44,129 bases of DNA from Candidatus Shapirobacteria bacterium (GTDB lineage: Bacteria; Patescibacteriota; Microgenomatia; UBA12405). Under the pieces are notes generated by a model. The model had not been told where the DNA came from. It was given only the letters and a program-made list of their open reading frames with translations, and did no database searches. The stretch lies in NCBI GenBank assembly GCA_037142555.1, contig JBAXAJ010000006.1, positions 1-44,129 on the forward strand, in the 5' to 3' direction. This document shows positions 1 to 44,129 of the stretch, piece by piece; positions within the stretch are counted from its first letter, which is position 1, and every line of letters starts with the position of its first letter. The translations under genes were made by a program, and so were the position numbers.

Positions 1-884
1 CTTTTAAATTTTTCTATCAATTCATCAGCAACTTCAACAGATTTTTCTTCAATTACTATTTCAGATTGATATGTTTCGACTTTTTCAACAATTTCCTCTT
101 TTAATATTTTTTTCTCTTCTTTGTTAACCAATTCAATTGGTAATTTTTCTAGCATTTTCTCTACCTGTTGATCAACATCTTCAAGTTTTGAACCATAATT
201 AGGTTCAATTATTTCCGCGACTACTTTATCTACAATTTCTTCAGCTTTTTCTTCTGGGATTTCCAAATCTTCTTTAATTTCATTTTGAATTTTGAATCTT
301 TCTCTACTAATTCTTTCAGCTTTCTTTTCAACCTCTACCTTATTATTATTTTCTTCCTCTTTTTTATTTTTATATTCATTTAAATCAACAATTTTCTCTT
401 CAGGAGTTTTCACCTCTTGGGCTACTTCTTCTGCTTTTTTACTATTTAATTCATCTAAAGTTTTTTTGTAAAGATCTCTTTGTTTTTGTAAAAAGTTTTC
501 TATATTTTTTTGAGAAATAGTTCCTTTATTATCTTTATAGATTTTATCTATTGCCATTTTGTCGTCATAGCCCTTACCATTTGTATATTCATCGTAAGAA
601 TCAACCAATTCATTAATTTTAGCGGTTGGCACCTCAGAGGTATTAAATTCACTTCCAGCTTCAGTTTCAATCCCTTTCAAGGCTTCAATCACCCCATCAA
701 TTCCATAAACATCCATTTTCCCTAGATAATTTTCAATGGATTTTTCCAAGACACTTCCTCTAATCAATTTTCCTTTTAGAAAATTAATTTGTTCCAAAAT
801 TTTGATGGCTTCTTGTGGGCTAGATACATTAAGAGCGTTTAGTTCTTGGATTTGGTCTTGTAAATTAATTGCTAAATCTGCCAT
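1..884 (-). CDS. Large acidic/Lys-rich coiled-coil hypothetical protein, runs off the window edge (MADLAINLQDQIQELNALNV...)
   Basis: Open frame from ATG at 884 to position 1, read manually and absent from the ORF track. TGCTATAAT lies 7 nt upstream of the ATG. Confidence 0.8.
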   Translation of the reverse strand, partial: MADLAINLQDQIQELNALNVSSPQEAIKILEQINFLKGKLIRGSVLEKSIENYLGKMDVYGIDGVIEALKGIETEAGSEFNTSEVPTAKINELVDSYDEYTNGKGYDDKMAIDKIYKDNKGTISQKNIENFLQKQRDLYKKTLDELNSKKAEEVAQEVKTPEEKIVDLNEYKNKKEEENNNKVEVEKKAERISRERFKIQNEIKEDLEIPEEKAEEIVDKVVAEIIEPNYGSKLEDVDQQVEKMLEKLPIELVNKEEKKILKEEIVEKVETYQSEIVIEEKSVEVADELIEKFK

Positions 885-902
885 TTATAAAATTATAGCA
901 AT

Positions 903-3413
903 TTAAACGATGCCATTACCAAAAATATCATCATAATCTAATTTACTCTTGTTGTCTGTTGTCATTTTGTTATCACCACTAGCTTCAACTACTTTATCTT
1001 CAGGAGTCACAAACTCAGGTTTAATTTGTTTGTTAAACTGTGGTGGTTGTGGAATTTTGACTTCTGTTTGATTGATAAAAACAGGTTTTTTATTAATCAA
1101 ATTATTAGGGTTTGGATCCTGTTTTTGAACTTGTGGGATAACTTCAGTTTTAGGCATTTCAAACTTAGGCAAAGGTGGTAATTTATTACTGTCAAATATA
1201 GTTTTTGGTGGCAATTGACTATTATTCTCCATATTTAATTTTGCCTCATGTTCTTTTAATTCATTTTTTTCCACTTCTTCAAGTTGGCTAATTTTGTCTT
1301 GGAGCCCTTTTTCAGTGTCATTATTTAAAACAACTACTTCTGGTCTTGAAGAAAAAAGATTGTTTGTATTATTTTGAGGAGGGGTGACTGGGCTAGCAAC
1401 TGGGGGTACAATTGGAGCCACAAGCTCAGGTTCCACAATTGCTTTTTGCTCAATTAGTGGCGGCAGCTCAACTTTTGGAGCTTCAATTTTAGTTTTAATT
1501 TCAGTAGTATATTTATTAACAGGGCCATCCTCTTCTGTTTCTGATGGTAAATTTTGGCTCAAAGGCGGTAATTGAGGTGCATTAGTTTCAGTCTTAAGCT
1601 CAATTGCTTCTTTTTTCATTCTTAAAACATCTTCTGGGTTAGAAGTGATTAGTTTATGTTCATCCTCAGAAGAAATAACTTGAATAGCCACGTGGTTTTG
1701 CCCAGCAAAAAAGATTCCTTCACCCTTATCAGCACTTAATAATAATTGTTTTTCTCCTTCAGACAGATAAAAAACTTCACCAATTTGGTCAATAGCCGCA
1801 CTATGTTGTTTCAAAAGAATTTGTATAGCACTATTAGTCACAATTTCTTTTCCATAATCAGTTTTTAAGAAATCATCAACATCTTGAGTAATAGTTGTCA
1901 CTCCTAAATAATATTTTCGGCCTCTTTTAACAATCCCTCTCAAAAATGAAGCTGAATCTTCATGTTGCATCAAATACCAAGCCTCATCAACAATCAAAAT
2001 TCTCTTTTTTAGAGTATTTTTAACCACTGTCCAGATATAATCCAAAATTATTTGCATTGCTACTGGTCTCAAACTGTCTTCAAGGTTTTTAATTCCAAAA
2101 ACTACAAATTTATTATTCAAATTAACAGTCGTTTTTTGATTGAAAATACCAGCAAAAGAACCTTTAATATATTTTTCAAATCTAGCTGCTAGGCCCTTGG
2201 CTTTTTCTTCTTCCATCCCAATTAAAGATTTATACAAATCTTCAATTAATGGAGCTTCTCTCTTTTGAGTTTCTGGGTCAGGGGTTATCCCCTTAGCTTT
2301 ATAAGCTTCCATAATTGCCTTATCTAGAATTGATTCTTCAATCGGATCCATTTTCCCAATCATAATTTTGAAAGTCTTGTGTAGGCTTAAAATCTTGCTA
2401 TTTAGGGCATTTTCGCCATCTTCTTCGACTAAAGACAAGTCAAAAGGATTAATTTTTGAAGCTTCATTGTACCCAAAGGCAATATATTGGCCACCCACCG
2501 ATTCACAAAGACTTTGATATTCATTTTCTGGGTCAATTACTATTATTTCTGAACCAAGCATCAGAGATCTCAAAGCTTCTAGTTTGATTAAATAAGATTT
2601 TCCGGCACCAGCAGTTGCAAAAACCACCGAATTATAGTTTTGCATTGAGAATCTATCAAAAATTACTAAAGAGCCGTTGTGCATATTAACCCCATACATA
2701 ATTCCCTTATCATCGGACAAATCTGAAGAAACAAAAGGGAATGTTGTTGCCAATGAAGTTGTATCCATGTTTCTAGTTATATTGAGTTTATCGTCGCAAG
2801 CTGGCAGGGTAGTGATGAACCCTTCTTCCATTTGCAAAGTTGCTCTCTTGCTAATAATCAAAAGTGAACCTAAGGCTGCTTCTAAATTCTTATTAATTCG
2901 ATTTAATTCTTCTTTTGAATCAGCAGTGATGGTTATATAAAGGCCAAATTGGAAAAATCTTTCTTCACCTTTAACTAAGTCAGCTTGTAAATTCAAAGCA
3001 TCTTCTAGTTTAGCTTGAGTAGCTGGGTTAGCTATCCTTCCTCTTTGCATATCAGTGCTAAGTTCAGCTTCCATTTCTGTAATTTTTCTTCTTAAATCAT
3101 CCAAAATTGCCTTTCCATCAGTTGGGTAGATATACATTGAAATATTCAAAGATGCATCAAAATTAATCAAAGACGATAACCAGTTTATACCTACAAATCG
3201 GGGGTAAGAAGCCACAAACAGAGTTTGATAATACTTATTATCAATTCTGACATGGTTAAAATCTACTTCCAAAGCTGAAGGTGCGATAATATCTTTTGTT
3301 GACACTAATCCATCCACAAATTCTTTTTCTCCACTTGTTTTCACTTCATTTGCAACTGGAGTTGTACTAGTGACAACCACTGGTTTTTTTAATAATTTAT
3401 CTAATAATTTCAT
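903..3413 (-). CDS. virB4: VirB4/TraC-like AAA+ ATPase (CPR T4SS-like module) with a long Pro/Asn-rich C-terminal tail
   Basis: Walker A ATAGAGKS, IDPENEY, INPFD, Walker B LIVDEAW, RKY...TTITQ motifs typical of VirB4/ConE. Confidence 0.9.
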   Translation of the reverse strand: MKLLDKLLKKPVVVTSTTPVANEVKTSGEKEFVDGLVSTKDIIAPSALEVDFNHVRIDNKYYQTLFVASYPRFVGINWLSSLINFDASLNISMYIYPTDGKAILDDLRRKITEMEAELSTDMQRGRIANPATQAKLEDALNLQADLVKGEERFFQFGLYITITADSKEELNRINKNLEAALGSLLIISKRATLQMEEGFITTLPACDDKLNITRNMDTTSLATTFPFVSSDLSDDKGIMYGVNMHNGSLVIFDRFSMQNYNSVVFATAGAGKSYLIKLEALRSLMLGSEIIVIDPENEYQSLCESVGGQYIAFGYNEASKINPFDLSLVEEDGENALNSKILSLHKTFKIMIGKMDPIEESILDKAIMEAYKAKGITPDPETQKREAPLIEDLYKSLIGMEEEKAKGLAARFEKYIKGSFAGIFNQKTTVNLNNKFVVFGIKNLEDSLRPVAMQIILDYIWTVVKNTLKKRILIVDEAWYLMQHEDSASFLRGIVKRGRKYYLGVTTITQDVDDFLKTDYGKEIVTNSAIQILLKQHSAAIDQIGEVFYLSEGEKQLLLSADKGEGIFFAGQNHVAIQVISSEDEHKLITSNPEDVLRMKKEAIELKTETNAPQLPPLSQNLPSETEEDGPVNKYTTEIKTKIEAPKVELPPLIEQKAIVEPELVAPIVPPVASPVTPPQNNTNNLFSSRPEVVVLNNDTEKGLQDKISQLEEVEKNELKEHEAKLNMENNSQLPPKTIFDSNKLPPLPKFEMPKTEVIPQVQKQDPNPNNLINKKPVFINQTEVKIPQPPQFNKQIKPEFVTPEDKVVEASGDNKMTTDNKSKLDYDDIFGNGIV

Positions 3414-3415
3414 TT

Positions 3416-4123
3416 TTATTTTGTAGTAACAACTGGGGCTCCATAGTTTAATGTTTGGAGTTTTTGGTTAACTGCAGTCCCTTCGTTGTATATTTTGTAA
3501 AAAACTTCGATTAATTCTTTTGTGTTTAGTTGTTCAATTTCTAAACCTAGTCTAGAAAATAATCTCATTAGATGATCTCTTTTAGGTTCCAAGCTAGCTT
3601 TAGCTTTTTCAAAAATATATTCCTTAGAATAGGGCAAATCAGTATTCTTATTTTTTGCCAAAAATGGGAGTAACTTGTTAAATGTTTCTTTCCCAGCATT
3701 TTTGATCCCTAATTCTAAAAGCGAAAATCGGACTACCACATAAAAAGATTTTGATAAAACCGCATTCTTTTTGACTGTTTCTTCAATAAACTTTCGATAT
3801 AATTGGATTCTTTGCTTTAAAAGAGAATTATCTTGTTTTTCTTGGGCTTCTTTAAGATTACTTAAATAAGAAGTGACATCTTTAGTGTTGGATCTGATCA
3901 CTATTTGGATTGGGAAGTTTAATGAATTTAAAATTCCACCATAAGCAAAAACCAAAGCTGATTGTTCTTTTTCTGATAATAAATCAAAATTCACTGAAGA
4001 AATTTGCATCACCATCGAACAAGACCCGTCTTTAATCATCACAATTCCATCCCGAACATCCTCTATTGGCAGATGGTCTTGAGTGCTTCCTTTAATAGCA
4101 ATTTTTAGAGGGTCGTTAGACAT
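3416..4123 (-). CDS. Conserved partner of VirB4, resembling the TraC/VirB4 N-terminal region
   Basis: STQDHLPIEDVRDG...VNFDLLSEKEQ...LNSLNFPIQI pattern; lies between PrgI and VirB4. Confidence 0.7.
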   Translation of the reverse strand: MSNDPLKIAIKGSTQDHLPIEDVRDGIVMIKDGSCSMVMQISSVNFDLLSEKEQSALVFAYGGILNSLNFPIQIVIRSNTKDVTSYLSNLKEAQEKQDNSLLKQRIQLYRKFIEETVKKNAVLSKSFYVVVRFSLLELGIKNAGKETFNKLLPFLAKNKNTDLPYSKEYIFEKAKASLEPKRDHLMRLFSRLGLEIEQLNTKELIEVFYKIYNEGTAVNQKLQTLNYGAPVVTTK

Positions 4124-4137
4124 ACTTTAATAATATC

Positions 4138-4977
4138 TTAATTTGATGTAATTATCCTTATTGGTTTAACAATTTCACCTTTTAAATCTACATTAACTCT
4201 ATCAAAATTGAAACCTTCTTTTTCACAAATTAATAAATATCTACCGTTGGATAGGGGGGTAGAAGTTTTAAATTGGCCTAGAGAATTACTTTTTAAGACC
4301 CTAGTTGGGTTTCCATGTTCATCTTGGATTTCAATAATCACTCCATCAACAATTTTCCCCATACCGTCAGTTGCCATCCCTACAATCACATTTGGTGTTT
4401 CTGGGATATCTGGCATTGGTATTGACCCAAAAACTGCTTGTCCAGTAGCTTCCAATTTTTCTGTTTTTAAGTTCAAATTAGATTTTTGGTCTCGCCAATC
4501 AGTTTCTTTAACAACAGCTTCTTCTTTTGTTTCTTTTTCTTCAAGTTTTTTATTTTCTCTTTTAACTGAAGGCAATGATTGGACAAATTCATCAATTTTT
4601 TTACTATCCTTTTTTAGCACAATTTCTTCATTTTCATTACTTTCAACATCAACAGTTTTACTTGAATCTAATTCAAGCCAATTTTTATCAGCTCTTTTTT
4701 TATAAATATAAATTGTTGGTGAATAAATAGATTTAATAAAAGCCACAATCCAAGTTTCCAAAGGTCTATCTTCAAAAGGCACAAAAGCCAACAATAAACC
4801 CCCACCAGCAACAACAAACATTAATGGCCACTTCACCAACACAATCAGCTTAGTAGTATTAATTAATATCGCCAAAATAATGCCTATAGCAGCTTTCAAA
4901 AATTGTTTTAGAGTCATGTCTCCCACTAGTTTGAATTCATATGATGAAATCTGCTGTGGAATTGGGTGTTGTTCCAT
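4138..4977 (-). CDS. PrgI family (VirB3-like) membrane protein with a C-terminal carboxypeptidase-regulatory-like beta-sandwich
   Basis: MEQHPIPQQISSYEFKLVGDMTLKQF N-terminus, two TM helices, C-terminal G..TD..G..V.G..I...D..G domain. Confidence 0.8.
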   Translation of the reverse strand: MEQHPIPQQISSYEFKLVGDMTLKQFLKAAIGIILAILINTTKLIVLVKWPLMFVVAGGGLLLAFVPFEDRPLETWIVAFIKSIYSPTIYIYKKRADKNWLELDSSKTVDVESNENEEIVLKKDSKKIDEFVQSLPSVKRENKKLEEKETKEEAVVKETDWRDQKSNLNLKTEKLEATGQAVFGSIPMPDIPETPNVIVGMATDGMGKIVDGVIIEIQDEHGNPTRVLKSNSLGQFKTSTPLSNGRYLLICEKEGFNFDRVNVDLKGEIVKPIRIITSN

Positions 4978-5014
4978 TAATTAATTCTACCAGCAAACTT
5001 GATAAACTACATAT

Positions 5015-5929
5015 ATGTCTAAACTTGTAATTATTGACGGTCACGCCATCATTCATCGGGCTTATCACTCAATTCCATCTCTAAGCGTCAATGGCCAACC
5101 AGTTAATGCTCTTTATGGTTTTTACTCCATGATTTTGACTGCAGTCAACACTCTCCAACCAGATTATCTAATCGTTTGTCTAGATTCTCCTGGTCCAAAT
5201 TTCAGAAACGAAGAATTTTTAGGTTATCGAGCCAAACGTAAACCTGCTGAACCAGATTTAATTTCTCAACTACCACTATTAAAATCAACCCTAGAACAAG
5301 CAAATATAACCAATTTTTCTATGGGTGGTTTTGAAGCTGACGATTTGATTGCCACAATTGCCATTAAAGCTGCCAAAAAGAAGATAATTAAAGAAGTCGT
5401 CATCATTACTGGTGATAAAGATTTGATGCAACTAGTTAACCAAAAAATATCTCTCTTTGTACCAATTCGTGGTCTTTCTGAAACTAAAATTTTTGAAACG
5501 GATGACGTTAAAGAAAAACTTGGAGTTCTACCTTCTCAAGTTGTCGATTTAAAAGCTTTGATGGGTGATATGTCAGACAACTATCCTGGTGTTGCTGGAA
5601 TTGGCCCAAAAGTTGCCATTGATTTACTCTCAGAATATGAAAATCTAGACAATATTTATAAAAATTTGGATCAAATTAAACCTCTAGTCAAAGAAAAACT
5701 AGTTAACGACAAAGAAAATGCTTATCTTTCTCAAAAACTAGCCACTTTAGTTTGCAATATCCCTCTAGAATTCAAACTTTCTTCTTCAAAATGGGATGAA
5801 TCTTCTTTTCTAGATTTAATTTCTCTCTTTAAAACTTTCAATTTTAAATCTCTAATCCAAAGAGTTGAAAAACAAAGTTCCATAAAAATTACTGATAAAA
5901 TAACTTCAAAGCAAACTACTTTATTTTAA
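5015..5929 (+). CDS. Stand-alone 5'-3' exonuclease/flap endonuclease (Pol I N-terminal domain only)
   Basis: IIDGHAIIHRAYH, EADD, TGDKD, GDMSDNYPGVAGIGPK (H3TH); no polymerase domain. Confidence 0.92.
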   Translation: MSKLVIIDGHAIIHRAYHSIPSLSVNGQPVNALYGFYSMILTAVNTLQPDYLIVCLDSPGPNFRNEEFLGYRAKRKPAEPDLISQLPLLKSTLEQANITNFSMGGFEADDLIATIAIKAAKKKIIKEVVIITGDKDLMQLVNQKISLFVPIRGLSETKIFETDDVKEKLGVLPSQVVDLKALMGDMSDNYPGVAGIGPKVAIDLLSEYENLDNIYKNLDQIKPLVKEKLVNDKENAYLSQKLATLVCNIPLEFKLSSSKWDESSFLDLISLFKTFNFKSLIQRVEKQSSIKITDKITSKQTTLF

Positions 5930-5931
5930 AT

Positions 5932-7074
5932 ATGAATAAACCACAAAAAATTGCTATCGTTCAAGATTATATTAAAGAATTTGGCGGAGCCGAATCAGTC
6001 CTTGAAACTCTATCAGAAATTTTCCCTGATGCCCCAATTTTCACCACTCTCTATAAACCTGAATTTTTAGGTCCACACCAAGATCGACTAGAAAAAAAAT
6101 GGTCAAATCGAATTCATCAAAGTTTTTTCCAATATATTCCTTTTGCCCACAAAATAATCAGCCCTCTTCGTCTTTTGTCACCACTAGCTTTTAAATCTTT
6201 CGATTTTTCTGCTTTTGATTTAATCATCATTTCCGCCACTGGTGCCTATTTCCCAAATTTAATCAACAAAGGCAAAGCAAAATTAATTTGTTATTGTCAC
6301 ACTCCACCTCGCTATCTCTATGGTCTTCCAACTGCCAGAAACTTCACTAAAAATAAAATTATTTATGCCATAATCCAAGTTTTGAATCACTTTCTAAGAA
6401 TTCTCGATTTTAAATCATCTCAAAATGTTGATCAATTCATTGCTAATTCTCAAACCACTGCCGCCCGTATTAAAAAATTCTATCGTCGTGATGCCATCAT
6501 CATCAATCCACCAGTCGATCTACCTGAAATTAGAAATTTGAAATTAGAAATTAAACCTTATTTCTTAACTGGTGGCCGTCTTGCTAGAGCCAAACGCTAT
6601 GATATTGCTATTCAAGCCTGTAACAAATTAGGTTTAAAACTTAAAATTTTTGGTCGTGATTTTGCCAATTATAGTCAAGAACTTAAAGATTTAGCTGGCT
6701 TGTCCGCCATAGCTTCAGCGAAGGCGGAGCCAACTATTGAATTCTTAGGTGAAGTTGATCAAAAACAAAAAGAAATTCTCTATTCTCAAGCCAAAGCTTT
6801 CATTTTTTGTTCAGATAATGAAGATTTTGGGATTGTTCCAGTTGAATCAATGGCCTATGGTTGCCCAGTCATCGCTTACAAGAGTGGAGGAGTCACTGAA
6901 ACAGTCGTCGAAGGCAAAACAGGCGTCTTTTTTGATGATTTAACCCCAGATTCTTGTGCCGCTGCAATCAAAAAATTTCAAAAATCAAAAATAAAATCAG
7001 AAGATTGCGTCTCTCGTGCCCAATATTTTTCCAAAGAAAAATTTATTTCTAAAATTAAAAAACTAATCTCTTAA
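5932..7074 (+). CDS. Glycosyltransferase family 4 (GT-B fold)
   Basis: GGAE, YCHTPPRYLY, EDFGIVPVESMAYGCPVIA motifs. Confidence 0.92.
   Translation: MNKPQKIAIVQDYIKEFGGAESVLETLSEIFPDAPIFTTLYKPEFLGPHQDRLEKKWSNRIHQSFFQYIPFAHKIISPLRLLSPLAFKSFDFSAFDLIIISATGAYFPNLINKGKAKLICYCHTPPRYLYGLPTARNFTKNKIIYAIIQVLNHFLRILDFKSSQNVDQFIANSQTTAARIKKFYRRDAIIINPPVDLPEIRNLKLEIKPYFLTGGRLARAKRYDIAIQACNKLGLKLKIFGRDFANYSQELKDLAGLSAIASAKAEPTIEFLGEVDQKQKEILYSQAKAFIFCSDNEDFGIVPVESMAYGCPVIAYKSGGVTETVVEGKTGVFFDDLTPDSCAAAIKKFQKSKIKSEDCVSRAQYFSKEKFISKIKKLIS
6526..6553. repeat. Tandem heptamer (GAAATTA/T) x4 inside the GT4 coding sequence
   Basis: gaaatta gaaattt gaaatta gaaatta, translated as EIRNLKLEI. Confidence 0.75.
6699..6728. 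repeat. 30-bp GC-rich palindromic mini-element inserted in frame
   Basis: cttgTCCGCCatagcttcagcgaaGGCGGA; removing it restores L-A-G-P-T; related copy at 32089-32119. Confidence 0.85.
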
Positions 7075-8016
7075 CCATTTTTGACCATCAAGAGCTGCTC
7101 TTGACCCATCTCCAGCTGCAATAATTGCTTGTCGATGATTTTCATTGACACAATCTCCAGCTGCAAAAATCCCTTCAACATTAGTCATTGTTGTCAGCTT
7201 TTCATTTTTACCAACAATTATTTGTCCACCATCTTTTAGATCAACTAACCCTTCCAAAAATTTAGTTGCTGGGCTATAACCAACCGCCACAAACAAACCA
7301 TCTAATGGCAACATTTTTTCTTCACCACTTTTATTATTCAAAATTCTAACTGATTCTAATTTTTCTTCCCCAATTAACTCTTTAACTTCTGTATTCCACA
7401 TTATTTCAATTTTTTCATTATTTAATACCTTGCCTTGCTCAGCTGCGCTAGCTCTAAATTCTTCTCTTCTGACAACCATATAAACTTTTTTAGCTAGTTT
7501 AGACAAAAAAGCTGCATCTTCACAAGCTGTGTCCCCACCACCAACCACGGCCACTATTTTATCTCTAAAAAACATTCCATCACAAGTTGCACAACTACCG
7601 ACTCCATGACCAATTAATTCTTGTTCTCTTGGTAACCGTAACCAATTAACAGATGCTCCAGTCGCAATAATCACAGATTTACTCTCTAAAATTTCTCCAT
7701 TTTCCAATTCAATTTTAAAAAGTTTAGAAATTAGAAATTTGTCATTAGAAATTCTTTTAACAATCCCATCTTTAATAGTTATCCCAAACTTTTTGACCTG
7801 ATCTTGCATTTCCATCATCAACTTAAAACCACCGATTCCATTTGGGAATCCAGGGTAGTTTTCTACCATTGGGGTGATTGTTAGTTGTCCACCTGGTTGG
7901 TTCCCAGCAATTACTACTGTTTTAATATCAGCTCGAGCGTTATAAATTGCCGCTGTTAAGCCACTTGGGCCTGAACCAATGACTATTGATTCATAAATTT
8001 CTTTTCCATCTATCAT
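7063..8016 (-). CDS. trxB: Thioredoxin-disulfide reductase
   Basis: GSGPSG, GGQL, CATCDG redox motif, GGGDTACE, FAAGD. Start moved to ATG 8016, which has TGATAAAAT 7 nt upstream. Confidence 0.95.
   Translation of the reverse strand: MIDGKEIYESIVIGSGPSGLTAAIYNARADIKTVVIAGNQPGGQLTITPMVENYPGFPNGIGGFKLMMEMQDQVKKFGITIKDGIVKRISNDKFLISKLFKIELENGEILESKSVIIATGASVNWLRLPREQELIGHGVGSCATCDGMFFRDKIVAVVGGGDTACEDAAFLSKLAKKVYMVVRREEFRASAAEQGKVLNNEKIEIMWNTEVKELIGEEKLESVRILNNKSGEEKMLPLDGLFVAVGYSPATKFLEGLVDLKDGGQIIVGKNEKLTTMTNVEGIFAAGDCVNENHRQAIIAAGDGSRAALDGQKWLRD
7724..7753. repeat. Tandem heptamer TTAGAAA array inside trxB
   Basis: ttagaaa ttagaaa tttgtca ttagaaa tt, read on the minus strand as ISNDKFLISK. 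Confidence 0.65.
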
Positions 8017-8047
8017 ATTTCTCATTTTATCATCTATAATTTTTATA

Positions 8048-8968
8048 ATGATCTCGAGAACTATTAACTCAATTAACTTTGTCTTTAAACACACTACCCA
8101 AAAAGGTCAACTGTTTTTTTGGCTTTTTATTCGTTTTCTGTCTGCAATCTTACCTTTAATAACCATCTATCAGTTTTCTCATTTGATCAAACTTCTTGAA
8201 ATTAAAACTGAATTAATTGTTCTTTTCTATTATTTACTCTGGATTTTTGCAGTTCGTCTTCTCGACAACTTTTTAAGAATTCGTTCCACCACCAAACTAG
8301 ACTTTTTAATTTCTAATCTTTCCTTTGAAATTCATAACTACTTTTTAATTGATTTTAAACCTGAAAACAAAGAAGATCGTCACGGTTCTATCCAAGCTAT
8401 TCGTAATTTTGCTGATGCCACAATAAAAACTCTGACCCTCTTTAAACAACCAGGAATCGACAGCATTGTTTCTATTCTCTTTATTCCTATTGCTTTATTT
8501 TTCATTGACTTTAAATCCTTTGTCATAATTGTTGCTTATATCAGCATCTATCTATTAATTAATTTCTTCACTAGTCAACGCTACAAAGATTTGCGTGATT
8601 TCCAAAACACTAAAACTGAAGCTTATTTTGCCAAACTTCAAGACAGTGATGATGTTGATCTTGAACAAAACACCTACACCCGCCATTTTAAAAGAATGAC
8701 AAATTGGAACTTTGTTGAATGGTTTGCTCTTCAAAACACCGCTGTTTTCTTCTATTCAATCTTTCTTCTATATCAAATCTATCAAGTAGTTAATGGCACT
8801 AGTGACATTTCTGATGTCGTTTTAGTCATTGGTTATGTCACTCAAACCCAAATGTTTTTAAATTCTTTCACTGACATTTGGTATTCACTGGGAGACATGT
8901 ATGTTGCTCTAAAGCATTTAGCTAAAAATGAATCAGTTTCCGTCCTCAGCCTAGATGAGTTCATTTAA
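8048..8968 (+). CDS. Membrane protein resembling an ABC-exporter transmembrane domain, with no nucleotide-binding domain
   Basis: About six hydrophobic helices with ABC_membrane-like spacing; no Walker motifs. Confidence 0.55.
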   Translation: MISRTINSINFVFKHTTQKGQLFFWLFIRFLSAILPLITIYQFSHLIKLLEIKTELIVLFYYLLWIFAVRLLDNFLRIRSTTKLDFLISNLSFEIHNYFLIDFKPENKEDRHGSIQAIRNFADATIKTLTLFKQPGIDSIVSILFIPIALFFIDFKSFVIIVAYISIYLLINFFTSQRYKDLRDFQNTKTEAYFAKLQDSDDVDLEQNTYTRHFKRMTNWNFVEWFALQNTAVFFYSIFLLYQIYQVVNGTSDISDVVLVIGYVTQTQMFLNSFTDIWYSLGDMYVALKHLAKNESVSVLSLDEFI

Positions 8969-9004
8969 CTTGCTATTTATCCGCCCGTGGTGGAAAATAA
9001 CCAA

Positions 9005-9856
9005 ATGCCAGAACTTCCAGAAGTCGAAGTTGTCCGTCTGTTTTTAGAGGCCAACTTAATCGGCAAAACTATTTCTAATATTGATATTCTTAGCCCAAAA
9101 AGTTTTATTGGTCTTCCTGAGCAAGCCGTTGGGGAAAAAATAGTTAAATTCACCAGAATTGGTAAACAACTTTCTTTACATTTAAAAAACAAACTAATTC
9201 TCCTTTTCCATCTCAAAATGTCTGGCCAAGTTATTTTTGGTTCTTCTGTTCTAGGCCACCCTACTCCAAAAGAGGATAAATCTGTTTTGCCAAATAAATC
9301 GACTCGTTTATTTTTCACTTTTTCTGATTCTTCTAAGCTATTTTTTAATGATCAGCGTAAATTTGGCTGGGTAAAATTATTAAATCAATCTGAACTTATT
9401 AAATTTCAACAAAATTTAGGCATCGACATCTTGAGCCCTAATTTCACTCAAAAATACTTTCAAGATCAAATCAAGACAACTTCTCGTCCCATAAAATCAG
9501 TTCTATTAGATCAAGATAAGTTTGCTGGAATTGGCAACATCTATGCCAACGATGCTCTTTTTCTAGCCAAAATTCATCCAATCACTCCATCAAACAAAAT
9601 CACTCCTAAAAAAGCCAATCTACTCCACAAATTTCTCATAAAAATTATGCTCGAATCTATCAAAAATGGTGGATCCACCGCCAAAGATAATAAATATATT
9701 CGACCTGATGGTTCAAGTGGTCTCCACCAATTTTCTTTCCAAGTCTACCAACGTCATGGCCAACCTTGTCTAAGTTGCCAAAGTCCAATAGAAAGAGTTA
9801 AACTAGGTGGCAGAGGCACTTTTTTCTGTCCCAAGTGTCAAAAAATTATTAATTAA
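9005..9856 (+). CDS. mutM: Formamidopyrimidine-DNA glycosylase
   Basis: MPELPEVE N-terminus (start at 9005), HLKMSG, GIGNIYA (H2TH), C-terminal CxxC...CxxCQ zinc finger. Confidence 0.97.
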   Translation: MPELPEVEVVRLFLEANLIGKTISNIDILSPKSFIGLPEQAVGEKIVKFTRIGKQLSLHLKNKLILLFHLKMSGQVIFGSSVLGHPTPKEDKSVLPNKSTRLFFTFSDSSKLFFNDQRKFGWVKLLNQSELIKFQQNLGIDILSPNFTQKYFQDQIKTTSRPIKSVLLDQDKFAGIGNIYANDALFLAKIHPITPSNKITPKKANLLHKFLIKIMLESIKNGGSTAKDNKYIRPDGSSGLHQFSFQVYQRHGQPCLSCQSPIERVKLGGRGTFFCPKCQKIIN

Positions 9857-9862
9857 CTTTTT

Positions 9863-10378
9863 ATGAAATCAAAAATAATTATTTCGTTTTTAATATTAGC
9901 TTTAATATCTTTTTCAAAACCAGTTTTTGCTAAAGATGCCACTCCAAGTTCAAAAGGAGTTATTAATCAGATAAAACAAGAAATTAAAAATGACAAACAA
10001 GAAATTAAAATTGAAAAGAAAGAAATTAAACAAGAAATAAAAAGCAAGAAAGCACAAGCTATTTTTAATGTCGTTAAAATGGGTCTAAACAAAAGACACC
10101 AAGCTCTATTAAAAATTAAAGCCAAATTAGAAGCCAGAATGGCTAAAAACCCAATGAATAAAGATCTAGCTAAGGCTAAGATTGAACTAGCTAATTTTGA
10201 TGCTGCCGAAGCTAAATACCAAGCCGACCTAAAAGCTCTTGATACAAAATCAAATAAAGAGGTGAGAGGAAGTGTCAACCTATTAAGACAAGATTTAAAT
10301 AATATTAAAAAAGTTTTAAGGAACACTACTGTTGCTCTAGCTCAAGCACCAAAATTAGAAGTTACAAAAACTCAATAA
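9863..10378 (+). CDS. Secreted Lys-rich coiled-coil hypothetical protein
   Basis: Signal peptide ending VFA; QEIK repeats. Confidence 0.7.
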   Translation: MKSKIIISFLILALISFSKPVFAKDATPSSKGVINQIKQEIKNDKQEIKIEKKEIKQEIKSKKAQAIFNVVKMGLNKRHQALLKIKAKLEARMAKNPMNKDLAKAKIELANFDAAEAKYQADLKALDTKSNKEVRGSVNLLRQDLNNIKKVLRNTTVALAQAPKLEVTKTQ

Positions 10379-10380
10379 CT

Positions 10381-10644
10381 ATGAAAAATAAATTTTTAAT
10401 TTTTTCTTTTTTAATCGTTTCTGCTCTGGTTTTTTCTGGTTGTACCCTTAAGGATCAAGCTGAATCAAAGGTACTTAATAAAATTAATAACAAAGTTGAT
10501 CAAAAAATTGAAGAAAATTCAAAAGATGTAGTTAATAAAGAAACTGGTGATGACAGTGAAGCTGAAATTTTAAAACAAATCGATGCTGACACCGACACTG
10601 GTTTTGAAGCTGAACTCAAAAGTTTAGACACGGAAGCTAACTAA
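10381..10644 (+). CDS. Small lipoprotein
   Basis: Lipobox FSGC after a hydrophobic signal. Confidence 0.75.
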   Translation: MKNKFLIFSFLIVSALVFSGCTLKDQAESKVLNKINNKVDQKIEENSKDVVNKETGDDSEAEILKQIDADTDTGFEAELKSLDTEAN

Positions 10645-11255
10645 TGATTAAAGTTTTCGTTTTTGACATTGGTAATGTAGTTTGGGAATTCAAACCACTC
10701 TATGATCGACTTTTCACCATTTGGGCCAGCCGTTTGAACAAAACTTTTGTTGAGATGCGCCTAGATTTTGCAAAATCTTATCAAGACATAGAAATTGAAA
10801 AAATATCAATTGAAGATTGGCTCCTATCTTTAAATCCCAATATTGACATAAAACTTTTCTTGTCTGACCTTGAAACTGTTTTTTCTGATGAAAAAACTTT
10901 CACTTCTTATTTTTTTCCAGAAACTATTAAGCTTTTATTAAAGCTAAAATCTCAAAATATTCCTTTAATCTGTTTATCTAACACCGAAGCTCTTATTTAT
11001 CCTTATTTCAAAAAATTTATAATCGACCCTTATTTTGATCATTCAATTCTTTCTTGGCAAGTTGGAATTCGCAAACCAGAACTTGGAATCTATCAAAAAA
11101 TATTTGATTTCGTTCAAGTTCAACCAAATGAAGTTATTTTTATTGATGATAAGCCGGAAAATGTGGCTGCTGCCAAGTCTCTTGGCATAAATGCTCTGCT
11201 TTTTGAAAATAATCAAAAGCTTCTTCAAGATATTGACACCTACCAAAATTCTTAA
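10644..11255 (+). CDS. HAD-family phosphatase (YihX-like)
   Basis: FDIGNV, LSNT, RKP, FIDD..ENV motifs. Confidence 0.9.
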   Translation: MIKVFVFDIGNVVWEFKPLYDRLFTIWASRLNKTFVEMRLDFAKSYQDIEIEKISIEDWLLSLNPNIDIKLFLSDLETVFSDEKTFTSYFFPETIKLLLKLKSQNIPLICLSNTEALIYPYFKKFIIDPYFDHSILSWQVGIRKPELGIYQKIFDFVQVQPNEVIFIDDKPENVAAAKSLGINALLFENNQKLLQDIDTYQNS

Positions 11256-11261
11256 TATAAT
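11233..11261 (+). promoter_or_regulatory. Consensus sigma70 promoter of the Fe-S operon
   Basis: TTGACA (11233-38), 17 nt, TATAAT (11256-61). Confidence 0.85.
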
Positions 11262-11262
11262 A

Positions 11263-11287
11263 AATTCGGACAACATTAGTCCGAATT
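11263..11287. promoter_or_regulatory. 9-7-9 inverted repeat, probable Rrf2 operator
   Basis: AATTCGGAC-aacatta-GTCCGAATT between the -10 box and ATG 11291. Confidence 0.75.
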
Positions 11288-11290
11288 AAT

Positions 11291-12817
11291 ATGTATATAT
11301 CTACTAAATCACGATATGGTCTTCGCGCTCTGTCCAATTTACTTGGTCAAGATTGTTGTTCTGTCAAAAAAATTGCTCAAAAAGAGCATCTTTCTCCAGA
11401 TTATCTAGAAAAAATTTTTTCTCGTCTCAAAAAAGCCGGAATTCTAAAAGTTGTCAGAGGTGCCAATGGTGGTTATGTCTTGAATAATGAAGCTAAAAAC
11501 ATCACTCTTAAACAAGTAATCGATGCTCTTGAAAAGGCCGAATTCTCTTGTCCTAATTTTTGTGCCTGCAACAGCAAATCTGTTTGGCAAAAAATTCAAG
11601 CTGGTTTTAATCAAGTTCTAGAATCATTAAGCTTGGCTGATCTAGATGAAAATGAAGAAAAAGAGATTTATCTTGATTATGCAGCTTCAACTCCAATCGA
11701 CCCAGAAGTTTTAAAAACTATGTTGCCATATTTTTCTCAAAAATATTCAGGCAACACCATGTCTCTCCATTCTTTTGGTTCAAAATCATCTCAAATTGTT
11801 GAAACTTGTCGTCAAACTTTTGCCAAAATTTTAAATGTTTTACCAAAAGAAATAATTTTCACCGCTTCTGCCACTGAAAGTAATAATACTGTTTTAAAGG
11901 GAATTGCTTTTGCTAATCAAAAAAAAGGTAAACACATAATTATTTCTTCAATTGAACATGATTGTGTTCTAGAATCCGCCAATTGGTTGAAAACTCAAGG
12001 TTTTGAAATCAGTAAAATTTCAGTCGATAAATATGGTCTTTTAAATCTAGATGAACTCAAAAAAACTATTCGACCAGACACAATTTTAGTTTCTGTGATC
12101 CATGGGAATAATGAAATTGGCACTGTCCAAGATCTCGAAAGTATCGGTCAAATTTGTAAAGATAGAGGAGTTTATTTCCATACTGATGCTTCCCAAAGTT
12201 TCACTAAAGTTCCTCTTGATCTATCAAAATTAAACATTGATCTTTTGACTGCTTCTTCTCACAAAATTTATGGTCCAAAAGGCAGCGCTCTTCTCTATAT
12301 CAAAACTGGCACTAAAATCACTCCACTTCTTCATGGTGGTGGTCATGAGTTTGGTCTACGATCTTCAACTCTAAATCTCCCATCAATTGTTGCTTTCACT
12401 AAAGCCGCCGAAATTGCCACCGCTAATTTTAGTCAAGAAAATAAAGATTTAATCAAACTTCGAGATTATTTAATCAAAAACATTTTAAAATCTATTCCAG
12501 ATTCTTTTCTAAATGGTCATCCAACCAAACGTCTTTCAAATAATATAAATATTTCTTTTGCCAGAGTTGAAGGGGAATCTCTTCTTCTCGAACTCGATTT
12601 CTACAAGATCGCCGTTTCCACTGGTTCTGCTTGTTCTTCCTCTTCACTTGAACCTAGTCATGTTCTCCTAGCTACTGGTCTCAAACCAGAACAGGCTCAT
12701 GGTTCTCTTCGTTTCAGCATCGGTCGCTTCACTACAAAAACAGAAATAGATTATTTATTAAAAGTTTTACCTCAAGTTATTAATAAATTTAGGCAACTTT
12801 CGCCTTTCAAAAAATAA
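11291..12817 (+). CDS. iscS: Fusion of an Rrf2/IscR-like regulator (about aa 1-118) and an IscS/NifS cysteine desulfurase
   Basis: STKSRYGLRAL, YLEKIFSRLKKAG...RGANGGY, CPNFCAC; then YLDYAASTP, SSHKIYGPKG (PLP Lys), STGSACSS (catalytic Cys). Confidence 0.93.
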   Translation: MYISTKSRYGLRALSNLLGQDCCSVKKIAQKEHLSPDYLEKIFSRLKKAGILKVVRGANGGYVLNNEAKNITLKQVIDALEKAEFSCPNFCACNSKSVWQKIQAGFNQVLESLSLADLDENEEKEIYLDYAASTPIDPEVLKTMLPYFSQKYSGNTMSLHSFGSKSSQIVETCRQTFAKILNVLPKEIIFTASATESNNTVLKGIAFANQKKGKHIIISSIEHDCVLESANWLKTQGFEISKISVDKYGLLNLDELKKTIRPDTILVSVIHGNNEIGTVQDLESIGQICKDRGVYFHTDASQSFTKVPLDLSKLNIDLLTASSHKIYGPKGSALLYIKTGTKITPLLHGGGHEFGLRSSTLNLPSIVAFTKAAEIATANFSQENKDLIKLRDYLIKNILKSIPDSFLNGHPTKRLSNNINISFARVEGESLLLELDFYKIAVSTGSACSSSSLEPSHVLLATGLKPEQAHGSLRFSIGRFTTKTEIDYLLKVLPQVINKFRQLSPFKK

Positions 12818-12819
12818 TT

Positions 12820-13272
12820 ATGTACTCTCAAAAAGTTCTAGAACATTTCCGAACCCCCCATAATTTTGGTTCCATGGATAATCCAAGCACTATTGGTCAA
12901 GTTGGCAATTTAGCTTGTGGTGATGTCATGAAGCTCTATCTAAAAATTGCAAAAAATTCAAAAGGACAAGAATTCATTAAAGATATTAAGTTTGAAACTC
13001 TTGGTTGTGCCGCTGCCATTGCCACCAGCAGTGTTGTCACTGATCTGGCTAAAAATAAGACTCTAGAAGAAGCTATAGAAATCAAAAATGAAGATGTGGT
13101 TAAAGCTCTAGATGACTTGCCAACTATTAAAATTCATTGTTCACTCCTAGCTGTTGATGCTCTGGTTGAAGCTATCTATAACTATTATCAAAAAACAGGT
13201 CAAAAAATCTCTCCTGATTTTGAGAAAAAACATAATCGAATTATAACCTGTCAAAGTCGATTAAAACATTAA
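12820..13272 (+). CDS. iscU: Fe-S cluster scaffold IscU/NifU
   Basis: YSQKVLEHF, ACGDVM, GCAAAIA, KIHCS. Confidence 0.95.
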   Translation: MYSQKVLEHFRTPHNFGSMDNPSTIGQVGNLACGDVMKLYLKIAKNSKGQEFIKDIKFETLGCAAAIATSSVVTDLAKNKTLEEAIEIKNEDVVKALDDLPTIKIHCSLLAVDALVEAIYNYYQKTGQKISPDFEKKHNRIITCQSRLKH

Positions 13273-13296
13273 AAATTAAGGTAAAATATAAAAACT

Positions 13297-13752
13297 ATGT
13301 TCCTAGTTCAACCAATTTACGCTCAATGTCCAGTCTGCATCGTCACTGTTGGCGGTGGAATGTTTCTTGCTGAAAAGTTAGGAATCGATTCTCTTTTAAT
13401 TAATATTTGGATTGGTGGTTTTAATGCCGTCATCGGTTATTGGCTAGCTTCAAAATTCAAAAACAGAATTCTTAGAAACCCAATCATTTTATCTATAATT
13501 CTCTATGGCTTCACCCTATTTTATTTCTATCTAACCAAAGAAATAAATTTTAAAGACAGCATTCTAGGCATAGATAAAATCCTTCTAGGTGAAACTCTAG
13601 GTTTAGTCAGTGTTTTCATCGGCAACTTTTTAAATATCTATCTTAAAAAAAGAAATGGCGACAAAGTTTTCTTCCCGTATCAAAAAGTTGTCTTTCCTTT
13701 TTCTCTCTTAATAATCTTCACTATCTTATTCAAATTAATTTTTAAACTATAA
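13297..13752 (+). CDS. Membrane protein with an N-terminal CPVC motif
   Basis: AQCPVCIVTVGGG...GIDS, about four TM helices. Confidence 0.75.
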   Translation: MFLVQPIYAQCPVCIVTVGGGMFLAEKLGIDSLLINIWIGGFNAVIGYWLASKFKNRILRNPIILSIILYGFTLFYFYLTKEINFKDSILGIDKILLGETLGLVSVFIGNFLNIYLKKRNGDKVFFPYQKVVFPFSLLIIFTILFKLIFKL

Positions 13753-13754
13753 CT

Positions 13755-14270
13755 ATGACCAACGCAAAAGACCTTCAAAAATTTATTGATAAAGCTAAAA
13801 AAATCGAAAAAGGTCATAATCTAGACCTATCTTTAGGTGAAGATCTCTCAGTTGCCATCATGAATCTAATTGGGATTGAAGAACACATGTTTTTTACTTC
13901 TCAAAAACTTGGTGACACTAAATATCTTGATGTTCTAGATTCAGCCAGAGAAATGAGAAAAGAATTAATGAAAAAAATTGTTAAAGAAGGCCAAGGTGAA
14001 GTTTGGTGCACCAGCAAACATCTCTTATCAGCTTCAATGAGATTAATGGAAGTGGGGACTAAATGCATAACCAAAGGTGACAAGAAAGAAGCCAACGATT
14101 ATTTCAAAAAATCTTTTGATCTATACAACCTTTTTTGGGGTTTAAACCTAGGCATGGTCAAAGCCGACCCTCAAAAGGCTAAATTTGATGAAAAACCACT
14201 TCCTAAAAAAGATCTCTTTGGCTCAATAAGTCAGACTGTCGGAAAACTTCTCGATTGTTGTCGTGAATAG
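13755..14270 (+). CDS. Hypothetical helical protein with EEH, WCxxKH and a C-terminal DCCRE motif
   Basis: ORF 2 nt downstream of the previous gene; Cys/His motifs. Confidence 0.75.
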   Translation: MTNAKDLQKFIDKAKKIEKGHNLDLSLGEDLSVAIMNLIGIEEHMFFTSQKLGDTKYLDVLDSAREMRKELMKKIVKEGQGEVWCTSKHLLSASMRLMEVGTKCITKGDKKEANDYFKKSFDLYNLFWGLNLGMVKADPQKAKFDEKPLPKKDLFGSISQTVGKLLDCCRE

Positions 14271-14309
14271 CTAAAATTGGCTATACAACACCCGCTAGAA
14301 CCAACGTAA

Positions 14310-14957
14310 TTAAATTTTAGCAATCTCACTAAGTTTAACCATATCTTTAACCACGATTTTTCGGCCTTTATTATATAAAAAGCCTTCTTTTTGTAGTTTT
14401 AAAATTTGCAAAGTCACAGTTTCCCTTGTCAAACCAGTCATACTAGCTAAAATTCGGTGAGGAGTTTTAAAATCAACCACAGTTTCACCATCTTTTAATT
14501 CTCCAAATTTCTCTAAATGGCTACAAATCAAGGATGCGACTTTAGTGTAAGCATCACCAAAGATTAATTTTTGTAGATTATTAGTTAAATCAAGAAAATC
14601 AGCCAAAACCGATTGTACTAAATTCTTATAAAGATCATCATCTTGCTTAACAAAGTCAATAAATTCTTTTTCTGGAGTCATCCAAACTTCCATTGGGCTG
14701 ATAGCTTGAACAAAATATTTGTTTTCTTTATTTAACAAAACATTAGTTAAAGATATTAAAAATAAAGCTTTTAAAATTGGCAAAGTAACTTCTTTTCCAT
14801 CTTTAGTGACACTGTAGACTCGGACATAACCACTTTTTTCGAATAAAACATTAGAAATCTTTTCACCTGGCTTCAAAATAATTTGCCCTTTCTTAATTTT
14901 TACAGCCTTATTTTTTTCAAAAAATCCAACTAGTTGTTTTTTAGTTTTTTCGTTCAT
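14310..14957 (-). CDS. CRP/FNR family transcriptional regulator
   Basis: cNMP-binding barrel (SGYVRVYSVTKDGKE) and HTH LASMTGLTRETVT. Confidence 0.92.
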   Translation of the reverse strand: MNEKTKKQLVGFFEKNKAVKIKKGQIILKPGEKISNVLFEKSGYVRVYSVTKDGKEVTLPILKALFLISLTNVLLNKENKYFVQAISPMEVWMTPEKEFIDFVKQDDDLYKNLVQSVLADFLDLTNNLQKLIFGDAYTKVASLICSHLEKFGELKDGETVVDFKTPHRILASMTGLTRETVTLQILKLQKEGFLYNKGRKIVVKDMVKLSEIAKI

Positions 14958-15014
14958 TTTTAGTTTTCTATTTAATGTTAAAAATTATTTGTATGAGAAC
15001 AAACAATTATAACA

Positions 15015-15030
15015 TTCTACCTAGGTAGAA
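15015..15030. promoter_or_regulatory. Perfect 16-bp palindrome in the CRP-family gene promoter
   Basis: TTCTACCTAGGTAGAA directly upstream of minus-strand TGTTATAAT (15006-15014). Confidence 0.5.
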
Positions 15031-15064
15031 AACTAGCTATCTGAAACGAATTGTTCATTATTCC

Positions 15065-15724
15065 CTAAATTCTATATCCATATCCATAAACAGATTTAAT
15101 ATATTCGTCATTAGTGATTAATTTTAATTTCTTTCTTAGTCTTCTTATGTGAACATCAATCGTGTTTGAATTATAGTAACCATCAACTCCCCAAACATGC
15201 TCATATAATTCTTCTCTTGGGACTAATTTACCTCGATTAACCGCCAAATATTTTAAAAGCATATATTCTTGCCTAGGCAATTTAATAATTTGGTTATGAT
15301 AAGTCACATATTGGTCATCCAATTTAATCAAAAGTTTCCCAACGGACAAATTTCCAAGTGTTTTATTGTTATTTCGTCTCAACAAAGCCCTGATTCTAGC
15401 TTCAAGTTCATCAAGAGAAAATGGTTTTATTAAACAATCATCAGCTCCAGCGTCCAAAGCCTCAATAACAATTTCTTTCTTTTGATTATTAACAAAAAAC
15501 AATATTGGCACTTTAATGTCCATTTCTCTAATTTTTTCACAAATTTTTGTCTCATTTGTATTAGCTAAATAATGGCCAATAATCAATAAATCATATTCTT
15601 TACTTTCAATTTTCAAAATTCCGTCTCGACAAGTGTTAGCTATGTCCACATTGTAGTGAGACTTTAATTTTTCCCTAACAGCCAGAGATAATTCATGATT
15701 ATTTTCAATATATAAAATATTCAT
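15065..15724 (-). CDS. OmpR/PhoB-family response regulator with a degenerate receiver domain
   Basis: GADDCLIKPF, wHTH NTIDVHIRRLRKKL...VYGYGY; phospho-Asp position is Gly (DLLIIG). Confidence 0.9.
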   Translation of the reverse strand: MNILYIENNHELSLAVREKLKSHYNVDIANTCRDGILKIESKEYDLLIIGHYLANTNETKICEKIREMDIKVPILFFVNNQKKEIVIEALDAGADDCLIKPFSLDELEARIRALLRRNNNKTLGNLSVGKLLIKLDDQYVTYHNQIIKLPRQEYMLLKYLAVNRGKLVPREELYEHVWGVDGYYNSNTIDVHIRRLRKKLKLITNDEYIKSVYGYGYRI

Positions 15725-15793
15725 TTTATAAATATTACTCTTTTTATATCGACTAATAATGAACGAATTATGAATTTGTTATACTCATAACAT

Positions 15794-16468
15794 ATGAGTG
15801 AAAAACCTTCTCCTTTCCCTAATTTAAAAATAGATATAAGTGGCAATAATTTTGGTCACCCCGGCGCGTCAGAAATAATCATGGAAAAAGCTAATGAAAG
15901 CAGAGATAAAATGGACGAACTTCAAGAAAAAGCAAACATAGACAAATTGACCGGCCTTCCTAACCAAAACTATATTCTAGAAAAATTGTCAGAATATGAT
16001 TATCAAAAAGATGGTCCAATATGTGTTCTTTCCGTAGATGTTAACAATCTAAAAAAAACTAATGACCAGATTGGTCACCATATAGGCGACAAATTACTCC
16101 AAAATGTTGCCAAAATAATAAAAGGCAGTCTCAGACCAAAAGATGAATTTGCCAGACTTGGTGGTGATGAATTTTTAGGCTTACTACCTATTGATAAGGA
16201 TTATGTAGAAGCAGATGTAGTCAAAGCTATTTCAAAAAAAATCCGACAAGACCAAACTGAATTCAATAAAAAGTTAAATGATCAAGAAAAAGTTAATTTC
16301 GCAATTGGTCTCACTTTCACTGGCCCTGATAAGAATCTTACAGAGGCAATCAAAGAAGCTGACCAAAAAATGTATCAAAACAAGAATAAAATAAAAGATG
16401 AACAAGCTAAACAATCGCCTGAGCAACAATCTGTGCAACCCCTCCATCTAATGGAACAGGAAGGATAA
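15794..16468 (+). CDS. Diguanylate cyclase (GGDEF)
   Basis: DKLTGLPN, DVNNLKKTND..GH..GD, RPKD I-site, GGDEF, ADQKMY. Confidence 0.92.
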   Translation: MSEKPSPFPNLKIDISGNNFGHPGASEIIMEKANESRDKMDELQEKANIDKLTGLPNQNYILEKLSEYDYQKDGPICVLSVDVNNLKKTNDQIGHHIGDKLLQNVAKIIKGSLRPKDEFARLGGDEFLGLLPIDKDYVEADVVKAISKKIRQDQTEFNKKLNDQEKVNFAIGLTFTGPDKNLTEAIKEADQKMYQNKNKIKDEQAKQSPEQQSVQPLHLMEQEG

Positions 16469-17549
16469 AGTCAACACTCAATTCATTTTCTTTGACATAG
16501 CCAGCCAATGCTTTTGCGGCTGCTATTTTCATTTCATCAGTGATTTTGTGTACTTTATTGTCCAGTGCTCCTCTAAAAATTCCTGGAAAAGCCAAAACAT
16601 TATTGATTTGGTTAGGGTGGTCACTTCGTCCAGTCCCCACAATAAAAGCGCCAGCTTTTTTAGCCAAATCAGGATCAACTTCTGGAATTGGATTTGCCAT
16701 TGCAAAAATGATTGGCTTTTCTGACATTGTTCTAAGCATTTCTTCACTAACAACATTTGGTCCACTCACTCCAATAAAAACATTTTGTTCAACCATTGCT
16801 TTTGCCAAATCTCCACTCAAATTTTCTCGGTTAGTAATTTCTAAAAATTCTTTTTTCTCTTCATTCAAATCAGTTCTGTCTCTGCTAATTATTCCTTTGG
16901 AATCAACTACAATAATATTTCTAAAACCATAAAGGTGTAATAATTTTGTGATTGCTGTTCCGGCTGCTCCAGCTCCACAAACTACAATTTTACTTTCCTC
17001 AACACTTCGTTTGGCTAATTTTAAAGAATTAATCAATGCTGCCAAAACCACAACAGCTGTTCCATGTTGATCATCATGCATCACTGGGATATTCAAAAGT
17101 TCTTTTAATTTATTTTCAATATAAAAACATTTTGGAGCCGCAAAATCTTCTAAATTAATTCCTCCAAAACCAGGCGCAATATTTTTTACAATATTAATAA
17201 TCTCATCTGGATCTTGAGTTTCCAAAACAATTGGAAAAGCATCAATATTGGCAAATTCTTTAAACAACAAAGCTTTTCCTTCCATAACCGGCAAAGCTCC
17301 ATAAGGTCCAATATTTCCTAAACCTAAAACTGCTGATCCATCTGAAACCACCGCCACAGTATTGGCTTTAATTGAATATTCTGAAGCTAATTCTGGATGT
17401 TCTGCCAAAAGTTTTGAAACTGCTGCCACTCCTGGGGTGTAAGCCACACTCAAATCATCTTTATTTTCCAATTTTCCAAATTTACTCACAACTTCAATTT
17501 TCCCTTTAAATTCTTTATGTTTTTCCAGTGATTTTTGTGAGTAGTCCAT
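16407..17549 (-). CDS. NAD(P)-dependent malic enzyme
   Basis: AYTPGV, MEGKALLFK, INLED, HDDQHGT, GAGAAG, FAMANPIPE, NQINNVLAFPG. Confidence 0.95.
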   Translation of the reverse strand: MDYSQKSLEKHKEFKGKIEVVSKFGKLENKDDLSVAYTPGVAAVSKLLAEHPELASEYSIKANTVAVVSDGSAVLGLGNIGPYGALPVMEGKALLFKEFANIDAFPIVLETQDPDEIINIVKNIAPGFGGINLEDFAAPKCFYIENKLKELLNIPVMHDDQHGTAVVVLAALINSLKLAKRSVEESKIVVCGAGAAGTAITKLLHLYGFRNIIVVDSKGIISRDRTDLNEEKKEFLEITNRENLSGDLAKAMVEQNVFIGVSGPNVVSEEMLRTMSEKPIIFAMANPIPEVDPDLAKKAGAFIVGTGRSDHPNQINNVLAFPGIFRGALDNKVHKITDEMKIAAAKALAGYVKENELSVDFILPVPLDGGVAQIVAQAIV

Positions 17550-17556
17550 TAAGTTA

Positions 17557-19713
17557 TTATAACCTTTTCCACTTTAATCTCAAAGAATTGCTCACCACCG
17601 ACACACTGCTAAACGACATTGCCAATCCAGCAAAAATTGGATTTAAAACAATCCCAAAAAATGGGTAGAGAAGTCCAGCCGCCACCGGGATGCCAATAAT
17701 ATTATAAATAAAAGCCCAAAACAAATTTTGTTTAACCGTTTGCATAGTTAATTTAGCTAATTTAATTGTCTGAGAAATTTTTTGAATATCACCATGCAAC
17801 AAAGTGATTCCAGCTGATTCAATTGCAATATCAGTTCCATTACTCATCGCAATTCCCACTTCAGCTTGAACCAAAGCCGGTGCATCATTAATTCCATCAC
17901 CAACCATTGCCACTCTTTGACCAAGATTTTGTAATTCCTTAATTTTTAAAGCTTTTTCCTGTGGCAAAACTCCAGCTATAACCTCATCAATTCCAACCTG
18001 TTTTGCAATAAATTCTGCTGATTTTTGGTTATCACCAGTCAACATTATCACTTTAATTCCTTGTTGTTGGATTTTTTTAACCGCCTCAATGGCTTCAGTT
18101 TTAATAGTGTCACTCATCGCAATTTTACCAACCATTTTACCTTCAATTTCCACTGCTACCACTGTTTTCCCTTGATTAATTAATTCATCATTTCCTTCCA
18201 ATTTTTTAATCGAAACCAATTCCCCATTAACTATCCCACTAACTCCAATTCCTTCTTTTGCCAAAAATTCTTTACAATCTAAAACTTTAACACCAACTTT
18301 TTCAGATTCAATCACAATAGTTTTAGCTAATGGATGCTCTGACAATTTTTCGACACTAGCTGCATATTTTAAAATTTCTTTTTTATCATAATTTTTATTT
18401 AAAGAAACAATGTCAGTCACTTGTGGTTCTCCCTTAGTAATTGTTCCAGTCTTGTCCATGACCACCACATCAACTTTAGCCAATTTTTCTAAACTCTCAG
18501 CATTTTTAATTAAAATTCCATTTTCTGCTCCTTTCCCAACTCCCACAATTATGGCTGTTGGTGTGGCTAACCCCAAAGCACAAGGGCAGGCGATGACCAA
18601 AACTCCAACAAAAGCCAATAGAGCCAAAGACAAATTCCCCCCAACAAAAAACCATAAAAGAAAAGCCAAAGTCGCAATAACCAAAACTATAGGCACAAAA
18701 ACAGCCGATATTTTATCAGCCAAAGCTTGAATTGGAGCCTTAGAACCCTGTGCTTCCTCCACAATTTTTACAATTTGAGACAACAAAGTTTGTCCACCAA
18801 TTTTAGTTGCTCTAAATTGAAAACTACCTTGCTTATTAATTGTGGCTCCAATCACTTGATCACCAACTTTCTTATCAACTGGCAACGGCTCACCAGAAAT
18901 CATTGATTCATCAATTGAACTAAAACCTTTAATGATGATTCCATCAACTGGAATTTTAGTTCCCGGTTTAACAATAATTACATCGCCAATTAAAACCTGA
19001 TCAATTGAGATTTCTAATTCTTTTCCTTTTCTTAAAACTAAAGCCGTTTTAGCTTGTAAACCTAATAATTTTTTAATAGTTTCTCCAGTTTTTTCCTTAG
19101 AGTTAGCTTCCAAATATTTACCCAAACTTATAAATCCAATCACCACAATCACCACATCAAAATAAGTTTGTGCTGATAAATTTAAAATAATAGCCACAGT
19201 GCTATAAAGATAAGCCGTTAAAGTCCCAATTCCAATCAAAGTATCCATATTGGCCACTCTGAATTTAATAAAATTTAAAATTCCTTTCAAAAATGGTCTG
19301 CCAATCCAAAATAAAATTATTGTTGCCAATCCAAAACAAATTAAATTTAAAACATTTTCAGCAATTGGGAAAGCGGGGATAAAAGCAAAACTTTTATTTA
19401 AAATGATCCACAACATTATCAAAAAAATAGTCAAAGAAATTGGAAAAACAAATTTAACTTTATTCAAAGAAAAAGTTTGATCTTTTTTAGTTTCAGAATC
19501 AGAGTTTAAAGAATAGCCCAATTCTGAAATTATTCCATTCATTTTGTTTATCGAACTTTTCTTTTGGTCATAAACAATTTTTGCTTTTTCAGTCGCAAAA
19601 TTAACACTCACTGACTCAACCCCATCCGTTTTTTTGAGTCTATTTTCAATAATATTGGCACAACTAGCACAATGCATCCCACTAATTTTAAAAGTCTCTT
19701 TATTCAGTGACAT
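17557..19713 (-). CDS. copA: Cu(I)-translocating P1B-type ATPase
   Basis: GMHCASC HMA domain, [22 protein letters not shown] and MxxSS TM ligands. Confidence 0.96.
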
Positions 19714-20962
19714 TTATCTCTCCTCGTGGGACTCCCATTGCACAAGTAATTTGATATTTACCAACTTTATCAGCCACAAATTCCATGACTAATTTTTTAC
19801 CTTTGACTAAAGTTTGAGCTCTATTATAAAGTCCAGGAATCATTACTGTGCTCATACATCCCGATCCATTATCATTAACAGTCAATTCCATTCGAATTGC
19901 TTCTCCTTTTTTGAAAGTAAAAGAGCTAGGGAAAATATCAGCACTGGCTGAGTAAGTTAATTCAACCAATCTCGCATTTTCTAGGGGAGCTTGTGTATCT
20001 TTAATACTCGAGTTTGAAGTCTCATTTTTATTTAATAGAGATTTAGAAGAATTTAAAATCCCAAATTGAAAATTCAAATTATATAAAACAAAAAATAAAA
20101 TGATCACTCCAATTAATTTCTGATTTTTACCAAGTTTTTCAGATGAAAGACCAATTAAAAACAAAGGAATGCTAGTTCCTAAAACAAAAACCAACATAAT
20201 CAACAGCCCTCTTAGAAAACTACCACTCAAAATTGCCACTCCTTCAGTCAACAAAGTGAAACCGCAAGGCAAAAAGACTGTCAAAAGACCAACTACAAAA
20301 GGAATTTGACTTTTAGTAATTTTTTTAGTCAAATTTTTTGGCAAAAACAAATTTATTTGTCTGGCAAACTTAAATTCCAACATTTGCAAAGCTATTATTG
20401 CCATAACCACTGAAACTAAAATCATTAAAATTGAAGTGAAAGTTGACGAAATAACGAATCTTTGACCAATAATTCCCAAAATTCCTCCCAAAATTGAGTA
20501 GGAAACTATTCTGCCTATTACTATTTTTTTAGTATTTTCTGGAGCTGCCAAAATAATTCCACTTAATAAGGCTCCACAACTAGATAAGCCAGCAATTAAT
20601 CCAAAAACAAAAATAGTGATTAAAGAACTATTGCTATTAATATTCAAAAATGAAGCTAAACCAAGTTTTGATAGAAGCAAAAAGGCCCCAATAATTAAAA
20701 GCGCCCAAAACCACCACAAACTTTCTCCAGTGATAACAATAGTGTTGTTATCTCCTGTTTCCAAAAATTTATAGCTATTTTTCTCAAAAATCTTGTTCAA
20801 ATAACCAACTCCAATGACTTCTCTTGATTCAATAACAATTTCTTCTTTTTTAAAATCAATATCAACTGATTTAACTCCCTTTTCTTGTTCCAATCTCTCT
20901 TCAATAATCAAAACACAAGACTTACAATGGAGACCTTTGACTTTATAAGTATATTTACTCAT
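19700..20962 (-). CDS. HMA + DsbD_2/TauE-like membrane domain + cupredoxin-like domain protein
   Basis: GLHCKSC, SSCG, FLPCGF, C-terminal GCM...CAMG. Confidence 0.85.
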
Positions 20963-21219
20963 TATTTGTTATACATTTTAGTAACTTTCAAAATTTCCTT
21001 AGTCATCGCTTCTTTCTTTTCTTCATTCCCACTTTTAATTGCATTAGAAAAACAACTCTTCAAATGATTTTCCATCAACATTTGGTGAGCTGATTTAAGA
21101 AGACCAATAACTGCCAAATTTTGTTGCATCACATCAATGCAATATTCGCCATTTTCCACCATTTTTATGATTTTACCCAAATGGCTTTGGGCTTTTTTAA
21201 AATTAGTTAAAGTATTCAT
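20962..21219 (-). CDS. csoR: CsoR-family copper-sensing repressor
   Basis: YCIDVMQQ...ENHLKSC (Cys/His/Cys ligands); start placed at ATG 21219. Confidence 0.9.
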   Translation of the reverse strand: MNTLTNFKKAQSHLGKIIKMVENGEYCIDVMQQNLAVIGLLKSAHQMLMENHLKSCFSNAIKSGNEEKKEAMTKEILKVTKMYNK

Positions 21220-21258
21220 ACCTACACCTATGGTACAGGTATCAATACTCCTTGTCAA
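21218..21258 (-). promoter_or_regulatory. csoR-copA promoter with overlapping CsoR-type operator
   Basis: Minus strand TTGACA-N17-TACCAT, overlapped by ATACCT...AGGTAT inverted repeat (21218-21242). Confidence 0.75.
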
Positions 21259-21282
21259 CTCTTAAAAGGTATATAATTAACT

Positions 21283-21924
21283 ATGACTAAAATCAAAGTT
21301 TCCAAAAACGGCCCATATCTAGTTTCTGGCTCTTTGCCTCTGACTCAAGACATTGTTCACTATGATAATCAAGGAAGCCCGCTAAAAACTAGCATTGGCA
21401 AAACTTTCTCCCAAAAAAAAGATTATGCTCTTTGTCGTTGTGGTCACTCTATTAATAAACCTTTTTGCACTGGAGTTCATAAATTGATCAAATTTGACGG
21501 CACCGAAAATCCAGAAGCTAAAGAAAAATTTGAAGATCAAATAGAAATAACTGATGGTCCAGATTTAATCTTAAAAGATGCTCCAAAACTTTGTGCTGGG
21601 GCTGGTTTTTGTCATCGAAACAAGGGGACTTGGCAACTAACTGAAAATTCAGACGATCCTGAATCTAAAAAAATGGCCACCGAAGAGGCTTGTTGTTGTA
21701 CTGCTGGTCGTCTAGTCGCTTGTGACAAAAAAACTGGTAAAAATATCGAACCTAAACTAGAAAAATCTATTGGTCTAACCGAAGATGGTCCACTTTATGT
21801 CAAAGGGGGAGTTCCAATTGAAGCCGAAGATTCCTCTATCTATGAAGTTCGTAATCGAGTCACTCTTTGTCGTTGTGGCAAATCCCAAAACAAACCTTTC
21901 TGCGACGCCAGCCATCAAGATTAA
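21283..21924 (+). CDS. CDGSH iron-sulfur protein (two CDGSH domains flanking a ferredoxin-like domain)
   Basis: LCRCGHSINKPFCTGVH, CAGAGFC...CCCTAG, LCRCGKSQNKPFCDASH. Confidence 0.9.
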   Translation: MTKIKVSKNGPYLVSGSLPLTQDIVHYDNQGSPLKTSIGKTFSQKKDYALCRCGHSINKPFCTGVHKLIKFDGTENPEAKEKFEDQIEITDGPDLILKDAPKLCAGAGFCHRNKGTWQLTENSDDPESKKMATEEACCCTAGRLVACDKKTGKNIEPKLEKSIGLTEDGPLYVKGGVPIEAEDSSIYEVRNRVTLCRCGKSQNKPFCDASHQD

Positions 21925-21927
21925 AAA

Positions 21928-22416
21928 TTAACTATTATTTTTAATAAATAGTTCAGTGGCTTTAATATCAATTTTTTGATGATCACCATTTAATAATTTT
22001 TTGTATTCTATCAGTTCAACTGGATCCATAACTTTAAGTTCAATTCCATCAACATTCATTATTTTGAATTTATTAAGATTAGTTGGCAGATGAACCCATT
22101 TTAAAGAAACTTCATCAAAAATTTTTTGGGTGAAAGCTCCACCAATATCAATTTCTTGTCCAAAATATTTTAAATCGATTCTTTCTAATTCCCATTTTTC
22201 ATCCTTATATTTACCCGGTCCAGAAATTATATATTTTTTTACTTCAGGATAAATTTTTTCAAAATCATTTTCGGAAATATCGATATCAATATCATTTAAA
22301 TCCCGATTTGAACCATAAATATATGCCGAAAATCCACCAGAAATAACGTATTTAATTTTATTCTTATTAAGAATGTCTATTATCCAATGTAGTGCTTTTA
22401 AAAATTTATCTCCCAT
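21928..22416 (-). CDS. Nucleotidyltransferase-fold protein
   Basis: SGGFSAYIYGS...DIDID Pol-beta-like motif. Confidence 0.7.
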   Translation of the reverse strand: MGDKFLKALHWIIDILNKNKIKYVISGGFSAYIYGSNRDLNDIDIDISENDFEKIYPEVKKYIISGPGKYKDEKWELERIDLKYFGQEIDIGGAFTQKIFDEVSLKWVHLPTNLNKFKIMNVDGIELKVMDPVELIEYKKLLNGDHQKIDIKATELFIKNNS

Positions 22417-22419
22417 TAT

Positions 22420-23124
22420 TTATTCTACATAGCAAGTTGCAGAAAGCCATATAAAAGCTTCAGTAGGGAATTCTGGTGGGAAAGAAGCTGGCTGGAATAC
22501 TTGTTTATCAAAGGGGATCAATTCTCCTGTTTTTGGATGGAAGCTTGGATCTTTCAAAACACTTTCTTTACCTTCTTCAAGCTCTCTATCCCATTCTATA
22601 GGCTTAGATTCTCTCCCACCTCTTTCTTCTTTCGACATTGCTTTAATTGCTCCATTTTCAGCTCTAGTCCCTAAAATCAATTTAAAATCTTCAAAATTTA
22701 AATCTCCAGAAGCATAAGCTGTCAAATCACCTAGAAAACTAATCATACCTAAATCTTTTCTATAGCTTGGCTCTTTATCTTCATTTTTCAAATTAGCCGC
22801 ATTTTTCATTCTTGGTAATTGTTTTCCAGTTCTTTCCTCATATTCTTGAATATAAGTTTCAACCCAATCTTTATAGTCTGTAAACTTGTTACCCCAAATC
22901 TTTTCTAAAGCCTTATTTCTATTTTTTTGGGCATACATTGATAAATTCTTTTTGTTTTCTTCACTTAAATCTTCAAAATTTGCTCCAAAATCTTCAAGTG
23001 ATTTTTTCAAAACATCAGGTTTTATCTCCAAAACTTCTTGTTTCTCAGCTAATTTATCTATGAAAGCAACAAAACTTACAGTTTTACTTTCACTGCTTTC
23101 ATTGCCTGCTAATCTTTCTTTCAT
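22420..23124 (-). CDS. Hypothetical protein
   Basis: 234-aa ORF, TGGTATAAT 7 nt upstream of the ATG. Confidence 0.7.
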   Translation of the reverse strand: MKERLAGNESSESKTVSFVAFIDKLAEKQEVLEIKPDVLKKSLEDFGANFEDLSEENKKNLSMYAQKNRNKALEKIWGNKFTDYKDWVETYIQEYEERTGKQLPRMKNAANLKNEDKEPSYRKDLGMISFLGDLTAYASGDLNFEDFKLILGTRAENGAIKAMSKEERGGRESKPIEWDRELEEGKESVLKDPSFHPKTGELIPFDKQVFQPASFPPEFPTEAFIWLSATCYVE

Positions 23125-23132
23125 ATCCTATA

Positions 23133-23768
23133 TTATACCACTTCTTCCAATAATTCTCTAATTCTTGGGATTGCTTTCTCAATTGCTCTTTCACGATGAT
23201 TCAAAAGATGTTGTTTTTTTTCAACTGGCAATTGTCTAGCGTCTCCCAAAAGCATATTCCATTCAGGCACAAAAAACAAAGATTCAAAAGGAAAACCCTC
23301 AACTCTCATAACCGAAGCTTCTTCTAGAATATAACCTCTTAATATTCCTTCAAAAATTTCAATTCCTTTTCCCGGCACATCCAAAGCTAAAACTGTTCTA
23401 AATTGAGCCCCTCTCTTTTCAACCGGAACTCCTTTCATCTTTTCTAGACAATAATCAATCAATTCTTGATCTGTCAGCCTGCTTTTGCCATCTTTCCAAC
23501 GTCTCACATGAATTCCTGGCTCTCCACCAAGAGCATCTATTTCCAAACCAGTGTCATCAGCTAAAATTAATTTATCACTGACTAAATCTACATAAGCTTT
23601 TGCCTTTAAAGTTGCATTTTCTTCCAAGCTACTTCCACTTTCTTCAACATCAAGGTCTATTCCACATTCGTCAGGAGTCACAACTTTAATTCCGTGATGT
23701 AATAAATGTCTAGATATCTCAAACTTTTTCCCTGGATTATTTGTTGCGTAAAACAGTTTTTTCACCAT
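23133..23768 (-). CDS. Non-canonical purine NTP pyrophosphatase (RdgB/HAM1 family)
   Basis: ATNNPGK, EENATLKA, ADDTGLEIDALGGEPG, NHR. Confidence 0.92.
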   Translation of the reverse strand: MVKKLFYATNNPGKKFEISRHLLHHGIKVVTPDECGIDLDVEESGSSLEENATLKAKAYVDLVSDKLILADDTGLEIDALGGEPGIHVRRWKDGKSRLTDQELIDYCLEKMKGVPVEKRGAQFRTVLALDVPGKGIEIFEGILRGYILEEASVMRVEGFPFESLFFVPEWNMLLGDARQLPVEKKQHLLNHRERAIEKAIPRIRELLEEVV

Positions 23769-24001
23769 TTATGTTTTCTAAAATCTAATATTTTGTCAAT
23801 AAATTTTGGATATTTTACTCTTCTTTTAAATTTTTCTTGCAAAATTAAACGGATACCAATAACTTCAAGACCAAGACCAATAAATATAAAACCGGGGATA
23901 ATTGGCAATAAACAACCTGCTAAACCAAAAATCATCAACAAAATTCCAGCTGCAATTCTCCTTTTACTCTTATTCTTCAAAATTTCAAAAATCTCTTTCA
24001 T
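23762..24001 (-). CDS. Small membrane protein (PGPGW/DUF454-like)
   Basis: GLAGCLLPIIPGFIFIGLGL hairpin. Confidence 0.7.
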   Translation of the reverse strand: MKEIFEILKNKSKRRIAAGILLMIFGLAGCLLPIIPGFIFIGLGLEVIGIRLILQEKFKRRVKYPKFIDKILDFRKHKW

Positions 24002-24066
24002 CTAGTTAATTATAAAGGTAAGTGACTTTTTAATAAACTAGACTTTTAATCTGTTAAAATCAAGCT

Positions 24067-24729
24067 ATGAAACTCGCAATCATTTGCCCAGGTTATCTAC
24101 AATCTCCAGATTATCTTGATCTGGTTAACATCAGCAATAGACTAGAAAAATTAGGCTACAAAACTGAAAGAATCGACCCTTGTGCTCTTTGGGAAACTGG
24201 AGATGTCAAAAATTACAACACCACTAACTATTTAAAAACAATTAAAGACACAATTGATTCATACAAAAATGAAAATTTAGAAGAAGTAGTTCTGGTTGGT
24301 CACAGTTTCGGTGGCTTTGTAGTCATAATTGCTGGCAATAGATTCAAAGAAGTTACAAAAATAGTTTCTCTATGTCCAGCTTTTTCCTTTAAATCTCTAA
24401 GCAAATGGGACGAAAATGGCATCAGGCATTCCGAAAGAGGTTTGCCAAACGACCCTTTCAAATTTAGAATTTTTGATGTTCCAGTTTCTTTTTGTGAAGA
24501 CAGGAACAAATATTCAGCTTCAACTGAATTAAAAAACTTACACAAACCCCTAATGGTCTTGGCTGCTCTAGAAGATGATAAAGTTTCATTAGCAGACATC
24601 GAAAAAGAACTTAAAGTTGCCAATAATCCACATCTTGTCAAAATTCCAAACATGGGCCATAACTTCAATAAAACACTAGAAGAAAGCAACCCAGTTGCTG
24701 ACGAAATCGAAAAATTCCTGTCTCTTTAG
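24067..24729 (+). CDS. Alpha/beta hydrolase
   Basis: GHSFGG nucleophile elbow, DDKV, GHNF. Confidence 0.88.
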   Translation: MKLAIICPGYLQSPDYLDLVNISNRLEKLGYKTERIDPCALWETGDVKNYNTTNYLKTIKDTIDSYKNENLEEVVLVGHSFGGFVVIIAGNRFKEVTKIVSLCPAFSFKSLSKWDENGIRHSERGLPNDPFKFRIFDVPVSFCEDRNKYSASTELKNLHKPLMVLAALEDDKVSLADIEKELKVANNPHLVKIPNMGHNFNKTLEESNPVADEIEKFLSL

Positions 24730-24791
24730 ATCTACAATAAATAGCTTTTTTTATTTGTATGTGACGGTTCTATCAAAAACTTATATGAAAT

Positions 24792-26355
24792 CTAAGCAGA
24801 AAGAGGATTTATCCGCCGATCTTTATACATTTTAATCGGTTCTAATAATCCAATTAGACGACTAATGTCTACATAATCTTCAAGATTTTCAGTATATTTT
24901 TTAGGCACAAAAGCAACTTGTTCATTATAATCTTCAGGTTTATAAATCAACATTCCCATATTTGTTTTTTTATTTGGCGTTCCATAGCTATCTATTCCTA
25001 CAGTTGGATCATAAATATTATCAATGTAAGTTCTTCCTTTATCGTCAGTTGCCATCTCCCAATATAAAGTGTCACCTTCAGGTGATTTATTTTCAAAAAC
25101 TTCAATTTTTATTTTATTTTGACCATCAGTCTTAATATATTTCTTCACTGGATCCTGATTAAAATCAGGAATAAAACCAATTTTTTTCATATGATTATAA
25201 AATGGTTCACAAGTAAAAATTGCCTCAGTTAAATTTTGTGCTACTCCACTAATTTCATTTTTAAAATTAATTATAAGAGGGTCTTTACTATTTGATATGT
25301 CATTTATTGTCCAATTATCATCTTTATTTGGGACAGCTTCCATCGCCTCAGACAATTTATTCACATCAGTTTTAAAACTTATTGATTGAAGCTAAACCGT
25401 TATAAAAATTTTTAGCATTCTTGTTACCAACACGATGGTTTAAATATCCATAGGTTTTAAAAAAATATTTTTGATATTCTTGTATTCTTTGCCAGTCTTC
25501 ATTTTTAAATTTAACCTGTTCTTCAGAAAACTTAAAATCTTCTAAATTTTTTCCTGGTATATTTTTATCTAAATCAGCCATGACCGGCATATAATCTGAA
25601 ATTAATTGTCTTTTTTTATAGTCTTTTTCTTTTGGTAATTCTTGTAAGGTTAAAATAATCCGACTATCAAGTTTGGCACTTTGGACATAATGGTGATTAT
25701 CTTCATCCTCTTTTCCTTTTAAAGCCTCCATATTTGACCGATATCCAGGGTAAGCTTTAAATTGATGGTCACTTCCAGACATTCTAAAAAATCGTGGACG
25801 GAATACATCAGGTTCTTCATCACTATTAACTAAAGCCATAACTTTATTGCCATAGTTTTTAGTAAAGAACCAAATTTTATTATCGATTTCTTTTGAAGTA
25901 ACAAATAATTCTTTGTGATTAGTTAAAATATCTTTTGTTGTTTCCGGTTGTTTATCAAAATTTTTATTAATATATTTTTCCATTTCTTCTTCAACTTCAT
26001 TTTTCTTAGGGATTACTTCATAAACTGAATTTGTTTGAGTTAAAAATTGAAGCCGACCATCTTTCTCTCTGATATTAACAATTCCAGTTGTCTTACCAGC
26101 AAATATTCCTTCATTAGAAAAAATCAAAGGTTCTCCTAAACCAATTTCTTGGCTAATTACTCCAGACAGCGAATCTCCAACCTTAATATCAGAATTATCA
26201 GCTTGATCAATGTCAATTTTTTTAATCGAAAGTTCTGAACCTTGGCTTATACCGTATTTTTCAGTTAATTCTTTGAATTTAATCTCTTTCGAAACTTTTT
26301 TAGATTCGTTTGTTTGTGGTGAGTTTATTGGATTTTCAGTATTAATTTCTGCCAT
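24792..26355 (-). pseudogene. Hypothetical gene of about 520 aa split by a +1 frameshift (327-aa and 190-aa pieces)
   Basis: At about 25372 the minus strand reads AAG TTT TAA AAC; removing one T gives KFKTDVNKLSEAM in frame with the downstream ORF. Confidence 0.6.
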
Positions 26356-26446
26356 ATATAAAATACATTATATACAAAATTAATCAGGTCAACGACATGA
26401 GTGTGTTTTTGAAATTATTATATCTCTATATTTTATTTAATTCTCT

Positions 26447-26953
26447 TTACATTTTTCTACTATCATAAGCCCAATGTAAAACGGCTTGTCTTTGTTTTAT
26501 TCGACAATCGCAATCTCCTTTGCGACAATTATTTTTTATTTGGGCAATGTGTCGTTTCATGGCTATCCATCTTTTAATTTGTCTTTGATCATCTTCACAT
26601 CTTCTTCCCATAAAATATCTGCAATACCACTGGAACCAACCCCGGGGATCATCTAGATAAATCCAACCTTTTTGCAGCCAAACAGACAATGGTTGACTAG
26701 CATTCACTCCAAAAAAATTAATATTAGGATCATGTTTTTCAGAACACAACTTAGCTTTTATAAACCAGGTTGACGGAAATTCTTTTATACAATCAGTCAT
26801 ATATTTCCCCCCAAAAACACCCAATTCCAACATTTCTTTTGGTGTCAGTTCAGGTCTAAAGTTTGGATCAAAATTTTTACCTATTTCTTCAGTCAAAGCG
26901 TAAACATAATTCTTCTGCATTTTGTCATTAACTACAATTGTCTTTGCTTTCAT
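26447..26953 (-). CDS. Conserved hypothetical protein (GVFGGxY / RGWFQWYCRY family)
   Basis: PELTPKEMLELGVFGGKY, DPRGWFQWYCRY, RQAVLHWAYD. Confidence 0.85.
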   Translation of the reverse strand: MKAKTIVVNDKMQKNYVYALTEEIGKNFDPNFRPELTPKEMLELGVFGGKYMTDCIKEFPSTWFIKAKLCSEKHDPNINFFGVNASQPLSVWLQKGWIYLDDPRGWFQWYCRYFMGRRCEDDQRQIKRWIAMKRHIAQIKNNCRKGDCDCRIKQRQAVLHWAYDSRKM

Positions 26954-27040
26954 CTATAGATATATCTTAACAAACTTGTGAATGGCCAGCTATCAATACA
27001 AGTTGAATTTACAGCCATTTAATGGTAAATTACACCAATT

Positions 27041-27544
27041 ATGAATAAAGAAAAAATAGCTGTCTATGCAGGAAGCTTTGACCCACTAACCAATGGTCAT
27101 CTTTGGATGATCGAACAAGGTTCAAAAACATTTGATAAGTTGATTGTTGCAGTTGGCATCAATCCAGATAAAAAATACACTTTTTCTATTGAAGAAAGAT
27201 TGCAAATGCTTAAAGAATCAATCAAAGATTCTTCTAACGTCGATTTTGATGAATTTAATAATAAATATTTAGTTAATTATGCTAAACAAATTGGTGCTGA
27301 CTTCATACTTAGAGGTGTCAGAAACTCTGCTGATTTTAGTTTTGAACAGGGAATGGGCAATGTTAACCACGATATTAATCCAGACATAACTACTATTTTT
27401 CTTATGCCACCAAGAGAATTATGTGAAGTTAGTTCAAGTCTTGTTAAGGGTTTAGTTGGTCCAGATGGTTGGGAAACTGTAGTCTGCCAATATGTTCCTA
27501 AACCAGTTTTTGACAAAATCAAAGAAAAATATGAAAGAAAATAA
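27041..27544 (+). CDS. coaD: Pantetheine-phosphate adenylyltransferase
   Basis: YAGSFDPLTNGH, RGVRN..DF..E, VSSSLVK. Confidence 0.96.
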   Translation: MNKEKIAVYAGSFDPLTNGHLWMIEQGSKTFDKLIVAVGINPDKKYTFSIEERLQMLKESIKDSSNVDFDEFNNKYLVNYAKQIGADFILRGVRNSADFSFEQGMGNVNHDINPDITTIFLMPPRELCEVSSSLVKGLVGPDGWETVVCQYVPKPVFDKIKEKYERK

Positions 27545-28190
27545 AGTAGTTCAGACACCTGAATCTTTTTTATCTAAAGAATTACTTAATTCTAAATGGA
27601 ATAGTTTATGTGACAGATTAAATATTTCTAATAATAAAGAGACATTTGAAGATATAATCAGTCATTATTCAGAACCACATCGTCACTACCACACTCTCAA
27701 ACATATTAATAATTGTCTTGAAGAGTTAGAACCAGTCAGAGCTTCACTTAAGGATCCAGAAGCCGTTGAGCTAGCCATCTGGTTCCATGACATAATCTAT
27801 ACCATCGGTAACAATGATAATGAAGAAAAAAGTGCTCAATTAGCTAAAGAATTTTGTCAAAAAAACAGTTTATCTTTATCTTTTACTAAAAATGTTGAAG
27901 ATCACATCTTAGCCACTAAACACATTTCACCTAGTAATAATTTAGACTCGCAGTATTTAGCAGATATTGATATGTCTATATTAGGTAAATCATCTGATGT
28001 TTTTGATAAATATGAAAAACAAATTTACCAAGAATATTCTAGCCTCTATTCAAAATCAGACTATCAAAAAGGTAGAAAAAGTTTTCTTGAAACAGTGTTA
28101 AAAAATCCTATTTATTCAACTGATTATTTCAAAAATAAATATCAACAATCAGCTGAAAATAATATCAAAAGAAGTATTTCTAATTTATAA
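27531..28190 (+). CDS. HD-superfamily predicted metal-dependent hydrolase (COG4339-like)
   Basis: YSEPHRHYHTLKHI, WFHDIIY, NEEKSA, LADIDMSILG; start at ATG 27531 overlapping the coaD end. Confidence 0.85.
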   Translation: MKENKVVQTPESFLSKELLNSKWNSLCDRLNISNNKETFEDIISHYSEPHRHYHTLKHINNCLEELEPVRASLKDPEAVELAIWFHDIIYTIGNNDNEEKSAQLAKEFCQKNSLSLSFTKNVEDHILATKHISPSNNLDSQYLADIDMSILGKSSDVFDKYEKQIYQEYSSLYSKSDYQKGRKSFLETVLKNPIYSTDYFKNKYQQSAENNIKRSISNL

Positions 28191-28805
28191 AACTAGTCTG
28201 CCACTCTCGTTGTTTTTAACAAAAGAATAAAGTCTTTCAACTTTTGACTCTAACTCTTGGATAGAACAATTAGTATTGATCACAACCAACCCTTTTTTTT
28301 CTTTATCGCTATTTTTTAATTGATTTTTCAATCTCTCTTCTATTTGCTCTTCAGACCAATTATTTCTCTTTTTAATTCTATTAAATTGTTCTTTTTCATC
28401 ACATGTTGCCACAATTACACCCTTAAAAATTTCTTCACTTTTAGTTTCATAAATTATAGCTGATTCTACTATAAAAATTGTATTTTTATCACCATTTTGG
28501 ACTTGTTTTTGCACTTCTTGCCACACCAAAGGATGAACAAAATTTTCCAACTCCTGTTTTTTAGTCGAATCATTAAATATTATCTTAGATATTTCTTTAC
28601 TATCCACATGGCCATCTTTAATAATACTTTCTCCTAAAATTGTTTTAATACTTTGTCTATTTTCATCACTAAAAAGTATATTCTTAGAAATTTGATCACA
28701 GTCTAGTACCGAAACATCATTATGTCCTTTTAAAAATTCACCCACAGTACTTTTACCACAACCCATGTTTCCAGTTAAACCATAGGCATTAATTTCTTTG
28801 TTCAT
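28185..28805 (-). CDS. coaE: Dephospho-CoA kinase
   Basis: GLTGNMGCGKSTV, DCDQI, LENFVHP, RLKNQ; start placed at ATG 28805. Confidence 0.92.
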   Translation of the reverse strand: MNKEINAYGLTGNMGCGKSTVGEFLKGHNDVSVLDCDQISKNILFSDENRQSIKTILGESIIKDGHVDSKEISKIIFNDSTKKQELENFVHPLVWQEVQKQVQNGDKNTIFIVESAIIYETKSEEIFKGVIVATCDEKEQFNRIKKRNNWSEEQIEERLKNQLKNSDKEKKGLVVINTNCSIQELESKVERLYSFVKNNESGRLVL

Positions 28806-28839
28806 AATAACCGTATTTTTACACATAAATTGACAAAAA

Positions 28840-29265
28840 TCAATTCTTTGAATATTCAATATATTTCTCAAATACTGGTTTCAAATCTTCAATAAGAGGG
28901 TAATTTAAATATTCTTTTGGATCAATCCATTTATAATCATCATGATCTTCATTCAGTTCAACTTTGTCATTATCAGCAAAACATTCAAAAAAAGTGCCCA
29001 CAATTTGCCATTGTTCGCCATTAACCACTGGTCGCCATTCTCCAACATGGAAAGGATTGCCAACTGTAACTTTAAGATTAGTTTCTTCTCGAATCTCTCT
29101 CAACAAACTTTCTAAAAAATTCTGTCCAGCTTCTATTCTTCCACCAACCACCCCATATTTATTAAAATTCGACCCGTCTTTATATTTATCTGATTCTCTT
29201 AAAATCAAAATCTTACCTTGATAGCTAATAAATGCTTTTGTTGCTACAAAAAGTTTCGTTTCCAT
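28840..29265 (-). CDS. NUDIX hydrolase
   Basis: GGRIEAGQNFLESLLREIREETNL Nudix box. Confidence 0.92.
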   Translation of the reverse strand: METKLFVATKAFISYQGKILILRESDKYKDGSNFNKYGVVGGRIEAGQNFLESLLREIREETNLKVTVGNPFHVGEWRPVVNGEQWQIVGTFFECFADNDKVELNEDHDDYKWIDPKEYLNYPLIEDLKPVFEKYIEYSKN

Positions 29266-29744
29266 TACACGATTTTATCAAGAATTATTTTCAATGTTTC
29301 TTCAGGACTTTGATTAGTATTATCAATTATTTCTCCAAAAGATGGCTTATGAATTCCAATTCCATAATGATATTTAATTCTTTTTATTTCTAGCTCGTTT
29401 AGTTCTCTTGTACCTCTGTTTGTCAAAGCTTTTTCAATTTTTGGGGCCAATGTAAAAACTGAAATTTCATCTTTTAAATCTTTCAAATTTTCCATCAGAT
29501 AATCATAATTTTCTAAAGATAAAGGATAGGGAACTATCACATTGAAACCCAATTCCACATAATTCTTAACCAAACTTACTGCATTTTTTAAATTTATAGG
29601 AATAATTTCACCAATTGGCATCCAATCCAAAAATTCATGGAATCTATCAATTTCTAAAATTGCACAATTTCCAATCTTTTTAGCCAACAATTTAGCAATA
29701 GTCGATTTTCCTGAATTAATTGACCCGTTTATGAAAATAATCAT
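29265..29744 (-). CDS. P-loop (AAA_33 / nucleoside-kinase-like) protein
   Basis: INGSINSGKST Walker A; IDNTNQSPEET C-terminus. Confidence 0.8.
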   Translation of the reverse strand: MIIFINGSINSGKSTIAKLLAKKIGNCAILEIDRFHEFLDWMPIGEIIPINLKNAVSLVKNYVELGFNVIVPYPLSLENYDYLMENLKDLKDEISVFTLAPKIEKALTNRGTRELNELEIKRIKYHYGIGIHKPSFGEIIDNTNQSPEETLKIILDKIV

Positions 29745-29756
29745 AAAGAAATTATA

Positions 29757-30593
29757 CTATTTTATTTTCTTTACTTTATTCAATTCTAAAAAATTTTGGC
29801 TCGAAACAACTTTTTTACCAGTTTTTTGTTCTAAATCTAATCTTGCACTTTTTGCCACCTGTCCACCTTTCTTGGCCGGAATTTTATTTTTTTCTAAACC
29901 TTTTACCTCCATCGTCTCGGCAATTTGTCGAGTTGAAAGTTCAGCTAGAGCTGTAAAAATTAATTCCGCGTCTGACATATGGTCACGCAAATTTTGAGTC
30001 TTTAGATTTTTTAAATTTTTATGTTCTTTTACTGTCAAATCACTCCATTCTTTATGAATTATATTTGTCAAAATAGCAAACTCGTCTTGCTTTTTAACTT
30101 CATTATTACTCCAATAATCAGTCAGTTTATTTCTAATTTCTTGGCCCATCATTCTTTGTTGAATCCATTGTTCTGGTCGTCCATGTTTTTTCCAAAGATC
30201 ACGAGAACGGTTCAAAGCAATTTCTGGATCATTTATTTCCTTAATTCTTTCATAACCAACTTTAGCCAGCCATAATTTAACTGGTTCAGCCTTTGGAGAG
30301 GGAACTGACTGAATTAATCGAAGAATAGTTTCAACATTTGCAACATCAGTTAAATAAAATTTTCCATCAGAAGATTTCATTTTCAGTTGGTCACAATTTG
30401 TGACCAACTGACTTCCTTCAATTTTAAGACGGTTTTTAAGTGTAGTCCAATAACTTTTAGCTTTTTTAAAATCTTTTTGATCGGTTAAAACTGCAATAAT
30501 ATCAATTACCGAAAAATACCATAATTCTTTTTTTGCATCATAAACACGACGAATTTTAAAATCTTCAAAAATTGCTAAATAGTTATTATTCAT
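29757..30593 (-). CDS. Bro-N domain protein (phage antirepressor-like)
   Basis: IRRVYD...WYFSVIDII, LKMKSSDGKFYLTDVA, IQSVPSPKAEP, NLRDHM. Confidence 0.88.
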   Translation of the reverse strand: MNNNYLAIFEDFKIRRVYDAKKELWYFSVIDIIAVLTDQKDFKKAKSYWTTLKNRLKIEGSQLVTNCDQLKMKSSDGKFYLTDVANVETILRLIQSVPSPKAEPVKLWLAKVGYERIKEINDPEIALNRSRDLWKKHGRPEQWIQQRMMGQEIRNKLTDYWSNNEVKKQDEFAILTNIIHKEWSDLTVKEHKNLKNLKTQNLRDHMSDAELIFTALAELSTRQIAETMEVKGLEKNKIPAKKGGQVAKSARLDLEQKTGKKVVSSQNFLELNKVKKIK

Positions 30594-30661
30594 ACAAAAA
30601 TAATACTCTGCTATTAAAGCTTGTCAATGACTAAAACCGAAGAAAAGGCGAAGCAGTGTTT

Positions 30662-31381
30662 TTAATAAACGGTTACTTTTGATTTTAGTGGAGTATAGTC
30701 ATAAATCCACTTTGCATCAGTCTTGCTAGCAATATTGATACAACCATGGCTGGCGCGACTGTAGCCATAACTGTTAAAGTCTGCAGAGTAATGAACATAC
30801 ATACCTGGGTCAAACATAACACTCCATGGCATTATGCCTGGTCCATATCGTTTTGAATCAGGATTTGGATCTTTGTTATAGACACTATAATTACCTTCAT
30901 TGCTTTGATGCACCCGATAGTTGCCATTTATGTCAGTTGTGAAACCTCCAACTCGAACATCGAAAGTTTTTATTAGGACACCATCCTTATGTATTCTTAA
31001 TTTACGCTCAGCTTTACTCACACATAGACGGATCCCACTATTCTTACATTCTGCAGGAATTGGATTTTCTGGCATATAAGTGCTCTTAAGTGCTTTCCAG
31101 GTTATACTCCCAACGATTGCATCATCACCAATATGGCGAGCCCGTTGATAATTCAAAACAGCATTGGCAGTTCCAACACCAAAATCACCATCAATTGACA
31201 GACTGTAAAAACCTCGACTCTTAAGAAGAGTTTGTAATTGCTTAACACATTCACCTTTAGATTTATATTTAAGGGTGACACTAGAACAATCAGCCGCATT
31301 CGCGCTTGATATGTTGATTGTTGAAACAAACAAAATAACAATTAAGAAGAATAATGATTTAAATATTGAAGATTTTTTCAT
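30662..31381 (-). CDS. Secreted L,D-transpeptidase (YkuD) with a peptidoglycan-binding domain
   Basis: Signal peptide, DGDFGVGT..AV..YQ (PG_binding_1), H...SHGCIN catalytic motif. Confidence 0.9.
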   Translation of the reverse strand: MKKSSIFKSLFFLIVILFVSTINISSANAADCSSVTLKYKSKGECVKQLQTLLKSRGFYSLSIDGDFGVGTANAVLNYQRARHIGDDAIVGSITWKALKSTYMPENPIPAECKNSGIRLCVSKAERKLRIHKDGVLIKTFDVRVGGFTTDINGNYRVHQSNEGNYSVYNKDPNPDSKRYGPGIMPWSVMFDPGMYVHYSADFNSYGYSRASHGCINIASKTDAKWIYDYTPLKSKVTVY

Positions 31382-31461
31382 ACACAAATTATATCACTTT
31401 ATATCAAAACTACCATAGAATAGGGTGTAGGCGAGTCTGGAACCATTCTGCCCCTATAACT

Positions 31462-31920
31462 TTATTTTTTAATATCTTTAAATTGTCCCAATATTTTCTC
31501 TTTTAAAATGCCTGTTTCTATTAATATTTTATAACCAGAATCTTTAGCTAAATCTCTCATTAATATTTTTCTAGGCCGTAAAAAATTAGATAAATCATCT
31601 CTTGTTAAACCAACAACTACCTTTGGAATTTTTGCTTGGAAAAGGGCTGCGGCACACATAGAACAAGGTTCATTGGTGCAATAAATTGTACAGTCATTAA
31701 GTTCATTTCTTTTTAATTTTTTACATGCTTTTCTTAAAGCAAGCATTTCAGCATGATCAGTTACATCACCACCAGTGATATTTTCACATTTTCCTTTTCC
31801 AACGACTTTATTACCACAAACAACAATTACACCAAAAGGGAGATCACCAAGTTTTTTAGCTATTTTTGCTTGTTCTAAAGCTAATTCCATATATTTTTCT
31901 GTTATCAACTTTGATTTCAT
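31462..31920 (-). CDS. Zn-dependent nucleoside/nucleobase deaminase (TadA/guanine deaminase-like)
   Basis: PFG, HAE, EPCSMC. Confidence 0.88.
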   Translation of the reverse strand: MKSKLITEKYMELALEQAKIAKKLGDLPFGVIVVCGNKVVGKGKCENITGGDVTDHAEMLALRKACKKLKRNELNDCTIYCTNEPCSMCAAALFQAKIPKVVVGLTRDDLSNFLRPRKILMRDLAKDSGYKILIETGILKEKILGQFKDIKK

Positions 31921-31976
31921 AGTCAATTCATTTTATCAATAAAAATATTGAAATTACTCGAACAATACACGAAGTG

Positions 31977-32061
31977 CGGAGAGGGAGAGATTCGAACTCT
32001 CGGTGCCTTGCGACACACACGCTTTCCAAGCGTGCGCACTAGACCACTATGCGACCCCTCC
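31977..32061 (-). tRNA. tRNA-Ser(GGA), CCA not encoded
   Basis: GGAGGGG/CCTCTCC acceptor stem, CACGC-TTGGAAA-GCGTG, long variable arm, TTCGAAT. Confidence 0.96.
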
Positions 32062-32074
32062 TAATTTTCAAATT

Positions 32075-32137
32075 GCACTAGACCACTACTTGTCCGTCCG
32101 TAGCCTTGGCGAAGGAGGGTGCGACCCCTCCTAATTT
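32075..32137 (-). repeat. Duplicated tRNA-Ser 5' fragment interrupted by a 31-bp palindromic element
   Basis: 32075-32088 plus 32120-32137 equals 32036-32067; insert cttgtccgtccgtagccttggcgaaggaggg. Confidence 0.9.
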
Positions 32138-32153
32138 GTAGGCTTATTATATC

Positions 32154-32420
32154 TTATTTATCTCCATCTTCCATATGAGGCTCAGATATTCGCCACATTT
32201 CATCCACTATTTCTGCCGCTTCTCGAATCTTTTCTGCTGCTCTAACCCCCAATTCACTTAATTTTGGTCTATCTTTTACCTTATCTTTTATCGCTTGAAA
32301 TTCTAAACCATCAGACATTCCATCCAAAAACTTTCCTAGACTATCATATCTTAAAAGACTAGCATCAACCCCAGTTTTTTGAGGACTTTCACCATCAATT
32401 AATTCTTTTTTGTGTGCCAT
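32154..32420 (-). CDS. Small hypothetical protein
   Basis: 88-aa ORF with LRYD.L...D..K.RPKL...MWRISEPHM. Confidence 0.7.
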   Translation of the reverse strand: MAHKKELIDGESPQKTGVDASLLRYDSLGKFLDGMSDGLEFQAIKDKVKDRPKLSELGVRAAEKIREAAEIVDEMWRISEPHMEDGDK

Positions 32421-32441
32421 TTATATTAATAAATTAATATG

Positions 32442-32487
32442 TCTCCCTTTCGTTAAGGGGAGATTCCGATTTATCGGGAGAGGGGTT
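32442..32487. repeat. Composite REP-like palindrome overlapping the NUDIX stop codon
   Basis: TCTCCCTT-tcgtt-AAGGGGAGA followed by TTCCGATTTATCGGGA and GAGGGG. Confidence 0.65.
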
Positions 32488-32977
32488 TGAGTTTATCCAA
32501 TTCTGCCTTTGCCTTCTTTAACAACAACTTTTCGCTATCAAAAGCCAATTTTCCCAGTGCTTCTTCAAAACTAAACCAACTTCTTTCCAACACCATCTCT
32601 GTATCATAATATTTCAAATTGCTTTGTTCAACATATTCCATCAAAAAGAAAGTCACTTTTTTAATGATTTTTCGTCTTTGTTCCTTATCCCAAATTATAT
32701 AATCATTTGAACCTAACTTAGTCACCACTCTAGCTTTAACTCGACCTTCTTCTTCCACTTCTCTAAGTGCTGCTTCTTTCAAAAACTCTCTTTCTTTCAA
32801 ATGGCCCTTTGGAAATTTAAAAATTGAACCGTTATCTTCTCTTCTTTTATTTTTTTGGCTACTAAAATTAGAAATAGTTCTAATCATCAACCAAAAAATC
32901 TTGTTATTCTCAATTTTGTAGACCAATCCACCCGCCGATCTCTCATCATACAATTTTTCTTCAGCTTTAATAACCAT
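32471..32977 (-). CDS. NUDIX hydrolase (Ap4A hydrolase-like)
   Basis: SAGGLVY, FPKGHLKEREFLKEAALREVEEEG. Confidence 0.9.
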   Translation of the reverse strand: MVIKAEEKLYDERSAGGLVYKIENNKIFWLMIRTISNFSSQKNKRREDNGSIFKFPKGHLKEREFLKEAALREVEEEGRVKARVVTKLGSNDYIIWDKEQRRKIIKKVTFFLMEYVEQSNLKYYDTEMVLERSWFSFEEALGKLAFDSEKLLLKKAKAELDKLKPLSR

Positions 32978-33006
32978 AGCCTATTATACCTAATATAAAA
33001 TTATTT

Positions 33007-33042
33007 CCCCTCCTTTAAGTCAAAGGAGGGGCAGGGGTGGAT
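33007..33042. repeat. REP-like palindrome overlapping the symporter stop codon
   Basis: CCCCTCCTTT-aagtc-AAAGGAGGGG-caggggtggat. Confidence 0.7.
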
Positions 33043-33926
33043 TTCTTCCTCTCTACAAAAAACTGAATCGGAATTAACATCAAATTATTAGTGATAGTGT
33101 AGATTATTGATGGCAAGGCCACCACTGGATTGAACATCGACAAAGCCACCAAAGTTCCCAAAGTATAGTTTTTATAGCTGGCCGTGATTGCCAAAGCAAT
33201 TTTTTCTTCTTTCTTCTTACCGATTTTCCAACCTATCACAAAATTAATTAACATCAAAACAGCGATGAAAAACATTAAGAGTAGAGAATTTTGCCAATTA
33301 AGCAAAATAGTTTCTCGAAGTGGTGCAATTATCCCAATAATTATTAAAAATAATAGCAAAGTTGATAGATTTGAACTTTCCCTAATTAATAAATTAACTT
33401 TTCCAGTCATTCTGACTAGAACTGCCGCCACTATTGGCACTAAAACCAACCATAAAATTGTTGATCCCATCTGTAAAGTGTCAATTTTTATGCTCGTTCT
33501 GGCAAAAATGAAGACTAAAAATGGAACTGTAAATGGACTCAATGCATTCGAAACTGATGAAGCCACTAGTGGCAAAGTTGCTTCACCACCTAAAATTTTT
33601 GACAAAAAGACCGAACTTCTTCCAACTGGAATCGCCGAAGCCAATATTAATCCTAAAAATAATTCATCACTCAAAAATGGTCTCAAAAATAGCACCAAAA
33701 TTGGTCCTAATAGTTGAGACAGAAGAATTATTATGGCTTGTTTTTTGAAATTTACTAAACTATTTTTTAATTCTTTTAAATCAATGTCCAAACAACTCAA
33801 AAACATTATTCCCATCAAGAAATAGTTCAAAAATGGTTTAAGTTTGAATCCAACTGCTGGCCACAAAAAACTAATAAAAATTGCTATTAAGATTAAAAGC
33901 CAAGTATTTTTTCTAATAAAATTCAT
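33015..33926 (-). CDS. Bile acid:sodium symporter family transporter
   Basis: About nine TM helices, GIMFLS, GLILASAIP, GGEATL, KNYTLG. Confidence 0.82.
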   Translation of the reverse strand: MNFIRKNTWLLILIAIFISFLWPAVGFKLKPFLNYFLMGIMFLSCLDIDLKELKNSLVNFKKQAIIILLSQLLGPILVLFLRPFLSDELFLGLILASAIPVGRSSVFLSKILGGEATLPLVASSVSNALSPFTVPFLVFIFARTSIKIDTLQMGSTILWLVLVPIVAAVLVRMTGKVNLLIRESSNLSTLLLFLIIIGIIAPLRETILLNWQNSLLLMFFIAVLMLINFVIGWKIGKKKEEKIALAITASYKNYTLGTLVALSMFNPVVALPSIIYTITNNLMLIPIQFFVERKKSTPAPPLT

Positions 33927-35078
33927 TAATTAATTCTCCTGAATAATAGAATTCATAGGCTAAACGTCCAAAACTATATTCAGTCTTATCAATTTTAACA
34001 GTTGAACCACCAATCTTTGGGTTAGCATTTGGTTTTGATTGGGGGAAACCAACATTAAAAAGAGTTCCCACAATTTCTGGTCTAGAGCTGATATCGTAAC
34101 CAGCATCTTTCCATTGCTTCATCATTTGTTTCAAATATAAAGCTCCATAGAGATAATTATAATAATGGCTGTTTTCAGTCAAACGGGCATATCTTTGTCC
34201 ACCCAAATTTTCTTGGCTTGGATAATCCAACATATTTTCATATTCTGCCCCTAAATAATAAGGTGAGTTTTTATCTTTTAAATGTTTTTCAACATCCATG
34301 GCTGTTTGTTCTTTAATTGCCATCACTCCCAGTGAAATCTTATTAGAATTAGACAAAATTTTTAGAGGTTCAAAATATTTCTTATAGAGTTCTCTTTGAG
34401 AATAAAAAATTCTTAATTGTTCGACCATCAAATTAGAAACAATTAATCTTGGTTCAATTTTAGCCACCGCTGCTGCCTTATCGATTAAATATTTATCTTT
34501 TGAGATTGATGCAGCCACAACTTCCCATTCTTTTTTATCAGGCCAAACTAACAAATTTGGCTGTCAGTATCTTTAATTTGAGTTTCAATGTCAGCTTCCA
34601 AAATACCCTTATTAGAAAAATTATCAACACAAATTTTGACATTTTTATCATAAGAATCTTTGTCAACTAAATGAGTTTCCAAAGCAAAAATCATTTGTGA
34701 AAAAATATAATCAGAATTATTTATTTTTCTAGTTTGTAAAATCTTTTTAACATTTTTAGGGGATATATAAGTCAATTCTTCTAGTGAACAAAGATTTTTA
34801 ATCTTTATATCTCTCAATTTTGTCAATCTTTCAATATCTGAATCTATGGCTAATTTCCCTGAATCAGAAGCAATTTGACTAGTCGCTCCCAAAATTTGAT
34901 TCTGATTATTTTGTTCAAAAACACTACTCAATTTATCAACTTTTCCTGGTACATCAGTCAACTTCAATCTAATAGCAAAAAACACTCCAATAAAAATTAT
35001 TCCTACTAAAGCAAAAATATGTAAAATAACAAAATAAGAAACCTTAAAAAGCTTTTTTGCCTTTGGTTTATTAACCAT
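33913..35078 (-). pseudogene. Membrane-anchored protein of about 388 aa split by a frameshift (176-aa and 213-aa pieces)
   Basis: Minus strand CAA ATT TGT TAG; adding one A gives DSQNLLVWPDKKEW. The second ORF has only a TTG start and carries a lysozyme-like E..R...SLG...N..Y.A.YL pattern. Confidence 0.6.
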
Positions 35079-35084
35079 AATATA

Positions 35085-35645
35085 TTATCTTATCAATCCG
35101 AGTGCTTTATACCAAGTATAAGGTTTCTTGCAAACAGGACATTCTTTTGGGGGAGTTTTGCCTTTGTGGACATAACCGCAATTTAGACATTTCCATTCTA
35201 GTTCAGTGTCTTGGTTGTAAAGAGTGTTGGCATCAATATGTTTAGCCAAAATTATGTATCTCTCTTCATGTTTTTCTTCAACTTCCTTAACTTCTCGAAA
35301 TAATCTTTCCGCTTCAACATCACCATCAATCTTGGCTTGAGCTTCAAAATTTGGATACATTTCTGTCCATTCGTGTTTTTCACCCTCAGCTGCCATTTTT
35401 AAATTATCAACAGTTTTGTTTGAAAAAGGTGCAATTCCTAGAGTATCTTGGACACTAACTGGCTCTCTAATCATTTCAAACAATTCTTGAGCATGAATTT
35501 TTTCATTATCAGCGGTTTCTTCAAAAACTTGAGCAATCCATTCTAGATTCTCTTTTCGGGCGATCTTGGCAAACATATAATATTTATTTCTGGCTTGGCT
35601 TTCACCAGCAAATGCTTTTAGAAGATTTTGTTGTGTTTGATTCAT
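35085..35645 (-). CDS. rbr: Rubrerythrin
   Basis: AFAGESQA, NEKIH, GEKHE..MY, EEKH, WKCLNCG...CPVC. Confidence 0.96.
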   Translation of the reverse strand: MNQTQQNLLKAFAGESQARNKYYMFAKIARKENLEWIAQVFEETADNEKIHAQELFEMIREPVSVQDTLGIAPFSNKTVDNLKMAAEGEKHEWTEMYPNFEAQAKIDGDVEAERLFREVKEVEEKHEERYIILAKHIDANTLYNQDTELEWKCLNCGYVHKGKTPPKECPVCKKPYTWYKALGLIR

Positions 35646-35702
35646 AATTTATTCTATCACTTTGTCAAAAACTAGGGAATTTGTTAAGATTGGAGACTCT
35701 TT

Positions 35703-37121
35703 ATGATCAACAAAGCCAAATCCATTATTAAAATGCCTGTTTTTAAGGCTCTCTTCACTCTCGCCATTCCTATCATCATGGCAAATCTTTTTCAGGCCAT
35801 GTATCAGTTAACCGATTCTTTTTGGGTTGGTCGCCTAGGTGGAAGTGCTCTGGCTGCTGTTTCTATTTGTACCCCAATCATCTTTTTTGCTTTTTCAATA
35901 GGGATTGGTCTAGCCATTGCCGGTTCTACTTTTGTAGCCCAATATTTTGGAGCTAAAAATCATAAGATGGTCGGTCATGCTGCTGCTCAAACTATTTTAA
36001 TGATGATTTCCATTTCTATCCTATTTAGCATCATCGGTCTGATTTTTTCTTCCAAAATTCTTCACCTAATGGGTGCTAATCCAGAAATTTTTGACATGGC
36101 TCTCGGATTCCTAAGAGTTTCTTTCATCTCTATAATTGCCAACTTCTCTTTCTTTATCTTTCAATCAATCATGAGGGGGATTGGTCGTCCTATTGTCCCT
36201 GTTTACATCGTTATTCTGACTGTTTTATTAAATTTTGCTCTTGATCCACTTTTCATTTTTGGTTATGGCCCAATTCCTGCTTTTGGTCCAATGGGTGCTG
36301 CCGTTGCCACTCTTATGACTCAGCTTTTGGCTGCAACTATTGGTTTCAAAATTCTTTTTGGAGGCAAACATGGAATTCACCTAAAACTTGCCGATTTCAC
36401 CCCTGATTTTAAATTCATTAAAAAAGCTTTTTCTATTGGTCTTCCAGCTTCAGTTGAACAATCTTCTCGAAGTCTAGCTATGATTTTAATGACTTCACTA
36501 GTTGCCAGTTTTGGCACTGTCGCTATTGCTGCCTATGGTGCTGGTTCTAATATAGTTCAAGTTGCTATGTTTGTTGCTATTGGTCTGGCGGTGGCCAATG
36601 GTACTCTAGTTGGTCAAAACATTGGGGCTAAAGATATTAAACAAGCCACCAGAGTTATTAAATTAAGTTCAGTAATTGGTTTCACTTTATTATCAATAAT
36701 TGGTGCCATCGCTTTCATCTTTTCTAAACAATTCATTTCCTTCTTCATTCCAAATGATCTTGCTGTCATCAACACTGCTTCTGTCTATCTTAGAATAATT
36801 TCTCTCAGTTTTGGTCTAATTTCTCTTCAAATGATTTTTGCCAATGTTTTCACTGCCGCTGGCCAGACCAAAACCACCATGAGTTTAACTATATTTTCAC
36901 AATGGATTGTTCAAATTCCACTCGCTTATTTCCTATCTAGATACACTTCTCTTGGACTCCAAGGAGTGTGGCTCTCTTTTTTGATTAACAACATTGTCGT
37001 CACCATAGTTGGCTTCATCATTATTTCTCGTGGTAAATGGAAAGAAGGTCGAATTATTGAAGATAAAAAACTCGTCTGCGAAGTTTCTAAAGAAACTTTA
37101 GTTGAAGAGGGAACTCGTTAA
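35703..37121 (+). CDS. MATE family efflux transporter
   Basis: 12 TM helices, DSFWVGRLG, AQYFGA, NFALDPLFIFG, GQNIGA. Confidence 0.95.
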   Translation: MINKAKSIIKMPVFKALFTLAIPIIMANLFQAMYQLTDSFWVGRLGGSALAAVSICTPIIFFAFSIGIGLAIAGSTFVAQYFGAKNHKMVGHAAAQTILMMISISILFSIIGLIFSSKILHLMGANPEIFDMALGFLRVSFISIIANFSFFIFQSIMRGIGRPIVPVYIVILTVLLNFALDPLFIFGYGPIPAFGPMGAAVATLMTQLLAATIGFKILFGGKHGIHLKLADFTPDFKFIKKAFSIGLPASVEQSSRSLAMILMTSLVASFGTVAIAAYGAGSNIVQVAMFVAIGLAVANGTLVGQNIGAKDIKQATRVIKLSSVIGFTLLSIIGAIAFIFSKQFISFFIPNDLAVINTASVYLRIISLSFGLISLQMIFANVFTAAGQTKTTMSLTIFSQWIVQIPLAYFLSRYTSLGLQGVWLSFLINNIVVTIVGFIIISRGKWKEGRIIEDKKLVCEVSKETLVEEGTR

Positions 37122-37135
37122 TATATAATATAAAC

Positions 37136-37501
37136 ATGTCTTTTAAAAAAATATTTTTACCTCTATTTTTAGTCTTTGGAACCATTTTCGCCTTCATTAT
37201 TTCTTTTGGTAAAGCAGACACAGAAGAAACTAAAGTAGAACCAGCCGCAAAGGTTGGTTTCAATTCTTCAAATCAAAAAAATCAAGATAAAAGTTCTCTG
37301 AATCCGCTTAATCTTCAAAAACTCAGTGTTTTGCCACAACGCTGCATTGGTTGTGGAAAATGTGTTCAAATCGATCCATCTCATTTTGAATTAAGTTCCA
37401 CCACTGGCAAAGCAACCATCATTTCTTCAACTAATCTAAATTCCCAAAAACTCGCTATCGCTATCAATAATTGCCCTGTTAGCGCAATTGTTCTAGAATA
37501 G
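37136..37501 (+). CDS. Membrane-anchored single-cluster ferredoxin
   Basis: N-terminal TM helix; CIGCGKC...NCPVSAI. Confidence 0.8.
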   Translation: MSFKKIFLPLFLVFGTIFAFIISFGKADTEETKVEPAAKVGFNSSNQKNQDKSSLNPLNLQKLSVLPQRCIGCGKCVQIDPSHFELSSTTGKATIISSTNLNSQKLAIAINNCPVSAIVLE

Positions 37502-37504
37502 GCC

Positions 37505-37822
37505 ATGAATAACTACTATTTTTTACTAATATCTTTTCTAGTTTTTGATCTCTATTTCATTTCTAGTTATCTAGTTAAAAACCAAAAAATTTCTCTTCTA
37601 ACTCATCGTCGTATTTGGAACATTGTTTTACTCGTTTCCTTCTTAATCACAGCAATCCTAGGCTTAACTCTAGCCATATTTATTGACTTAAAACTGTCAG
37701 TTTTATGGTACAAATCAATGCTTTGGTTCCATGTCGAAGCCGGAATAATAATGGCCATGGTTTCTATTTTCCATCTTATCTGGCATCTTCCTTATTACCT
37801 TTCGATTCTGAAAAAGAAATAA
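37505..37822 (+). CDS. DUF4405-like small membrane protein with His residues in TM helices
   Basis: Three TM helices, WFHVEAG...FHLIWH. Confidence 0.7.
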   Translation: MNNYYFLLISFLVFDLYFISSYLVKNQKISLLTHRRIWNIVLLVSFLITAILGLTLAIFIDLKLSVLWYKSMLWFHVEAGIIMAMVSIFHLIWHLPYYLSILKKK

Positions 37823-37823
37823 T

Positions 37824-38531
37824 TTAATCAACATTAATACTAGGTGGCAAATGTCTTTTGTGTTCTGAATTTTCAATCATTTTCTTAATTTTAGTTTCAA
37901 TCTCAGACTCAACTTTTTCTCCTTGCAAAAAAGCATCTAATTCTTGATAGCTGAAACCAAAATCATCTTCATCATTTTGGCCTATTAACAATCCAGCCGT
38001 TGGTTTCTTATTAATTAATATTTCTGGAACTCCCAAAAACCTAGCTAAAGCCCAAACTTCAGTTTTGAACAAGTCAGCAATTGGTTCATAATCACAAGCT
38101 CCATCCCCAAATTTTGTGAAATAACCAAGTGCCATTTCTGATTTATTTGTTGTTCCAATCACTAATCCATCGTGCAAGTTAGAAAAAAGATATAAATTGA
38201 TCATTCTCACTCGTGATTTAATATTAGCCAAAACTGTTTCTTCTTCGGTTTTTTTAAATTGATTAACCGCTTCAAAAATGTTTATAGTTTCCGATTTTAT
38301 ACCTAAATGTTTAATCAACATTTCCGAATCAGCAATGTCAATTTGTTCTCCATAAGGCATTAAAATTGCAAAAACATTTTCTTTCCCTAATGCTTCAACA
38401 CAAAGTGTCGCCACCAAAGCGCTGTCAATTCCACCAGAAACTCCAATTATTGCCTTTTTTGAACCTACAAATTTTCGGATTTCTTTAACAAGAATTTCCT
38501 TAACTTTATTAAAATCTAAATTTCTTTTCAT
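37824..38531 (-). CDS. nadE: NH3-dependent NAD+ synthetase
   Basis: GVSGGIDS, NIKSRVRM, TTNKSE..GYFTKFGDG, DLFKTEV, KHLPP-like end. Confidence 0.96.
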   Translation of the reverse strand: MKRNLDFNKVKEILVKEIRKFVGSKKAIIGVSGGIDSALVATLCVEALGKENVFAILMPYGEQIDIADSEMLIKHLGIKSETINIFEAVNQFKKTEEETVLANIKSRVRMINLYLFSNLHDGLVIGTTNKSEMALGYFTKFGDGACDYEPIADLFKTEVWALARFLGVPEILINKKPTAGLLIGQNDEDDFGFSYQELDAFLQGEKVESEIETKIKKMIENSEHKRHLPPSINVD

Positions 38532-38583
38532 AATTTTATCTTTATCTATTTTACACTTTCAATTAAAGGTAAAATGAAACAAG

Positions 38584-39075
38584 ATGAAAGAAAATAAAAA
38601 AATGGCTCTAGTTATCGGTCGCTTTCAGCCCTTATGTAATCACCATATTGCCATTTTAACTGAACTAGTCACCAAATTTAAACCTAAAAAAATCCTTCTA
38701 GGGGTTGGTGTTTCTGGCGTCATCGACAGTCGAAATTTTTTAACTTTTGATGAAGTTAAAGATCTTCTTCTCCCAGTTTTAAAACAACTTAAAGTTGATT
38801 TTGAAATAAAAGCCATTCCAGACATCAATAATCCGCCAAAATATGCCAAACATGTTGAATCAATTTTCCCCCAAATTAATTCAAAAAACACTCAAATTTT
38901 CACTGAAAACACCTACACCAGCGATTGTTTCATTCAATATGGCCATAATTATCAAGTAATTACTCCAACCATTCTCCCAATCAGAGCCACTGAAATTCGA
39001 GATTTAATCCTTAAAAAAGGCAATTGGCAAAAACATGTTCCACCTCATGTCGCTAAATTTTTAATTCAAAAATAA
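38584..39075 (+). CDS. NadM-like nicotinamide-nucleotide adenylyltransferase
   Basis: IGRFQP, RNFLTFDE, IPDIN, RATEIR...WQKHVP; HxGH motif is degenerate (CNHH). Confidence 0.8.
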   Translation: MKENKKMALVIGRFQPLCNHHIAILTELVTKFKPKKILLGVGVSGVIDSRNFLTFDEVKDLLLPVLKQLKVDFEIKAIPDINNPPKYAKHVESIFPQINSKNTQIFTENTYTSDCFIQYGHNYQVITPTILPIRATEIRDLILKKGNWQKHVPPHVAKFLIQK

Positions 39076-39483
39076 ATTATATTTAACACTATTAGCTTTG
39101 ACAAAACCCATACTTTCATAAAGTTTGTGAGCAGGGATTGCACTATCCAAACAAGTTAAAAAGATAGATTTATAGCCATTTTTTTTAGCGTAATCAATTA
39201 TATATTGAAAAAGTTGTTGAGCAATCTTTTGTTGTCGATATTCTTTCAAAACTGCCACATTAAAAATTTCTAGTGCTGGTTGAAAAGAGAAAGTAAACAG
39301 ATCAATTTTATAAAAAGTCACGCTGCCAACAATTTTTTCTCCGTCTCTAGCCACAACTATTTGATAATTAGCCTCTGGATCAAATTTCTGATAATCACTC
39401 AATTCATTACTGCCATCAAAAACCTCATCAATTAGTTTTTTATATGATTCAATCTCTGATTTTTTTAAAGTCTCAATTGTCAT
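39061..39483 (-). CDS. GNAT acetyltransferase
   Basis: VAVLKEYRQQKIA, AHKLYESMGF. Confidence 0.9.
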   Translation of the reverse strand: MTIETLKKSEIESYKKLIDEVFDGSNELSDYQKFDPEANYQIVVARDGEKIVGSVTFYKIDLFTFSFQPALEIFNVAVLKEYRQQKIAQQLFQYIIDYAKKNGYKSIFLTCLDSAIPAHKLYESMGFVKANSVKYNLFLN

Positions 39484-39486
39484 AAT

Positions 39487-39837
39487 TTATACTTTAATTC
39501 GAACAAAATAGAACTCGCTAGCAACATCTCCATCGGCTTCAAATTTATGAATAGAATTAGCGGGAATGATAATCACATCTTCAGTTTTATACTCAACTAT
39601 TTCATCATTCCAATAAAATTTACCTTTGCCTTTTAAAACAATTCCCATTTCATCATAAAATTCATGTTTATGCCAATCCCATTTATCACCAGAATTAAGT
39701 GTGCCCTTAGTCAAAGCCTCTATATTATCTGTAATAAGATCATCTTTAGTTGCCAATGTTTGTCTTGAACCAGGAGTGTTGTGTATTTCTTCAAATGGAA
39801 CTTCAGATATATTAAAAATCTTAAATTTATTATTCAT
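39487..39837 (-). CDS. Cupin domain protein
   Basis: HKH...E...VLKGKG, IPANSIH. Confidence 0.9.
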   Translation of the reverse strand: MNNKFKIFNISEVPFEEIHNTPGSRQTLATKDDLITDNIEALTKGTLNSGDKWDWHKHEFYDEMGIVLKGKGKFYWNDEIVEYKTEDVIIIPANSIHKFEADGDVASEFYFVRIKV

Positions 39838-39879
39838 AATCTATTATAGATTATTTTAATTTATACAATGAATAGAGCT

Positions 39880-40140
39880 TTACTTCATTTCAAAATATCT
39901 TTCAAGCATCTTGTGAATACTTTTAAAACCCCAACCTGATTTTAAATAAACTTCTCTTCTTTTAGCATCAATTCTGTTTAAAAAAGCTTCGTAATGGATT
40001 AATTCATAGGGGATAAATGGTTTAGTAGCTTTATTTAACCCTTTATTATGTCTATCAAACCTTTTTCTTAAGTCTGAACTATAACCAATGTACAAACTAT
40101 TATTTTTTAAACTCTTAAGTACATAAGTGTAATAAAACAT
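39880..40140 (-). CDS. Small stand-alone GIY-YIG endonuclease
   Basis: YTYVLKS...LYIGYSSDLRKRF..HN.G...A..RE..LKSG. Confidence 0.92.
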   Translation of the reverse strand: MFYYTYVLKSLKNNSLYIGYSSDLRKRFDRHNKGLNKATKPFIPYELIHYEAFLNRIDAKRREVYLKSGWGFKSIHKMLERYFEMK

Positions 40141-40170
40141 ACTTAATTATAATATAAAAATGGAATTTGA

Positions 40171-40243
40171 GCGGGACGTATAATTTGCTTCGCAAATTGA
40201 CGTTCCAGCAACGTTTAAATCACTTTGTGATTTATTACGTTGC
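40171..40243. repeat. Two abutting long hairpins between the tRNA 3' end and the GIY-YIG gene
   Basis: GGGACGT-at-AATTTGC-ttc-GCAAATT-g-ACGTTCC and GCAACGT-t-TAAATCAC-ttt-GTGATTTA-tt-ACGTTGC. Confidence 0.8.
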
Positions 40244-40326
40244 GGTAGGAGAGGGAATTGAACCCCCATGCCCTTGCGAGCGTCCCATTTCGAATGGGGT
40301 GCCTTACCAATTCGGCGCATCCTACC
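40243..40326 (-). tRNA. tRNA-Ser(CGA), CCA not encoded
   Basis: GGTAGGA/TCCTACC acceptor stem, loop TTCGAAA, long variable arm, TTCAATT. Confidence 0.93.
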
Positions 40327-40374
40327 ATTACGAATGAATTTTACACCACAAAGACTTTTTAATCTAATTTTGAC

Positions 40375-40430
40375 AAAAAAAAGACACTGCGTAATTAATG
40401 GGAATTCCCAAAAATTAGTTAGTGTCTTTT
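40375..40430 (-). terminator. Long interrupted hairpin with U-tract after the 205-aa gene
   Basis: AAAAGACACT...TGGGAATTCCCA...AGTGTCTTTT, with an A-run on + (U-run on -). Confidence 0.6.
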
Positions 40431-40445
40431 CCTCATAGGTATTAT

Positions 40446-41063
40446 TTATTTACTGCGTATTGCGTTTGCCTCTGATTCAGAAGCTAAAATTGGTAAATCT
40501 TTTGGTTTACGATTCATATTAATTTTAATCGTCGATTCAGAATCAACGTCTACTTCATTCCACATTCCAGTTGCTGGGTCTACTTTGACTGCAAAAGGGA
40601 AAGCGGTAACTTTAAATTCTGAATAAATAGGGACAACATCTCCATTTTTACGAACAGCCAGGATATACGTTGCATCTGTGTTCTTACTTGAAAACAAACC
40701 ATTTGGTTCAGCTTGTTCAACTACACTGCCGTAGCTGTTGCCAACTACTTGGAGTGGGTTTGTGAGTTGTATGTCAGCTGGCAGTGGGAAACCAATTGTT
40801 GGAGACAAAAACTTAGTTTCACCAGTCATTGAGGCAATAGCACTAAATGTGTTTCTCGCTTCATTTTTAGCCACATAAATTTGGATTAGGTTGTCTCTAT
40901 CTTGTGACCAATTGAAAATTGGTATCGGTTGATTCTTTGCGTAAATTTCTTGCTGAGATTGAACTATTTTACTATCTTTTCCTTCTTGCGTTGGACTACA
41001 TGCTGCTAATCCCCCAATTAAAACAAAACAAATCAAAACTACAAATAAAATCTTTTTAAACAT
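40446..41063 (-). CDS. Lipoprotein of unknown function
   Basis: Lipobox LAAC; QPIPIFNWSQDRDNL, QLTNP, QAEPNGLF; SD AAAGGAGG upstream. Confidence 0.85.
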   Translation of the reverse strand: MFKKILFVVLICFVLIGGLAACSPTQEGKDSKIVQSQQEIYAKNQPIPIFNWSQDRDNLIQIYVAKNEARNTFSAIASMTGETKFLSPTIGFPLPADIQLTNPLQVVGNSYGSVVEQAEPNGLFSSKNTDATYILAVRKNGDVVPIYSEFKVTAFPFAVKVDPATGMWNEVDVDSESTIKINMNRKPKDLPILASESEANAIRSK

Positions 41064-41080
41064 TTTAAAACGCCTCCTTT

Positions 41081-41458
41081 TTAATAAGCACCATGTTCTT
41101 GCAGAAAACTAACTACACTTTCGGGAACGAATTCCTTCTCAATATAGACTCTCTCTGCATTGATTCTTTTGATTATTGCTTTTTCTTGAGCTTCGAGACC
41201 TGCGACAATAGCGTCATTGCTTTTGTCTTTTGAGTACTCTAAAATTTTCACTTCCAAGTCTTGATAGTCTGACACCAACTTAATTAGTAAGTTTTGTTTT
41301 GTTTGCACAAATTCATTACTATTCCGTATGATATTAGTGTCTATCTTCGTCTCTGCTGTCTTGACTGCATAATAATAGACAAGACACCCTGCTGTCACAA
41401 TCGCAAAAATAATAATCCCTAAAAGCAACTTACCTCCAAATTTAAATCCTTCTTTCAT
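41081..41458 (-). CDS. Single-TM coiled-coil hypothetical protein
   Basis: ATG 41458 with SD AAAAGGAG 9 nt upstream. Confidence 0.8.
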   Translation of the reverse strand: MKEGFKFGGKLLLGIIIFAIVTAGCLVYYYAVKTAETKIDTNIIRNSNEFVQTKQNLLIKLVSDYQDLEVKILEYSKDKSNDAIVAGLEAQEKAIIKRINAERVYIEKEFVPESVVSFLQEHGAY

Positions 41459-41661
41459 TACAAACAACTCCTTTTCATTCTTTTATTTTGTTTTTTTTAA
41501 TCCTTTTAACATCTATATCTTTCAGAGCTTTCACTCATTATTTTTATACCTATAAGTTAAAGTGCGATTAGCATTTAAAATTCAATTTTATGACAAGCTT
41601 TTTGCCGATTAAATTTTAATACTGAGGGTGATTATATCCTATATTTTATTTTTTTGCAAAT

Positions 41662-41711
41662 AAAAAACCCTTGATTAAAATTTGACAATGTCAAACTAAA
41701 AACCAAGGGTT
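41662..41711 (-). terminator. Interrupted hairpin with U-tract after the 176-aa gene
   Basis: AACCCTTG...TTTGAC-aat-GTCAAA...CAAGGGTT preceded by an A-run on +. Confidence 0.6.
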
Positions 41712-41714
41712 CAA

Positions 41715-42245
41715 TTAACTTATTTCTAATAATTTTTCTAAATATAGTCTGTTTTTACTTTTTTGAATAATTGATCTAAATTTGCGTTCTGAACAGGTGA
41801 GTAAACACTTATCTTTTAATATTAAAATAAGTTCTCCAATTCTTGATTCGCTAATAATTAAACCATTTTTATCAAATTTTTTAACAGATAGTCCATTCAA
41901 AGAAATAAGTTCTGGTATTACACTTTGAAGTTGTTTAAATTGGGTTTGAGTAATATTTTTAGATAATTTATTACCTAATGGATCAATGAAATCTAATTCG
42001 TCTTTTAAAGCCCAAATCTGATTTTCTGTAGATCTTTTCCCAAGTTCAACCAACATTCTTTCTCGTTCAATCGGTAACAACCAGCCTTCTTTAACTCCAA
42101 TTTTTGATAAATCAATCACTTCATCTTGAAGTGCTATCATTTGAGCTGAAAAAGATCTTAAATGTATCTTCTCAGGTATAAATGATGATGTTGATAAAGC
42201 AACGATTAAAGTTAAAAACATCAAAACAAACAAAAATTTCTTCAC
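41715..42245 (-). CDS. Secreted or membrane-anchored hypothetical protein
   Basis: GTG start giving MKKFLFVLMFL, with SD-like GAGAGGG 8 nt upstream. Confidence 0.6.
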   Translation of the reverse strand: MKKFLFVLMFLTLIVALSTSSFIPEKIHLRSFSAQMIALQDEVIDLSKIGVKEGWLLPIERERMLVELGKRSTENQIWALKDELDFIDPLGNKLSKNITQTQFKQLQSVIPELISLNGLSVKKFDKNGLIISESRIGELILILKDKCLLTCSERKFRSIIQKSKNRLYLEKLLEIS

Positions 42246-42421
42246 TACCGACACCCTCTCTTAAAAAAATTGTTAGAAATATATTTTAAAGTCCAAAACC
42301 AAAAAAGCATTTATTTAAGGTTTTATGAATTTAGATTATACCAATATAACTTAAAATATGCAACATTATAGGTATATTTACACCACAAAGACTTTTTAAT
42401 CTAATTTTGTTATCTTTAATT

Positions 42422-42700
42422 ATGATAAATCTTAAAAAAATCTCAATCGCTTTTGTTCTAGTTTTCTCTGTTTTCTTTCTTGGCGGCTGCCAATCAACCA
42501 CCAAAACTGCAGTTGTCGAAAAAAGTGGTCAAATAATAACCAAATCAGGCGATGAGTACATCATGAAAGTCGGAGACGACATTATTAATGTGACTAGTCA
42601 AAAAGTTGACCTAGATACCTATCTCAAAAAGAATATAAAAGTTTCCGGCATGTTTAGTGGTACCACTCTCTACATCGATTCTCTTGAAGAAGTTAAATAG
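42422..42700 (+). CDS. Small lipoprotein (OB-fold-like)
   Basis: Lipobox LGGC; ATG 42422. Confidence 0.75.
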   Translation: MINLKKISIAFVLVFSVFFLGGCQSTTKTAVVEKSGQIITKSGDEYIMKVGDDIINVTSQKVDLDTYLKKNIKVSGMFSGTTLYIDSLEEVK

Positions 42701-43254
42701 TCATCAATAATTTTCATTATTTGTGGAATCTCTTTAATACCAGATTTTCTTCCCATATGTCCAATATTTGGTATAAAAACCTTATTAGAATTAAATCTCT
42801 CAGCATATTTTTCCAGTTCTTCTTGTGGGTTTAAATGATCATCATTACTATATATAGAATATCTGTTCCCCATTAATTTAATGGCTTTATTAATTTGTTC
42901 TTCATTTGGTTTAAATTCTTTCACTACTTTTTCCAAATCTAGTCTTCCTGAATGGTCATTAAGAAAACCAGCCATACTTATATATAATCCAACAGTCAAA
43001 TTTTTATCAGCTAAATATCTAGGAATAAAATGAGTTCCTAGGCTATGAGCCACAATTATCGTGTTTTTATCAATTTCACTTCTATATTTTTCTAATACAT
43101 CAGACCAACTGGCATAAGTTACCAGTTCTTTAGCTGGGAATGAAGGCAATATCACCTCAAGGCCTCTCCTCTTTGCTTCTTTTTCTACATAAGGTCCAAA
43201 GGTTTCTAAAGTATCTCCATTGTAACCATGGATAACAAACAAATTTATTTTCAT
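42670..43254 (-). CDS. RBBP9/YdeN-family alpha/beta hydrolase
   Basis: IHGY, AHSLG, SNDD, GHM. Confidence 0.88.
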   Translation of the reverse strand: MKINLFVIHGYNGDTLETFGPYVEKEAKRRGLEVILPSFPAKELVTYASWSDVLEKYRSEIDKNTIIVAHSLGTHFIPRYLADKNLTVGLYISMAGFLNDHSGRLDLEKVVKEFKPNEEQINKAIKLMGNRYSIYSNDDHLNPQEELEKYAERFNSNKVFIPNIGHMGRKSGIKEIPQIMKIIDDYLTSSRESM

Positions 43255-43258
43255 AAAG

Positions 43259-43330
43259 TGCGCCTACCAAGAATCGAACTTGGATCAACGGTTTCGCAAA
43301 CCGTCATTCTATCCGTTAAACTATAGGCGC
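43259..43330 (-). tRNA. tRNA-Arg(GCG), CCA not encoded
   Basis: GCGCCTA/TAGGCGC acceptor stem, ACGGT-TTGCGAA-ACCGT, CCAAG-TTCGATT-CTTGG. Confidence 0.93.
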
Positions 43331-43358
43331 GAATAAAACAAATGAATTATACCAAAAT

Positions 43359-43916
43359 CTAGGCTTTTTTCTCGGTTTCTCTCTTTTCCAGTGGCAACCT
43401 GTCGGCAAACCATTTAGTTAGCTTATCAGTGAAGCCAGGGGAATCTTGAACTAGAGGAATTTTTTTAACCACAATATCCTTAATTTTCTCTTTATCTTCC
43501 TTATTAATCACTATCGAAACTTGCCTAGGAAAGCGCAAATTAGTTTCAAATTGAAGCAATTCGCTGTTCAAACTGTCTTTGAACCAAAATCTTGATAATA
43601 AAGTCCAATCATATCTCAATTCACCAAAGTAAACAGCCCTGTTAGTTATCTTATTTTTAATGTTTGATGGTGGAACAGTTGACAACACATAATACAAAAA
43701 TAATATCGAAATTAAGGCAATAATTAAAAAGAATTCTTTAACAAAGAAGAGGATTATTCCAACTAGAACTAGAATTGCGATTGCCGTAATCCAAAAATCT
43801 CGGTCTCTGGTCTTAAACGATCTTTCAGCTGCTTCCCACTCAAATATGACTTTTTCTTCATTTAAGTCAACATTAGTAATGTTCACATTCATTGTTTCTT
43901 TATTTTCTTCAGTCAT
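43359..43916 (-). CDS. Two-TM membrane protein with a C-terminal PH-like domain (CPR-type)
   Basis: FEWEA.ER...R...W, two TM helices, KITNR.V...Y.W..L..FW. Confidence 0.75.
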   Translation of the reverse strand: MTEENKETMNVNITNVDLNEEKVIFEWEAAERSFKTRDRDFWITAIAILVLVGIILFFVKEFFLIIALISILFLYYVLSTVPPSNIKNKITNRAVYFGELRYDWTLLSRFWFKDSLNSELLQFETNLRFPRQVSIVINKEDKEKIKDIVVKKIPLVQDSPGFTDKLTKWFADRLPLEKRETEKKA

Positions 43917-43970
43917 CTAATATTATTCTAAAGCATTTGTCAAAAATTTGATATACTAAACCACTCTCTA

Positions 43971-44053
43971 GGAAGGGTGCGGCGAATGGTAAGCCACAGG
44001 TTTGCTAAACCTGCGTCAGAAATGGCATGTGGGTTCGACTCCCATCCCTTCCG
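43971..44053 (+). tRNA. tRNA-Ser(GCT), CCA not encoded
   Basis: GGAAGGG/CCCTTCC acceptor stem, CAGGT-TTGCTAA-ACCTG, long variable arm, TTCGACT. Confidence 0.96.
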
Positions 44054-44129
44054 CTTTTGGCCTATCTTTCCATGAAATTTGTGTGGTATAGCTACAAACC
44101 CCTAACTTTCCCCTATATTTTTCCCAAAA

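Follow-up and report, generated by a model that had tools for sequence, protein, structure and literature searches.

The window (the whole stretch of DNA that was analysed, 44,129 nucleotides) contains a gene for a GT4-family glycosyltransferase (GT) whose coding sequence carries a short, G+C-rich hairpin:

5932..7074, plus strand: GT4-family glycosyltransferase gene, host of the insert, 380 aa; PF00534 and PF13439, with PDB sequence relatives such as 2f9f_A
6699..6728, plus strand (model match 6697-6730): hairpin element, 41.1 bits, E 1.3e-9; encodes LSAIASAKAE

Pfam recognised Glyco_transf_4 in the N-terminal part of the host protein (PF13439, 37.6 bits) and Glycos_transf_1 in its C-terminal part (PF00534, 104.7 bits). 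The insert, which reads CTTGTCCGCCATAGCTTCAGCGAAGGCGGA, lies in the C-terminal Rossmann-like half, flanked by KIFGRDF..ELKDLAG and PTIEFLG, in frame and sense-oriented with respect to the gene, and its motif strand is the C-rich strand. The first-pass annotation had described a G+C-rich, 30-bp, in-frame insert adding 10 amino acids in AT-rich surroundings, the exact removal of which would leave no target-site duplication, and each of these points held. The G+C content of the insert was 65%, against 29-35% in the window, and an alignment of GT4 orthologues revealed a clean 30-nt (10-codon) indel with the junction GG[C/T]|CC[A/T]AC[T/C]; the peptide was absent from most orthologues and no target-site duplication was found in the alignment, the empty sites agreeing with the proposed removal. 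As single-stranded DNA the insert folded at -9.8 kcal/mol (z = -2.6), a value equalled by 3 of 200 shuffles. In the protein it adds 10 residues, probably where a helix of the C-terminal domain leads into a strand, and general knowledge of the GT-B fold, together with the alignment to 2f9f_A, suggests that these residues would form a surface loop.

Copies of the element were sought with blastn-short, an exact-core regular expression and then a family model; a 29-nt IUPAC pattern was discarded as too rigid, as it found only the copy at 32090 (the 5' stem of the GT copy is shorter by 1 nt). The family takes the form of a two-tier hairpin of about 34 nt, with a YTTG tag, a G+C stem of 6-7 bp, the segment GTAGC..GCGAA and the returning stem strand, so arranged that a GTA/GAA internal loop is followed by a 3-bp inner stem. 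Aligned with one another, 18 copies were 91.4% paired, 8 of the 9 pairs had changed on both sides and none of 500 shuffles was as good, although the statistics of the outer helix are inflated because these copies had partly been picked for having a stem. The inner pair was U-A 13 times and C-G 5 times, and never mismatched. The model alignment omits C1:107070, which has 5 of 7 stem pairs in a stem that is AT-rich, a second C5 copy that duplicates the first, the long-looped copy at C9:7470 and the other regular-expression cores with at most 4 stem pairs, C7:34861 being the exception that was kept.

A second copy of the family was found in the window, next to a serine tRNA gene:

31976..32061, minus strand: intact tRNA-Ser(GGA), found with ARAGORN
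32075..32088, minus strand: duplicate of tRNA-Ser(GGA) nt 13-26, abutting the hairpin, 14/14 identical to 32036-32049
32089..32119, plus strand: second family copy, 31 nt, 40.3 bits, one base bulging out of the 5' strand of the stem
32120..32137, minus strand: duplicate of tRNA-Ser(GGA) nt 1-12 plus 6 upstream nt, on the other side of the hairpin, 18/18 identical to 32050-32067

The first 26 nt of this tRNA gene and the 6 nt upstream of them are thus repeated directly upstream of it, and the hairpin sits inside the duplicate; the layout over 32062-32140 is that of a duplicated tRNA 5' piece split by a hairpin, with the intact tRNA next to it and without a nuclease gene. The second copy folded weakly (-4.1 kcal/mol, z = -0.2). 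It had been listed earlier as a relative of the GT insert, and the family model, which scored the two almost equally (40.3 and 41.1 bits), bore this out. A minimal stem at 8980-8994, listed together with it, is present in the sequence, where it folds weakly (-3.8 kcal/mol), but was rejected as a family member, since it escaped the model even when filters were switched off and matches up to E <= 10 were allowed. After the two copies, the next best match in the window reached 11.5 bits (filters off).

Further copies were present genome-wide, in keeping with the first-pass claim of an ultra-short palindrome family that adds peptide loops to proteins. The model returned 25 matches at E <= 1e-3 and 35 at E <= 1 in this 777-kb genome, and from 0 to 40 copies each (E <= 1e-3) in 38 congeners, 31 of which had at least one; order-wide, 77 of 121 genomes, in 29 of 44 genera, yielded a match at E <= 1e-5. 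Copies lay inside ORFs of at least 120 aa in 16 of 33 cases in this genome and in 23 of 32 in G046. The frame preference that had been proposed for counting was also found: 28 of 39 in-ORF copies fell in a single frame for their orientation (p = 0.009 relative to two open frames), and this preferred frame is Ala-rich, giving a peptide rich in Ala, Ser, Lys and Glu. Of the 39 coding copies, 31 were antisense to the mRNA, and only 4 of 16 in this genome were sense copies, yet the C-rich strand carries 253 of its 392 long ORFs (p = 0.0015); this under-representation of sense copies suggests that transcription also matters. Many of the copies outside ORFs were located at tRNA gene ends, next to duplicated tRNA pieces.

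Comparisons of filled and empty sites between relatives and this genome provided only two pairs with a clean 30-nt indel, the second being G046:C8:18351 against contig C13 of this genome (G000); for many of the relatives' copies, this genome offered no orthologous site or could be aligned only untidily. The PPDK copies showed a net gain of 5 codons at site 1 and of 1 codon at site 2, the L054 pair was a replacement of equal length, and other pairs were indels of 16-24 nt or of 60 nt. An extra 3.3 kb at the hairpin site C1:81065, considered as a mobile insert, was traced to a KH-domain gene whose C-terminal tail varies, together with differing genes downstream. The copy numbers, the in-ORF copies and the second clean pair, along with the GT-site alleles described next, support a family which has been gained and lost over time and which adds peptide loops to proteins.

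At the GT site itself, 23 of the 30 genomes of the genus in which it could be read were empty, as was the outgroup, and 7 were filled, two with the element described here (type 1) and five with a diverged variant (type 2) that sits at the same nucleotide of the gene. The family model gave the type-2 inserts 15-30 bits and found no match in the two empty alleles tested. Filled genes were scattered over the GT gene tree, requiring 6 state changes, a count that includes gains and losses alike. An AU test rejected the grouping of the 5 type-2 carriers as one clade (p = 1.9e-7), and p was 1.85e-5 for all 7 GT-site carriers. Empty alleles retained GG[Y]-CC[W]-AC[Y], which are the ancestral codons, and therefore are not excision scars. 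The inserts of this genome and of G005 were identical (31/31), against 835/1091 identical positions in their host genes (P = 2.5e-4), and those of G022 and G048 were identical at 35/36, against 851/1131. Lake-water contigs carried the filled GT allele in 2 of 4 public runs, the probable source run and one other that showed no difference over 6599-7049. No contig of the four runs joined across the element without the insert; it should be considered that contigs drop rare variants, so these contigs inform about the filled allele only and say nothing on rare empty ones.

The hairpin was also linked to small genes for GIY-YIG nucleases. The linked nuclease of this genome (C9:7184-7429) is a single-domain protein of 82 aa with PF01541 as its main match; a weak match to PF10544 (T5orf172) overlaps the same stretch, NCBIfam produced a weak UvrC-like match only, and no sequence relative was found in the PDB. 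A model match was situated 60-130 nt upstream in all 10 GIY-YIG loci at least 53% identical to the C9 protein, the query's own locus included (seven with E <= 0.004 and three weak, E 0.14-0.16, about 14 bits), against 5 of 20 loci below 53% identity. All 9 genomes with a linked nuclease gene carried at least 5 hairpin copies and all 7 copy-free genomes lacked such a gene; the median was 10 copies with the gene and 2 without it (Mann-Whitney p = 0.003, related genomes not being independent). Copies were also present in genomes in which no close nuclease homologue was found (10 in G006, 11 in G051 and 15 in G048), and in G010, with 18 copies, the best homologue carries a stop. Four mini GIY-YIG genes exist in this genome, each with a different hairpin, and the stem of the one at C9:153 (TCCCGC..GCGGGA) equals the palindrome core of the NTS repeats compared below. 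A mini GIY-YIG gene is also found in the window:

39880..40140, minus strand: gene for a mini GIY-YIG protein of 86 aa, close downstream of tRNA-Ser(CGA)
40242-40326: tRNA-Ser(CGA)

It is a paralogue (47% identity) of the hairpin-linked nuclease clade, and its hairpin differs from the family and is unique in this genome. Judging from these gene neighbourhoods, the family hairpin is the companion of one clade of 82-aa GIY-YIG genes, in an Ssn/SRM-like pair of nuclease and hairpin, and by analogy it may be bound or cut by the 82-aa nuclease.

A further property of the family was its strand polarity. Of 33 copies in this genome, 31 had their motif strand on the C-rich strand, as did 30 of 32 in G046 and 27 of 28 loci from other genomes, and in a relative with a single contig of 998 kb all 14 copies lay on one strand, the plus strand being C-rich at 20 of 20 sampled points. 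GC skew in the lineage is one-signed chromosome-wide and tracks the strand, not gene direction; likewise, hairpin orientation follows the chromosome strand and not the direction of genes or tRNAs. From this near-uniform orientation, set against the strand asymmetry of the chromosome, we infer that gain or retention depends on the exposed single strand. The polarity points to single-stranded-DNA biology, and single-stranded DNA would be the route by which the family spreads; the polarity would also be consistent with a nuclease that binds and cuts the hairpin on one specific strand.

The interpretation that we favour, and to which we attach reasonable though not high confidence, is that of a solo hairpin copy, cognate to a clade of GIY-YIG nucleases, spreading in a polar way via single-stranded DNA. 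The GT insert would be a 'solo' copy, with no gene of its own, of a DNA hairpin repeat that is oriented and dispersed, and this hairpin would be the cognate single-stranded-DNA site of the 82-residue nuclease, as NTS/SRM are for SsnA. Copies would be gained at new places, and also repeatedly at one place, without target-site duplication, their gain or retention depending on which strand is exposed as single-stranded DNA when replication takes place, and coding copies would survive when their frame has no stops, mostly in the Ala/Ser/Lys/Glu-rich frame. A bolder proposal, offered tentatively and with more doubt than belief, is that the polar hairpins are single-stranded-DNA sites of the mini GIY-YIG nuclease, which itself copies them by a replication-coupled, transposase-free route, with all copies facing in one direction on a chromosome whose own strand asymmetry is one-directional, the same codons being re-entered in separate species and the inserts then decaying into ordinary coding sequence. 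If true, replication-coupled copying would mean that a nuclease drives the generation of new protein loops in these ultra-small bacteria.

The scattered GT alleles could also be read without any transposition, as patches spread by homologous recombination of short DNA segments among relatives or by ectopic gene conversion from one existing copy to another, with the nuclease link being incidental or the nuclease only cutting incoming DNA. Such exchange would fit the near-identical inserts that fill the same GT site in unrelated tree branches, the flanking codon changes that always accompany type-2 inserts (GGY -> GCY, CCWACY -> TCCAAY), the several coding copies that are replacement patches rather than clean insertions, and the action of SsnA on transforming single-stranded DNA in Neisseria (PMC11893778). 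Nevertheless, beyond about 5 nt the flanks of the GT insert track each host's own clade, so conversion tracts of about 40 nt would be needed, and the first arrival of copies at unrelated sites (tRNA ends, at least 16 ORFs, 0-40 copies per genome) is left unexplained by allele spread, which we consider improbable.

Strand polarity is typical of single-strand transposition and in this respect would equally suit hairpins that are REP-like or derived from IS200/IS605 and moved by a Y1 (HUH) transposase instead of GIY-YIG partners. The sole Y1 transposase gene of this genome, an IS200-like tnpA (C17:170-532, 93 bits), does have a family hairpin (C17:53-86, 33.9 bits) about 85 nt past its 3' end, but this copy belongs to the two that run against the polarity, and the other two tnpA loci showed no family match at E <= 1, leaving one of three with a hairpin. 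Y1_Tnp was detected in only 3 of 38 genomes of the genus (in one case with a stop codon), compared with hairpins in 31 of 38, and was not found in the high-copy genomes G046, G005 and G010. The loop contains GTAG, the tag of RAYT-linked REPs (PMC3733652), yet here it is placed inside the hairpin, between the outer and inner stems, and the terminal tag is YTTG. Mobilisation by a Y1 transposase appears decidedly unlikely.

Selection at the RNA level, with the hairpin acting as a functional element (a loop-E-like protein-binding motif, a processing site or a terminator), would account for the co-varying stems, the conserved GUA/GAA internal loop and the many copies flanking tRNA genes, but we give it very little credence, given that most coding copies are antisense to the mRNA, that orientation is set by the chromosome strand and that no Rfam family matched (best E = 2.1, 16.5 bits, against a gathering score of 55). 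Finally, an insert ancestral to the GT gene and precisely lost many times is scarcely credible: the change counts on the tree cannot separate gain from loss, but the empty form occurs in the outgroup and in both main clades, the resemblance among inserts far exceeds that among their host genes, and the ancestral Gly-Pro-Thr codons at empty sites show lineage-typical synonymous differences which deletion from the filled form would not regenerate.

Returning to nuclease-paired solo hairpins, the link to a nuclease clade and the strand polarity are what goes beyond the earlier palindrome-family reading. Hairpin repeats paired with small single-strand nucleases received their first description only in 2025, and the present family bears on how they multiply through three handles: the near-total polarity under a one-signed skew, what appears to be repeated independent entry at the exact same nucleotide of a conserved gene, and a series of graded states, with clean 30-nt inserts at one end and AT-rich, decayed remnants of equal length at the other. 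It makes testable both the spread via single-stranded DNA at the fork and the seeding of new protein loops by such elements. For annotation, the family would account for many short indels of high G+C content, both in CPR proteins and next to tRNA genes.

Among known systems, the Ssn-related motifs (NTS/dRS3 and SRM) go with SsnA-type GIY-YIG single-strand DNA nucleases (Chenal et al. 2025, PMC11893778); there, the hairpin-gene-hairpin arrangement is likened to an insertion sequence and Rickettsia is named among the SRM-rich genera. Like NTS/SRM, the family consists of dispersed, oriented hairpins, each about 30 nt long and bearing a 5' tag that is conserved and non-palindromic, and adjoins a single-domain GIY-YIG gene (82 aa here, about 90 aa for SRM). 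The family consensus did not match the published NTS/SRM consensus, which has a CGTC tag and a ATTCCCGC..GCGGGAAT palindrome, whereas the tag here is YTTG and the two-tier hairpin has a GTAGC/GCGAA loop. Copies number tens here but hundreds for NTS/SRM, and the share inside ORFs is 45-70%, compared with 2% for NTS in N. meningitidis 8013 (PMC11893778). Unlike NTS/SRM as described there, many copies here sit nested at the ends of tRNA genes, accompanied by duplicated tRNA pieces, and polarity is chromosome-wide; PMC11893778 makes no mention of lagging or leading strand. GTAG- and CGTC-tagged REPs (Di Nocera et al. 2013, PMC3733652) are likewise palindromic repeats of 20-40 bp, some of them lying wholly within ORFs and translated, and the different REPs found at about the same site of Xanthomonas recB are comparable to the situation in the GT gene. 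In the REPs the partner is a RAYT and GTAG or CGTC is terminal, whereas here the partner is a GIY-YIG protein and GTAG is internal; the in-ORF share is also much higher here, and the genome that hosts the family belongs to the Patescibacteria (CPR). Rickettsia palindromic elements (RPEs) measure about 100-150 bp, and we know of no partner enzyme established for them. At 30-34 nt, the element studied here is several times shorter, and like the RPEs it is an in-frame palindromic insert that adds a peptide to genes which are still functional (PMC3733652).

The first-pass annotation had proposed that a 30-nt hairpin lies in frame within a glycosyltransferase gene, adding ten amino acids, and that an ultra-short palindrome family adds peptide loops to proteins in this lineage. 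The insert is real, and the host ORF reads through it:

5932..7074, plus strand: host ORF, 380 aa, GT4 glycosyltransferase (GT; Pfam PF00534, 104.7 bits; PF13439, 37.6 bits)
6699-6728: hairpin insert, CTTGTCCGCCATAGCTTCAGCGAAGGCGGA, read directly and translated as LSAIASAKAE

The element has a G+C content of 65%, compared with 29-35% in the window, and as single-stranded DNA it is predicted to fold at -9.8 kcal/mol (z = -2.6). Alignment with 19 orthologues from related genomes revealed LSAIASAKAE as a clean gap of ten residues. Empty orthologues read GG[C/T] immediately before and CC[A/T]AC[T/C] immediately after the insertion point, and this comparison showed no target-site duplication, as had been claimed.

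The proposal of a family was likewise supported. BLAST and a core regular expression returned about 20 related copies in this 777-kb genome (G000), 18 of which were aligned and share the form YTTG, a 6-7-nt stem, GTAGC-YTY-RGCGAA and the complementary stem. Across these 18 copies the structure was 91.4% paired and eight of its nine pairs changed on both sides, values reached by none of 500 shuffles, although the figures for the outer helix are inflated because the copies were partly chosen for having an outer stem. The inner pair, free of that selection, was U-A in 13 copies and C-G in 5, with no mismatch, and shifting the structure by 1-3 columns lowered pairing to 25-58%. A covariance model of the family (R1) was then used for copy counts, and gave 25 matches in G000 at E <= 1e-3 and 35 at E <= 1. 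Each of the 38 genomes of the genus contained 0-40 R1 matches, with at least one in 31 of them; those lacking any despite a completeness of at least 94% were G012, G041, G004, G017 and G001. In an order-wide sample, 77 of 121 genomes, from 29 of 44 genera, had a match at E <= 1e-5. No Rfam entry matched the family. These results describe a new, distinct two-tier hairpin family in this CPR lineage.

The nucleotide position of the insert (GT site) was readable in 30 of the 38 genus genomes (G000 counted) and in one outgroup, the unreadable ones being G003, G004, G009, G012, G016, G019, G044 and G049. Far from being general among orthologues, the insert was missing from 23 of the 30 genomes and from the outgroup. 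Two genomes (G000 and G005) carried an identical 31 nt (type 1), and five (G020, G022, G024, G048 and G051) carried, at the same nucleotide, a variant reading C[C/T]TCGTCCGCCAAAG..GCG.CGGCGGAG and translated as SSAK.FA.AESN. The variant inserts scored 15.1-29.7 bits against the family model in the orientation of type 1, and neither of the two empty alleles tested gave a match. On a maximum-likelihood tree of the GT gene, from which the insert and hot-spot columns had been left out, the insert required six state changes. The AU test rejected a single clade of the five variant carriers (p = 1.9e-7) or of all seven carriers (p = 1.85e-5), while grouping the two type-1 carriers was not rejected (p = 0.16). 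Moreover, the inserts were far closer to each other than their host genes are: G000 and G005 were identical at 31/31 insert positions and 835/1091 gene positions, and G022 and G048 at 35/36 and 851/1131, respectively. We conclude that the GT site was filled several separate times, or via transfer of very short patches. Spread solely by short-patch recombination between relatives could account for the same-site recurrences, but it leaves arrival at new sites unexplained. An ancestral insert, precisely lost later, does not fit the codons at the empty sites: these are still the ancestral ones for Gly-Pro-Thr, so the empty sites are not excision products.

The linker after INPPVD in the same gene (window about 6510-6560) is a second insertion hot spot. 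In relatives (orthologue loci L004, L006, L009, L011, L017 and L132) it holds other G+C-rich inserts of at least two further families, and in G048 a second copy of the present family sits between two diverged copies of the host ..INPPV[E/D] segment. Relatives of another hairpin family, TCTCCC..GGGAGA followed by TCCGATTTATCGGGA (window 32437-32495, with a copy at C7:11868-11901), appear in this hot spot in other genomes. An AT-rich stretch of this variable linker, gaaattagaaatttgaaattagaaatt (window 6526-6567, translated PEIRNLKLEIK), matches dozens of places in G000 and related genomes at 83-100% identity and is apparently another dispersed repeat, in this case AT-rich.

Copies of the hairpin family showed a near-total strand polarity. 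The strand reading YTTG..GTAGC..GCGAA (motif strand) lay on the C-rich strand of the DNA in 31 of 33 copies in G000, 30 of 32 in a second genome (G046) and 27 of 28 best loci from other genomes. In G076, a 998-kb single contig, all 14 copies, from 121 kb to 993 kb, were on the plus strand, which proved C-rich at each of 20 points taken 50 kb apart, and in G043 all six copies shared one strand. GC skew was one-signed along every large G000 contig, and its sign was the same for genes of both directions on one contig, so that it is a property of the strand and not of gene direction. The one-signed skew in G000 and G076 agrees with a published strand disparity of Microgenomates, which is chromosome-wide and for which one-way replication was hypothesised (Kadnikov et al. 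2020, PMC7143001). In G000, 65% of long ORFs are on the C-rich strand, as are dnaA, rpoB and the L16 operon, and in G076 and G043 dnaA and the hairpins share a strand. With no more than moderate confidence, we take the C-rich strand to be the leading strand; the motif strand would then serve as template for the lagging strand.

The two G000 exceptions to this polarity were a long-loop copy and a copy beside an IS200-like tnpA gene. The latter, ACCCCGGGT-GTAGCTTTAGCGGA-ACCCGGGG, lies about 85 nt past the stop codon of the sole Y1 transposase gene of that type in G000 (C17:170-532, minus strand; region C17:1-700), an adjacency that would suit a Y1 transposase moving the hairpins. However, such a gene was found in only 3 of the 38 genus genomes, and the family hairpin was absent from the other two tnpA loci.

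With ORFs of at least 120 aa that span a copy standing in for genes, 16 of 33 copies in G000 (two doubtful) and 23 of 32 in G046 were inside ORFs. A single frame per orientation held 28 of these 39 copies (p = 0.009 against two open frames): RTA-GCY-TYR-GCG-AAG in sense and GCT-GAA/AAA-GCT-ACG, encoding ..A-[E/K]-A-[T/M]-A..., in antisense. In either orientation the remaining frame is interrupted by a stop codon. Sense copies were scarce (8 of 39 overall, 4 of 16 in G000), compared with 253 of 392 long ORFs on the strand that gives them (p = 0.0015). An RNA element does not fit these mostly antisense coding copies, nor the chromosome-wide polarity. Only part of the coding copies were clean inserts. 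A second clean 30-nt pair was found (G046:C8:18351 versus G000 C13); PPDK site 1 showed a net gain of five codons, with hairpin variants in 5 of 22 genes read, and PPDK site 2 a net gain of one codon in G000 and G006 and of four in two other genomes; one further pair was a 60-nt indel and another a same-length patch. Where G046 has a family hairpin within a gene (C16:13557-13590), G000 (C8:31020-31537) holds an equally long AT-rich sequence, sharing the YTTG side and scattered positions, which looks like a decayed insert turned ordinary coding sequence.

Many of the intergenic copies adjoin tRNA genes. Positions 32062-32140 of the window hold a repeat of tRNA-Ser(GGA) nt 1-26 plus 6 upstream nt, split by the hairpin after nt 12 of the repeated tRNA piece, and the arrangement is the same at tRNA-Ala(UGC) and tRNA-Glu(UUC). 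tRNA-Ser(UGA) (G000 C9:7470-7614) bears a family hairpin at both ends; in each hairpin the tRNA's own acceptor end forms one strand of the stem (5' end, GGAGGG; 3' end, TCCGCC), and beyond each lies a 6-nt copy of that tRNA end. A small nuclease gene follows this tRNA:

C9:7184-7429: mini GIY-YIG gene, 82 aa, main Pfam match PF01541, with a weak T5orf172 match over the same stretch

G000 has four mini GIY-YIG genes, each with a different hairpin. One of 86 aa (window 39880-40326) directly follows tRNA-Ser(CGA), and between them is a two-tier hairpin, GGAACGT..GCGAAGC..ACGTCCC, with no other copy in G000. Among 30 genus loci with homologues of the C9 nuclease, all ten of at least 53% identity (the query's own included) had a model match 60-130 nt upstream, seven at E <= 0.004 and three at E 0.14-0.16, versus 5 of 20 at lower identity. 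All nine genomes with such a close gene had five or more hairpins, and all seven hairpin-free genus genomes were without one. Median hairpin numbers with and without it were 10 and 2 (p = 0.003, a value that overstates the evidence, as kinship makes the genomes non-independent). Hairpins were also present in G006, G051, G048 and G010, for which no close homologue turned up.

This kind of element is already known, as REPs inside ORFs, RPEs and Ssn/SRM pairs (PMC3733652, PMC11893778). Translated in-ORF REPs have been published, among them differing REPs that occupy roughly one site of Xanthomonas recB, and RPEs likewise (PMC3733652). SsnA, a 94-aa GIY-YIG enzyme, cleaves only single-stranded DNA, and only one strand of the ~30-nt NTS hairpin, copies of which flank ssnA genes (Chenal et al. 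2025, PMC11893778). Just 2% of NTS copies lie inside genes, in contrast to the in-ORF shares of the present family in G000 and G046. A word search of PMC11893778 and PMC3733652 gave no mention of the lagging or leading strand. What is new here is the near-total strand polarity, together with the apparent repeated entry at one codon of the GT gene and the tie, by genomic position, of the hairpin family to one nuclease clade.

Follow-up and report, generated by a model that had tools for sequence, protein, structure and literature searches.

A single gene in the window, the whole 44,129-nucleotide stretch of Candidatus Shapirobacteria DNA analysed here, encodes a protein in which an Rrf2-family DNA-binding domain is joined to a cysteine desulfurase of the IscS type. 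The 0.78-Mb Patescibacteria genome has no cysteine desulfurase and no Rrf2 regulator other than this fusion, and we consider it likely, with a rough probability of 65%, that the fusion acts as an autorepressing, Fe-S-sensing IscR-IscS enzyme running a minimal two-gene Fe-S system. Sequence comparison points to a single protein that probably closes a feedback loop on itself, in one genus of bacteria with tiny genomes. The gain and loss of the IscR cluster relative to other client proteins lies at the core of Fe-S homeostasis and, to our knowledge, has so far been studied only with free IscR. A natural 1:1 tie between sensor and desulfurase, in a genome where Fe-S assembly relies on one two-gene system and just one operator was found, offers a ready-made test case. 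The features of the locus are as follows.

11233..11261, plus strand: sigma-70-type promoter, with TTGACA at 11233-11238, a 17-nt spacer and TATAAT at 11256-11261 (consensus scan)
11263..11287, strandless: candidate operator, a 25-bp perfect 9-7-9 palindrome with a TCGGAC-N7-GTCCGA core (sequence and conservation)
11291..12817, plus strand: fused iscR-iscS gene, 508 codons plus stop in a single open frame
11297..11644, plus strand: Rrf2 winged-helix DNA-binding/dimerisation domain, residues 3-118 (Pfam and NCBIfam)
11549..11569, plus strand: cysteine triad C87-x3-C91-x-C93, presumed Fe-S ligands (invariance)
11645..11665, plus strand: linker DENEEKE, 7 residues (119-125), the fusion junction (sequence and junction alignment)
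11666..12757, plus strand: type I (IscS/NifS) cysteine desulfurase domain, residues 126-489 (profiles, alignment with solved chains, structural model)
12820..13272, plus strand: iscU scaffold gene, 150 aa (NifU_N, 140.4 bits), beginning 2 nt past the stop of the fusion
13297..14270, plus strand: two downstream genes without a Pfam family, one of 151 aa, membrane-like and with a QCPVC motif, the other of 171 aa and ending in CCRE

The sequence-only reading of this DNA had described one 508-aa open reading frame joining an Rrf2 domain through a short acidic linker to an intact IscS, with three cysteines in the motif CPNFCAC, and most of this description holds. The frame is free of stops, Pfam places Rrf2 (PF02082) at residues 3-118 of the 508-aa protein (98.3 bits, cut-off 30) and Aminotran_5 at residues 126-489 (277.9 bits), and residues 87-93 indeed read CPNFCAC. 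The linker is short and, in the window, acidic (DENEEKE), but the acidic sequence is not kept among orthologues, most of which have S/T-K-N-K instead. The same reading had proposed to look for a stop or a frameshift at the linker in sequencing reads. Neither is present in the contigs of one public run, which cover 11100-13300 at a depth of 30 with zero differences, insertions or deletions, although this run may be the source of the DNA and is therefore not independent support. No differences were found either in a 197-nt contig of run X3 (over 11477-11673) or in a 231-nt contig of run X2 (over 11669-11899); neither contig has 31 letters on both sides of the end of the linker, and the two show the presence of the sequence without bridging the junction. 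The fusion cannot be put down to faulty assembly: 15 of the 38 genomes of the genus have the same open fused frame, with the Rrf2 domain in a frame of at least 507 aa.

Both catalytic residues of the enzyme half, the PLP lysine K325 (SSHKIYGPKG, codon at 12263-12265) and the cysteine C448 (STGSACSS, codon at 12632-12634), align with those of solved IscS chains and are invariant in 31/31 fused proteins. The domain exceeds the cut-off of the IscS subfamily model NF002806 (346.9 versus 304) and falls short of the equivalog cut-offs for NifS (TIGR03402, 495.7 versus 530.75) and IscS (TIGR02006, 435.9 versus 643.2). Its best solved matches are 4eb5 and 4r5f, and the structural model matches NFS1, Escherichia coli IscS and A. 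fulgidus IscS with TM scores (target) of 0.91-0.97 and rmsd of 1.3-1.8 (Foldseek). No second strong Aminotran_5 gene accompanies it in the genome. Given the intact catalytic residues and the lack of another such enzyme in the genome, this half would be an ordinary, working PLP-dependent desulfurase that supplies the IscU encoded next to it.

The iscU gene follows the fusion directly in 16/16 fused loci. The minimal IscS-IscU system that had been proposed from the window is borne out by the content of the 99.2%-complete genome, in which no match was found for SufBD (PF01458), an A-type carrier (PF01521), HscB (PF07743) or Nfu (PF01106). A desulfurase-scaffold pair of exactly such make-up, with no chaperones, carriers or SUF parts, is given as MIS in the accessible part of PMC13066941, and the genome content corresponds to it; MisS-MisU and A. 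fulgidus IscS-IscU (4eb5) likewise consist of desulfurase and scaffold without chaperones or carriers. MIS as described in that part of the source (PMC13066941) comes with neither a regulator nor a fusion, whereas the present system has a desulfurase fused to a predicted regulator. The genes of 151 and 171 aa follow iscU in 13/16 and 12/16 fused loci, respectively (within a 1.5-kb flank), and possibly belong to the same operon, to judge only from the short gaps.

Upstream of the fused gene, the sequence-only reading had noted TTGACA-N17-TATAAT and a 9-7-9 palindrome over the expected start site, and both are perfect, as stated. The promoter is the sole 12/12 match among 14 promoter-like matches in 10500-14400, the other 13 scoring 9/12. 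The total is not raised over that in shuffles (13.0 ± 3.4), and hence the perfect score is what is remarkable, rather than the number of matches. The palindrome, with two perfect 9-nt arms and a 7-nt spacer, begins 2 nt past the −10 hexamer and ends 3 nt before the ATG, thus covering the expected transcription start, which is predicted at about 11268; in the relatives with the layout-B promoter the transcript would be leaderless at the ATG. A pattern scan of the 776,848-bp genome found its CGGAC-N7-GTCCG core, with at most 1 mismatch, once, and revealed no second operator box. The shorter GGAC-N7-GTCC has five sites in the genome, versus approximately 1.7 estimated by chance (pattern scan); the four further ones lie within coding sequence or have unrelated flanks, one of them (contig C3, 66521) being flanked by divergent genes that show no obvious link to Fe-S metabolism.

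A stronger argument against a chance palindrome than its uniqueness in the genome is its conservation across fused orthologues. It is present at the promoter in 16/16 fused genomes, with at least 7 of 8 core bases and 10 invariant columns, as well as in the split relative G012. A TTGAC(A/G) −35 element stands at a fixed distance from it in all 16 fused genomes, which display two promoter layouts (9 and 7 genomes) and differ in their upstream genes. All 16 belong to one genus and are thus not independent witnesses. Elsewhere in the order, 2 of 5 Rrf2 promoters in other families have comparable 9-7-9 palindromes. By hand count, the palindrome of the window agrees with the IscR Type-1 consensus, as given in the accessible part of PMC6599224, at 15/25 positions and the layout-B site of G010, G042, and G043 at 22/25; the same part of the source gives two functional P. 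aeruginosa sites as 68% and 76% matches to the consensus. The palindrome, previously read as the gene's own operator, therefore appears by comparison to behave as one, rather than as a chance hairpin or terminator, and on this ground autorepression by the fusion is well supported by the comparative evidence.

The regulator half scores above the cut-off of the Rrf2 family model TIGR00738 (92.6 versus 73.3 bits) and well below those of the IscR equivalog TIGR02010 (71.3 versus 207.55) and of NF008110 (49 versus 275). The predicted structure, built with a 138-row alignment (pLDDT 95.1), has the Rrf2 fold, a winged helix-turn-helix followed by a long dimerisation helix (helices 5-15, 25-31 and 36-48; strands 52-55 and 61-64; helices 73-80 and 95-112). 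The conserved operator, the status of the fusion as sole Rrf2 protein and the purifying selection described below suggest that an Rrf2 dimer would bind the 25-bp palindrome over the transcription start and repress the iscRS-iscU operon. By analogy with IscR at Type-1 sites, an Fe-S cluster on C87/C91/C93 would be needed for binding, such that the operon would be on when clusters are scarce. Regulator and enzyme would consequently be produced 1:1, and a tether of approximately 7 residues would hold the sensor close to the machinery assembling its cofactor.

Among solved structures, the one nearest in sequence to the Rrf2 part is 4cic_A (E = 9.2e-20 over residues 2-123), which we take to be the IscR of Thermincola potens, a Gram-positive bacterium with a short iscRSU operon; unlike the fused domain, it is a separate protein, and its cysteine loop is approximately 10 residues longer. 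The arrangement has much in common with E. coli IscR and its iscRSUA operon: a predicted Rrf2-family dimer stands at the head of a putatively autoregulated Fe-S assembly operon and is encoded directly upstream of iscS-iscU (joined to iscS in the fusion, adjacent in split relatives), the equivalent of Glu43 is kept, three cysteines precede the dimerisation helix, and the promoter carries a Type-1-like 25-bp palindromic box, which in E. coli has a GACT-N5-AGTC-type core (accessible part of PMC6599224). It differs from E. coli IscR in that the regulator is covalently joined to IscS and that the genome has no SUF system to switch to and no second box that we could find. The ligands differ as well, C92/C98/C104/H107 in E. 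coli IscR, according to the accessible part of PMC6599224, being replaced by C-x3-C-x-C without a histidine.

The triad C87/C91/C93 is invariant in 31/31 fused proteins and, by eye, in 52/52. In the alignment with a split relative, whose loop reads C-x6-C-x5-C, the fusion displays a 13-residue loop deletion by which the first canonical cysteine is gone; C87 and C93 are still separated by the x5 spacing found between the second and third cysteines of that loop, and C91 is new between these remaining two. Three residues past C93 there is nothing that corresponds to the histidine ligand of E. coli IscR, and we know of no characterised Rrf2 cluster site with C-x3-C-x-C spacing.

We regard it as quite unlikely that the triad instead forms a thiol or persulfide switch, in which the Rrf2 part would bind the operator while the triad, and perhaps the CC(C) run at residues 22-24, would be persulfidated or oxidised and so report sulfur flux or redox state. 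In favour of such a switch, the catalytic cysteine of IscS lies on the same chain at the end of a 7-residue tether, and the neighbouring IscS domain could modify the triad through its mobile loop, which carries persulfide. The non-canonical ligand set, with one canonical cysteine lost, no histidine and compressed spacing, would suit it too, and so would the two- or three-cysteine run at residues 22-24, which most of the 52 fused proteins share, although the CC motif is absent in P0036. However, a third cysteine regained after the loop deletion and then invariant is the pattern expected of cluster ligands, and the operator resembles the Type-1 box, which is preferred by cluster-loaded IscR in the accessible part of PMC6599224.

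An analogy with the CymR-CysK pair of B. subtilis, drawn in the sequence-only reading, fails. CymR is likewise an Rrf2 regulator, and 2y75 and 3t8r form the second-best class of solved matches, but the fusion scores 90.8 against a cut-off of 195 with the CymR model NF047409, neither of the two solved CymR chains has cysteines at the positions aligned with the triad, and no CysK was found in the genome, where the best match to TIGR01139 reaches 39.8 versus 350.95.

Against the main reading, that of an Fe-S-sensing autorepressor, stand the low score with the IscR equivalog model, the lack of a histidine counterpart, the odd cysteine spacing and the very short tether. Moreover, with a repressor equimolar with an abundant enzyme, the single operator would be overwhelmed unless most of the protein stays off DNA. 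Sensing that is intramolecular or responsive to persulfide is pure conjecture. Doubtful, too, is a self-contained Fe-S homeostat, whose Rrf2 head would be loaded or stripped in cis by IscS-IscU on its own chain; if it exists, occupancy of the promoter would reflect the condition of the assembly machinery and not the free cellular pool. IscS and Rrf2 each dimerise about a two-fold axis of their own and are held by a tether of approximately 7 residues, so that the two interfaces may misfit within a single pair of chains; two enzyme dimers would then have to come together for DNA binding, making repression dependent on enzyme concentration, or higher-order assemblies would build up on DNA. The fusion thus raises the questions of whether the proximity of IscS-IscU alters cluster loading, whether graded control is possible with a repressor as abundant as the enzyme, and which oligomer two dimerising modules form on a short tether.

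Beyond the 15 genomes with an uninterrupted frame, a 16th genome of the genus has the fused frame across an N gap, and a full-length match without stops was obtained in 12 of 41 related genomes. The fusion was not found in 94 further genomes of the order or 400 of the phylum; in the sample of 400 other phylum genomes, the frame around an Rrf2 match never exceeds 221 aa. Consistently with the earlier statement that iscR and iscS are normally separate neighbours, the full-span relatives checked at the DNA level, 27 and 18 in the two scans given below, are all split. Two apparent irregularities among the relatives were set aside: a 542-aa fusion in G122 proved to be an N run that joins a glycosyltransferase to a separate Rrf2 gene, and an apparent deletion in G015 is a 100-N gap. 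Among the best 120 database proteins, 53 carry Rrf2 plus Aminotran_5, with 65-81% identity (the window's own entry aside), and these originate from several independent sources. A domain-architecture search, suggested in the sequence-only reading as a check for conserved fusions, recovered the same pairing in 16 other 50%-identity protein clusters, as predicted proteins, and the fusion is not unique. DNA scans with P0121 and P0142, proteins of these other clusters, returned, among the matches listed, 0 fused out of 27 and 0 fused out of 18 full-span relatives, respectively, with identity of at most 59% in both cases. Since all the full-span relatives listed by these scans are split, the fusions of the other clusters are known as predicted proteins alone.

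Availability of a split relative, G012, allowed us to align the junctions. Six other aligned fused genes have a 1-nt gap in the ATGAATAA stop-start overlap of G012, and the junction of the window is arranged differently from theirs. The former start codon of IscS has become AAA or AAG in 6 of 7 aligned fused genes; the window keeps an ATG, which is out of frame. The comparison fits an origin in which iscR and iscS, as translationally coupled genes with an 8-nt stop-start overlap, were joined by a small indel within that overlap, as read off the aligned junctions rather than reconstructed. A route to such fusions is therefore visible in the sequence, with a small indel in the overlap being sufficient and the cluster site being then rebuilt following the loop deletion.

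The fused state, in turn, appears from sequence comparison to be unstable in evolution, which counts against the main reading. In the tree of IscS domains, the query falls into a supported clade of 15 rows (SH-aLRT 97), 12 of which are stand-alone 388-aa IscS proteins, and a tree uniting all 53 fused rows, a group named after the tree had been seen, is rejected (log-likelihood 317 lower, p-AU 2.6e-61). The database contains stand-alone IscS proteins with up to 86% identity to that of the fusion, and no stand-alone Rrf2 protein more than 41% identical to the fused one was found in it; some close relatives thus appear to do without the regulator. Within genomes of the family, a search for the stand-alone 388-aa IscS yielded none, the best match, 90% identical, being inside a fused frame.

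Such repeated switching between fused and unfused states among close relatives suggests that the fusion costs or gains little, as would be the case if the product functioned as two proteins, separated by cleavage at the linker or by an internal IscS start, and the fusion were without consequence. There is a precedent in a fused molybdopterin synthase, which, according to the accessible part of PMC4326299, must be cleaved for activity. We nevertheless rate this explanation slightly below the thiol switch: the linker has no conserved sequence to act as a cleavage site, the junction shows no evident in-frame start preceded by a ribosome-binding site, and the old start has been lost from the frame in the manner described above. 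If functionally neutral, the fusion would still illustrate neatly how genes fuse in a reduced genome, but would be of limited wider interest.

It is very unlikely that the Rrf2 part is non-regulatory, serving as a cluster-binding or docking appendage of IscS, with the palindrome as a relic or as the site of another factor. The occurrence of close stand-alone IscS proteins without an equally close Rrf2 protein would agree with such a role, and a regulator of the Crp/Fnr family, encoded 1.5 kb downstream, could be regarded as the other factor. The palindrome, however, does not resemble a Crp/Fnr site and has the size and core of an Rrf2/IscR box, and it is kept in all fused genomes across the change of promoter layout. 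Furthermore, in the recognition helix (YLEKIF) and the wing (RG..GGY), Y38-F43, R56, G57 and G60-Y62 are invariant in 31/31 fused proteins. Across 105 pairs of 15 genomes, with dS near 1, the Rrf2 part has a median dN/dS of 0.19 (maximum 0.39), next to 0.16 for the IscS part, indicating that it is under purifying selection. Finally, in 15/15 fused genomes the fusion is the only Rrf2 protein above the cut-off.

A role of the palindrome as RNA, either as the terminator of the upstream gene or as a 5′-UTR hairpin controlling translation, is highly improbable, for although it folds at −12.7 kcal/mol (z-score −3.79) and counts as a terminator-like minus-strand element in the consensus scan, there is no gene on that strand reading into it and no T run after it on the plus strand, the upstream gene varies between genomes whereas the distance to the −35 element is fixed, the 7 layout-B genomes pair only 5 to 8 of 9 arm positions while the half-site cores are invariant, so that sequence and not pairing is conserved, and a start approximately 7 nt past the −10 hexamer would yield a transcript lacking most of the left arm; the terminator reading is ruled out by the consensus scan together with the comparison of conserved sites.

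As an Fe-S-sensing autorepressor, the fusion would join the trigger enzymes, of which PutA and BirA have a DNA-binding domain of their own. RbkR, an archaeal riboflavin kinase and regulator, similarly holds enzyme and transcription factor in one chain (accessible part of PMC5397151). In the fusion, too, a pathway enzyme and the predicted regulator of its own genes form one polypeptide, and a putative site lies at the pathway genes. In PutA, BirA and RbkR, the substrate or product state of the enzyme controls DNA binding, whereas the fusion has a presumed sensor of its own, the cysteine triad, and incorporates a formerly stand-alone regulator of the same operon.

Rrf2-IscS fusions already exist as predicted proteins, and our search of the literature found no paper describing one. 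The architecture is not apparent from database names: those of the listed fused proteins that have a name go simply by "IscS subfamily cysteine desulfurase" or "cysteine desulfurase", and a short start has been called for at least one fused entry, P0052.

The sequence-only reading had joined an Rrf2 head and an IscS-type cysteine desulfurase in one frame of 508 codons, and both domains do lie in the same frame at window positions 11291-12817 (+), as follows.

Residues 3-118: Rrf2 domain (Pfam, 98.3 bits)
Residues 126-489: Aminotran_5 domain (Pfam, 277.9 bits)
2 nt 3' of the fusion stop: IscU scaffold gene, the next gene

The two parts meet at ...SLSLADL-DENEEKE-IYLDYAAS.... By NCBIfam, the enzyme part belongs to the IscS subfamily (NF002806, 346.9 versus a cut-off of 304) and scores below the NifS and IscS equivalog cut-offs, and the head is assigned no further than the Rrf2 superfamily (92.6 versus 73.3), falling under the cut-offs of the CymR (90.8 versus 195) and IscR (71.3 versus 207.55) models. 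Alignment places K325 at the PLP lysine and C448 at the catalytic cysteine of solved IscS chains. An AlphaFold model of the fusion, based on a 138-row alignment (pLDDT 95.1, pTM 0.84), was matched by Foldseek to NFS1, E. coli IscS and A. fulgidus IscS with target TM scores of 0.91-0.97; solved chains cover at most 399 of the 508 columns, and the two-part architecture is thus absent from solved structures.

The fusion is real and well conserved. The domain-architecture check proposed with the initial reading recovered both domains in 53 of the best 120 database proteins; the fused proteins among these 120, the window's own entry apart, are 65-81% identical to that of the window and derive from NCBI, JGI, ENA and Logan assemblies. 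Related proteins carry the source names Candidatus Shapirobacteria and Woesebacteria, groups within the Patescibacteria. The frame, read initially as unbroken, contains no stop or frameshift in contigs of the possible source run (depth 30, zero differences), and short contigs of two other runs agree with the locus without spanning the junction. Among whole genomes, a full-length, stop-free match was present in 12 of 41 relatives and an Rrf2 domain within a frame of at least 507 aa in 15 of the 38 genomes of the genus, with a 16th fused genome (G015) in which the frame is broken solely by 100 N. Across the order (132 genomes), the fusion occurs in no genome beyond those of the genus, an apparent case in genome G122 having been rejected as an artefact of a run of N. 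Among 400 more genomes sampled evenly across the phylum, 75 encode an Rrf2 protein, in no case within a frame of more than 221 aa. Selection acts on both halves: median dN/dS is 0.19 in the Rrf2 part and 0.16 in the IscS part (105 pairs from 15 fused genomes, G015 being omitted for its gap). In roughly half of the genus, both the fusion and any close IscS are absent; genomes G001, G004, G011, G020, G021 and G024 encode a desulfurase approximately 32% identical and a separate Rrf2 gene of 130-135 aa located 0.4-1.6 kb away, so that two different Fe-S gene sets exist in one genus.

The promoter proposed for the fused gene was upheld, 11233-11261 being the sole 12-of-12 match in 3.9 kb, as was the 9-7-9 palindrome at 11263-11287, which begins 2 nt past the -10 hexamer and ends 3 nt short of the ATG. 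In 16 of 16 fused genomes, the promoter carries this 25-bp site with 7 or 8 of its 8 core bases (GGAC...GTCC), all 8 in 13 of them; 10 of its 25 columns are invariant. The upstream gene varies among these genomes, encoding a HAD hydrolase in the window and Fpg in most. Two promoter layouts were observed. In 9 genomes, including that of the window, the -35 lies 30-31 nt 5' of the site and the -10 ends right before it. In the other 7 (loci L006, L007, L008, L010, L016, L196 and L200), the -35 lies 14 nt 5' of the site, a TAAAAT -10 is provided by the site's own spacer, and the ATG, 8 nt past the -10, overlaps the final 2 nt of the site, which suggests a leaderless message with its start codon inside the predicted footprint of the repressor. 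A conserved hairpin was rejected as the explanation of the site, since the half-site cores remain intact in the second layout although pairing is limited to 5-8 of the 9 arm positions; given that synonymous sites of the adjacent gene are near saturation (dS about 1), it is the sequence that is conserved. The site is also present in G012, a relative with separate iscR and iscS genes, and, of five Rrf2 promoters from the order's other families, two carry 9-7-9 palindromes of their own, indicating that the operator is older than the fusion. For Type-1 sites, PMC6599224 prints a consensus, gives two functional P. aeruginosa sites as 68% and 76%, and reports a higher affinity of cluster-loaded IscR.

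The fusion is the sole Rrf2 protein in 15 of 15 fused genomes; provided that the conserved box belongs to the Rrf2 type, its binding protein is the fusion. All 31 fused proteins compared have identical residues in the recognition helix (Y38-F43) and at the wing positions R56, G57 and G60-Y62. The positions of IscR Ser40 and Gln44, described as base contacts in PMC9338935, are occupied by Asp and Lys in the fusion head, consistent with the different flanking bases of the site. The presumed Fe-S ligands have been remodelled. The split relative has the canonical C-x6-C-x5-C loop; in the fused proteins, 13 loop residues are missing, the first cysteine among them, the second and third are retained at x5 spacing (C87 and C93), and an extra cysteine, C91, lies between. 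None of the three varies among the 31 fused proteins compared or, by eye, among 52, and the fused protein P0051 combines the new cysteine with a loop that has stayed long. Recovery of a third thiol following such a deletion is the behaviour expected of cluster ligands. The head of the fusion has no histidine after C93; in other Rrf2 sensors, the partner chain supplies a fourth ligand (Asp8 in NsrR, according to PMC5411485). Most fused proteins, not all, also have two or three consecutive cysteines (CC or CCC) at residues 22-24.

The genome holding the window (776,848 bp in 23 contigs, 99.2% complete) has its sole Rrf2 domain and its sole strong class-V aminotransferase domain in the fusion, a second match to the latter scoring merely 26.1 bits. 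The minimal IscS-IscU system proposed initially is borne out by this gene content: no SufBD core, A-type carrier, HscB or Nfu domain was found in the genome, which leaves an Fe-S system of two genes, similar to the two-gene systems named MIS in the review PMC13066941. Most likely, the fused gene is under an IscR-like feedback loop, for which we infer DNA binding, cluster dependence and the direction of control: the cluster-loaded head would bind the box over the transcription start and shut off iscRS-iscU, cluster loss would lift the repression, and the enzyme half would be the cell's sole desulfurase. This mechanism is clear and open to testing. The underlying loop is of an already known kind, and the fused form is a new variation on it. 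Through fusion, regulator and enzyme are made in equal amounts and the sensor lies 7 residues from its machine. This may be neutral, or it may be what the fusion is for; the main surprise is that nature has here run the experiment of tying a sensor to its machinery.

The split relative offers a view of the origin of the junction. Its IscS is 75% identical to the fusion's, and its Rrf2 gene ends in ...SENE-stop, the stop being overlapped by the IscS start codon within ATGAATAA. In DNA-level alignment, 6 of 7 fused genes compared have a 1-nt gap in this overlap; in these six, the former ATG is now AAA or AAG, and the frame past the junction reads ...K-N-K..., N-K being residues 2-3 of the split IscS. 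The window's junction is arranged otherwise, with the ATG remaining out of frame and GAA at the former stop position. In the remainder of the order, as well as in unrelated lineages, iscR and iscS are neighbours, often in-frame with one stop between them, so raw material for fusions is common. Loci of this kind include L037, L039, L041, L042 and L047 (Lachnospiraceae and relatives) and L120, L146, L147, L156 and L168; at such loci, a single point mutation would fuse the two genes.

The fused state does not appear to be permanent. In a tree of IscS domains (the first 99 of the best 120 database proteins, P0086 left out because the motif used did not locate its domain start, six rows with short N-terminal extensions unlabelled), the query's supported clade comprised 15 rows, of which 12 were stand-alone enzymes of 388 aa placed among fused proteins; monophyly of the fused proteins was rejected (p-AU 2.6e-61, for a group named after the tree was seen). 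No stand-alone copy of the fusion's Rrf2 type was found in the database searched, the best being 41% identical. Close relatives therefore appear to have lost the head. Both the tree and the lack of such a copy caution against a strong adaptive story. Protein P0067 (672 aa), on a long branch of the tree, has PF00814 ahead of its Rrf2 and Aminotran_5 domains and probably results from a merged gene call, although it could be a triple fusion. Annotation can also mask a fusion: P0052 (396 aa, annotated as 'cysteine desulfurase family protein') has its start within the final Rrf2 helix, with a junction identical to that of the intact 511-aa fused frame of genome G043 (L196).

The architecture is not unique to this genus. 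A search of 1.84 billion representatives with query residues 1-200, followed by a Pfam check, returned 16 other 50%-identity clusters of predicted proteins with both domains (32-43% identical), one comprising 1,875 members at the 90%-identity level, and in the ESM Atlas both families are common in three clusters of predicted proteins. A literature search, with most subscription journals outside its scope, found no paper describing an Rrf2-desulfurase fusion, and the words Rrf2, fused, fusion and chimeric are absent from a review of bacterial cysteine desulfurases (PMC8300815). The representatives searched also include two other natural IscS fusions, P0194 (Aminotran_5 and NifU_N, IscS-IscU, 515 aa) and P0227 (MoCF_biosynth and Aminotran_5, 654 aa).

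The neighbouring genes of the window are the following.

9863-10378: gene flanked by fpg and the HAD hydrolase gene; the 171-aa product begins like a signal peptide and has a lysine-rich repeat (KQEIK and similar)
13297-13752: 151-aa gene after iscU, membrane-like, N-terminal QCPVC, no Pfam family
13755-14270: 171-aa gene after the 151-aa gene, C-terminal LLDCCRE, no Pfam family
14310-14957 (-): Crp/Fnr-family regulator (cNMP_binding and HTH_Crp_2), converging on the end of the Fe-S gene cluster
15065-15724 (-): ORF resembling a response regulator (by eye), beyond the Crp/Fnr-family gene

The 151-aa and 171-aa genes keep their place after iscU in 13 and 12 of the 16 fused loci, respectively, and may be Fe-S operon members not previously recognised. 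Within the genus, the LLDCCRE protein shows 72-91% identity, a conservation similar to that of IscS, and it occurs in the ESM Atlas solely in 'hypothetical' clusters. The translation of the Crp/Fnr-family regulator, read by eye, has no N-terminal cysteine cluster; in genomes G005 and G014, a Crp homologue lies nearer iscU.

Follow-up and report, generated by a model that had tools for sequence, protein, structure and literature searches.

A duplicated tRNA-Ser(GGA) 5' end split by a mobile mini-hairpin in a Candidatus Shapirobacteria genome

The window analyzed here is a 44,129-nt stretch of contig JBAXAJ010000006.1 of a Candidatus Shapirobacteria bacterium (assembly GCA_037142555.1), whose genome is a metagenome bin of 776,848 bases in 23 contigs, with 32% GC and 44 tRNA genes called by ARAGORN. 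The window holds the genome's sole tRNA-Ser(GGA) gene (31976-32061; ARAGORN). A sequence-only reading had proposed that 32 nt, comprising the 5' part of this tRNA and its leader, recur immediately upstream and are split between ...gaccacta and tgcgacc.... The coordinates and break point of that proposal were exact, and the gap measured exactly 31 nt. The duplicate consists of the first 26 tRNA bases plus 6 leader bases and is identical to the gene at 32/32 positions; we refer to the interrupted copy as the decoy and to its insert as element X. On the minus strand the order is TATAAT, 8 nt, piece a, X, piece b, 7 nt, AAATTA, and the complete tRNA, i.e., the following features:

31976..32061, minus strand: intact tRNA-Ser(GGA) (ARAGORN; Rfam RF00005, 54.9 bits)
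32062..32067, minus strand: second copy of the 6-nt leader AAATTA, abutting the intact tRNA, within the 18-nt exact repeat
32068..32074, minus strand: 7-nt AT-rich spacer (filler) between the decoy and the second leader copy (sequence reading)
32075..32088, minus strand: decoy piece b, tRNA positions 13-26, 14/14 identical to 32036-32049
32089..32119, minus strand: element X, 31 nt, a GC-rich imperfect palindrome, member of a mobile mini-hairpin family
32120..32137, minus strand: decoy piece a, the 6-nt leader plus tRNA positions 1-12, 18/18 identical to 32050-32067
32146..32151, minus strand: TATAAT, -10-like box, 14 nt upstream of where the tRNA bases of the decoy begin, read by comparison with relatives

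Only 13 nt separate piece b from the intact tRNA, with no nuclease gene between them. Neighbors of the locus encode a deaminase, a NUDIX protein, and an 88-aa ORF without a family; no integrase gene was found near the locus, and a GIY-YIG gene was likewise absent from it. The TATAAT at 32146-32151 was read as homologous to the box that precedes the plain tRNA in relatives, and is not a tool prediction; a promoter and terminator scan of 31850-32550, using a simple two-hexamer promoter model, returned 0 sites. On the tRNA strand, X starts with CCCTCC, which is able to pair with the decoy's GGAGGG. Chance is excluded as a source of the arrangement: the X 31-mer found no match in any of 100 shuffles, and other tRNAs show the same layout. 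The sequence-only reading had further described the insert as the same palindromic element. X is indeed a member of a family, but it is not an identical copy, as none other lies in the window within 3 mismatches. Likewise, "palindromic" suits the family, across which the outer stem is kept, better than the copy at 32089-32119, which taken alone is a weak and imperfect palindrome (DNA fold -3.8 kcal/mol, z -0.75).

Since the genome is a metagenome bin in 23 contigs, the structure might conceivably be an artefact in which two strain variants or organisms were joined at shared tRNA sequence. To check the region (32030-32140), we used Logan contigs of four public runs, X1 to X4, of which X1 is only possibly the source sample. 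A single X1 contig (8353 nt, depth 29.9) covered 32017-32600 with zero differences, at a depth comparable with that of a second, flanking X1 contig (depth 27.4), which covered 31600-32045. The Logan contigs did break inside the tRNA, at 32017-32045, where depth rose about tenfold, to 341; we attribute this jump to tRNA bases that are common to other organisms. In run X2, a different sample, a 151-nt contig matched 32100-32250 without a difference, while contigs of X3 and X4 reached only the tRNA part. Another X2 contig joined 32055 to 32167 through 35 other letters, i.e., a plain promoter-tRNA junction, and with 7 differences in 49 letters it was set aside as probably derived from another organism. 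The repeats at the locus are 14 and 18 nt long, below any assembly k-mer and too short to mislead an assembler, and therefore a graph mis-join arising from them is impossible. With the layout recurring at other tRNAs and in other genomes as well, an artefact is very improbable, and the duplicated, X-split structure is real.

We compared the locus with 11 tRNA-Ser(GGA) loci from the same genus, a comparison with related genomes that the sequence-only reading had called for. Nine of the 11 were plain, with TATAAT, 12-14 nt, and then the tRNA, and no decoy. Among these, L005 had its leader core in common with this genome; L009 was plain even though its tRNA is 98% identical to the tRNA-Ser(GGA) described here. 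In L004, a decoy was split at 17/18 by other hairpins and followed by a GIY-YIG gene running into the tRNA, and L197 had an ORF-less decoy that was again split at 12/13, though by a hairpin other than X, 29 nt long. Piece a lies at the ancestral distance from the -10 box. The comparison indicates that the locus is derived, that piece a marks the former gene start, and that 70 nt are new, namely X, the 32-nt duplicate, and the 7-nt filler. By the same comparison, the decoy appears to hold the ancestral position behind the promoter, and the complete tRNA follows 13 nt later.

Members of the family to which X belongs are 30-32 nt long; nhmmer found 9 of them in this genome at E<0.01, along with some 20 weaker copies. 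A sibling copy lies within the same window, inside a protein gene:

5932-7074, plus strand: GT4 glycosyltransferase gene, host of the sibling X copy
6700..6729, minus strand: sibling X copy, an exact 30-nt, 10-codon in-frame insertion in the GT4 glycosyltransferase gene (nhmmer, Pfam)

The two window copies (32089-32119 and 6700-6729) have 24 invariant columns of 31. Among 11 relatives, the glycosyltransferase site was filled in 1, occupied by a diverged 30-nt fill at the same position in 3, and empty in 7; the empty site reads GGC|CCA, and a target duplication is absent. This independent insertion agrees with the tRNA-Ser locus, where the element ends had been defined from adjacent empty and filled sites and the absence of target duplication first noted. 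Site-specific presence and absence between relatives was thus seen at both the tRNA-Ser and the glycosyltransferase sites, and because the 30-nt in-frame insert is polymorphic in this way, X is, as judged from these alignments, mobile. X inserts at many kinds of site, coding genes included, and no fixed target tetranucleotide was visible beside it. We also considered whether X lands in the center of local palindromes, and rejected the idea, as flank complementarity was 3.03/6 against 3.12 +/- 0.07 in shuffled sequence (166 copies). Striking single cases of a local palindrome do occur at L019 and L065.

The family is widely distributed. X copies were present in 20/38 genomes of the genus, and the exact X pattern in 34/132 genomes of the order, whereas a reversed control pattern occurred in none; with 7 exact copies this genome has the most of the 132, the next highest count being 4. 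A scan of one genome per species returned the X pattern in at least 121 stretches, and among the matches listed were Alpha- and Gammaproteobacteria, Bacteroidota, Verrucomicrobiota, Planctomycetota, Nitrospirota, Acidobacteriota, Patescibacteria, and others (record taxon labels). In other phyla, several copies directly follow the 3' end of a tRNA and are themselves followed by a T run. X was found within 150 nt upstream of a called tRNA for 4/9 copies in this genome (profile, E<0.01), vs. 0.85% of the genome, and at 4/28 genus, 13/39 order, and 7/88 cross-phylum loci. Genus and order loci were found by a 22-nt pattern without flanks; the X profile and patterns were built from four tRNA-linked copies, and counts that include those four are partly circular. 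The outer stem paired at 4/4 positions in 131/143 parsed copies, with CCCT/AGGG in 78, TCCT/AGGA in 40, GCCT/AGGC in 5, and other types in the rest. These compensatory changes maintain the outer stem, as expected of a hairpin under selection. In the predicted fold of the pre-tRNA, the CCCTCC of X pairs with the GGAGGG of the decoy, and the leader folds on itself, leaving the cloverleaf free (z -2.6). Rfam, searched at its gathering thresholds and at E<=10, returned no match for X or the decoy.

The sequence-only reading had advised a look for the same arrangement at other tRNAs, and it does recur. When we counted pieces (at least 9 nt) of a tRNA gene's own 5' part in the 700 nt preceding it, excluding those inside other tRNA genes, 7/44 tRNA genes carried a hairpin-interrupted copy of their own 5' part, located between the promoter and the intact gene. 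Five further 5'-piece matches were neighboring tRNA genes. X with an 11-17-nt spacer was found at five tRNAs:

Ser-GGA: X, split at 12/13
Glu-TTC: X, split at 11/12
Ala-TGC: X, split at 3/4
Val-GAC: X in the opposite orientation, split at 11/12, one base missing
Ile-GAT: 40-nt X variant, split at 19/20

The Glu-CTC and Trp decoys contained other hairpins and a small GIY-YIG gene. At tRNA-Glu(CTC), on contig C3, a 5' tRNA fragment split by a hairpin is followed by the nuclease gene and then by the intact tRNA; here, and in L004, the GIY-YIG gene holds the place that is taken at tRNA-Ser(GGA) by the 7-nt spacer (32068-32074). Spacers of ORF-less modules ranged from 3 to about 50 nt, and an ORF remnant was absent from those of all five X-type loci in this genome. 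An uninterrupted decoy was found at 0/44 tRNAs, and at none of the other genus or order loci read. Two a-X-b units of tRNA-Val(CAC), a gene that the assembly lacks, stand in tandem at the start of contig C5. A tRNA-Met is preceded, at a distance of 3 nt, by an X-like copy. The arrangement at tRNA-Ser(TGA) is of a different kind, in that X overlaps the gene: tRNA bases 1-6 are provided by the GGAGGG at the end of X itself, and the old GGAGGG is left upstream. This equals an insertion at 6/7 and needs no duplicate. An X overlap of the Ser(TGA) type was present in 8 further loci, 7 of them flagged automatically.

X-split decoys are not confined to this genome. Within the genus they occurred at tRNA-Val(CAC) in three genomes (G010, G020, and G013) and at another tRNA of G020 (L035), and in other genera of the order at Arg-GCG, Ile-GAT, Gln-CTG, Val-CAC, Val-TAC, Asn, Lys, and Ser-TGA, the Ile-GAT decoy being split at the same 19/20 site as here. 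Some decoys held more than one insert: a Gln-CTG locus of the order contained two X copies (L228), a Lys locus of the order contained X and another hairpin (L218), and the Val-CAC decoy of G017 held two 30-nt hairpins. The decoy differed from its tRNA in G020 (Val-CAC) and G017 (Ser-GGA). Import of an entire module from a different strain would account for these mismatches no less well than formation in place, and whole modules may also move between strains by recombination.

Which enzyme might mobilize X was considered with two candidates in mind. Four of the five PF01541 matches in the genome were small ORFs of 80-90 codons beside tRNAs, and small GIY-YIG genes were present in 37/38 genomes of the genus. 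By a short motif search, GIY-YIG lay beside 0/9 X copies in the genome and 0/30 X loci of the genus, and a GIY-YIG-like motif occurred within 250 nt of X in 4/80 cross-phylum loci. The X profile gave 0 matches below E 0.7 against 30 GIY-YIG loci of the genus, and a search of both strands of the complete genome with the SRM motif published for the Ssn nucleases returned 0 matches. The genome also encodes one intact Y1 (IS200/IS605-type) transposase (93 bits), and the hairpin 3' of its gene, though no X copy itself, has a 12-nt core in common with X. In another genus of the order, one RAYT-like gene is followed by two X copies; a RAYT motif was near X in just 1/142 loci. Y1 transposase genes were found in 3/38 genus genomes and 34/132 order genomes, and were not associated by genome with X, both being present in 8/132 where 8.8 were expected (34 and 34 positive). 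The link between the Y1 transposase and X is anecdotal, consisting of one 12-nt core and one RAYT-like gene. The near identity of X across many phyla points to a conserved protein partner.

The layout that recurs at these tRNAs is promoter, 5' piece a, hairpin, piece b, a spacer or small GIY-YIG nuclease gene, and the intact tRNA. We somewhat favor the interpretation that X is a mobile mini-hairpin within a tRNA decoy and that the Ser-GGA locus is an ORF-less, non-autonomous member of this layout. The sequence-only reading had offered two routes, either that the element hit the tRNA and a duplication saved a copy or that it hit a pre-existing duplicate. That pair of options is supported, and coupling of the two events is favored because every decoy found is interrupted by a hairpin. 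A hairpin that hit the 5' part of an essential single-copy tRNA would presumably survive only if the 5' end were rebuilt in the same event, either from the element's own end, as may have happened at Ser-TGA, or from a duplicate that the repair itself produced. Possibly both break ends were extended on the sister copy and then joined with a few filler bases, a route that would yield piece a, X, piece b, filler, and whole gene. Repair by copying and end joining would account better than a fixed staggered cut for the 7 filler bases and for the variation in where the duplicates end (14-32 nt). A long transcript from the old promoter could then be trimmed by RNase P, such that the cell would lose nothing and the element would be tolerated; an RNase P RNA candidate scored 90.5 bits (E 1e-28), under the 100-bit cut-off. 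The mobilizing enzyme would act in trans, candidates being the four small GIY-YIG (Ssn-like) nucleases and the one IS200/IS605-type Y1 transposase, and decoys may later gather more hairpins. No intermediate of the insertion or duplication was found.

Other histories can be weighed against this one. The locus could be the remains of a full GIY-YIG cassette that lost its gene and left a 7-13-nt spacer. Homing-endonuclease genes do degenerate after fixation, an intact version with an 80-90-codon GIY-YIG gene is present at the orthologous tRNA-Ser(GGA) of L004, the same layout occurs at tRNA-Glu(CTC) and tRNA-Trp of this genome, and the spread of ORF-less spacer lengths is what decay would give. 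However, all five X-type spacers here are short (11-17 nt) and lack any trace of an ORF, the decoy and tRNA at Ser-GGA are still identical, and the X-type hairpin was found in 0/30 GIY-YIG loci of the genus, so that we consider such decay unlikely. Two unrelated steps are another option, whereby slippage or unequal exchange duplicated the 5' end and X later entered the dispensable copy, insertions into the real gene being lethal. That decoys collect further insertions (L228, L218, and Val-CAC of G017), and that X enters many kinds of site, coding genes too, accords with this idea. Yet a hairpin-free decoy, which this sequence of events would lead one to expect, was found at none of the 44 tRNAs nor in the other loci read, slippage duplication yields no 7-nt filler, and the identity of decoy and gene leaves little time for a second hit; we hold this option, too, to be unlikely.

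A quite different explanation is that the decoy and hairpin are kept as a functional leader, i.e., a processing signal, a 5' protective hairpin, or an insulator. The arrangements at Val-CAC, Ile-GAT, and Ser-TGA are common to several genomes and genera, which could reflect retention for a function, and compensatory changes maintain the hairpin. A self-folded leader with a free cloverleaf, as predicted above, would suit such a role, as would the terminator-like position of X in other phyla, right after tRNA 3' ends and before T runs. Against this, the insertion position (3/4, 11/12, 12/13, or 19/20) and the orientation vary among tRNAs, the same element sits in frame inside protein genes, 9/11 tRNA-Ser(GGA) loci of relatives do without it (L009 included), and no terminator-like site was found here in the scan of 31850-32550. 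A functional leader therefore seems quite improbable, and the mobile mini-hairpin within a tRNA decoy continues to be the reading we prefer.

Partial tRNA duplicates have well-known counterparts. Tyrosine-integrase elements at tRNA genes encode an integrase and copy the 3' part of the tRNA, with kilobases of DNA lying between the copies. The locus described here resembles such islands in having a partial duplicate beside an intact tRNA, but it is the 5' part that is duplicated, the copies lie 7 nt apart, the insert is 70 nt long, and there is no integrase gene nearby. Rickettsia palindromic elements (RPEs), which are about 100-150 bp compared with 30-32 nt for X, are reportedly inserted in frame in protein genes. 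X is like them in being a small palindromic selfish element that is tolerated inside essential genes, its sibling adding exactly 10 codons to the glycosyltransferase; we know of no tRNA 5' duplication described for RPEs. REP elements and the IS200/IS605-family Y1 (HUH) transposases or RAYTs exemplify hairpins that move single-stranded and insert without target duplication. X differs from REP-RAYT and IS200-IS605 systems in that it has no visible fixed target tetranucleotide and no genome-level association with Y1. It has the dispersed copies with conserved ends and the site polymorphism of REP, MITE, and RPE kinds of element, but not the target-site duplication that is a classical MITE trait, and this lack fits REP/IS200-like or nuclease-linked hairpins and not cut-and-paste MITEs. 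In fungal mitochondrial mobile ORF elements (mORFs), the insert brings or regenerates the displaced part of the host gene, and the old part stays as a remnant. In phage T4, the GIY-YIG nuclease SegB is encoded among tRNA genes (PMC2330249). Both of these concern protein-gene 3' ends or phage genomes and are not known without a nuclease gene, whereas here the target is a bacterial tRNA 5' end and there is no gene.

There is also a likeness to the Ssn nucleases, described by Chenal et al. (2025; PMC11893778) as GIY-YIG (cd10448) site-specific ssDNA nucleases with NTS/SRM hairpin repeats. As with X, these repeats are short (20-50 nt), hairpin-forming, and multi-copy, and the genomes that carry them also have small GIY-YIG genes of a single domain; in its order of repeat, gene, and repeat, the system looks like a mobile element (PMC11893778). 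The REP, IS200/IS605, and RAYT systems are cited in the discussion of that paper (PMC11893778). X, at 31 nt and with a family-wide stem, falls within the 20-50-nt inverted repeat of the Ssn/SRM definition, although this copy folds weakly; unlike the SRM repeats, it misfits the SRM search motif and has no GIY-YIG gene abutting it in this genome. Since the word "tRNA" does not occur in the main text of the Ssn paper, tRNA 5' decoys are not part of the Ssn system as described there (PMC11893778). The GIY-YIG-bearing tRNA cassettes of this genome and its relatives have the same layout of 5' fragment, hairpin, and intact tRNA, from which the Ser-GGA locus differs by the lack of a nuclease gene and by its other hairpin family.

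A broader interpretation can be put forward more tentatively. X-type hairpins may possibly be the non-autonomous half of a cross-phylum class of structure-specific ssDNA elements that regenerate tRNA 5' ends and are driven in trans by an Ssn-like GIY-YIG nuclease or by Y1. Under this same tentative interpretation, the elements would colonize the first ~30 bases of tRNAs, the decoys would be both footprints and landing pads, and in tRNA-Ser(UGA), here and in related genomes, the element would encode the first six bases of an essential tRNA.

A full-text literature search, judged from titles and the beginnings of abstracts, returned no description of hairpin-split tRNA 5' duplicates or of X. The feature extends known kinds, i.e., small palindromic mobile elements and nuclease-linked hairpin repeats. 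Three aspects are new: a form of the layout without an ORF, found at five loci in one genome; the finding that its hairpin is a 30-nt element spread across phyla, which enters protein genes in frame as well; and the situation at Ser-TGA, where part of the tRNA is provided by the element. There are practical consequences as well: stray 5' halves will turn up in tRNA gene calling and annotation, assemblies are interrupted at such sites (here the ends of C5 and C9), and a 30-nt hairpin adds 10 codons to proteins. A conserved protein partner of X could serve as a structure-specific single-strand DNA tool, like the Ssn nucleases. In these genomes of 0.6-1 Mb, tRNA genes are single-copy and essential, and a sixth of those in this genome bear selfish inserts in their 5' ends, which are predicted to be transcribed. 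Through this layout, selfish DNA seems able to reside in essential genes and leave them intact; if a single mechanism gives rise to it, mobile DNA would have a new means of occupying essential genes that requires neither intron nor integrase.

At other tRNA genes of G000, the genome that holds the window, the mobile mini-hairpin X (30-32 nt) and other hairpins were found in several arrangements. At tRNA-Ser(TGA) (contig C9, 7583-7618), X overlaps the gene itself, its GGAGGG end constituting tRNA bases 1-6, with an older GGAGGG found 24 nt upstream; the same overlap occurs at eight loci of other genomes. At tRNA-Trp (C9, 1-460), the decoy, i.e., the partial duplicate upstream of the intact gene, retains tRNA bases 1-10, 25-37, and 55-64, with two 17-nt GC hairpins replacing the D arm and bases 38-54, and is followed by a GIY-YIG gene, tRNA-Trp, and a further partial copy at the contig end. 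Two tandem units in which X separates decoy pieces a and b of tRNA-Val(CAC) form another contig end (C5, 1-110), and the assembly lacks a tRNA-Val(CAC) gene. Modules such as this one cause assembly breaks.

Four further X-like copies in G000 were judged by eye to lie within open reading frames.

X-like copies apparently within open reading frames of G000
C3, 23457-23487: X-like copy
C10, 889-919: X-like copy
C10, 7028-7058: X-like copy
C13, 598-628: X-like copy

The window also holds a small GIY-YIG gene close to a second serine tRNA.

39880-40140, minus strand: GIY-YIG gene with a product of 86 aa (52.7 bits)
40242-40326: tRNA-Ser(CGA)

This gene lies ~100 nt downstream of the tRNA, from which two AT-rich hairpins separate it, and no tRNA was found behind it. 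Its placement differs from the decoy layout, in which promoter and a-hairpin-b are followed by a spacer or small GIY-YIG gene and then by the intact tRNA.

Between the NUDIX gene and tRNA-Ser(GGA), two additional features were recognized.

32419-32488: two adjacent AT/GC hairpins, a second palindromic repeat family distinct from X, with the NUDIX gene on one side and the 88-aa ORF on the other
32154-32420, minus strand: 88-aa ORF, between the NUDIX gene and the tRNA-Ser(GGA) promoter

The repeat has dozens of matches across genomes of the genus and matches three other sites in G000, and in relatives X sometimes sits within an element like it (loci L019 and L020). No Pfam family was found for the ORF. 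Since the NUDIX gene ends ~40 nt ahead of tRNA-Ser(GGA) in most relatives, the ~430-nt stretch separating the two here is also variable.

Few genomes of the genus (3 of 38) have a Y1 transposase gene of the IS200/IS605 type, and G000 carries one.

C17, 1-700: Y1 transposase gene of this type, intact (93 bits)

X and the 3' hairpin of this gene have a 12-nt core in common. In G119, a genome from another genus of the order (C1, 18439-18860; locus L225), two X copies in the same orientation come after a RAYT-like Y1 transposase ORF, which is an open frame of 155 aa.

Upstream of tRNA-Ser(GGA) in G017 (locus L004) and at tRNA-Val(CAC) in G020 (L017), the decoy pieces represent another tRNA allele than the adjoining functional gene. 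It is as if the module, or the 5' part of the gene, had derived from another strain.
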